A DNA stretch of 33,618 nt from Chrysochromulina tobinii (taxonomy: Eukaryota), in the NCBI GenBank assembly GCA_001275005.1, contig JWZX01003279.1:1-33618 (forward strand). Direction: 5' to 3'. The number at the start of each line of letters is the position of its first letter. The first letter of the stretch is position 1. The position numbers were made by a program, and so were the translations under genes. A model generated the notes under the pieces. The model was given only the letters and a program-made list of their open reading frames with translations. It searched no databases and had not been told where the DNA came from. This document shows positions 1 to 33,618 of this stretch, one piece after another.

Positions 1-41
1 GGGCGCGGGCGCGCTGCCGCCGCCGCCGCCGCCGCCGCCGC

Positions 42-82
<41 letters not shown>

Positions 83-1518
83 ACCTCGACCTCCATTAGG
101 CCGCTGCTCATGCCGACGGCGGCTGCGATGGCCGCCATCCGCCCGCAAGCCGCGCCGCTGCCGCCGCCGCCGCCGCCAAGCATGAAAGCCGCCCGCAGCG
201 CGCGCGGCGAGGTGGTCTCCGCCTGGGCCGACGAGGAGGCGAGGAGGGAGAGCCCATCGCTCCACGAATTCTGTGGGAGCTTCCACGGTCCCTCGGGCGA
301 AGATGGGGATGAGGGCGGTCCGGAGCTGCCGCGGCTGCGCGCCCGCTGCGTGTCCGGTGAGCCGCCGTCCGCGCCGCCCTCGCCGCCCTCGCCGCTCTGG
401 TCCTCTGCCGAGCGCATCGTCGCCGCGCGCAGCAGCGCGAGCCCGTCCGTCTTCTTACTCCCGCGCGGCCCCTTGCCCACCGCGCGCCTGGCCACCTTGG
501 CTGTCGACTTGTCGGCGCTGGTCGCGCCGTCCGCACCCTCGCCGGTCGCGCCGTCCGCAGCCTCGGCGCCCTCGCCGGCCGCAGCGGCGGCGCTCGCCCC
601 CTTGTCGCCCTTGGTGCTCGTACTCAGCTTGCGCTTCGCCAGCGGCTTGGGCTGCTGCGCGTCGCTCGCGCTCACGCCCTGAGCTATCATCTGCTTGGCG
701 ATCGCCTGCGCGTCCATCTGGGCGAGATCGACATCTCCGAGCCCGGGCACGGAGCCGCCGCAGCGCCGCTGGATGCGCAGCATGCGGCGCGTCGTCGAGT
801 TCCACCGGTTCTTGATGGCGTTGTCCGTGCGTCCCGGGATCAGCTTCACGATGTGAGCCCACTTGGTGCCGTGCGCCGCGACCGCCTCCATGATCGCCCT
901 GTCCTCATCCTCGCTGAACGACTCCTTCTTGACACTCGGTGAGAGGTGGTTGTGCCAGCGCTCGCGGCACTGCTTACCGATGCGCGAGGGCAGTTCCGCC
1001 GCGATCCGCGACCAGTTGGACGCGCCGTGCAGCTCGACCAGCTCGAGCAGCCGGGCGTCCTCGTGCGTCTTCCACGCCTGCTTGCGCACCGACTTTGCGC
1101 CGTCAGCTTCGGCCGCGCCGTCAGCGTCGGCCGCGTCGGCAGCATCGGCCGCGTCGGCATCGGCGGCGTCATCGTCCAGGCTGGAACCGCACCGCACCGC
1201 GGCCTTGGCCAACGGCGTCGTCGCCACAACGGTCGCGCCCACCCAGGGGGCGGTTGACGAGGAGGCGTTGTTGGGGGTTTCGATCTCCTCCAGGCCGTAG
1301 GAGGGACTGTGCGGCTGCTGCGCGTCTGGCGACGGATAAGACATCGACAGCGCCGCAGAGATGTCGGCCGCGCAGTAGCTGGAACGTGATGTACATTCCT
1401 CGGGCGGCGGCGCGTTGCTGCCAGAAAAGCAAGCGACCAGGACGGCGTCTGCGCCAGGCTTGATATCGTCGAGCGAGATGTTGAGGGGCGCGGGGCTCAC
1501 GGTGCTGCCGGTCATCAT
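1..1518 (-). CDS. R2R3-MYB transcription factor, 3'-partial (runs off window start)
   Basis: Hand translation from ATG 1518 is open to base 1; it is absent from the ORF track because it has no stop in the window. Two Myb repeats: WKTHEDARLLELVELHGASNWSRIAAELPSRIGKQCRERWHNHLSP and FSEDEDRAIMEAVAAHGTKWAHIVKLIPGRTDNAIKNRWNS (~800-1080). Confidence 0.92.
16..81. repeat. Compound trinucleotide microsatellite (GCC)9(GCT)13 encoding Ser13-Gly9 in the MYB C-terminal region
   Basis: Direct count in sequence, in the MYB reading frame. Confidence 0.95.
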
Positions 1519-1845
1519 CGAGGAAACAGCTGTAACCGCTCAGGCAACTGGTCTCCGAAGCGGGTGCCCCCGGGCAGGCAAGGATGCAGACAAAATGCTG
1601 TACTCCACTCGCGGGACCGCGGCGGCAGAATGTGGTGTGTTCTTCACGGCCAATGTTTAGAATTCGACTGAGCTGACGCGAAACCTAACAACTTGTACAC
1701 TTTCTCTGCAGGAGACACGTCATCTCGGCTTGGCAAGGGTGACGTTCCTTTCACCGCAAAGTAAGTGTTTCGTCGTCTTCATGTTCACAGCAAATTCACA
1801 CATCTTCAAACCACCTACATGTCGGTCGTCTCAAAGGGTAAAGAA

Positions 1846-2382
1846 ATGGCCGTCGCGCTCACGAATCTCAATCCGTTGGCCCCCTTGATCGTCACAGTGG
1901 TCATCGTGGTCGCCCTTGTCGCCATGCTCATCTTTAAGAAGGTCAATAAGTCGACGCCGGCCGCTGCAGCGCCCACACCCATTGCAGCTGCGCCCGCCGC
2001 ACCTGCCGCCGCCTCGAGCAGTAAGCCGAAGCGTGCGGCCAAGTCGCCCGCGCCCGCCGCCAAGTCACCCACGCCCCCTGCCAAGTCACCAGCCAAGTCA
2101 CCCGCACCCGCGCCTGCACCCGCACCGGTGAGCCAGCTTGCGGCTCTAACACACCAGCCCGATCGCAACGGCGGGCTCCCCTCGCCGATTCCGCCCTGAC
2201 CATTGCTGCCGTCGGCTCTGACCGCGCGCTTCGCGCTCTGCTCTCCATATGCGCAGGCCAAAGGGCTGAAGTCGCCCAAAGTTGTCTCCAAGCGCGTGTC
2301 CGCCGAGCTTGCCGCCCTCGAGTTCGCCTCGCCGGGCGCTGCGATGCTGGCTTCGGGGTCGAAGCGGCGCGGTCGCTCGTGA
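1846..2382 (+). CDS. Small single-pass membrane protein with Ala/Pro/Lys (KSP) repeat tail; exons 1846-2127 and 2257-2382
   Basis: Hydrophobic helix PLIVTVVIVVALVAMLIF followed by AKSPAP repeats. A GTGAG...GCGCAG intron at 2128-2256 joins in frame to AKGLKSPKVVSKRVSAELAALEFASPG...KRRGRS*. An alternative in-frame ATG lies at 1819. Confidence 0.65.
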
Positions 2383-3421
2383 GCCAGCATTCGGCCGCGA
2401 GCGTGACAGTGAATCATCTCCCTATAGGCCGGTGTGGCGAGGCCAGCTGGGCGGGCGGGGTTGAATCCCAGCGCGCGGACCGCGCATGGAGGACTGGCCG
2501 CAGGCCGCTCAGCCTCAGGGCCGCCGAGCATCAGCCGCCGAGCCTCCCTCGGCGCGGTGTTGTACGATCGCATGACAAGACGCATGTGTGTGTCGTGGCA
2601 TCGCGGGCGAGAGTCGCAGCGACGTGCGTGAGTTTCTGTGTGTGCACTGTGTCGTGTGAGTGAGTGTGCGGAGCGTCGTCGCGGTCTTCCCGGCCCACCG
2701 GCACCGCCCACCGCGGCCACGTCGAGGGACTCGTCGACCCGACCCGCAAGGCCACGCGACCCGCCCCGACGTCGCTCCCCGCCCGGCCTACACCGGTCCG
2801 TCAGGGAGCGGGGCCGGGGGCGCAACATCGCGTCCACGTCGGGCGGGGCCCCCGCTTGATTTTCACCTGCGACCCGGGCCCGGGGCCGGGGGCGGCGCTA
2901 CCCGGGTGCGAACTACAACATGATTGACTATTGAACTTGAGTCGAACCGCTCGCGGCTCGGCGGACGCCGCGCGCGCGCGCGAGCGGGTCCGAGCGAGAA
3001 GCGTGACGGCTGAGAGAGAGTTCGGTTGTAACAGTTACCGCGTGAAGCTTGAAGGGTCTAGGGAGTCTACAGGGTGGACTCACACTCAGGGTGGACTCAA
3101 TTTACTAAATCATGAATTCAGAATTGGAGACTCAATGAAAAAGTTCAATAAAAACCAAATACAAAATGAAGCACGCTCCGAGGAACAGCCTTGAACTCAG
3201 TGTCACCGCGGGTCGTCGGCTCGTCGCACGCTCGACGATCGTCACGTCGAACACGGACTCGTCCGAGCGTGTGGTCCCGTTGCGACGCGCTCGCCCACGT
3301 CGGCCCACGCGCGCTCTGCCGCATCAGTCCGCTTGGGAGTACTCCAGGCAACGACCCCGCATGGCCAGCACCCACGCCCCACGAGCCCTCGCCGCGCGAC
3401 TTCACCTCACGACGCCGACGG

Positions 3422-4723
3422 TCACTCGGCAGTGACGGCGGCGCTTGAGCGCTTCTCGATGTTCTGCGCGAGCACGTATGAGCGGAAGGAGAGGCCCTTG
3501 GTCTTCTCGATGACCTGCTGGTACACGTCAGGCGGCTGCACGCCGAGGATGACGTGGCCACTCTGCGAGTCGATCTTCGCGTTCAGCTGCGCGTCGGACA
3601 CCATCTTGACGATCCACTTCTCTGCGGCGATCTGCTCCATGCCGAGCTTCTGCGCCAGCATCGCCAGGTTGATGCGCTCGTGGATGCGGCAGTACGACTC
3701 GAAAATGGAGAGGCGCGCGGCCTTGAGGAAGAGCACCTCCGAGTTGCACAGGAAAAAGTCGCGGTCGAGCACCTGCGCGCATGCCTTGAGCCGCTCCTGC
3801 GCGTCTTCGAAGTTGGCGCGCGTGTGCAGATCCTCGAGGAAGGAGGTGATGGGGTCGGAGTAGTTGGCGCGCTCGATGCCGATGACGCGCACGAGGTCGC
3901 GCATCTTGTCGCGCCGGCGCGGGTTGGTCACGACGGCGACGGCGAGGTAGCGCAGCAGGTGCGGCGCGTTCGTCTGCAGCGCCTGCAGCCACTTCTCCTG
4001 CAGGAAAAGATCTGCGACGACCGCCCGCCCGTTCGTGTGGTTGCCGAGCAGGAAAAGGGCCCAGTGCATGAGCCAGCACCGCTGCTGCAGCACCATCGCG
4101 GGCGGCGTGGACGTGCGCGCGTCAATCGCGTCGCGCAGCGCGTTCAGGTCCTCAAGCGCCGCGTCCCACGCGCGGTTGAGGATCTCGCCCGCGAGCTTGC
4201 CCCACAGCGCCGAGAAGGCCTTGTCGGAGTCGCTCGTGAGAAGCCGGTAGCTGCCGAGCAGGTTGGCGGCCTGCTCGTAGTTGCCGCACTCGAAGAGAAA
4301 TTTCGCCCACTTCAGCAGCACCTCGATCTGCGCCGGCGTGATGTTCAGCTGCTGCCCAAGGTACGCCTGCGTGAAGCAGCGGTTGTGCTTTAGCTCCTCG
4401 ACGCGGCCCGGGTCGCCGACGACGGCGAGGATGGGCTCGACCTCGGCCTGAAGGGCCTTCATGTTGCTGAGGACTTCCTCGCGCCGCGTCGCGATGCTCG
4501 CCGGCACATCGCTCGTCGAGTTCAGACCCTTGTAAATGTCTACCGCTAGGTCGAGCATGTTCGTCTTGAAGAGCACGGTCAGCTTCGCCTTCTCGAGGTC
4601 ATCCTTGGGGGCAAGCTCGCGCGAGCTGAGGAAATCGAGCAGCGGCAGCAACAGGTGGCGGTCGAGGAACCGGCCGATCGTGGGTGTGAGGTCGTGCGAC
4701 GAGAACGCTGAGGTCGCGGCCAT
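3422..4723 (-). CDS. EIF3E: Eukaryotic translation initiation factor 3 subunit E (Int6)
   Basis: N-terminal DLTPTIGRFLDRHLLLPLLDFL, ALWGKLAGEIL, LQQRCWLMHWALF, and a PCI domain (YCRIHERINLAMLAQKLGM...AEKWIVKMVSDAQLNAKIDS...VYQQVIEKTK). Intronless, ATG at 4723. Confidence 0.97.
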   Translation of the reverse strand: MAATSAFSSHDLTPTIGRFLDRHLLLPLLDFLSSRELAPKDDLEKAKLTVLFKTNMLDLAVDIYKGLNSTSDVPASIATRREEVLSNMKALQAEVEPILAVVGDPGRVEELKHNRCFTQAYLGQQLNITPAQIEVLLKWAKFLFECGNYEQAANLLGSYRLLTSDSDKAFSALWGKLAGEILNRAWDAALEDLNALRDAIDARTSTPPAMVLQQRCWLMHWALFLLGNHTNGRAVVADLFLQEKWLQALQTNAPHLLRYLAVAVVTNPRRRDKMRDLVRVIGIERANYSDPITSFLEDLHTRANFEDAQERLKACAQVLDRDFFLCNSEVLFLKAARLSIFESYCRIHERINLAMLAQKLGMEQIAAEKWIVKMVSDAQLNAKIDSQSGHVILGVQPPDVYQQVIEKTKGLSFRSYVLAQNIEKRSSAAVTAE

Positions 4724-5017
4724 CGTCGAAGCCACGCGACTCGCAAGTGACCAGTCTGTACACATTCACAGTGCCCTCGAGCTTAAAATACAACGCCAAG
4801 GAGTTGAGTCGGCGCAACAAGACCCGTGCCCGCTGCTGTACTCACCACGATCTGCATCGCTCCTGCCGCTCAGAGCTGCCGAGGAAATCGTTCGCGGCAT
4901 CACCCTCCGAGGCTCCCGCTCCGTCTGCTAAGTAAGTTCTCCGCTGACGGTACTGCTGCCGCTCGTGAGGTCGTTGTTCCTCGGCCAGAGTGAGCTCGGC
5001 CTCCACCGGAGGCGGGC

Positions 5018-6876
5018 TCACGAGGGCCTCTGGCCCGGCGGCATCGAGAGGCGCATAGGCGGCATGCCCTGCGGCGGTTGGCCCATCGGCGTGCCCATCG
5101 GCAGGCGCCCCGGCTGCATCGCCTGCTGCTGCTGCTGCTGCATCTGCTGCTGCATCTGCTGCTGCATCATCGGCTGCATCTGCTGTTGCATCATCATCTG
5201 CTGCTGCGCCGCCATCGCCTGCTGCTGATGCACCATCAGCTGCTGCTGCTGCGGTGTCTGCTGCGACTGCGGCTTGCCCATCATGTTGGCGCCGGCCATG
5301 TTCAAGAACGGGCCCGGCGCCGACATGGTCTGCATGACTCCCGGCTGCATCTGGGGCAAAGTAGCCATGTAGCCCATCGGCACCTGTGCGGCGCCGGGCA
5401 TCATCATGCCGGACGCGCCCGGCTGCGGCGGCATCATCATCGCCATCCGCTGCTGCAGCTGCTGCTGCTGCTGCTGCGGCTGCTGCTGCTGCTGCTGCTG
5501 CGCCTGCTGCATCTGCATGGTGTACATCATGGCCTGCGGTGGCGAGGCGACGCTGTACTGGACCATCTGCGGTTGCGGCGGCAGCCGCGGCGAGAGGGCA
5601 GCGTCGGCGCCCGACATGGCGCCCGACATGGCCGGAGTGCCCGCTCCGGCGCCTCCGTACGGCTTGCCAGGCACGAAGGCCTTCGCAGCCGCGTTGAGCT
5701 TGGACTTCATCGACAAGGGAGGTTTGGAGGGAGCCTCGCCCCCGGCGGCAGGCGCATCGACCGAGGGCGAGCCGCCTGAGGCCGGCGGTGCGGCCGGCAG
5801 TGCGGGCGTCGCCGGGGCCGTGATGGTGCTCACGACGGCGCGGGTTGGGTCGGTGCCATCACTCGTGAGCACCATCGAATACTTCGCCTCCTCGTCCTCG
5901 TCGTCGTTGTCGTCGAGCTCCTTGAGGCCCCGCTCCTCGAGCACGTGCTTATTCGTCGAGCCCTTCTTCTCAATCTCGGCCGCCATCGCCTGCGCCTTGG
6001 CCAGCTGCTCGGGCGTGTACTTGTCCATAGTGAGCTTCGTCGTATACAAATCATCAGAGTAATTCGAGCGATGGCCCAGGCGCTCGTTGACCGCAAACTG
6101 GTCCCAGTTGCGCGTCGAGCCGCCCTTGCTCATCGACAGGTCCGCGTCCAGCGCCGTGTCTTCGGACAGCCACGTGGTCGCCCTCACAAGCTCTCGATCC
6201 TCGCCGGCACCGCGGCCGGCCACTTCGATCTCCGTGTCGGCGAGCACTCCGTCACCGATCGAGCGCGCGACGACGGTGCGCTCGTCATTATACAGGTCGG
6301 CATCCTTGATGACGAGGCTCACTATGTCGGTGCGCCTGAAGACGCGCCGAGCCACGGCCTCGGCGACGAGCTCCTCCGGTCCGACCACCTGCCGCACCAC
6401 TCTCATCACCACACCGGCCTGCTTGCCCTTGGCGTCCTCGGGGCATCCGGCCTCGTCCCACCAGCCCGTGCTCAGGATGCCATCGAACAGGCCGCCGCCC
6501 TTGAGCGTGATGGTCACCGGCAGGCCCTGCCATCGCAGCAGCGGACGAGAAAGAGTGTTGCGCGGGGCGCGTGAGATACTGTGCCAGGGAGAGATTGCCT
6601 CAGGCACGGTTGTGGCTGTGGCGGTGAGCCACGCACCACGAGGCTGCGCATGGCAAACGAGAGCCGCTCGGACGTCGTCGCCTTGTACTCGGCAGGGTTG
6701 CGCTGGCCAATCCTGCCAGGCCGAAGTCGTTTGCAGAGGCTCTCAGCAGGGATACACGCCGCCAAGGGAGCAGCGCGGCTCGAGCATGAGAACCGTGGGA
6801 TGTTCAGGCCGGAAAAAGCACACCGAGTTATTGCTTGGCCAGACAGGGCCTTTGGGCGCGTCGAGATGCTGGTCAT
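5018..6876 (-). CDS. ATXN2: Ataxin-2/Pbp1-like RNA-binding protein (Lsm, LsmAD, PAM2, Q/M-rich tail); predicted exons 6876-6824, 6712-6637, 6526-5018
   Basis: Splicing GT-AG introns 6713-6823 and 6527-6636 rebuilds the Lsm start ERLSFAMRSLV|GLPVTITLKGGGLFDGILS. LsmAD is WDQFAVNERLGHRSNYSDDLYTTKL...AEIEK and PAM2 is KSKLNAAAKAFVPG. The first intron is in-frame (111 nt) and less certain. Confidence 0.88.
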
Positions 6877-7093
6877 TATGCGAGGTTATTGCCTGGAGGG
6901 AGACGAGGGTTCCGCGCGGCGGCGGCACGCCGAGACCGGGCCGAAGAGCGGTGCTTGGTGGAAAAGGCGTGCAGAAGTTGCTAAAACACGTGGACACGAA
7001 AATGGGTTTTTTGACGTAGGAGGGCCGGCACCCCGCTCAACTAAGGCGCACTGAAAGATTCTCATTGTGAAGATTTTTACGCGGCGATTTCAC

Positions 7094-7744
7094 ATGGCAC
7101 TTGTTTCTCTCGTCCAGATTCTCGCTCTGTCGCTCGCGCCGCCCGCGTCGACCACAAGGAAGTTCGACCGCCGAGCGTTGCTCTTCTCGCCCGTCGCCAT
7201 CGCAACCGCCGCAGCACTGCAGCCTCGACCTGCCGCCGCTGCCTCGGCACTGCCAACTAGTTACAAGGATGAGCGCTACGGCGTCTCATTCTTGCTGCCA
7301 GAGGGTTACGTGATGAAACCACAGGAGCTAGCAGATGGCCGCCGCCTCGTCACTGCGACCGATCCTAACGATGACACGACCAACGTCTTCATCGCTTTCA
7401 CTCCGATCCGACCCGACTATACCAGTTTGGGCTCCTTCGGCACAATAGACTTTATCGGCTCCACGCTGCTCCCGCAGTGCGGCTCCAATGGCGCATGCGC
7501 CTTCGCAAGCGGCGATGACATCGAGGGCGTGATGCTGGAGCAGGCGTCGGTGAAGGGCTCGTTCGTCTACGACTACACCATCCAGCAGCAGGGCGGGCCG
7601 ATGCGCCACTTACGATCACTCCTTGCCATCAAGGCGGACGGCGCCGCGAGCGTCCTCATCACGCTCACCGCGCAGTGCCTCGAGCCCAAGCATGCGGCGG
7701 TCGCCGCCACCTTTAAGGCCATCATCGAGAGCTATGCGTCATGA
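7094..7744 (+). CDS. PsbP-domain protein (PPD type), thylakoid lumen
   Basis: Signal peptide MALVSLVQILALSLA, twin-Arg DRRALL, AxA cleavage site. PsbP motifs YKDERYGVSFLLPEGY, DYTSLGSFGTID, YDYTIQ...RHL, LITLTAQC...FKAIIESY. Confidence 0.88.
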   Translation: MALVSLVQILALSLAPPASTTRKFDRRALLFSPVAIATAAALQPRPAAAASALPTSYKDERYGVSFLLPEGYVMKPQELADGRRLVTATDPNDDTTNVFIAFTPIRPDYTSLGSFGTIDFIGSTLLPQCGSNGACAFASGDDIEGVMLEQASVKGSFVYDYTIQQQGGPMRHLRSLLAIKADGAASVLITLTAQCLEPKHAAVAATFKAIIESYAS

Positions 7745-8296
7745 TCGCGTCCGGAGGCCACGCGCCACCCACGCCATGAGCCCATGACCCTTGCGATGAC
7801 CACGCAAGAACACCACTCGTCGGTCTGGGACGCGGTCATCTTCCGGGGACGGACCACGGAAATTTTATGTTGCGCTGTTCGAGCCCTGACGTGGCTGTCT
7901 CGCGAAGTTCACATGCATGCAGGACCGTTCTTGTTCACAGTACTTGAGCAACCGAGCAGGACGACGCAGAATCGTGCAGTTACCCCTGTGTGTTTTGTCG
8001 CACTTTACCAACAAAGCCCCAAACATGTCATTTGTTCGTCGCACCTACCTGTACAGCAAGTACTTCACGCTAAGTGCCAGGGATCCGCCCTGTGTGTGCT
8101 CCGGAGAGACACCCGACCTGCGACCTCACTAGCGAAATTGATTGCCCGAGCCGTCTGACTCTGAGCGAGCGAGTACTCAGTACTTGTGTTGACCGAGGGG
8201 CCTTTCTTTGAGACGGTGACGGGCGCGCGGGGTCCGCGACGAAACTGGGGGGCATGCATGCTTGGGGAGTGCAAGACTTCCGTTCCGGCGAGGTAA

Positions 8297-9817
8297 ATGT
8301 ACCTCATTCCGCCCTCCAGCGGTGCGTGCACCGACACGCCTGGTTGGACCAACACGTATCAAGCCACGTGCAACACCTTCGTGGTTGATGGGCACTGCAC
8401 CGGCAACGGATTCGCCGTCAGCCACGATTGGGCGGCTGCAGCCGCGTTTGGCAGCGCAGGCGAGCATTGCTGCGTCTGCGGCAAAGACCGACGGCATGTG
8501 CAGCTTGTTCGGCCGTCGCCGCATGATGTAGGAGCCGAATTCGGGCCACGTCATGTCCAGCCTCGCTCTGAGAAGTCGCCAACGCTGTGGCGCTGCACCC
8601 TTCCGCCGTATCCACCGCTTGTATCGTTGATCGTCCTGACTTGCAATCGGCCCGGATTCCTGGACTTGGCCGCGGCACAAACCTATCCGAACCTCGAGGT
8701 GGTCGTCGTGGATGACAGCTCAGACTCCCACGCCATCGAGCGCTCACAGCTACTCCGACGGCACGGCACCCTGCGCAATAAGATCCGCCTCGTGCAGCTC
8801 GCAGCCCGATCTTCGATTGGGGCCAAGCGCAACGCCGGCGTGCGCGCCGCGCGCGGAACCGTGCTGTTGCACTGGGATGACGACGACTTGCACCCTCCGG
8901 GGCAGGTGGAGGCCCTCGCGTGCCCAATCGTCACAAACCGGACGGAGCTCGCCGCGCTTGGCTTCGCCTACCTCGCCAAGCTCAGTCGCCTCCGCGGCGC
9001 ACGGTTTTATGAGTACCGCGGGGCAGGTCCCTTTCTCGGCTCGTTGGCCTTCCATCGCTCAGTGGCGGAGGCTCTGCTCGCCCACCCGGACGCCCACGCG
9101 GCCGCCCACCCGCCGCCACCCAGCCCTGGCGGCGGCGGACCCTTGGGCGGCCCATTTGCCGACGTGTCCCTCTCGGAGGACTTGGGCTTTGTGGAACGGG
9201 CACTGGACGGCTGCCATCGGATGCTCACCGTGACGGGCGTGCCGATCGTGTACACTCGGCATACATCGGTGCGCAACACGTGGCAGGTCAACCTGACCGA
9301 TCAAATGGCACCTTCAAGAGAGGTGCCGCCGCCCAGCTTTGTGAGCGACGCACTCCGGCGACAGTATGTGGAGGCTGAGGCGGATTCATTTGGGCGCGGC
9401 GCGTGCGTCCCGATCCGCAGGCATGCTCCTCCCGACTTGCGGTTTCCAGTGCGCTACCCATACATGCCCCCAAAGTGTTGCCACGGCAGCGCACGACGCC
9501 ATTCGAAAGCGGAGCTTCTCCGGCCGTGCGCGCCGTCGGCGAGCGAGTGCTCTACCACCTACTGCGGCGAGGCCAAGGGAGAGTGCTCGGCGAGCTGCAC
9601 GTGCCCGGAGGAGCGCCGGCACGGCGCGGCGGGTACAGTCGCGTGTGGCTTCCACTGTTGCCGCTTCTGGCGCGAGTGGTGGAGCGAGCACCCGGGGGCA
9701 TGCACCAGCCTGAAGGCGACGCGGCCGCTCAAGGCGCATGCATGCCAGGAGCGGCACCTGGTCAGCAGGAGGCGGACCGAGGGAGACGCAGTATACATTG
9801 AGAAAAACGTCATGTAA
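8297..9817 (+). CDS. Glycosyltransferase family 2 (GT-A) protein with Cys-rich N- and C-terminal modules
   Basis: PLVSLIVLTCNRP...QTYPNLEVVVVDDS, IGAKRNAGVRAARG, DXD-type WDDDD, SEDLGF. The start is uncertain and an upstream exon is possible. Confidence 0.85.
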   Translation: MYLIPPSSGACTDTPGWTNTYQATCNTFVVDGHCTGNGFAVSHDWAAAAAFGSAGEHCCVCGKDRRHVQLVRPSPHDVGAEFGPRHVQPRSEKSPTLWRCTLPPYPPLVSLIVLTCNRPGFLDLAAAQTYPNLEVVVVDDSSDSHAIERSQLLRRHGTLRNKIRLVQLAARSSIGAKRNAGVRAARGTVLLHWDDDDLHPPGQVEALACPIVTNRTELAALGFAYLAKLSRLRGARFYEYRGAGPFLGSLAFHRSVAEALLAHPDAHAAAHPPPPSPGGGGPLGGPFADVSLSEDLGFVERALDGCHRMLTVTGVPIVYTRHTSVRNTWQVNLTDQMAPSREVPPPSFVSDALRRQYVEAEADSFGRGACVPIRRHAPPDLRFPVRYPYMPPKCCHGSARRHSKAELLRPCAPSASECSTTYCGEAKGECSASCTCPEERRHGAAGTVACGFHCCRFWREWWSEHPGACTSLKATRPLKAHACQERHLVSRRRTEGDAVYIEKNVM

Positions 9818-9906
9818 AGTTGAAGGATTTTGCATGCACTTGCCCCCAAAATTTGGCCCTCATCGCAAGGCCCCTTGCTCATCGCGACGGGACCGCTCTC
9901 GATTAC

Positions 9907-12666
9907 ATGGAGGTGCCTCCAGCTGCAAAGGCTGAAGTGCCTGCTGAGGATGGCCAGCAACGCCTTGCGCATGAAGAGCCCGTCGAGGCTTTGCGACTGT
10001 CCAAGGCGCGCGTGGCGAAGGCAAGAGTCGATTCCAGCATCGGCGATGAGGCTGCAGGGCGAGCACGTGCTGAGCTGGCTGCAGCATCCGAAGCTCGCAG
10101 GGCGGATGAGCATCGTGAGCTTGCGCAGCGCAGCACCGATTTACGCCGGCGCACCCGACGACCCGCTCAGCGCACCGACGACGACATCGCAGATGAGGTG
10201 GCTGGCGCTGCACGCATCAGCTTCGCAGCGGCATCGAGGGCTCGGCGTGAGAAGGAGCAACGCGCACTCGCCATCAAGAACGCCGAGTACCACCGGCGTA
10301 TCCGTGAGACGAACGCACGGACCTCGAGTCTGAGAGGAACCGGCAGCAGCGGACCCACACCCGGCACCTCCTCGTCGTTCAACAACATTGATGGCTCAAC
10401 GGTGATCGCCACGCCCACAGTGATGGCGGTCATCCTGCGCGGTCAGCAGCAGGCCCTCGCAGAGGCCAGAGCTGTGGCTGCTGCTACGAGTGCTGAGCTC
10501 GCAAAACGGCGCGTCGCCGCCGAGTCGGGTCTGACGGCTGACCAGCGGCGGATGCGCCGCGCCTTCGTGGGCACGAGCCACGGCTCATCCTCGTCAAATG
10601 CGAACGCACCATCGAACGCACGGAACGAAGGTGAGGACGTTCTGGGCGTGACGAGGACGGGGCGTGACGAGGACGGTGCGGCAACGGCCGGCGACTCAGT
10701 AGAGGCGACCTCAGCGGCGAGTGCTGCGGATGCCATTGCGGCGAAGAGAGTTGAGCAGACGGCCAGCACCGAGGCAGGCACCGCGGCAGGCACCGCAGCC
10801 TCGGGGCTCCAACCCAAGTACCATGGCCGACCCTCAACGGCAGCCACGAGCAAGCTGGAATCGTCTCCCCCGGCTGCCTTCCTGAAGGGGCAGGGCGGCG
10901 GCACCGCGCCCAGAACGACGCCGCCCAGACGAGTGAGCCTACCGGTAAGCCTACCGGCCTCGGCCACGAGGAAGCCGGGCACGGACGCTCGCCACGACGC
11001 TCGCGAGCCGTCGATCAAGGACGATGATGAGTACGAGCCGACCCACATGGCCTATTTGCGCATTACCACTCTCGATCGCAATCGTCCGACGGGCGACCCT
11101 CGCGCACACCCCGCCTGGGACCGTGCCCCGTTCCGGCCGGTGCCCTACGAGCTACGCGGGATCCGGCCGCTCCGTTATATGAACGAGCCTTGGACGGAGG
11201 CGGCGCGCCATGCGTGGGATGAGCAGCCCACACAGCAGCCCACACAGCAGCCCACACAGCAGCCCACCGTCACTCCGGCCTCTTCGGGCGTGCCCGTGCC
11301 AAGCGACGACTCCAACGCCTCGAAAGCCGTCGTGATCGCGGCGGTGGTGCGGCACGCGAAGCCCACACGCACGCTGACCGCATGTGTGACGCCCTCGCGG
11401 GTGCGAGGCGCCGCGTCGCCCTACACGATGCCCTTCGCCACCGCGGGTCTCACGCGCCTCGATGGTGCCCAAGACGGCGGCCCGTCGTACCCAGGCTTGC
11501 ACGACGACATGGCGACACTGCACCGGCGGCGCCAGCTGGAGAACGAAGCGAGCGTCGCGACCGGTCTGCATGCTCAGCCGTGGGACTCGACCACGTGGCA
11601 CTCTGTCCCTACGACGCTGCGCGGTCTCAAGCCGGTGACCCGGGAGCCGTGGGCAACCTCAGACGGCGAGCTGTGCGATATGGAAGCCATCACAATCTTC
11701 CACGACTACGACAAGTTCCGCGCGGGGGACGCGAAGGAAGAAATGCCACAACTGCTTGCACTCAAGCACGCGTCGAGCAGCGCGAACGCCGTCACAGCGG
11801 CGGCGCGCTCTCGGCGACGAACCTCCGATCCGCAGCGTGGACTCCTCGGCACGACTCGCGATGCTCTGCCTCTTGAGGACTCTTCGTCCGCGCTCGTCAT
11901 ACGGGGCAAGCAACCGCCGCTTCCAACCGTGCCGGACGCCGGACGCCGCTTTCAACCGTGGCGTCCGGCGGAGGCAAGTGTCCAGATTTTCGGCCTGTCG
12001 CGCGAGGCCAAAGATGAAGCTGTTCGGAAGGCTGCCAGTGATGTGGCCGCTGATGAGGCCAGTGCCGCCACGGAGATCAAGGCAGCCGCCGAGGCGAAGG
12101 CTGCTGCCCAGGGTAAGGCAGCCGCCGAGGCGAAGGCTGCTGCCCAGGGTAAGGCCGCTGCGGAGGCGAAGGCTGCTGCCCAGGGTAAGGCCGCTGCGGA
12201 GGCGAAGGCTGCTGCCCAGGGTAAGGCACCCGCTGCGGAGGCGAAGGCTGCTGCCCAGGGTAAAGCAGCCTCTGCGGAGGCGAAGGCTTCTGCCCAGGGT
12301 AAGGCCGCTGCGGAGGCGAAGGCTGCTGCAGATGCCAGGGGTGCGGCAGCTCAGCAGGCGGAGGCGGAGGCAGTCGTGACTACTGGTACCGCAGCGGGTC
12401 GGGCGTGGGCGGCGAGGGTCGAGGCTGCAGCGGAGGAAGGTGTGGATGAGTTGGTTGTTGTCGATGAAGGCAACCTGCTGGAGCGTGAGCGGAGCAAGAT
12501 TCAGAGCAAGATCCTGGCTATGCAACAGGAAGACGTGGGGGCAGACGGACCGGCAACGGCATGGGCAACGGGGTCGTCCGAAGCGAAGCCCGCCGTCCGT
12601 CGGGCCTACGAGCACCTGATACCCGCGCTCGACCTCAGTGACAGTGCTCTTTACGCCGACGAGTAA
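9907..12666 (+). CDS. Hypothetical low-complexity protein (~920 aa) with several internal repeat types
   Basis: Long stop-free ORF from ATG 9907 (MEVPPAAK). Contains 49-aa helical repeats, QQPT repeats, a duplicated PWD..VP..LRG..P..EPW motif and AAAEAKAAAQGK repeats. No family recognised. Confidence 0.7.
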   Translation: MEVPPAAKAEVPAEDGQQRLAHEEPVEALRLSKARVAKARVDSSIGDEAAGRARAELAAASEARRADEHRELAQRSTDLRRRTRRPAQRTDDDIADEVAGAARISFAAASRARREKEQRALAIKNAEYHRRIRETNARTSSLRGTGSSGPTPGTSSSFNNIDGSTVIATPTVMAVILRGQQQALAEARAVAAATSAELAKRRVAAESGLTADQRRMRRAFVGTSHGSSSSNANAPSNARNEGEDVLGVTRTGRDEDGAATAGDSVEATSAASAADAIAAKRVEQTASTEAGTAAGTAASGLQPKYHGRPSTAATSKLESSPPAAFLKGQGGGTAPRTTPPRRVSLPVSLPASATRKPGTDARHDAREPSIKDDDEYEPTHMAYLRITTLDRNRPTGDPRAHPAWDRAPFRPVPYELRGIRPLRYMNEPWTEAARHAWDEQPTQQPTQQPTQQPTVTPASSGVPVPSDDSNASKAVVIAAVVRHAKPTRTLTACVTPSRVRGAASPYTMPFATAGLTRLDGAQDGGPSYPGLHDDMATLHRRRQLENEASVATGLHAQPWDSTTWHSVPTTLRGLKPVTREPWATSDGELCDMEAITIFHDYDKFRAGDAKEEMPQLLALKHASSSANAVTAAARSRRRTSDPQRGLLGTTRDALPLEDSSSALVIRGKQPPLPTVPDAGRRFQPWRPAEASVQIFGLSREAKDEAVRKAASDVAADEASAATEIKAAAEAKAAAQGKAAAEAKAAAQGKAAAEAKAAAQGKAAAEAKAAAQGKAPAAEAKAAAQGKAASAEAKASAQGKAAAEAKAAADARGAAAQQAEAEAVVTTGTAAGRAWAARVEAAAEEGVDELVVVDEGNLLERERSKIQSKILAMQQEDVGADGPATAWATGSSEAKPAVRRAYEHLIPALDLSDSALYADE
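12082..12330 (+). repeat. Coding minisatellite, ~36-bp unit (AAAEAKAAAQGK), ~7 copies
   Basis: Repeated gcggaggcgaaggctgctgcccagggtaaggccgct units seen directly. Confidence 0.9.
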
Positions 12667-13107
12667 CATCCAATGAAACGCCGGAGGAAGTGCCATGTGC
12701 GGCTGGCGGAGTGTGACGCATGTGCGGTGTGTATCCCAATTCCAATGGCGCTTGTGCGGCGTGCATCCGTATCGGACGGCAACATGAACATCACGCGACC
12801 GGTCGATCGGATCAGACGCCGTGCATGCAGGTTGCAGCCCCGTTTCCGTTAAGCGTTATGATTGGTGATGGTGTCGTGTGTGGAAAAGGAAAATTACACT
12901 TCTCACACTCATAGCGTGCGAGGCGCGGCGCCAACGCACCACCGACCCGCTTCTCTGCGTACCATTCGATTCTCTGTGAACATGCATGCATGCATGGCCG
13001 CGCGCGCCCGCCCGTGCCGCACCTTGCCAGCCGCCGTCGTGCGCCGCGCGAGCTCTGCCCTCGGCCCAACACACGGGCTAGTACCTTGCCTTCGGGATGC
13101 CTCTCTA

Positions 13108-14082
13108 TCACGCGGATGGGAAGCCGAAGATGCGAAGCGAGCCATCATCTCGGCCTACACGGTCTTTGTCGTCGGCAGCGTAGGCTAGCAGCAGCCGTGA
13201 CGGGTGCCATGCGACCGAGTTCATCGCTGCGGAGCACGATAACTTATGCACCTGTTCACCGGTCGACACGTCGGCAATGTCGACGTACAGGTCCTCTGAG
13301 CCCGAAGCGAGGAAGCGGCTATCGCAAGAGAAGCTGAGCGTGCGCACAGGCCACTCGAAGCGCGTGCATGTGCGCAAGCAGACGAGCTCGTGCACGTCCC
13401 AGATGGTGACCATCGCGTCCGCACCCCCCACGGCAAGGTACTCGCCCTTGGGGGAGAAGTCGATGCAATAGCAGTTGGCCGTGTGTGCCTGCAGCGAATG
13501 GACGGGCTGCGCCTGCTCCTGCGCGAGCATGTCCGCGTACCGGAAGATCTCGACGCTGCCCGAGCCCGTCGTGAGGAAGAAGAACTTGCCGCCGCTCGTG
13601 GGCTCCCACGCCATCTCGTTCACCTCCGACTGGAACTTGATGTTCTTGAGCGCCTTGCACTTGCGCATCTCGATGATGGCGATGTTGTCGTCCTTGTCGC
13701 CGACGGCCACGTGCTGCCCGTCAGGGCTCCATCGGATGTTGATGTTCTCGCCGCGCGTCTCGATGGCGTGCACCTGCTTGTTCGTGCGTGTATCCCAGAT
13801 GCGCACTGTCCGGTCGCCCGATGCGGTGCCGAGCACCTCGGGATTGAGCGGGTCCCACCGCAGCTGATCGACCGAATCCTGGTGCCCCGTCAACTCGGTG
13901 TGTGTCGCCGAGCCGGTCTCGTGCAGCGACCACACGCGCACACTTTGGTCGACTGAGCCCGAGGCAAGCTTCTGGCCGCCGCACGACCAGGCGACCGAGT
14001 GAACTTTCCGTTTGTGCGCGACGTACTCCTTGGTGCCGAGGGTCGTCCACGATGGAGTCGCGGAAATCGACGTCGCGGTCAT
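13108..14082 (-). CDS. THOC3: THO complex subunit 3 (THOC3/TEX1), WD40 protein
   Basis: HKRKVHSVAWSCGGQKLASGSVDQ, GHQDSVDQLRWDP, GENINIRWSPDG, EVNEMAW, AHTANCYCIDFSPKG, WPVRTLSFS, SVAWHPSRLLLAYA: the THOC3 pattern. ATG at 14082. Confidence 0.93.
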   Translation of the reverse strand: MTATSISATPSWTTLGTKEYVAHKRKVHSVAWSCGGQKLASGSVDQSVRVWSLHETGSATHTELTGHQDSVDQLRWDPLNPEVLGTASGDRTVRIWDTRTNKQVHAIETRGENINIRWSPDGQHVAVGDKDDNIAIIEMRKCKALKNIKFQSEVNEMAWEPTSGGKFFFLTTGSGSVEIFRYADMLAQEQAQPVHSLQAHTANCYCIDFSPKGEYLAVGGADAMVTIWDVHELVCLRTCTRFEWPVRTLSFSCDSRFLASGSEDLYVDIADVSTGEQVHKLSCSAAMNSVAWHPSRLLLAYAADDKDRVGRDDGSLRIFGFPSA

Positions 14083-14259
14083 CGATTTGTGCTTCACGGA
14101 TGAGAGAAGAGTCGTGTGAAATGACTCTCGATTCCCGGATGACTCTCTGGTAGGGCAAGCAGGATTGTAGATGTTGTGGAGGGGCGTGGGCATACACGAC
14201 ACACGCTCGATGACATGGCTCCTGAAAGCCCTATTGAAAGCCCCGGGGCCTCACAACTG

Positions 14260-15156
14260 TCACAACCCTGCGGCATTCACTATGTCGCCGCTCTCATCTT
14301 CGGAGTAGCGCTGCTCATCGTCGACCTCCGCCCGTCGCGCCTTGGGATCCGTGATCATGTTGATGCTCACCAGCCGGACGCGATAGTCGAGCGGTGCGTC
14401 GGGCGGGACGCCAAACACCTTGCTCCCGCGAGTCCCAAAACCCAGCCGCGACGGCACGAGCAGCAACCGCTCCTCGCCGATGCACATCTCGAGAGTGCCG
14501 AGATCGAGCCCGCGGACGACGTCGCCGTTGCCAAGCGTGAAGGCAAACGGCCGGCCGGAGCGCATCTCGCTCGAGTCGAATTCGAGACCGCTGGACGCCA
14601 GCCGGCCTGAAAATTCGATCTCGACCACGTCGCTGGCGCGCGTCTTGAAGGCGCACTTTGGGTCCTGAGGCCCTGTGAGCAGCTCGATCTTCAACTTCTG
14701 CGTCTCCATGCCGAGTGCGGTCGCGGCCGCCTCCGTCTGCTGCCGAGCGGACAGCGCGCGAAACTCTGACGCGTCCACGCGAATCGTCACCGGCCGTGGC
14801 GCGGACTGAATCAACGCCTGCACCTGGGCGGCTGAGAGCCCTGCAGTGCTCCGCCCGTCGACGTTCACGATGTACGATGCCGGTGGCATTCCCTTTGCCA
14901 GCGCGACACTATCTGGCCGCACGCTGCTAATGCGCACGCGAGGTCCTGCATCTGAGAGCTCCAGCCCGAGTCGCTGCTCGGCAAACGTGTAGCTTTCAAG
15001 GGTTGGGTCCAGCGTGGATGCTGCTTTCGCTTTCGCCGCAGGCACCAGCTGCGCCGCGGCCAATAGCACGCAACTGCGTCTCGAAGTCAAATGAGCTCGG
15101 GCGTTCGCGTTTGCGACGGCGATCGACACGATCACTATGTAGACCGATATCCGCAT
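14260..15156 (-). CDS. FKBP-type peptidyl-prolyl isomerase with N-terminal PDZ domain, probably thylakoid lumen
   Basis: Signal peptide, then SRRSCVLL...AKAKA. PDZ-like LGLELSDAGPRVRISSVRPDS...IVNVDGRST...PRPVTI. FKBP EFDSS...PFAFTLGNGDVVRGLDLGTLEMCIGEERLLLVPSRLGFG...VPPDAPLDYRVRLV. Confidence 0.88.
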   Translation of the reverse strand: MRISVYIVIVSIAVANANARAHLTSRRSCVLLAAAQLVPAAKAKAASTLDPTLESYTFAEQRLGLELSDAGPRVRISSVRPDSVALAKGMPPASYIVNVDGRSTAGLSAAQVQALIQSAPRPVTIRVDASEFRALSARQQTEAAATALGMETQKLKIELLTGPQDPKCAFKTRASDVVEIEFSGRLASSGLEFDSSEMRSGRPFAFTLGNGDVVRGLDLGTLEMCIGEERLLLVPSRLGFGTRGSKVFGVPPDAPLDYRVRLVSINMITDPKARRAEVDDEQRYSEDESGDIVNAAGL

Positions 15157-15537
15157 TTCAAAACATGTGCATCTGTTTGCATTCACACCAACACGTAACA
15201 CGGCTGAAGCTGCGAAGAACCCACGAAATGAGACATATGCGGGCGGAGAGCGGAGAAACAGCCCCCCAAAAGAGAGCGTGTTATATTCCTAGCAGGATTT
15301 GCCCAACTTTTGCGCCGCTCCAACCAGGGAGGTCACTCTTGCACGCAAGGGTCTGTACGGTGTGCGCAACCTCGCACGCACAAGAGCGCTCGGTGGTTAC
15401 ATGAACGAGCTCAGCCGCCCCTTGCTTTTTGCCGAGCGTGTTTGAAACTCGAAATCTATTCACAAGCAACCCCTGGAAGGGAAAAGACAACGGCCCTCGT
15501 GTTGCCGCGGCGGGCGGCCGGCGGCGCGCGCGCGACG

Positions 15538-16773
15538 ATGTTCGTTACGTCTATCCTTGCTGTGCATGCACAGGCGCAGTCTGCTCGCGACGATTCGTGC
15601 GACTCGGCATCGCCAGAAGATCCTCGACGCGGCGTGTTTTTCGCCACGGACGCTTTTCCCGGCACCCCAGGCCAGTTTGCGAACCGACAGTCCTCTCCGC
15701 CCGCACTAGAGGAGATAGTGGCACGGTGGCGAACGCCGTACGATGCGGCAGCAGGCCCACTCACCGCGGAGCAGCACGCGCAATTCTTCGACGAAGGCTT
15801 TCTCATTCTGCCGAGCCTGCTGCCAGCCGATGTCGTGGCTGCAGCCATTGACTCTGTTGAGGGGCTCGTGGATGGTCTCGCTCGAAAGCTGCACAGTGCC
15901 GGGGCCATTTCGTCCACGCACGCAGACGCAGACTTCCACACGCGCCTGGCGCGAGTCGAGCGCGAGTACCCGCACGCCAGCGTGCTCCTGCACAAGGGTG
16001 GCGTCTTGCCCGAAGGCATCCAGCGCGTGTGGGGGCACAACCTCCTCATGGGCATCGCTCAGCAGCTCCTGGGCTCAGATGTGGACATTGCGGGGCACCC
16101 CGTGTGGAATCTGCGCTGCAAGACGCCCGAGGTGCTGAGCGCCGGCCAGGCCACCGTGCCATGGCATCAGGACAATGCTTATCTCGATGAGGAGTCTTGG
16201 GACGTGCTCCAACTGACCGCATGGATTCCCTTGGTCGACACGAACGCCACTAATGGGTGCATGCAGGTGGTGCGTGGTGGGCACCGGCGCGGCGGCACGG
16301 CCACCCATGCGTGCTGCGTCGGCAACACCTGGTACATCGAGACGACCCCTGAGGAGCTCGAATCCACACTCATGGTCGATATGCGCACAGATGTAGTCAC
16401 CTGCGCCGTGCCTCGGGGCGGAGTGCTCCTTCTCAATAATTTGATCCCACACCGCTCCCTGCCAAACCAGTCGCCGGGCATCCGCTGGAGCCTCGACTTG
16501 CGATGGCAGAGGGCGGACCAGCCCAACGGGTTTGATGGACTCAAGGCTTCAGTGCTCATGAAGAAGGCTGGCGAGCCCTACAGTGGCTCTGTGGCATGGG
16601 GCAATTGGGCGCAGCAGGACCGAACGCAGCTTCAGGCCGCGGCGCACGCCAAGGCCTCAGAGGAGCAGGCTGAGAAGGTCGACGGTCCTACCTTTGACAC
16701 GACCATAGCCGGCCCGTGGATGAAGAAGTGGCCTCTGGTGCATTCGAACCGACACACGGCCACGTTGGCATGA
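15538..16773 (+). CDS. PhyH-family Fe(II)/2-oxoglutarate dioxygenase
   Basis: LTAEQHAQFFDEGFLIL, facial-triad PWHQD, LTAWIPLVD...NGCMQVVRGGH, distal IPHRS and RWSLDLR. ATG at 15538. Confidence 0.92.
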   Translation: MFVTSILAVHAQAQSARDDSCDSASPEDPRRGVFFATDAFPGTPGQFANRQSSPPALEEIVARWRTPYDAAAGPLTAEQHAQFFDEGFLILPSLLPADVVAAAIDSVEGLVDGLARKLHSAGAISSTHADADFHTRLARVEREYPHASVLLHKGGVLPEGIQRVWGHNLLMGIAQQLLGSDVDIAGHPVWNLRCKTPEVLSAGQATVPWHQDNAYLDEESWDVLQLTAWIPLVDTNATNGCMQVVRGGHRRGGTATHACCVGNTWYIETTPEELESTLMVDMRTDVVTCAVPRGGVLLLNNLIPHRSLPNQSPGIRWSLDLRWQRADQPNGFDGLKASVLMKKAGEPYSGSVAWGNWAQQDRTQLQAAAHAKASEEQAEKVDGPTFDTTIAGPWMKKWPLVHSNRHTATLA

Positions 16774-17798
16774 ACCTGATCATGGGCACATGATTCGATT
16801 CTGTGTGGTTGAAGCCGCATGAAGCCGTGTATTGTGCCCTCGACGTTTCGAACCTCGTCAAATCAACGTGAGTTTCGTCATCGGCGCAACTGAACGGTCG
16901 ATCTGGCCGTGACGAGCGAGCGAGCGAGCGAAGAAAGATGCCGATCGGACGGAGGGACATGATTGCCGCCAAGGAGTCAGAATCATGGACGACACCATCG
17001 TGGAAGGTATGCGAAGAACTCACAACCGCCGATGCACCGTCGCCCGGCGGGGAATCGCCGCCGCCACCGCCTCCACGGCGGCGGCTTCTGCCACGAGAAG
17101 GAGATGCAAGGTTTTGCCAGACACCGCCAACGAACCAGCAGGAGAAATTGCCGTACCACGTGGGCTCGCCGAGTTCCATCATCAGCACGCCCACATGGCC
17201 CTCGAAAGCGCCCCTTCCGCAAGCCATCAATTCTCGATGGCTGATCGTGACCGAGGAACATCGCATGAACGCTCTCGAAGAGCGTTCTTCGCTTGCGTTT
17301 GGTACGCCTCTCTGCCGCGCACGCTTGCCATCAGCCCCTCCCTTTGCCGTGAGTGACGCTCTCACCACCGTTATCTGTTCCGTGCTTGTCCAGGGTGTGT
17401 CTTCTGGACAATTGCTGGCGCACTCATAATGTTCTTGTGCTGAGATCTCACAAGAGTTTTGCGCAATTGTGTGCATCCGCCATCCGAGAAGTGTGGACTG
17501 TGTGGACGCTGTGTGAGTACTGTGCGGGACCACGTACGCTTAATCACGGCCGGCCAATCCCAGCGACCAGCGACCCTGTGTGGGCGCAAGTGGGCCGACG
17601 TGAATCGTGATCGAACAGGCAACAGGAACCGACCGGAACACGAAGGCTGCAACTACTGTTGTTTGAGTACATTGTCATGCGCACTAACCACAATCAAAAT
17701 CTACTACTGAACTGAGAAGCACTGGAGGGCCCCAACTACTACTAGCATGGTTCCTATAAGCATCCACCGTCACGTGGGTGCTTACCTGCTTTGATCTC

Positions 17799-20700
17799 TC
17801 AGACCATGGCCTTCGGGCCGGCGCCCTTCTTGGCAGGCGTCGCCTTTGGCGGTGCCGGCTTAGCTGGCGTGGGCACCGCCTTGGCGCTTGGCTTGGCGCC
17901 CGCCTTGGCGCCCGCCTTGGCCACCGCCGCGGGCTTGCCGCCACCCGCCACGCGGCTCTTGAGCCACTCGATGCAGCTTGTGAAGGCGGTGGCACAGCCT
18001 GGAGGGCACAGGCGGAGGCTGCTCAGCGGCGCTGATGGCGCTGGTGGCGCGCCAGTGCCCTTGGCACCCTTGGCATCGGCCTTGGCGCCACTGGTTGTCG
18101 CCGCCGGCGCCACCTTGGCAGCTGCCGATACGGCGCTCGAGGACTCGCTGGCGCTCGGGATGGCGCTCGCGAACGTGACCATCGGCACCAACGGCCGACC
18201 TCCAACCGCCAATGATCATCTGCAACGCCCGTAGCGCGGCGCACATGAGCAGCGTGGCCGCACATCCCGTAGCCAGTAGTTCTGGAAGCGGGGCAGCCAT
18301 CGCCACGGTACCGGTAAGGGTACCGTTCCCCGCTGGCCCAGCCCCGTGTTCGGAGGCGCCAGGCAGCTGGCCGGTCAGCTGACCGAGCGGCTGACCGAGC
18401 GGCTGACCGAGCGGCACGCCCCAGGCGGCAAGGTAGGCGGCGAGGAGGCACTCGACAGCGGCGAGCGCGGACCAATCAGCGAGCCTCACCGAATCACCAA
18501 GCCACGGAGTGCCATTCGCGCCGCTGCCGTCGCTGCGCGGAGCTGTGAGCGGCAGCAGCGGTCGCGACTGCCGCTGCTGCTGCTGCTGTTGCTGCTGCTG
18601 CGCGCGGCGGCTCCCAAGCAGAGCGCGCGCGATGAGCTGCCGAGCTAGCGTGACGAGCAGCCCGCACGCAGCCATCGCCATCGCCACGTGCAGCGGCCAG
18701 AGCGCTGTGAGCGTCAGCAGCGCCGCCGCCGTCGAGGGCGCCGCCGAGGGCGCCGCCGAGGGCGCCGCCGAGGGCGCCGAGACGAGCAGCGGAGCTCCAA
18801 ATCCGATAAGGGAACCGGAGAGCACGCCCACGCTGACGAACCCGCCGACGAGCGCGAGCATCGAGGCGGCATCGGCGAACGCGTGGCCCGTCGGCGGCAA
18901 TATGAGCTTGCGCACCGCGCCGGTCGACGCAGCCGCCGAGGCCCCCGCGGCATTGGAGGTCGCGCCCACGACGGCGCCCTCCTCTGTGTCGAAGGCAGTG
19001 CTCGTGAGGAGCGCCTCGGGCAGCTGATCGAGTGAGAGACGTGCGTGCGAGTAGGCCCACGGTGCAGCAGTCTCAACGAGCGCGAGCAGATCCCGCACGG
19101 CCGCGTCGCGCACTGCGATCGGATCCGCTGGCTTGGTGCCGCTGGCTTGGCGGGCTACCGCCGCCGGCCCACTCACCTTGGCACCGCCCTTGGCTCCCTT
19201 GGTGGACTCTTGCGAGCGGCATGAGGCCTTGGAGGTATCGGCGGCGACCGCTGCGGCGGCCGGCGCGGCGATCGGCGCCTCAAGGGACATGCCACCGTAA
19301 ATGGCCGCGGCCGCCTCTTCGTCCTCCGCCGCCGCAAACTCATCCAGTGCTTCGTCACTCGGGTCGGCGGAGGCGAGCGCGGGGGTGTACGGGGCGACGG
19401 GCTGCGGCCGCCCGAGAATGAACGGTGCGCCACCGGGCGTCGTGAGCCCACCGTTGCGCCCGCCGTTGCGCTCCTCGGCCTCCGCCTGCCGCCGGATCAC
19501 CCTCTGCAGCTCCTTGTACTCGATGGCACCGCCGCCGTCGCGGTCAAACGACTCGAAGAGCTTATCGACCTCAACATTGGGCACATCGTACCCGAGCAGG
19601 GCGACCGCCTTACGCAGCTCCGGCTTGCGCACCGTGCCGTCACCGTCCACATCCCACTGGCGGAAGAGGTCGAGCACTTTGGCGTGGTTCGCCGCGAGCG
19701 CGAGCCGTATCTCCTGCTGGACGCTGTTGACGCCCCCCACTGCCTGGGCTGCATCGAAGGAGTTCGTGTAGCTGCTCGCCTCGCCGCCCGCGCCGACGGC
19801 ACTGGCACGTGCGTAGGCGCCACCCGCGCCGGCGCGTTTCGGAGCAGCAATCAGGCCGGTCTCTGCCTGCACCGTCGCCACCGCACGCTCCGCCACCGCC
19901 GAGAGCGAGCCAGCCCCTAGGTCCACACTCGCCCGAGACATGTCGGCACTCGCCCGGCCGTTTGCTCGGCGGTCGGGCGACGGTCCGCCTCCGCCCCGTT
20001 TGTCGGCCATGGCGACGCTACCGCCGACGCGCCCAGCGAGCGCGAGCGGCGCACCGGGTGCCCCCTGGGTCACACCCTGGGTCAATCCCTGGGTCAGGGG
20101 CTGCCGCTCAGAGCGCACAGGCATGGGAGTCCAGCCCGTGGGCGCGTACGAGGGCAGCGAGGGCGTTGGCACGATCTCACCGAAGCCATACTGCGCCGCC
20201 AGGGCCTTATGCTCCGGGTCCATGCGGAGCGAATCCGCATCCACAGTATACTCCTCCGGGAGGGGCACACGGAGTGACGGAAGCGACGGCATCGAGCACT
20301 CAGACTGCCTCCGGATACGCGTGATCTTCGAGCGCTTGGGGCCGTCGCGGTTCATGCTGCGGCCCACGTCAGTGGCCGTCGACTCCATCAGCGTGCCATC
20401 GCCCGCATCGCCAGCGGCCGCGCCCACGCTCACGCCGCGCACCGCCCCCCCATCGGACGCGCGCGTCTTCCGCAGCTCGCGCAGGTCGACTCCGCCGTGC
20501 GATCCGGGCTGCGAGAGGTCGAGCGCCGCCGACGAGTAGCCCGCGGGCATCTCGAGAGCCTCGACGTGACCTGAGAGGGCTCTCATCTCCTCCGAGATCT
20601 GCATCTCCTCCGACGTCTGCATCTCCTCCGAGATCTGCATCTCCTCCGACGTCTGCATGCCGCCACCGGCCGCCCCGGCCGCCGCGTCGCCCGCACCCCC

Positions 20701-21684
20701 GGAGCTCGGCGCACCCGCCGCCGCGTCGCCCGCACCCCCGGAGCTCGGCGCACCCGCCGCCGCCGTGGCGGCCGCGAGCGCATCGGGCAGAGGCTCCTCC
20801 GGCTGGCTGGTCTCGTCCTCCCGAAGCGCCATCACGCACGCCGCGAGCGCCCACGCCGAGAGCTCTGACAGAGTCACGAGCCCGTCGCCATCGGCATCGA
20901 TCGCTCCGAGGCCGTCAGCCGGGCGCTCCACGCCCCATTTCTGCAGCTTGCCCGAGTCGGCGAGCAGAGCATCGAACTCGTCCGAAGTGATCGGAACGGC
21001 CGTGGAGGCGAGGTCGAGACGGCCGAGTGCCGAGCGCAGCTCGCAGTGTCGGCGCACGTACACGCTCAGTCTCCAGAAGGCTGCGCGAGACACGCCTTTC
21101 TCTGCCGCCGCCGGTGGCGCACCTTCCGCGCCTTCCTCTGCCGCCGCCGGTGGCGCACCTTCCGCGATTGCCTCTGCCGCCGCCGGTGGCGCACCTTCCG
21201 CGATTGCCTCACCCTCGGCCGGCACCGCATCTGCTGCCGGCGGCTCGGTCGGCGCCGCGGCTCCGCCCACGTCGGCCACGAGCTGAAAGCCCGCCTCCAC
21301 GATGGGCGCCAGGTCGGCGAGCCACTCGGGCTCGGCCACGTCGAGCACTGTCCGCAGCCCAATCTGCGCCTCCTCGAGCGTCAGCACGCCGTCAGCGTTG
21401 GTATCGCATGCCGCAAAGATGGCGTCGCGCGGCGCCTGGCCGGCCGGGCCCATGGGAAGCTTGGCCGCATGCATGAGCCACTGATCCACCGGCTCCTTAG
21501 CGGGCGCAACCTCTGCCGCCGCGCCCATCGGCTCCTTAGCGGGCGCGACCTCTGCCTCCGCGCCTCCTTCGGGCGCTGCTTGGGCATCGACCTTAGGCTC
21601 CGCGCCATCCTCAGGCGCAGGCACGGCCTCGGGAGCTACCTCCGCCTCCGCGGGCTGTGTGTCGGATGGTGGGGCGTCCGCCAT
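17799..21684 (-). CDS. Large EF-hand protein: calflagin/FCaBP-like N-terminal domain, second EF-hand pair, C-terminal hydrophobic helices; apparent frame change near 18190-18215
   Basis: EF loops DTNADGVLTLEE, DADGDGLVTLSE, DVDGDGTVRKPE and DRDGGGAIEYKE. Hydrophobic segments at ~18220-18880. ATG at 21684. The C-terminus looks more protein-like in the second frame (stop 17799) than in the long ORF frame (stop 17860). Confidence 0.78.
20584..20659 (-). repeat. Coding tandem repeat, 18-bp unit (MQ[T/I]SEE x4)
   Basis: ctgcatctcctccga(cg/ga)t repeated; seen directly. Confidence 0.85.
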
Positions 21685-21960
21685 GGGCAGTTGCTTAACA
21701 GTTCCGCGCCCCTCCTTTCTCACGGCCGCATTGAGTCATTGTGAATGGGAGCTCACGCTCGGGCCGACTCCCCTGTGGGGAAAATATTGAGGAGTGTGTT
21801 GCACCACACTCTCTCTCTCACGCGTCTCGTTTCGTCGCGAAAAACCGTTCGTTCACGCAAATTGTTTTAGCGCGGGGCCCACCCATCAGAATGTTTCCGG
21901 TAAGGGTCCTCCAACACCCACAGAGGTGGACGAGGCACGAGGAAGTAGAGGATGGGAAGG

Positions 21961-22028
21961 CCGAGCAGCAAAGTGCAGGTCACGCAATGAGCTCCGAGCA
22001 GCAAAGTGCAGGTCACGCAATGAGCTCC
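21961..22028. repeat. Perfect 33-bp tandem duplication spanning the F-box gene stop codon
   Basis: ccgagcagcaaagtgcaggtcacgcaatgagct at 21961-21993 and 21994-22026. Confidence 0.95.
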
Positions 22029-23607
22029 ACACTCACGAGGTCATCGAGCATCCGGTTGCGATCGTCAAGGCCGCCGAAGAGCAGGAGCCGCCCGCGATGC
22101 AGCGCAGCGCAGTGACCGGTCCGCACGAGCACCTGCTTCTTCGCCTCCGCTGAGCCTCCCGCCCCTCCGTCCGCGGCGCCCACCGCGGCGCCCTGCGGCG
22201 TCTCCAGCACCGCCTCGATACCATCGGCCCAGTCCGCAGTGGGAGCCAGTGCAGGAGACCTTGCCGTGACGAAATCCGAGGGCGATCCAGTGACGAAATC
22301 CTGGGCTCGTGCGTCGGAATCTTGTGGGCCGTCGCACACGCTCACCACGTGCCAGCGTCGCGTGGTGAGGCTGAATGCATGCAGCTGGGGATCGAAGATG
22401 TTCGACGTGTACTCCCTCCCGCCAAGAACGAGGAGCCTGATTAGGGATGCAATCAGACGTTATCAAGAGGTCATCAGAAGTCATCAGAGGTCATCAGAAG
22501 AAGCCCTCGAAGCAAAGAGACGCACCTCGACCCGACTGCGCAGAGCGTGTGGCCGACCCGAGCGGAGGGGCGCACGCCTCGTGCGCGCACCTTGCGCCAC
22601 GAGGCACTGGCGACGCGAAACTCCCACAGGTCGTCGAACGAGGCCTTGGTCGTGTTACCACCGAAGAGGAACATCGCCGAGCCCCCAAACGCGGAGCACG
22701 CCGAGTGACCAGAGCGCGCCTCGGGACCGTGCCCATCGGCGCAGAGCTGCCTGCGCCACGTGAGGCTCTCAAGGTCGAACCAGTGTAGATCGCCGAAGCA
22801 CTTGCCGGGGGCCGAGCCGCCGAAGACGAGGACACTCGAGCCGATGGCGACGGCCGTATGCGCCCAGCGCGGTGAGGGCCGTACGGGATTGTCGAGGGAG
22901 GCTTGGGCGAGCGGAGGCACCTCGTCGCTCTCCCTCACGCACGCCCACGAGCAATCGAGAGCATCAAACGTCCACGCGTCGTTGAGGAAGGTGACGTCGC
23001 CCCGGCGGCCGGCGAACATGAAGATCTGCGAGCCGACCGCAGTGAGCGTCGCCGACTGCCGCTGCGGGGGGGACGGCGTCCGTGGGTGCACGCGTGTCCA
23101 CGCCGACGCCGACGCTGGCGCCGTCGTGGGCGCTTGTGAACCAGGCCGCGTCAGTGCACTGTGCTGCAGATCGAGGACCCACAGATCATTGAACTCGCGG
23201 TCGTCGCCGTTTGTGCCGCCAAAAATGTAGAGCCGCTGGTCGAGGCAGGTGGCGCGGTGCAAGAAGCGCGCCGGGGGGCAACTGCCCGTCAGCAGCAGCC
23301 TGTTGGGCATGAAGCTCGTGCACGACGAAAGCGCTTGCCAGCGCAAGAACCGACCTTTCCACGTGCCTCGCAAGCGCGACGCGCTTGGCATCAGGCTCGC
23401 GTCGCCAAGCTGCGCAAAAAGTAGCGCTCGCCACAGGCCATCCTCCGTTGCAATTCGATGCAAACGCTGGTTGGTCTGAAGAAGACACCAGAGCGTGCGC
23501 GCATCTTGGTAAGCGAAAATGTGGTAGATGAGGTCATCATTCAGGTCGCTGAGCCCAGCGCCGATTCCGAGTCGGCGCTTCCTGCCCGAGAGGCGCGTGG
23601 CCACCAT
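22013..23607 (-). CDS. F-box/Kelch-repeat protein; exons 23607-22526 and 22436-22013
   Basis: F-box LSDLNDDLIYHIFAYQDARTLWCLLQTNQRLHRIATEDGLWR and Kelch repeats (RLYIFGG, IFMFAG, VLVFGG, MFLFGG). Removing intron 22437-22525 restores AVGSRLLVLGGREY...RTGHCAALHRGRLLLFGG. Confidence 0.9.
22437..22525 (-). other. Repeat-filled GT-AG intron (89 nt), putative introner-like family
   Basis: GTGCGT donor, (C/T)TCTGATGAC tandem units, 3' end TGATTGC-ATCCCTA-ATCAG. Splicing restores a Kelch repeat. Confidence 0.85.
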
Positions 23608-24055
23608 GGTCGCCCTTTATGGGCTGGCTCCGCCGCGCATGGTCATCCGTGTGAACAAGGTCATCAGAACAGGGGACCACGTGTGTGAAATGCCCATAGG
23701 GCCGTCTCACACGCCCAGAAACGTGGCTTCGAATCAATTGCGAAGCCTTTCCCGCTCACTCCAATCGGAATCTATGAAAACGGCGAAACTGTGCCGCCGC
23801 GACTCCGGCACGCGCGCGTGCGCGCTGCCGCGGCGGCAGAGGGGCAGACGCTGCTCACAGTGGCCCCATCGGTACTATTGGGTTACGTTAGGGGGGAGGG
23901 TCTCTCCTTCCCCCGCCCGCCGCCGATTAACGGCCTGTGTAATAGCAGGCTGTGTCGGCCACGCCTCCGTCCATTGCGATAGCGGCCCCCGTGCTTGGGG
24001 GTCCGGATGTGTGTTTCACAGGAGCAGCAGCAGCGCGACTCCAGCGTCGTCGAGA

Positions 24056-25603
24056 ATGAATCCGCACGTGCCGATCGGCGAGCCGCTGCAGCACGGTGCT
24101 CAGGCAATTGCCCAGCCCGTCTACGGGGGTGCACCGCAGATCGCTCAGCCCATCTACGGGGGTGCACCACCGATCGCTCAGCCCGTCTACGGGGGTGCAC
24201 CACCGATCGCTCAGCCCGTCTACACCCAGCCGGTCGCTCAGCCGCAGTTTGCACAGCCTCTTTACGCCCAGCCTCCTCAGTACGCCCAGCCACAATACGC
24301 CCAGCCTCCTCAGTACGCCCAGCCTCAGTACGCCCAGCCTCAATACGCCCAGCCTCCTCAGTACGCCCAGCCGCAAGCGCCACAAATGAACGCCAACGTC
24401 CACGTCGCCACGCCGCAGCCACAGAGAACTATGGATGAGGAGGCGCGCCACGCTGCGGATTGGAAGCGTTGCAAGGAGGAGGAGGAGGAGGTTGCAACCA
24501 CCAAGGCCGCATCGATGAAGAAGCCGCCACCACAGCCAGCTGAAACTCCGCCGCCGCCGGTGATGTCGGCGGAGTCCCGCACGGCCCAGGCCATGGCGTG
24601 CCTCTGGCCCGCCATAGAGCCTTACAACTCCGACTACCTCGAGGTCACCACGGCTAGCGGCACTGTGCACCGCATCTACTACGAGGAGTGCGGCACTCCA
24701 TCAGGCAAGCCCGTGCTATTCGTGCACGGAGGGCCCGGAGCTGGATGCAACGCAAAGCAGCGGCGGTTCCACGACCCTACGCGGCACCGTATCATCCTCT
24801 TTGACCAGCGAGGGTGCGGTCGCTCCACGCCGGACGGCTGCCTCGACGAGAACACCACGTTCGACCTGGTGGCCGACATGGAACGACTGCGCGAGAAGCT
24901 CAGCGTGTCGGCCTGGCAGCTCTTCGGAGGCTCCTGGGGGAGTACCCTCTCGCTCGCGTACGCCGTCTCTCACCCGGCGCGCGTGACGGAGCTCATCCTA
25001 CGAGGCATCTTTTTGGTCAAGCAGAGCGAGCTCGACTTTATCTATCAGAGCGCGACTCCGCAGCTCCATCCGGAGGCGCACGCGGCCATGGCCAATTTCG
25101 TCTCGCCCGAGGAGCGGCACGACCTCGTCTCGGCGTACCGCAAGCGCGTGATGAGCAAGGATCCGGAGCTGGCGCGTGCTGCCGCCAGGCGGTGGGCCGA
25201 ATACGAAGACGCGATCGCGTACCTCTATCCGCAGCCGGTCGAGGCCTGGGAGGGCACGGGCGGTGAACAGCGCGTCCACCTGCACTACATGTGGGCGCGC
25301 GGCTTCTTTGAGTACGACGGATGGCTGCTCGACCAGCTGGGCACCCTCGCACGCGTACCGATCACCATCGTCCACGGCCGCTACGACGTCGTCTGCCCCA
25401 TAGCGTCCGCATACGAGCTCGCTGCGCGTGTGCCGCATGCGACTCTACAAGTGATCCCCGACTCGGGTCATTCGGCGTGGGAGCCAGGGACCACCCGCGC
25501 CCTCGTGGCTGCGGCCGCGGCGGCCCTCGCCGCAGCCTCGTCGACCGCTTCCGCCTCGCCCGACTACGATGGCCAGGAGCCTCTTGCGCAACCTTTGAAT
25601 TGA
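24056..25603 (+). CDS. pip: Proline iminopeptidase (peptidase S33, alpha/beta hydrolase) with Q/P/Y-rich N-terminal repeats
   Basis: HRIYYEECGTPSGKPVLFVHGGPGAG, FDQRGCGRS, nucleophile GGSWGS, ILRGIF, HGRYDVVCP (Asp), SGHSAWEPG (His). ATG at 24056. Confidence 0.92.
   Translation: MNPHVPIGEPLQHGAQAIAQPVYGGAPQIAQPIYGGAPPIAQPVYGGAPPIAQPVYTQPVAQPQFAQPLYAQPPQYAQPQYAQPPQYAQPQYAQPQYAQPPQYAQPQAPQMNANVHVATPQPQRTMDEEARHAADWKRCKEEEEEVATTKAASMKKPPPQPAETPPPPVMSAESRTAQAMACLWPAIEPYNSDYLEVTTASGTVHRIYYEECGTPSGKPVLFVHGGPGAGCNAKQRRFHDPTRHRIILFDQRGCGRSTPDGCLDENTTFDLVADMERLREKLSVSAWQLFGGSWGSTLSLAYAVSHPARVTELILRGIFLVKQSELDFIYQSATPQLHPEAHAAMANFVSPEERHDLVSAYRKRVMSKDPELARAAARRWAEYEDAIAYLYPQPVEAWEGTGGEQRVHLHYMWARGFFEYDGWLLDQLGTLARVPITIVHGRYDVVCPIASAYELAARVPHATLQVIPDSGHSAWEPGTTRALVAAAAAALAAASSTASASPDYDGQEPLAQPLN
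24109..24375 (+). repeat. Coding repeats AQPVYGGAPPI (33 bp, x3) and QYAQP(P) (15/18 bp)
   Basis: Seen directly in the sequence and translation. Confidence 0.9.
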
Positions 25604-25707
25604 GAGGCTCGCTTTGGCGGGAGCCCACAGTTTGAATTGAGAGGCTCGCAGGCTTTGGCGGGATCCCATTTGAATTGAGAGGCTCGCAGGCTTTGGCGGG
25701 AGCCCAC
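25594..25707. repeat. Three ~37-39-bp tandem copies starting at the PIP stop codon
   Basis: tttgaattgagaggctcgc(aggc)tttggcggga(g/t)ccca at 25594, 25631 and 25669. Confidence 0.92.
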
Positions 25708-25983
25708 CGCCCAGAGTAGCGTGAAAGAGAGGTACTGAGACCAGACTGAGAAGTGTCACGGACACCCTCGCTCAGCCGAGCCGGGTAGAGGGTGGTAGGA
25801 AGTCCGCACGCTCGGGCCCCTAGAGCTCAACGCATGGGGCCGACCGTAGTGTGAAGCGACGGGAAGCAAACCGGGGGCACCGCGGTAACCGGGCGGTATG
25901 AATTCCTTTTCACGAAGTAATGATAAACACGTGTGCGTTTCGTTGCCGATTGATTCGTCGACGTATGCGTTACGTTTCTTCGT

Positions 25984-27048
25984 TCACGGCCTCCCATTCG
26001 CAAAGTAGCTGAACCGATCCATACTCTCGAGAATCTCTTGCGCATCCCTTGCGACCTCGCAGAGCTGCTCGCACAGCCGACGCGCGTACTCGTGCTCGCT
26101 CGGATCGCGGCACGGGAGTACGGAGGAATCGAGAGCGACCATGGCCTCGCCTGCCTTGGCAACCCGCAACGCCCTCTCAAGGTGCTCAAGGGCAGCAGCG
26201 TCGTCTTGGTCCGTGCCGTCGCCATCGAGTGCCATCAGCCCCAAATGCAGGAGCGCCCGTGCTTGGATCGAATGGCCTTCGACTCCGAGGGACTTGAGAG
26301 CCGGATTGACCACGACGGCGCGCAGGAGTGCCTCAGCGGAGCCACCGGTTTGGGCAGCAGGTAGCTCCGCTGGCGAGGCAGGTGGGAAGGGCTTGGCTGC
26401 GAGTGGCCTTGCCTCGGCACTGTAGGTGCCCGTGCGCTGTCGGTACTCCCGGACGCTCAGGTCCAGCTGCGCTCGGGGAGAGCCTGCGACCGCCGCGCGC
26501 CTCCACGCACGCATCGCCGCCTCTTGGCGGCCGAGGGCGCCACAAGCCCACGCGAGACATTCGAGCGCGAGCGGCGCACAGGGCGGCGCCTGGCCTGCTG
26601 CCATGAGCTCCAGGAGCTCCAACACGCCCTCCTTGGGCGATTCCTGCTTCTGACAGAGGCCATGCGAGCATAGGCCGGAACCGGTCACACGGCAGACGGC
26701 CGGTGCCCGCAACGACGCGAAGAACGGGCGTGGGTGCCAATCGCATGCAGCCACTGTGACTGGCCAAATGGCACCCAGCACGAAATCCTCGGTCAGCCAG
26801 AGGGGCGCCGCCTTGATGAGTGCTTGAGCCCGCAACTTGACCGCCTCTCGCAGCGCCCTTGGAAGCGATGGCAACAGGCAGCTCCATACAGCGGCAAGGT
26901 CGGACAGCGTGTGGATGTGTGAGACAATCAGGAAGCACGTGTCGCCGGACAAGATGTGGAGCAGCGTCGGTGGCGTGGCCGTATCGAATGTCTTCGCAGC
27001 ATCCTCATGCGACGTCACAAAGCATGAAAATTCCAGGACCGATGGCAT
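25984..27048 (-). CDS. Hypothetical protein with Sel1-like repeats
   Basis: AWRRAAVAGSPRAQLDL and ALLHLGLMALDGDGTDQDDAAALEHLERA match the Sel1 repeat pattern; 354-aa ATG-initiated ORF. Confidence 0.7.
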   Translation of the reverse strand: MPSVLEFSCFVTSHEDAAKTFDTATPPTLLHILSGDTCFLIVSHIHTLSDLAAVWSCLLPSLPRALREAVKLRAQALIKAAPLWLTEDFVLGAIWPVTVAACDWHPRPFFASLRAPAVCRVTGSGLCSHGLCQKQESPKEGVLELLELMAAGQAPPCAPLALECLAWACGALGRQEAAMRAWRRAAVAGSPRAQLDLSVREYRQRTGTYSAEARPLAAKPFPPASPAELPAAQTGGSAEALLRAVVVNPALKSLGVEGHSIQARALLHLGLMALDGDGTDQDDAAALEHLERALRVAKAGEAMVALDSSVLPCRDPSEHEYARRLCEQLCEVARDAQEILESMDRFSYFANGRP

Positions 27049-27455
27049 CTTATGACCTCACATTTCGCCTACCACATTGGTACCGTTTCAGCCTCTGTGT
27101 TAAAGTGCGTGTGTGAATGTGAATGTGTCCCCCGGCCTTGGCAGTCATGGTTCGTAGGGCGAAATTTCGCCTAATGACAAATGAGGCCAGGTTGCGACTG
27201 CGGCAGCTCTAGAGGAGGTACAGGAGGACGCTGAGTGTGACACTGAGTAAAGAGGTTTATTCATTTCTTTTTAAGTGCAAAAGAAAGCTGAAAGGGAAGC
27301 GCCAAAGTATGACTATGCGATGTTCCGTTTCAGGGCCCGGGTGCTTCTCGGGAGCCTGGTGGGGAAGAGGGTGTCAAGCACAGCAAGACGCTACTATGGC
27401 AGCTGCCGCTGCTGCCGCCGCCGCTCCCACTGCCTCCAGCGCCACCGGCACCGCC

Positions 27456-29517
27456 CTAACTGCCGCTCACCTTGCCGCCGCGCCTCTTGCCACCTGGCGT
27501 GCGACCTTTGGGGTGCGGGGGCATCTCAGATCCAGAGGGCCTCTCCAGCTCGGCGAAGAAGTTGGTCTCGACTAAATCGTCGGCGGGGGTGCGCACGGTG
27601 CCACGCATAGGCGAGTGCTCCCGCTCGCTACTCGACCCACCAACTCTGTGATGGACAAGCTCCCACTGCGTCTCGGCCAGCCGCGCGAGGGTGGGAGCAT
27701 CGGGTGCAGCAAGTTGTTGAATGGAGAGTGCTTGCAATCGTTTCATAAGCCCGACGGCCCGCTCGTGAAGTGCAGCCTCGGCCTGTAGGCCAGGCACCTC
27801 TTCGTCTTCGTTGTTTGGCCGGTACGCCTCGTACCTGATCAGGAAAGCAATCATTAGTCATCAGTGGGCATCAGAGGGGCAAGCAGAGTCAACATCAGGG
27901 GCAATCAGGGGCCATCAAGGCCTCGTGCTCGAGGCGGGCTGGCCAACAGGGAAGGCAATCAGTGGTTAATCAGTGGCCATCGGTGGTCTACGGTGGTCAT
28001 CAGTGGTCATCAGCGGGCATCAGAGGCATTCGGGGGCAGTCAAGGCCTCGTACTCAATGCGGGGCGGCTTGCGTCGGCAGGCGTAGTAGAGCATGCTGGG
28101 AAGCGCCATCTTGAGCGCGAGCGCGTCGAGCCGCTGCTCGGGCGAGATCGCGTTGAGATGCCACTCGATGAGCAGGTGTGTGAGCTTGCAGAGGGCGCCC
28201 TCTGCAAGCAAGAAGGGCAGCAGCTGTGCCTCTACGCCTTCCACATCAAGCTTCAAGAAGAGCAGCTCGGGCGCCGGCAGAGCACTCGCCCCTCGGCGCA
28301 CAAAGGCTGCAAGGTCGACTGCGGTCACATTGATCGATTTTCTGGAGCCGAAACGACCGGCCATTCGATTGCTGAGCGAGGACGTCTCTGAGTTGGCACT
28401 GAGGAAGAAGGGCACCTGATGACAGAGGAAATCAGAGGTCATCAGTAGGCCATCAGAGGCAAGTAGAGGCACTCAGAAGCAAGTAGAGGCAATAAGGGAC
28501 CAGTGAAAACAAATAGATGCAATCAGAGGCCATCAGAGGCACTCGGAGGCCATTCGAGGCAATTAGAAGGCGAGGTGCAATACCGTCGAGTCCTCGTTCC
28601 ATGCCACCGCGGGTATGTGCGTCAGCCTCGGTGCAAAGGCGGCCACCAGCTGCCTCAGCGTGGGGAAATACTTCTCCTGCGGCTCGAACATGTAGGCCCT
28701 GGTGAGGCAGTGCGGCGCCTCACGATGCATGAGCTTGAGCATCCCTTCGGACCACAAACCTGATGAAGGAGGCAATCGATGGCCATCAGCGGCAATCAGC
28801 TTGAGCATCCCTTTGGACCACAAACCTGATGGCAATCGATGGCCATCAGCGGCAATCCAGTCGAAATGAGCGGCAATCAGTCGTAATCAGGGTTGTTAGC
28901 TTGAGCATCTGCTTGGCCCACAGACCGTTGTTGGCGCCCACGTCGATAATCAGCACGCGACGCTGAACCCTCGCCAACTGCGCGAAGGCCTTGGCCAGCG
29001 TACTTTCCACCTGGTGGCTTGGGTCGTCGTGATCATCATCATCATCATCGTAGGCTGTCGTCCCGTTCTTGAGCTTCTCAAGCTCAGCCTTAGCTGACAG
29101 AAAACCTGTGGGGTGTTGGATCAATGCGCCCAGATTGCATGCGTGGTACCTGCATGCAATGAGGAAGGTCATCAGAGGCGATCAGAGGCGATCAGAGGCA
29201 ATTAGAGGCGATCAGAGGCAATCAACGTACCACGAGCAGTCTTTCCACTTGATGGACACTGACACGTACCGGCAGCGCTCGCAGCTGGCGCAGTGGTGCG
29301 CGCAGTAGGAGAAAGCCGCGTCCCACGATGCCCGGTGCCTATGCGGCAACGTAAAGGTGCCTTTCAGGCCGACCTTGCAGTTGCCCTTCACACCCTCGAC
29401 GGTGGTTTCGCAGAACCCGGAGCGTCTGGAGCGAGACATGGTGCCTGCATGCAATGAGGGACGTGTTGTCTTGTTGGGCTGCCCTGCGCCGAGTACGATG
29501 GCGATGCCAGGCCACAT
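27456..29517 (-). CDS. FkbM-family SAM-dependent methyltransferase with N-terminal Cys-rich module; exons 29517-29231, 29149-28926, 28759-28584, 28415-28054, 27834-27456
   Basis: Five ORF-track fragments join in phase via four GT-AG introns: ...KDCSW|YHACN...IIDVGANNG|LWSEG...MFEPQ...AWNEDST|VPFF...FLKLDVEGVE...LLIEWH...RIE|YEAYRP. DVGANxG, FEP, LKxDVEG and IEWH are FkbM motifs. The start is uncertain. Confidence 0.87.
27835..28053 (-). other. Repeat-filled intron (219 nt) with 9-bp duplication GTACGAGGC at its 5' end and at the start of the next exon
   Basis: + strand gcctcgtac at 28045-28053 and 27826-27834; 3' end TGATTGC-TTTCCTG-ATCAG. Confidence 0.85.
28416..28583 (-). other. Repeat-filled intron (168 nt)
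   Basis: GTATTG donor, GCCTCTGATG/GCCTCTACTT units, 3' end TGATTTC-CTCTGTC-ATCAG|GT; phase-0 join. Confidence 0.83.
28760..28925 (-). other. Repeat-filled intron (166 nt) containing two copies of the first 28 nt of the downstream exon; alternative in-frame acceptor at 28826
   Basis: 28-nt copies at 28898-28925, 28798-28825 and 28732-28759 (the last is exonic); 3' end CGATTGC-CTCCTTC-ATCAG. Confidence 0.8.
29150..29230 (-). other. Repeat-filled intron (81 nt), nearly pure GCCTCTGATC/T decamer array
   Basis: TG|GTACGTTGATT(GCCTCTRAT(C/T/G))x5...CCTCATTGCATGCAG|GTACC; GTAC occurs at both the intron start and the exon start. Confidence 0.87.
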
Positions 29518-29828
29518 ATGATAATTTAGGGTCCCCGCGAAAGGCGGGGCGGCCGCTGAGGCCGGGCGCGACGTTCGAACGCGATCGTGGGCGTCCGCGA
29601 CGCGCCGCGTCGGGTCCAAATTTGGAATGTTTGTCAACCTCCGTGTCATGTGTGGTGCGAATGTGAATGTGTGGCTGGGTCAGTTACCGGTAAAAAGACA
29701 CCGGAGGAGCCGGTTACCGGTACCGTTTTCCTTAGAATTCCTACCGGGTACCTACAGCACATGTTTTTTTCTCCTGCGGAGACGGACAGTAAAAGCGATA
29801 GTGGCTCTCGTGGGGTGTCCGGAGCGAT

Positions 29829-29905
29829 GCGCGTTGTGTTGAGCAGCATCAGCAGCATCAGCAAACGCGTTGTGTTGAGCAGCATCAGCTAACGCGTTGA
29901 GCAGC
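29829..29905. repeat. Short intergenic tandem duplication (cgcgttgtgttgagcagcatcagc x2 plus a partial third copy)
   Basis: Seen directly between the divergent methyltransferase genes. Confidence 0.8.
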
Positions 29906-29999
29906 GAAAAGTTCGCCGCCATCGGACGTGCGAATCGCGTTGCGTCCGGCGCCGGCCGCCGCGCCCTCGTGCCGCCGCCTTCTCCCGGGATGCGGCTGA

Positions 30000-30896
30000 A
30001 TGTCCACCTACAGACCACTGAGTCAGATCCATTCTGAAGCTCCATTTCTGCAGCTCGTTCAGAAGCAGCCTGCACCAGCCTCATGCACAGATGCGGGGTT
30101 TGCACGAATTGTTGATCTCGCAAAGCTGCTCGGCCACGCTGCGGCGAACATCACCATCCGCAACAGTTTCCCGAGGGTGCTTCTCACCGGTTCGAACGGT
30201 TCTCCTCGGTTCGACAGTCGAAAAAGTGTCAGTCTCCCGGAGGCCACTCTCATTAATCCTGGGTTCTGGGGCATATTCTCAGAGGCCTACAACAATGTCA
30301 AGACAAGGATGTTGTACGATGAACTCTGCGCCCGATTCCCCCCAAATGGGCCTCCACCACACATCGTTGAGCTCGGGTTCATGAAGGGACAGTCTGCATT
30401 GCTCTTCCTTGAGGCTCATCCGAACTCGACCGTCTCCAGCTTTGACCTGGGCAACTATAGATGGTCGCGCCCACTGGCGGCGCTCCTGCAGCGCGCATAC
30501 GGCAAGCAACGTTTGGTGGTCACTTTTGGATACACGAATCGCACGCTGCCTAAGTATGCTGCAACGCATCCGCGCGGAGGAAAGTGTGACGTGGCCTTCA
30601 TCGACGGTGACAAGACGCGCGTGGGCCGACTCAAAGACATGAAGGAGGTTCGTCGCCTTTACAAGCCCTCTACGATCTTCTTCGACGAGGCGACCAGCTT
30701 GGATTGCGTCAGCTCGCAAGCTCGCTGTGCTGCGGCGTGCGAGGCGGACAGGCGGCACAAATCAGACCTGTGGGGTGGCGCAACGCTGGCCTACTGCGAC
30801 GCGGCACAGCAGGGCCTCATCACGATTCAGCGGTGCGCGTGGCCCCCTGGGATGCAGGATATGGATGGGATCTGCGTGGGTACCTTTCGTTATTGA
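30000..30896 (+). CDS. Class I SAM-dependent methyltransferase (Methyltransf_24-like)
   Basis: Motif I IVELGFMKGQSALLFL, VSSFDLG, CDVAFIDGDK, IFFDE. The start is uncertain. Confidence 0.8.
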   Translation: MSTYRPLSQIHSEAPFLQLVQKQPAPASCTDAGFARIVDLAKLLGHAAANITIRNSFPRVLLTGSNGSPRFDSRKSVSLPEATLINPGFWGIFSEAYNNVKTRMLYDELCARFPPNGPPPHIVELGFMKGQSALLFLEAHPNSTVSSFDLGNYRWSRPLAALLQRAYGKQRLVVTFGYTNRTLPKYAATHPRGGKCDVAFIDGDKTRVGRLKDMKEVRRLYKPSTIFFDEATSLDCVSSQARCAAACEADRRHKSDLWGGATLAYCDAAQQGLITIQRCAWPPGMQDMDGICVGTFRY

Positions 30897-30970
30897 GTTT
30901 TTAATGAAAATCATGTTTGCTTCATAGGCTATTTCTCGACATGCCATCTCTATCATGCCACGTTACGACG

Positions 30971-31610
30971 TTAGAAGTTCGGTCTTGGTGGCAAGCCCTT
31001 CATGACCGAATCGATCTGCCTGGCTGCCGTGGCGGCCGCAGCGCCGAGCTCCGTCTGCCCATGCATAAGCTTCGCTTGCGCTTCGATGACCTCCAGGATG
31101 GCGCTCGGGCTCGTCTCCACGACGAGCCCACCGACGATCATCTCGTCGATGACCCAATGCACCTTCTCGCAGTTGAAGATGATGTCGAGCTCGCACACAT
31201 TCTTGAAATGGCGGTCGAGCGTCTCGACGAGAACCTGGATCAGGTCGAGAATGCCGAGCTCACTCTCGGAGCCGTCGATGACCATGCAAAAGTAGAGCGT
31301 CGCGTACAGCCGATAGACAACCCGAGGTCTGTCGACGCCAGGGAACCATTCCGCTGCGTCAAGGAGCGAGCTCGCGTTTTCTGCCCTTCCCGTGAGCGTC
31401 GCGAAAAGATCGCGAACCATACGCTGCTGCTGCTGCTGAGGCTGCGGTGGCAGAGGCGACAGCAAAGGTGCAGGATGTCAGCAGCGACTGGATTAGCGCA
31501 ACTGGCTGAGAGTGTAAAGAAAGGCACGCGCGCGCGCGCACCGTCTCACGATAGAATTTGAGCATTCGGGCCTTGCCAAAGTTGTTGACGATTAAAAAGG
31601 CGAGAATCAT
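30971..31610 (-). CDS. AP3S: AP-3 adaptor complex sigma subunit; exons 31610-31542 and 31441-30971
   Basis: MILAFLIVNNFGKARMLKFY...YRLYATLYF...SESELGILDLIQVLVETLDRHFKNVCELDIIF...EMIVGGLVVET. The SESELGILDLIQV signature is sigma-3 type. GT-AG intron at 31442-31541. Confidence 0.93.
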
Positions 31611-32251
31611 CTCGGCACGCGGCAGCAATACCCACGCGCTGAACCAGCTGAACCAGCTGCAGCAGGAGGCGCAAAGCGGGCGGCCCTAGGTGTTCACGCC
31701 CTCGCTTCTTGACTTCGAAACTTGGCTCACGCCGATGCTCTTGCGCTTTCGTTCTACAAGGCAAGTAAAGTCAAGTCATGTCGGCTTCCGTATGTGGTCT
31801 GTTGTGTATGTAGAGACTTGACTATACTTTCTACACACATTTTGAAATCAGGTTATGAGGATTGGGATTTGGGTGCAAAAAAATCCAGACGATTCGAAAC
31901 TCTGAAGTCCCCCCCGCGCCCTTGGGTGTAAATCACTCATCAGTTTGAAATCACACAGGGTAGGATTTTTTGGGGGTGCATATTCTTTATTGATCGCTCC
32001 CTCCCCCCTAGTTTAATAGCACTTGACTCTCGAATCCGGAGCCGTCACTCTTGAGATAGCCGGCTCTCCGTCGACGTGACACGACGACACGGAAAGCGGA
32101 CATGGAACATGCCTCAAAATCGAAGATGCCACACGATCGCAACATCCCTCCATGGCGTTGCCCAGGCCGACAGCCCGAGCCTGCAGCCAGGCCGCGCTCC
32201 CGCACACAATCATCCTCCCTCCCTCCTCAAAGTCACAAGGGCCCCGACTGC

Positions 32252-33511
32252 CTATTCCTCGTCGGGCGGCTCGCCGAAAAAGTCGGGCTTCACATACGAG
32301 GGGTCGCGCGGCGGCGCGGCGAAGCGCTTGGTGCCGCCGTCAATGTCGTTCACCGTGGGCGCGATTGTCTTCAAGAGGGCGGGGTCGCGCGGCGCTGCCG
32401 CGAGCATCCGCACGCCGCCCTTGAGCGCCGGCTCAACCCCGCCGGCCACGTCGACGACGGTCGCGCTGACGGAGAGCGAGATCTCCTCGCGCTCGGTCAC
32501 GATGGTGAGGACCTCGCGCAGCTCGGAGGGGGCCATCTCGCAAACCTCAACCTCGAGGGGCAGGGCCATGCCCGCGGCCACCGCGCCGGGCGCGAAGACG
32601 AGGCGCGCGCGCGGGTTCTGCTTGATCGAGAAGCGCTGCGATAGGTTGGACACGTTGACCAGCTTGAGCGGGAATCGGTACACCCGCCCGACGGCGAGTA
32701 CCCCGAAGTCGGCGCGCGCGGGCAGCAGCTCGAAGGCAGCGTCGAAGGTGGGCTCGTGGTTGAGGTAGCGCTGGTTGACCGAGACGGTGTGCACGCCGCG
32801 CTTGTAGGGCACTTCGAGCAGCAGGTTCATCAGGTTCGGGTTGGACGCCGCGGGGGGGAAGGAGACCGTCGGCGCGGCCACGCGACCGCCGCGCTCCGAG
32901 CCGTAGACGCTCAGCGGCACGCGGCTTGACATGCGCACGTTGGGCGGCGGCAGCTGCGGAGGCTCGTCGGACGAGAGGAAGGGCGCCATCCGCGCGCTCG
33001 TCGCGGGCAGCGGCGGCAGGTGCGGATTGCGCGGCGACGCGAGCGGATCGGCGAGCAGCGCGAGCGCCTCTGCCGAGGGCGCTCCCGCGCCGTCGTCCTC
33101 GTCGCCGCTAAACTGCATCGTGCCCCCACCTGTCGGCTTCTCGGCCGCCGTGACCGAGTCGCGTGGCTGGAAGACTGAGGCCGGCAGGGGCGGCGCCGTG
33201 CCAAGACCCTTCTTCGTCGCCGACTGGCCAAAATTCACCTCGCCGCCGACGGGCACCATCTTGAGCTCCCGCTTCTCGAAGCCGCCGTGGAAGGACGCTG
33301 ACTTGGGGTCCTTGCGGATCTTAGCCGCTTCGGCCGCCTCAGCGGCGAGACGCGCCGCCTCGGCCGCCTCCTCGGCTGCCACTTGCGCATCGTAGCGCTC
33401 CTCGAGCTCACGCGCGTGCCCCGCCTCCTGGAAGGCGTGCGACGCGTACTGTTGCTGCGAGCGCACCGAGCGGCTGATATCCAAAGACAGGTGTGTCGGC
33501 TGGCCGGCCGC
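32252..33511 (-). CDS. SPAG17: Last exon of SPAG17/PF6-like central-pair axonemal protein (C-terminal ASH/MSP-type Ig domain); 5'-partial
   Basis: VNQRYL...FELLPARADFGVLAVGRVYRFPLKLVNVS...RFSIKQ...FAPGAVAAGMALPLEVEV...IVTEREEISLSVSATV resembles the SPAG17 C-terminus as recalled. Acceptor TCTGCGCAG at 33512; upstream intron runs off the window. Confidence 0.75.
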   Translation of the reverse strand, partial: AAGQPTHLSLDISRSVRSQQQYASHAFQEAGHARELEERYDAQVAAEEAAEAARLAAEAAEAAKIRKDPKSASFHGGFEKRELKMVPVGGEVNFGQSATKKGLGTAPPLPASVFQPRDSVTAAEKPTGGGTMQFSGDEDDGAGAPSAEALALLADPLASPRNPHLPPLPATSARMAPFLSSDEPPQLPPPNVRMSSRVPLSVYGSERGGRVAAPTVSFPPAASNPNLMNLLLEVPYKRGVHTVSVNQRYLNHEPTFDAAFELLPARADFGVLAVGRVYRFPLKLVNVSNLSQRFSIKQNPRARLVFAPGAVAAGMALPLEVEVCEMAPSELREVLTIVTEREEISLSVSATVVDVAGGVEPALKGGVRMLAAAPRDPALLKTIAPTVNDIDGGTKRFAAPPRDPSYVKPDFFGEPPDEE

Positions 33512-33618
33512 CTGCGCAGAGAAGTGGGCGAGAGCCGCGGGAGCCGGGAGCCAAGTGAGCAAGGGATGAATTGCGGGGCAATGGGCGTGGGGGTGGGGAG
33601 GGAGGAAGTTGGGAGGGG

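What the first reader, a model, noticed from the sequence alone, without database searches (positions are those of the whole stretch)
27826..29230. Family of tandem-repeat-filled introns that appear to be generated by insertion with target duplication (introner-like system)
Seen: all four introns of the FkbM gene (29150-29230, 28760-28925, 28416-28583, 27835-28053) are built from a degenerate ~10-bp sense-strand unit CCTCTGAT(GA/TG/CG). All four are followed by an exon starting with GT. The intron 5' end repeats the start of the next exon by 4 nt (GTAC), ~28 nt, 2 nt (GT) and 9 nt (GTACGAGGC) respectively. Other introns in the window (2128-2256, 6527-6636, 6713-6823, 31442-31541) lack the repeat and end in GCAG. 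Established: introner elements in Micromonas and Aureococcus are non-autonomous transposons that bring one splice site and co-opt the other from a fixed-length target-site duplication. Inference: here the acceptor comes with the insert and the donor comes from the duplicated exon sequence. Variable duplication length, a minisatellite body and no terminal inverted repeats fit templated repeat addition at staggered breaks (RT/telomerase-like or repair synthesis) better than a classic MITE. I cannot tell from sequence alone whether this family is already described.
Basis: partly seen in the sequence, partly recalled or inferred. Interest (0 to 1): 0.9.

Follow-up and report, generated by a model that had tools for sequence, protein, structure and literature searches.

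The report
Self-copying introns with long target duplications
RNA confirms four repeat-filled introns in one gene of an alga (likely Chrysochromulina), and many related introns are bracketed by 12-44-base copies of the host gene's own sequence, likely because new introns arise when the end of an existing intron is copied into a staggered DNA break.

Summary
All four FkbM-gene introns are real: RNA contigs skip exactly 81, 166, 168 and 219 nt. They belong to a large family, sampled in 137 metagenome loci, one matching Chrysochromulina tobinii. Members share a 10-bp unit and a fixed 3' end that holds the branch point and AG. The next exon starts GT in 81 of 110 ends. In 42 of 107 ends a 12-44-nt copy of that exon start lies upstream (null 31 of 1664). 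One such intron is present or absent among 99%-identical alleles and absent from outgroups, so it is a recent gain. Mirror forms exist, with the donor carried and the acceptor duplicated. A second, non-repetitive 3' cassette leaves the same footprint, so telomerase-like repeat addition is unlikely. No empty allele of the FkbM introns was seen. Best model: microhomology-guided copying of intron ends into staggered breaks, filtered by splicing; the enzyme and template are inferred. A published survey lists 0 introner families for C. tobinii and removed satellite-driven candidates. This scan reported a similar footprint before on another piece of this genome (e1-2577349).

The parts
27456..29517 (-). 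Host gene: five-exon FkbM-like methyltransferase (start codon at 29517 or 29439, not resolved; stop at 27456-27458)
   Evidence: Spliced open frame; PF05050 E 0.001 on exon 4, below the cut-off; RNA contigs cover all five exons in part
29150..29230 (-). Intron 1, 81 nt: near-perfect 10-bp array; ends in the TTGCATGCAG variant; 4-nt match to the next exon (not significant)
   Evidence: RNA joint in 3 of 4 runs; TRF period 10
28760..28925 (-). Intron 2, 166 nt: starts with a diverged 28-nt copy (22/28) of the next exon's start; ends CATCAG
   Evidence: RNA joint in 2 of 4 runs
28795..28831 (-). Nested copy, inside intron 2, of acceptor plus exon start (95% over 37 nt): a second [target + array + AG] unit
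   Evidence: family D5; 66-nt tandem period
28732..28759 (-). Exon 3 start: the duplicated target of intron 2
28416..28583 (-). Intron 3, 168 nt: degenerate array, ends CATCAG; only GT (plus the upstream G) is shared with the next exon
   Evidence: RNA joint in 3 of 4 runs
27835..28053 (-). Intron 4, 219 nt: first 9 nt identical to the next exon's start; degenerate arrays
   Evidence: RNA joint in 1 of 4 runs, 9 letters fit both sides
27893..27943 (-). Nested copy, inside intron 4, of exon-4 end plus donor plus intron start (80% over 51 nt)
   Evidence: family D8
27826..27834 (-). Exon 5 start: the 9-nt duplicated target of intron 4
22437..22525 (-).
   Evidence: TRF, sequence, Kelch hits on both sides; no RNA joint shown

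Best explanation
These are spliced introns of a large family that likely multiplies by template switching: at a staggered break in a gene, a repair or replication polymerase would copy roughly 45-80 nt from the end of an existing intron and rejoin so that 12-44 nt of the gene are duplicated on both sides. The copied piece usually brings the branch point (CTGAT, A at -17) and the AG. The first copy of the duplicated exon sequence supplies the GT or GC donor, so splicing restores the original message. Because most family members are themselves followed by GT, short matches such as G|GT between template and target would both fix the 3' junction and steer events to donor-like sites (inferred). The same switch with other end-points gives the mirror class (donor carried, AG from the duplication), the class with both sites in the duplication, and, with a local template, the nested repeats in FkbM introns 2 and 4. 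Insertions that cannot be spliced would be purged. The 10-bp array is a good template because every unit is a branch point and a landing pad, but it is not required. Shown: splicing, family, fixed 3' end, duplications, one recent gain. Inferred: break, polymerase, DNA or pre-mRNA template, selection.
For: RNA joints. Flanking direct repeats scoring 12 or more in 113 of 259 arrays, against 2.0% of 1036 permuted pairs and 8.1% of 800 same-geometry random sites. Upstream copy of the exon start of 12 nt or more in 42 of 107 ends, against 31 of 1664; lengths 12-44 nt plus one nested 81. Next dinucleotide GT 81 and GC 13 of 110, against GT 4.6% after any CAG and GT 0 of 5 in the window's repeat-free introns (p 0.001). 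Those exon starts look like donors: purine at +3 in 82 of 91, against 58% of 559 exonic GTs. Splice register inside the repeat in 59 of 100, against 30%; classes 32/15/12. Sense orientation 55 of 60; branch A at -17 in 83 of 121. Microhomology of 3 nt or more at the 5' junction in 6 of 19, against 9.7% (p 0.007). Second cassette: GT 35 of 44, duplication of 12 nt or more 16 of 44, against 1.0%. L019 intron: 5 of 15 listed 99%-identical cluster members read through (contigs 4.8-45.8 kb), 8 carry the insert. A 91% sister protein and 12 homologues at 47-54% are contiguous across the site.
Against: No enzyme or template was identified, and no donor-recipient pair was traced. The microhomology excess is modest: 12 of 19 junctions have 0-1 nt, and 3 of 22 were dropped as nested artefacts. 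41 of 100 repeat-flanked inserts show no exact splice register (some look diverged, nested or spurious). Only one gain is polarised; in the three other clusters found, no listed member reads through (0 of 45). The FkbM introns themselves show no empty allele (0 of 30), and two lack a significant duplication. Strong sense and genic bias is easier to explain with an RNA template. Boundaries in the metagenome loci are inferred without RNA. Loci were chosen for near-perfect arrays, which inflates the share of young events. A long direct repeat also permits precise deletion, so intron-less alleles alone do not prove gain.
Confidence: 0.5

Rival explanations
1. RNA route: excised intron RNA ending in AG is the template. 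Either a non-LTR reverse transcriptase primes on it at a nick (fixed 3' end, variable 5' truncation, variable duplication), or a lingering intron-lariat spliceosome joins the intron's 3' end to a cryptic donor in another transcript, and that chimera is copied back into DNA.
For: Fixed 3' end, variable 5' end, 12-44-nt duplications and 5' microhomology match target-primed reverse transcription (established knowledge). Sense and genic bias and donor-like targets. Two unrelated cassettes share only being intron 3' ends. Lariat 3'-OH attack that joins the intron 3' end to a 5' splice site is reported in cis (PMC10996645, passages).
Against: It does not simply explain the mirror class (15 of 59) or the class with both sites in the duplication (12 of 59). 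Random retroposition should leave many copies followed by arbitrary bases, yet only 5 of 42 duplications start with other than GT or GC. No RT motif in 788 ORFs (crude scan) and no RT or transposase among the Pfam families shown for the 63 longest coding-like ORFs; that sample is about 1% of a genome.
Confidence: 0.27
2. Old introns were invaded by a satellite. Local slippage duplicated array plus junction, and loss of one nested half left an apparent target duplication at an old position. No new intron positions are made.
For: Nested junction duplications are common (FkbM introns 2 and 4; L019; 7 of 42 multi-copy). FkbM introns 3 and 4 are shared by two protein clusters about 93% identical, with no empty allele. 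Array length varies between copies. 10-11-bp intronic tandem repeats in Emiliania huxleyi are recalled from Read et al. 2013 (paper not held).
Against: It cannot raise GT/GC exon starts to 94 of 110 if ordinary introns have few (1 of 5 in the window). The most upstream copy is not preceded by an intron-end motif in 37 of 42 cases. The L019 site is empty in a sister lineage and 12 distant homologues. A non-satellite cassette shows the same footprint.
Confidence: 0.15
3. A classic non-autonomous DNA transposon (MITE-type introner) with later satellite expansion.
For: The terminal TCATCAG is the reverse complement of the unit CTGATGA, so some inserts look like 7-bp inverted ends. One 1.5-kb element with 21-nt inverted ends carries an array (L016/L057). 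Tara Chrysochromulina genomes hold introners with 4-bp duplications.
Against: Duplication length is continuous from 12 to 44 nt, not fixed. 5' junctions fall at 9 different phases of the unit. The stem does not covary: the commonest last unit (36 of 74) breaks it. The second cassette has an unrelated sequence.
Confidence: 0.05
4. The duplications or the empty alleles are assembly artefacts around a high-copy repeat.
For: Short-read contigs break at arrays, and summed depth at arrays is hundreds of times the unique depth. A 27-nt repeat could be collapsed by an assembler.
Against: The same duplicated ends recur in many separately assembled relatives (11 of 15, 14 of 15, 15 of 15). Many copies are diverged from the exon copy. 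Outgroups at 47-91% identity are also empty at L019. RNA joints show the overlaps.
Confidence: 0.03

Closest known systems
Introner elements with target-site duplication (Aureococcus; Symbiodinium; Polarella glacialis classes 4/5 and 6/8/10; Gozashti 2022, 10.1101/2022.06.06.494994; Roy 2020, 10.1101/2020.10.14.339549; passages read)
   Same: Many related introns; one splice site carried, the other recruited from a duplicated target; several splice configurations per family.
   Different: In the passages read, the duplication has one short length per class (3, 4, 5 or 8 nt). Here it is 12-44 nt and variable, the 5' end is not fixed, the body is an array or a short cassette, and there are no maintained inverted ends.
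Haptophyte introners already listed: Chrysochromulina sp. Tara MAG family 5 (4-bp duplication, no inverted ends, carries the 5' site) and Emiliania huxleyi fam24 (5 copies, unknown class, '10bp terminal direct repeats', co-opts 5', carries 3'; PMC12130899 supplement row)
   Same: Same lineage, no inverted ends; fam24 has the same donor/acceptor logic and about 70 nt length.
   Different: Their sequences were not seen, so identity with this family is untested. [quoted passage not shown]
Intron gain by double-strand-break repair (Daphnia, Drosophila, Aspergillus; Farlow 2011, PMC3020277, passages)
   Same: A captured fragment at a staggered break, flanked by direct repeats that overlap the splice sites; microhomology.
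   Different: Those repeats are described as short and the captured DNA as exogenous fragments. Here the captured DNA is repeatedly an intron end from two families, and the repeats are long.
Intron gain by tandem genomic duplication of an AG|GT site (Hellsten 2011, as summarised in 10.1101/051292)
   Same: Class C here (12 of 59) takes both splice sites from the duplicated exon.
   Different: Foreign family sequence lies between the two copies and supplies the branch point.
Non-LTR retrotransposon / SINE insertion (established knowledge, recalled)
   Same: Fixed 3' end, variable 5' end, variable-length duplication, 5' microhomology.
   Different: No poly(A) tail, no RT partner found, strong preference for donor-like sites, and mirror-image events.

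Membership tests
Introner (broad sense) | Many sequence-related introns at unrelated sites | tested here: met
   259 non-redundant arrays in 708 kb of selected loci plus the window; conserved 24-nt 3' end; about 4100 stretches estimated in the collection
Introner (broad sense) | Spliced precisely from mRNA | tested here: met
   4 of 4 FkbM joints in RNA contigs; other loci inferred only
Introner (broad sense) | Recent gain: empty orthologous site | tested here: met
   Met for one locus, L019. Not seen for three other loci or for the FkbM introns
Introner (broad sense) | End-to-end homology with consistent boundaries at both ends | tested here: not met
   3' end fixed; 5' end variable, 9 unit phases among 22 junctions
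MITE-type introner | Fixed short target-site duplication | tested here: not met
   12-44 nt, continuous
MITE-type introner | Terminal inverted repeats | tested here: not met
   The terminal 7-mer is an inverted unit, but no fixed 5' end and no covariation
MITE-type introner | Nucleosome-linker periodicity of insertions | tested here: inconclusive
   144 gaps between arrays show no clear period at 40-nt bins; low power
MITE-type introner | Autonomous transposase partner with the same ends | tested here: inconclusive
   None among families shown for 63 of 234 coding-like ORFs; no genome held
Non-LTR retroposition | Fixed 3' end, 5' truncation, variable duplication | tested here: met
   holds for the main class only
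Non-LTR retroposition | RT-encoding partner sharing the 3' end | tested here: inconclusive
   No motif hit in 788 ORFs; about 1% of a genome sampled
Break-repair intron gain | Direct repeats overlapping splice sites, with junction microhomology | tested here: met
   59 of 100 in register; microhomology modest, p 0.007
Break-repair intron gain | Dependence on an end-joining or template-switch polymerase | not testable with these tools
   Needs genetics or break-induction assays

The most novel reading that the evidence does not exclude
Introns here are true replicators with no transposon behind them. Any intron end can be copied into a donor-like exonic site with a long duplication, each new intron becomes a better template, and branch-point arrays are selected as selfish amplifiers. 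This would be a self-reinforcing route to mass intron gain, still segregating in lake populations, and missed by introner screens that filter repeats.
Probability: 0.35. Interest if true: 0.92.

Novelty: new variant of a known kind. Interest (0 to 1): 0.76.

Why it matters
How spliceosomal introns are born is a long-standing open question, and most recent mass gains are credited to transposons with short fixed duplications. Here a cultured alga (likely C. tobinii, whose genome is published) appears to carry abundant introns that still record their birth: a long copy of the target, a fixed intron 3' end and a variable 5' junction, with at least one site segregating in nature. That makes mechanism and population genetics directly testable with existing genomes and metagenomes. 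It also suggests that screens which drop repeat-driven candidates miss a whole class, and it may explain repeat-rich introns in other haptophytes.

Tried and rejected
No whole genome is held, and metagenome contigs could not be extended, so genome-wide counts were not possible. Viral contigs: 0 and 1 matches, the one AT-rich and unrelated. Prokaryote genomes: 11 matches, of which only L008 is a clear stray algal contig. No longer homologue of FkbM exon 4 was found (weak evidence). The first read-laying, over 19.6 kb, was swamped by repeat matches and did not list the FkbM joints; the narrow call did. De novo prediction of repeat-free introns as a control recovered only 1 known window intron, and its 'repeat-free' class was contaminated by the second cassette, so it was not used as a control. 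Hairpin at the 3' end: possible for one variant, no covariation, rejected as a maintained structure. The inverse relation of duplication and insert length is partly built in by my 100-nt cut and is not used. The first microhomology null was too lenient and was replaced. Six of 10 ORFs were not in the collection by exact match. Overlapping loci from different assemblies showed array-length changes but no presence/absence in the two pairs aligned. Telomerase-like addition was rejected because a non-repetitive cassette behaves the same. Read et al. 2013 is not held, and a term search for its statement found nothing.

Full report
Observation. RNA contigs skip 81, 166, 168 and 219 nt in 3, 2, 3 and 1 of 4 runs, with CT..AC ends on the plus strand. 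A DNA run, possibly the window's source, is continuous there. Splicing yields an open frame with a weak FkbM hit. All four introns hold period-10 arrays, and all next exons start GT. The 9-nt match of intron 4 and the 22/28 match of intron 2 are far beyond chance (about 1e-4 and 2e-7); the 4-nt and 2-nt matches of introns 1 and 3 are not. Introns 2 and 4 also contain nested copies of their own junctions. A fifth, predicted repeat intron lies at 22437-22525 in a Kelch gene, and its next exon starts GC.

Organism. The window encodes PsbP, eIF3e, THOC3 and other eukaryotic genes; its THOC3 is letter for letter in NCBI nr, UniRef and EukProt, name withheld. A family locus, L042, matches Chrysochromulina tobinii KOO30775.1 at 283 of 283 residues, and that gene model uses the same acceptor. 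That the window is C. tobinii or a close relative is an inference.

The family. A 25-base pattern returned 145 stretches from 2 of 64 parts of the metagenome collection, about 4100 estimated: 137 loci and 707,957 bases with some overlap. A Markov model gave 341 merged arrays, 259 after removing duplicates and those lacking 120 nt of flank; the commonest units are CTGATGACCT, CTGATGGCCT and CTGATTGCCT. These loci were selected for near-perfect arrays. Of 121 array-terminal acceptor motifs, 110 end YYTCATYAG and 11 end CATGCAG. The last unit puts a branch A 17 nt from the end in 83 of 121, and the array lies on the coding strand in 55 of the 60 cases with scorable flanks. The next two bases are GT in 81 and GC in 13 of 110, against GT in 4.6% after any CAG. 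The window's five repeat-free introns (one RNA-confirmed) have GT 0 of 5. Those exon starts resemble donors: purine at +3 in 82 of 91, against 58% of 559 exonic GTs.

Target duplications. Direct repeats scoring 12 or more flank 113 of 259 arrays, against 2.0% of 1036 permuted pairs and 8.1% of 800 random sites. Anchored on the acceptor, 42 of 107 have an upstream copy of the exon start of 12 nt or more (at most 2 mismatches), against 31 of 1664. Lengths run from 12 to 44 nt, plus one nested 81; 37 of 42 first copies follow ordinary sequence rather than an intron end. Of the 113, 107 were kept (short or repeat-like ones dropped) and 100 were not flagged nested. Of those 100, 59 have a GT/GC..AG register inside the repeat (null 30%): 32 with the donor from the duplication, 15 with the acceptor from it, 12 with both; 41 have none. 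The 16 acceptor-carrying cases of 100 nt or less total 72-96 nt. Junction microhomology with the unit is 3 nt or more in 6 of 19 (3 of 22 dropped as nested), against 9.7% expected, p 0.007; this is real but modest.

A second cassette. A non-repetitive intron end (GCATGCA, then CTCACCACGGCG, a pyrimidine tract and CCCCACAG) occurs at 44 ends in 24 loci; one of these is a loose match inside the window's confirmed exon 2. GT follows in 35 of 44, and 16 of 44 have a duplication of 12 nt or more, against 1.0%. Chimeras of array and cassette exist, and FkbM intron 1 ends in the cassette's first part. The array is therefore not required for the footprint.

Gain or old introns? Ten ORFs ending in such introns were looked up and four were found. 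At L019 (27-nt perfect repeat, two tandem units), 15 of 67 cluster members were listed. Five read through, on four contig lengths from 4.8 to 45.8 kb; eight carry the insert; two are ambiguous. A 91% sister protein and 12 homologues at 47-54% are contiguous across the site, two of them on contigs over 10 kb; one 98% hit stops at the insert and one distant hit does not align there. This is best read as a recent, segregating gain, though some records could be transcripts and direct repeats allow precise loss. In the other three clusters, 15, 11 and 14 of 15 listed members show the insert and none reads through. For FkbM, 29 of 30 listed relatives (of 45) enter intron 4, 25 start in intron 3, and none reads through, across two clusters about 93% identical. 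The FkbM introns are thus older members.

Mechanism. Shown: splicing, a shared fixed 3' end, long variable duplications, three splice configurations, two unrelated cassettes, one polarised gain. Inferred: a staggered break repaired by copying part of another intron, guided by short matches, then filtered by splicing. I prefer a DNA or pre-mRNA template switch (0.50) because it yields the main, mirror, double and nested forms alike. An excised-RNA route (0.27) fits the fixed 3' end and sense bias but not the mirror class. Old introns plus slippage (0.15) cannot readily give 85% GT/GC exon starts or the empty outgroups. A MITE (0.05) fails on duplication length and ends. No RT or transposase was seen in 788 ORFs by motif or among the families shown for 63 of 234 coding-like ORFs by Pfam; this is about 1% of a 59-Mb genome (size from PMC4580454, passages).

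Literature. Gozashti 2022 (passages; supplement rows; file cut when stored, three motif searches empty) lists introners in Tara Chrysochromulina genomes, one with a 4-bp duplication. Gozashti 2025 (PMC12130899; passages; supplement rows; files 13-14 not searched) lists 0 families for C. tobinii, removed satellite-driven candidates, and notes an unclassified five-copy E. huxleyi family with 10-bp terminal direct repeats. Roy 2020 (passages) describes fixed 3-8-nt duplications. Also seen: Farlow 2011 (passages), Ares 2024 (passages), a 2024 review (PMC11282704, passages), Roy 2016 (first of two parts), and two Phaeocystis papers (passages). The C. tobin genome paper mentions introns once and not this family. 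Ten full-text searches showed no description of it in the listings. Subscription papers, bioRxiv supplements and family consensus sequences were not visible and may bear on novelty. Intronic 10-11-bp repeats in E. huxleyi (Read 2013) are recalled only. This scan's note e1-2577349 reports a similar footprint on another piece of this genome; it is not independent support.

Verdict. A real, introner-like intron family with an unusual birth signature; a new variant of a known kind, mechanism unproven, directly testable. Interest 0.76.

Noticed in passing
44 ends in 24 loci, e.g. L018, L024, L041, L046, L053, L073: Second, non-repetitive intron 3' cassette ending CCCCACAG, with the same GT bias and long upstream duplications; chimeras with the 10-bp array occur.
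   Followed up: partly
L016:176-1692 and L057: A 1.5-kb element with perfect 21-nt inverted ends and subterminal CAAAACAC repeats, in two different right flanks. About 390 bp inside are replaced between the copies, and it carries a CTGATTGC array whose length differs by 70 bp. Possible Pack-type DNA transposon.
   Followed up: partly
L078:1180-3365 and L082:6782-8946: About 2.2 kb of internally palindromic repeat shared at 89-94% identity; no obvious coding role.
   Followed up: no
   Followed up: partly
L008 (1440 bp, G001:C436): Contig with algal-type repeat arrays and a family acceptor inside a bacterial MAG; probable contamination.
   Followed up: partly
window 29106-29149 (-): The first 44 nt of FkbM exon 2 loosely resemble the second cassette and end CCCCACAG followed by GT; RNA contigs keep them in the exon, but an alternative acceptor is possible.
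   Followed up: no
window 16865-18141 (+), intron 17302-17393: Transcript well covered in three RNA runs, with an RNA-confirmed repeat-free intron; no Pfam hit for the two exon-1 frames scanned.
   Followed up: no
window 23806-24007 and 25594-25706: An intergenic stretch with high summed DNA depth that partly recurs near 29828 (another dispersed repeat), and a 38-bp x3 tandem repeat.
   Followed up: no
L024, L033, L071, L128: Long duplications whose first bases are GG, GA or CT after the family acceptor; they may use nearby or non-canonical donors, or be unspliced insertions.
   Followed up: no

Follow-up and report, generated by a model that had tools for sequence, protein, structure and literature searches.

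Gene structure and predicted product

The window analysed here is a 33,618-nt stretch of the Chrysochromulina tobinii contig JWZX01003279.1 (positions 1 to 33,618) and harbors, on its minus strand, an FkbM-like methyltransferase gene made of five exons and four GT-AG introns, as delineated by RNA contigs. The haptophyte lineage of Chrysochromulina is also indicated by the product of an intron-less neighbouring gene, which clusters at 90% with a protein labelled Chrysochromulina parva. The joined exons of the FkbM-like gene yield an open reading frame of 475 amino acids from a putative start codon. This codon lies in exon 1 (29231..29517), which also contains a second ATG at 29439 and is followed by intron 1 (29150..29230; 81 nt). 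Exon 2 (28926..29149), supported by RNA contigs, ends in the SAM-binding motif I (DVGANNG), whose last Gly codon is split by intron 2 (28760..28925; 166 nt, GT-AG, phase 1). Exon 3 (28584..28759) extends to the EPQ and AW motifs and is separated by intron 3 (28416..28583; 168 nt) from exon 4 (28054..28415), which encodes the C-terminal half of the FkbM domain. Intron 4 (27835..28053; 219 nt) then leads to exon 5 (27456..27834), which runs to the stop codon.

Four of the six RNA runs found were examined, as contigs, which drop rare forms, and at a depth of about 3. The joints of introns 1 and 3 were each recovered in 3/4 runs, that of intron 2 in 2/4 (X15 and X18) and that of intron 4 in 1/4.

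The protein shares with the FkbM family (PF05050) the D-x-G-A-N-x-G of motif I, E-P-Q and K-L-D-V-E-G, and methyl transfer is its predicted activity. It departs from FkbM methyltransferases in that exon 4 alone reaches 19.6 bits against PF05050 (E=0.001), under the curated cut-off of 22.7 bits. A search with exon 4 returned 367 relatives, and the 15 that were tested all pass this cut-off; on a profile made from 98 of the exon-4 relatives, the spliced 475-aa protein reaches 234 bits. A separate search with exon 4 for longer proteins found none, and protein searches turned up no spliced full-length protein, whether in the 475-aa form or as the 497-aa isoform discussed below.

Within exon 1, a 26-nt copy of the intron 1 acceptor (88% identity) occupies positions 29439-29464 on the minus strand, just before the second ATG. 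As X16 and X17 both contain RNA pieces that pass through this copy without splicing, it may be a fossil acceptor, and the position of the start codon is uncertain.

Three copies of the exon 3 start

Three 28-nt segments of the minus strand, namely copy 1 (28925-28898), copy 2 (28825-28798) and copy 3 (28759-28732), are identical at 22/28 (1 versus 3), 27/28 (2 versus 3) and 23/28 (1 versus 2) positions. A first-pass annotation of the window had listed these sequences together with the first two identities, and both were retrieved unchanged. Copy 3 is the coding start of exon 3 (LWSEGMLKL) and is matched by spliced RNA contigs with no extra letters; copy 2 is intronic in the observed splice form; copy 1 is a decayed copy of the exon 3 start and the source of the donor GT. 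Copies 1 and 3 form a direct repeat in exact register with both splice sites, and their 22/28 identity was reached by none of 194,810 random pairs of GT-starting 28-mers drawn from the window (maximum 21). All differences between them fall in the first 16 nt, the last 12-14 nt being identical.

A metagenome scan covering 40 of 64 parts gave at least three further loci (L001, L002 and L003). Over the gene, L001 and L002 do not differ from the window and may represent the same strain, while L003 is a diverged haplotype of the gene. Since the three copies are present in all three assemblies, including the diverged one, the triplication is not an assembly artefact.

The first-pass annotation had also stated that all three copies read GLW, which holds for the haplotype of the window and fails elsewhere, where copy 1 has GQW in place of GLW (donor GTCAGT): L003 has it, as do 8 of the 15 same-lineage ORFs listed (out of 19) and 7/7 ORFs of a sister lineage. 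Because of this distribution, the L of copy 1 in the window (donor GTCTGT) is probably derived. At the positions equivalent to 28922 and 28767 of the window, L003 has the donor GTCAGT and a used acceptor whose pyrimidine tract is one pyrimidine shorter; both splice signals of intron 2 hence vary in natural populations.

In X15 and X18, exon 2 is directly joined to copy 3 (28925->28760; RNA contig joint 28757->28924), a 166-nt GT-AG joint that identifies intron 2 as spliceosomal. The proposal that the triplicated segment created the intron donor stands, the donor GT being formed by the first two bases of copy 1. Exon 2 ends in AACG rather than AG and the acceptor lies in repeat filler, so the acceptor AG does not stem from the duplicated exon.

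Unspliced pieces were also recovered, one in X16 spanning 28582-28921 and one in X15 across the intron 2 donor; among the contigs listed for X17, no piece crosses intron 2. The X16 contig retains intron 2 and breaks off at the donor of intron 3, where 8 letters are left unplaced. It looks like partly spliced RNA retaining intron 2, although it could also come from DNA.

A younger duplication of the acceptor region

Pairwise alignment reveals two units between copy 1 and the body of exon 3. The downstream unit (28732..28797; 66 nt) consists of the 38-nt region of the used acceptor (AG 28761-28760) and copy 3, whereas the upstream unit (28798..28857; 60 nt) consists of a 32-nt acceptor region, shortened by 6 nt of pyrimidine tract, and copy 2. 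The first-pass annotation had described a younger 66-nt duplication of the acceptor region; its relative age is upheld by the comparison below, and its size is corrected to units of 60 + 66 nt.

The sister lineage compared (the P0212 cluster, with 77% identity to the query) is known from read-through ORFs, which come from gene callers that ignore introns and provide evidence as peptides, not DNA. In 7/7 sister ORFs, exon 2 continues into GQWFKQMLKL (copy 1) and then filler, after which the exon copy appears only once, in a shifted frame; copy 2, like the whole upstream unit, is absent. The implied sister intron measures 107 nt in five ORFs and 92 nt in two, while the window intron minus the upstream unit measures 106 nt (166 - 60). 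Because the sister has copies 1 and 3 only, these peptides place copy 1 before the split of the two lineages and the 66-nt duplication after it, so that the copy 1/copy 3 pair is the older of the two. The sister may instead have lost copy 2, but this is the less simple account because copies 2 and 3 match at 27/28 positions. The sister acceptor, as read from peptides, appears to retain a run rich in pyrimidines ahead of its CAG (PLHQ or SLNQ in translation), and the upstream unit lacking its tract would therefore be the derived one. An exon 3 ORF from a 665-nt contig (P0259) has window-like exon 3 residues, starts from the Met of copy 3 and has an end resembling that of the sister; judging by these residues, it possibly represents an intermediate lineage without copy 2.

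Copies 1 and 3 appear to have been closer in the ancestor than today. At the third codon of copy 1, the F of the sister and the A of the window each differ by one change from the codon for S in copy 3, and one of eight copy-3 variants carries the K found in copy 2, so that five ancestral differences would remain. Four of these five lie in two CAG triplets of copy 1 that the coding copy lacks (hypergeometric p = 0.005, post hoc); both triplets would be frame-shifting acceptors. Donor sites follow the consensus GTRAGT, and the first CAG difference could instead reflect drift of copy 1 towards it. The suggestion that FkbM orthologues would reveal which copy is nearest to the ancestral sequence was not borne out: residue counts among 98 homologues gave no direction (Q 7 versus L 1, S 56 versus A 9, K 7 versus E 8, Q 10 versus G 8) and scores on the family profile were equal (234.4 versus 234.2).

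Both duplications end at the same base. Resemblance of the exon to the filler repeat could make this shared endpoint a slippage hot spot; alternatively, copy 2 could be the product of an unequal crossover between copies 1 and 3, at their identical ends, with a later contraction. A 66-nt duplication is not a rare event here, since ten arrays in the window have a period of 33 nt or more.

Repeat filler in the four introns

The segment between copy 1 and the upstream acceptor (28826..28897, minus strand) is decamer-repeat filler ending in the AG at 28827-28826. The same repeat family occurs in all four introns of the gene and in one intron of a neighbouring gene. All four introns are followed by GT, and the exact repeat between the intron start and the start of the next exon amounts to 4 nt for intron 1 (with exon 2), 2 nt for intron 2 (22/28 when mismatches are allowed), 2 nt for intron 3 (only the GT, with exon 4) and 9 nt for intron 4 (with exon 5). 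The 9-nt exact copy of the exon 5 start is in register (chance 1.2e-4 per GT pair); no significant exon copy was detected at the start of introns 1 and 3 or of the filler intron of the neighbouring gene. The latter is a predicted decamer-filler intron in a kelch-like gene (22437-22524, minus strand), with AG|G on both sides.

Intron 4 further contains a 51-nt copy (80% identity) of its own donor region, covering the end of exon 4 and the intron start (27893-27943 versus 28018-28068, minus strand). In this copy, the donor GT reads GC, the mirror image of the intron 2 case.

No inverted pair was found at the ends of the four introns; RNA folding of the intron region did not exceed that of shuffled sequences (z = -0.08), and no Rfam match was returned. 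Among 150 homologues searched for peptides derived from filler, the sister's own exon-4 ORF was the only one flagged. Filler-pattern scans of viral contigs gave 1, 0, 2 and 0 matches, all three of which, on inspection, showed neither filler arrays nor Chrysochromulina-like DNA and were attributed to chance; the eight matches in prokaryote genomes were set aside on their record titles. Many other RNA contigs stack on the filler, with a summed depth of up to about 1,000, in mixed cultures.

Origin of intron 2

We propose, with a probability of about 0.6, that intron 2 was born as decamer filler carrying its own acceptor between two 28-29-nt exon copies, and that the acceptor region was later copied in tandem by the 66-nt duplication, leaving what is likely an unused spare. 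Repair of a staggered break, or a target-site-like duplication, would first have copied the G|GT... stretch and separated the two exon copies by about 70-80 nt of filler with CATCAG at its end. Joining the GT of copy 1 to the AG of the filler by splicing, as observed for the present intron, would restore the reading frame exactly. After the lineage split, slippage or unequal crossover would have duplicated 38 nt of acceptor region and 28 nt of exon; the upstream acceptor would then have lost 6 nt of its pyrimidine tract, the downstream acceptor being used to produce the 475-aa protein.

The first-pass annotation had likewise described an intron born by exon duplication plus repeat filler. Splicing and the derivation of the donor from copy 1 agree with this account, but the birth itself is only likely, because no intron-less orthologue or allele was found among the three loci (40/64 metagenome parts) or the 22 listed exon-2 ORFs. 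The 98 homologues that read through the intron position share about 50% identity and may stem from transcripts, which makes them uninformative on intron absence. A single insertion taken alone also leaves unexplained why both duplications end at a common base.

The common end base is accommodated by the main rival, which we consider unlikely overall: the intron position would be old and its sequence new, the acceptor of an older intron and 28 nt of exon having been duplicated, after which a precise loss of the first unit would have left copy 1 at the donor. If the first 100 nt of intron 2 are taken away, the order that remains is indeed exon 2, copy 2, filler, AG and copy 3, which is the anatomy of the sister intron. 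Duplications spanning a splice site recur in this gene, as in intron 4, and an acceptor-spanning duplication created a new intron in potato, according to the part of PMC4974935 covered here. This history, however, requires an additional and precise loss, from the donor to the first acceptor; moreover, the portion of PMC4974935 concerned describes the upstream exon copy of potato as partly exonic, with a cryptic site inside the copy as donor and not its first base.

Less probable still is that an old intron had its 5' end overwritten with exon 3 sequence by templated repair or conversion, in which case copy 1 would be uninformative on the birth of the intron. The intron-less state was not seen among the loci and ORFs compared, and the concentration of differences in the first 16 nt of copy 1, next to an identical stretch of 12-14 nt, is the pattern expected of partial conversion. 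Against such overwriting, the copy begins exactly at the first base of the intron and the first base of the exon, and intron 4 displays the same register over 9 nt.

The upstream acceptor

A separate question is whether the upstream acceptor at 28826 is functional. The first-pass annotation had presented it as an alternative in-frame acceptor, and its account of the coding consequence is correct: use of 28826 adds 66 nt, that is 22 stop-free codons just after DVGANNG, giving 497 instead of 475 amino acids. We nevertheless consider it very unlikely that 28826 works as an alternative acceptor producing a 497-aa isoform with 22 residues inserted after the SAM-binding motif I. The extension stays open in 8/8 ORFs of its cluster (a cluster defined by having it), and the family allows a variable length between motif I and EPQ, namely 12-39 residues, most commonly 23-25, in 96 of 98 homologues. 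The used form has a spacing of 23, whereas the 45 of the long form exceeds that of every one of the 96 homologues, although the penalty on the family profile is only 4.4 bits (229.8 versus 234.2 bits). The junction comparison proposed earlier favors 28760, seen in 2/4 runs, over the 100-nt skip to copy 2 (28925->28826), seen in 0/4 among the contigs listed, at a depth of about 3, low enough to miss a minor form. The upstream acceptor also lacks 6 nt of pyrimidine tract, with 9 pyrimidines out of 15 against 11 in the used acceptor, and the extension is missing from the sister lineage. The acceptor at 28826 is therefore likely an unused spare.

That an artefact or an unspliced pseudogene explains the locus, as the unspliced RNA pieces of X15 and X16 might suggest, has a negligible probability in view of the three copies in 3/3 other assemblies, the splicing of all four introns at GT-AG sites in RNA contigs and the open 475-aa frame.

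Comparison with known intron-gain systems

Intron 2 resembles an insertion with a long direct repeat, as in Daphnia or in Introner target-site co-option, more closely than the classic AGGT tandem duplication. The mechanism is of a known type, with an unusually long repeat of 28 nt. The comparisons below draw on parts of the cited sources.

In Daphnia pulex, neointrons attributed to staggered breaks show exon-intron repeats of 4-12 bp (33 cases) and later internal repeats (PMC4202315), whereas the repeat of intron 2 reaches 28-29 nt. Unlike the Daphnia neointrons described there, the introns of the window share a common decamer filler, and intron-less alleles, which exist in Daphnia, were not found for the window gene (PMC4202315).

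Some Introners bring an acceptor and obtain their donor from a short target-site duplication (examples of 3-9 bp; PMC9860276), and intron 2 is similar in that the insert supplies the acceptor and the duplicated target the donor. The Introner family of a marine Chrysochromulina shows the reverse arrangement, carrying the 5' site, with a 4 bp duplication (PMC9860276). The two systems differ in that Introners have a fixed duplication length per family and alignable copies, while the repeats of the window gene measure 2, 4, 9 and 28 nt and its fillers are decayed tandem arrays without inverted ends (PMC9860276). With exact repeats of 4, 2, 2 and 9 nt and no inverted pair, neither the fixed-length target-site duplication nor the terminal inverted repeats of an Introner were found. 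C. tobinii and C. parva belong to the genome list of PMC9860276 and, in the part of its supplement covered, "tobin" occurs only in that list.

In the AGGT model of Rogers, the duplicated exon segment holds both AG and GT (PMC3443670). As in intron 2, a duplicated exon segment provides a splice site and the coding sequence is precisely restored; in contrast, the duplicated segment of the window has no AG before its GT and the intron consists mostly of filler, not exon (PMC3443670). An AGGT tandem duplication was consequently rejected, exon 2 ending in AACG and the acceptor lying in filler.

The younger event parallels the potato RdRp gene, where a tandem duplication spanning an acceptor gained an intron (PMC4974935). 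In both, the duplication took in an intron's 3' end together with the beginning of the following exon, but the outcome was a new intron and exon in potato and a spare acceptor within an existing intron here (PMC4974935).

The sections of the C. tobin genome paper covered mention introns once, at about one per gene (PMC4580454). Replitrons, mentioned once for C. tobinii in the part of PMC10288648 covered, were dropped as candidates, with no link to these introns. A full-text search, with most subscription papers and bioRxiv supplements beyond its reach, found no literature on these decamer-filler introns.

A possible class of decamer-filler introns

It is, to our knowledge, not known where most new spliceosomal introns originate, and few cases have a history that is legible in the sequence. 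Intron 2 preserves a long repeat derived from an exon, a later duplication whose place in time is fixed by a sister lineage, and a spare acceptor that has decayed. Taken as one locus, it illustrates known processes for teaching, and its greater value is as a lead.

Tentatively, and with the odds against it, the decamer-filler introns of freshwater Chrysochromulina might form a genome-wide class generated by one repair- or retro-type process, in which a decamer array with a ready acceptor is inserted and 2-29 nt of exon are duplicated to provide the donor, duplications spanning splice sites then renewing the introns and selection removing competing splice signals. In intron 2, the two CAG triplets missing from the coding copy, with four of the five ancestral differences, would be a case of such removal. 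Hints of such a class are the exon copies in 2/4 introns of the gene and the many RNA contigs that stack on filler. If true, such a class would amount to an intron factory of another kind than Introners with their fixed duplications. Should in-register exon copies of variable length prove common in the decamer-filler introns of this alga, a new route of intron gain would become directly testable with a public genome and RNA-seq.

The FkbM-like gene accommodates four filler introns in 1.4 kb, whereas most of its neighbours between positions 1 and 27000 of the window look intron-less, including two that cluster mates identify as eIF3e and THO subunit 3. The window also contains many young tandem duplications with sizes of 33-48 nt, most of them coding, at 12079-12329, 20584-20763, 21100-21210, 21486-21564, 21961-22028, 24113-24376 and 25594-25706.
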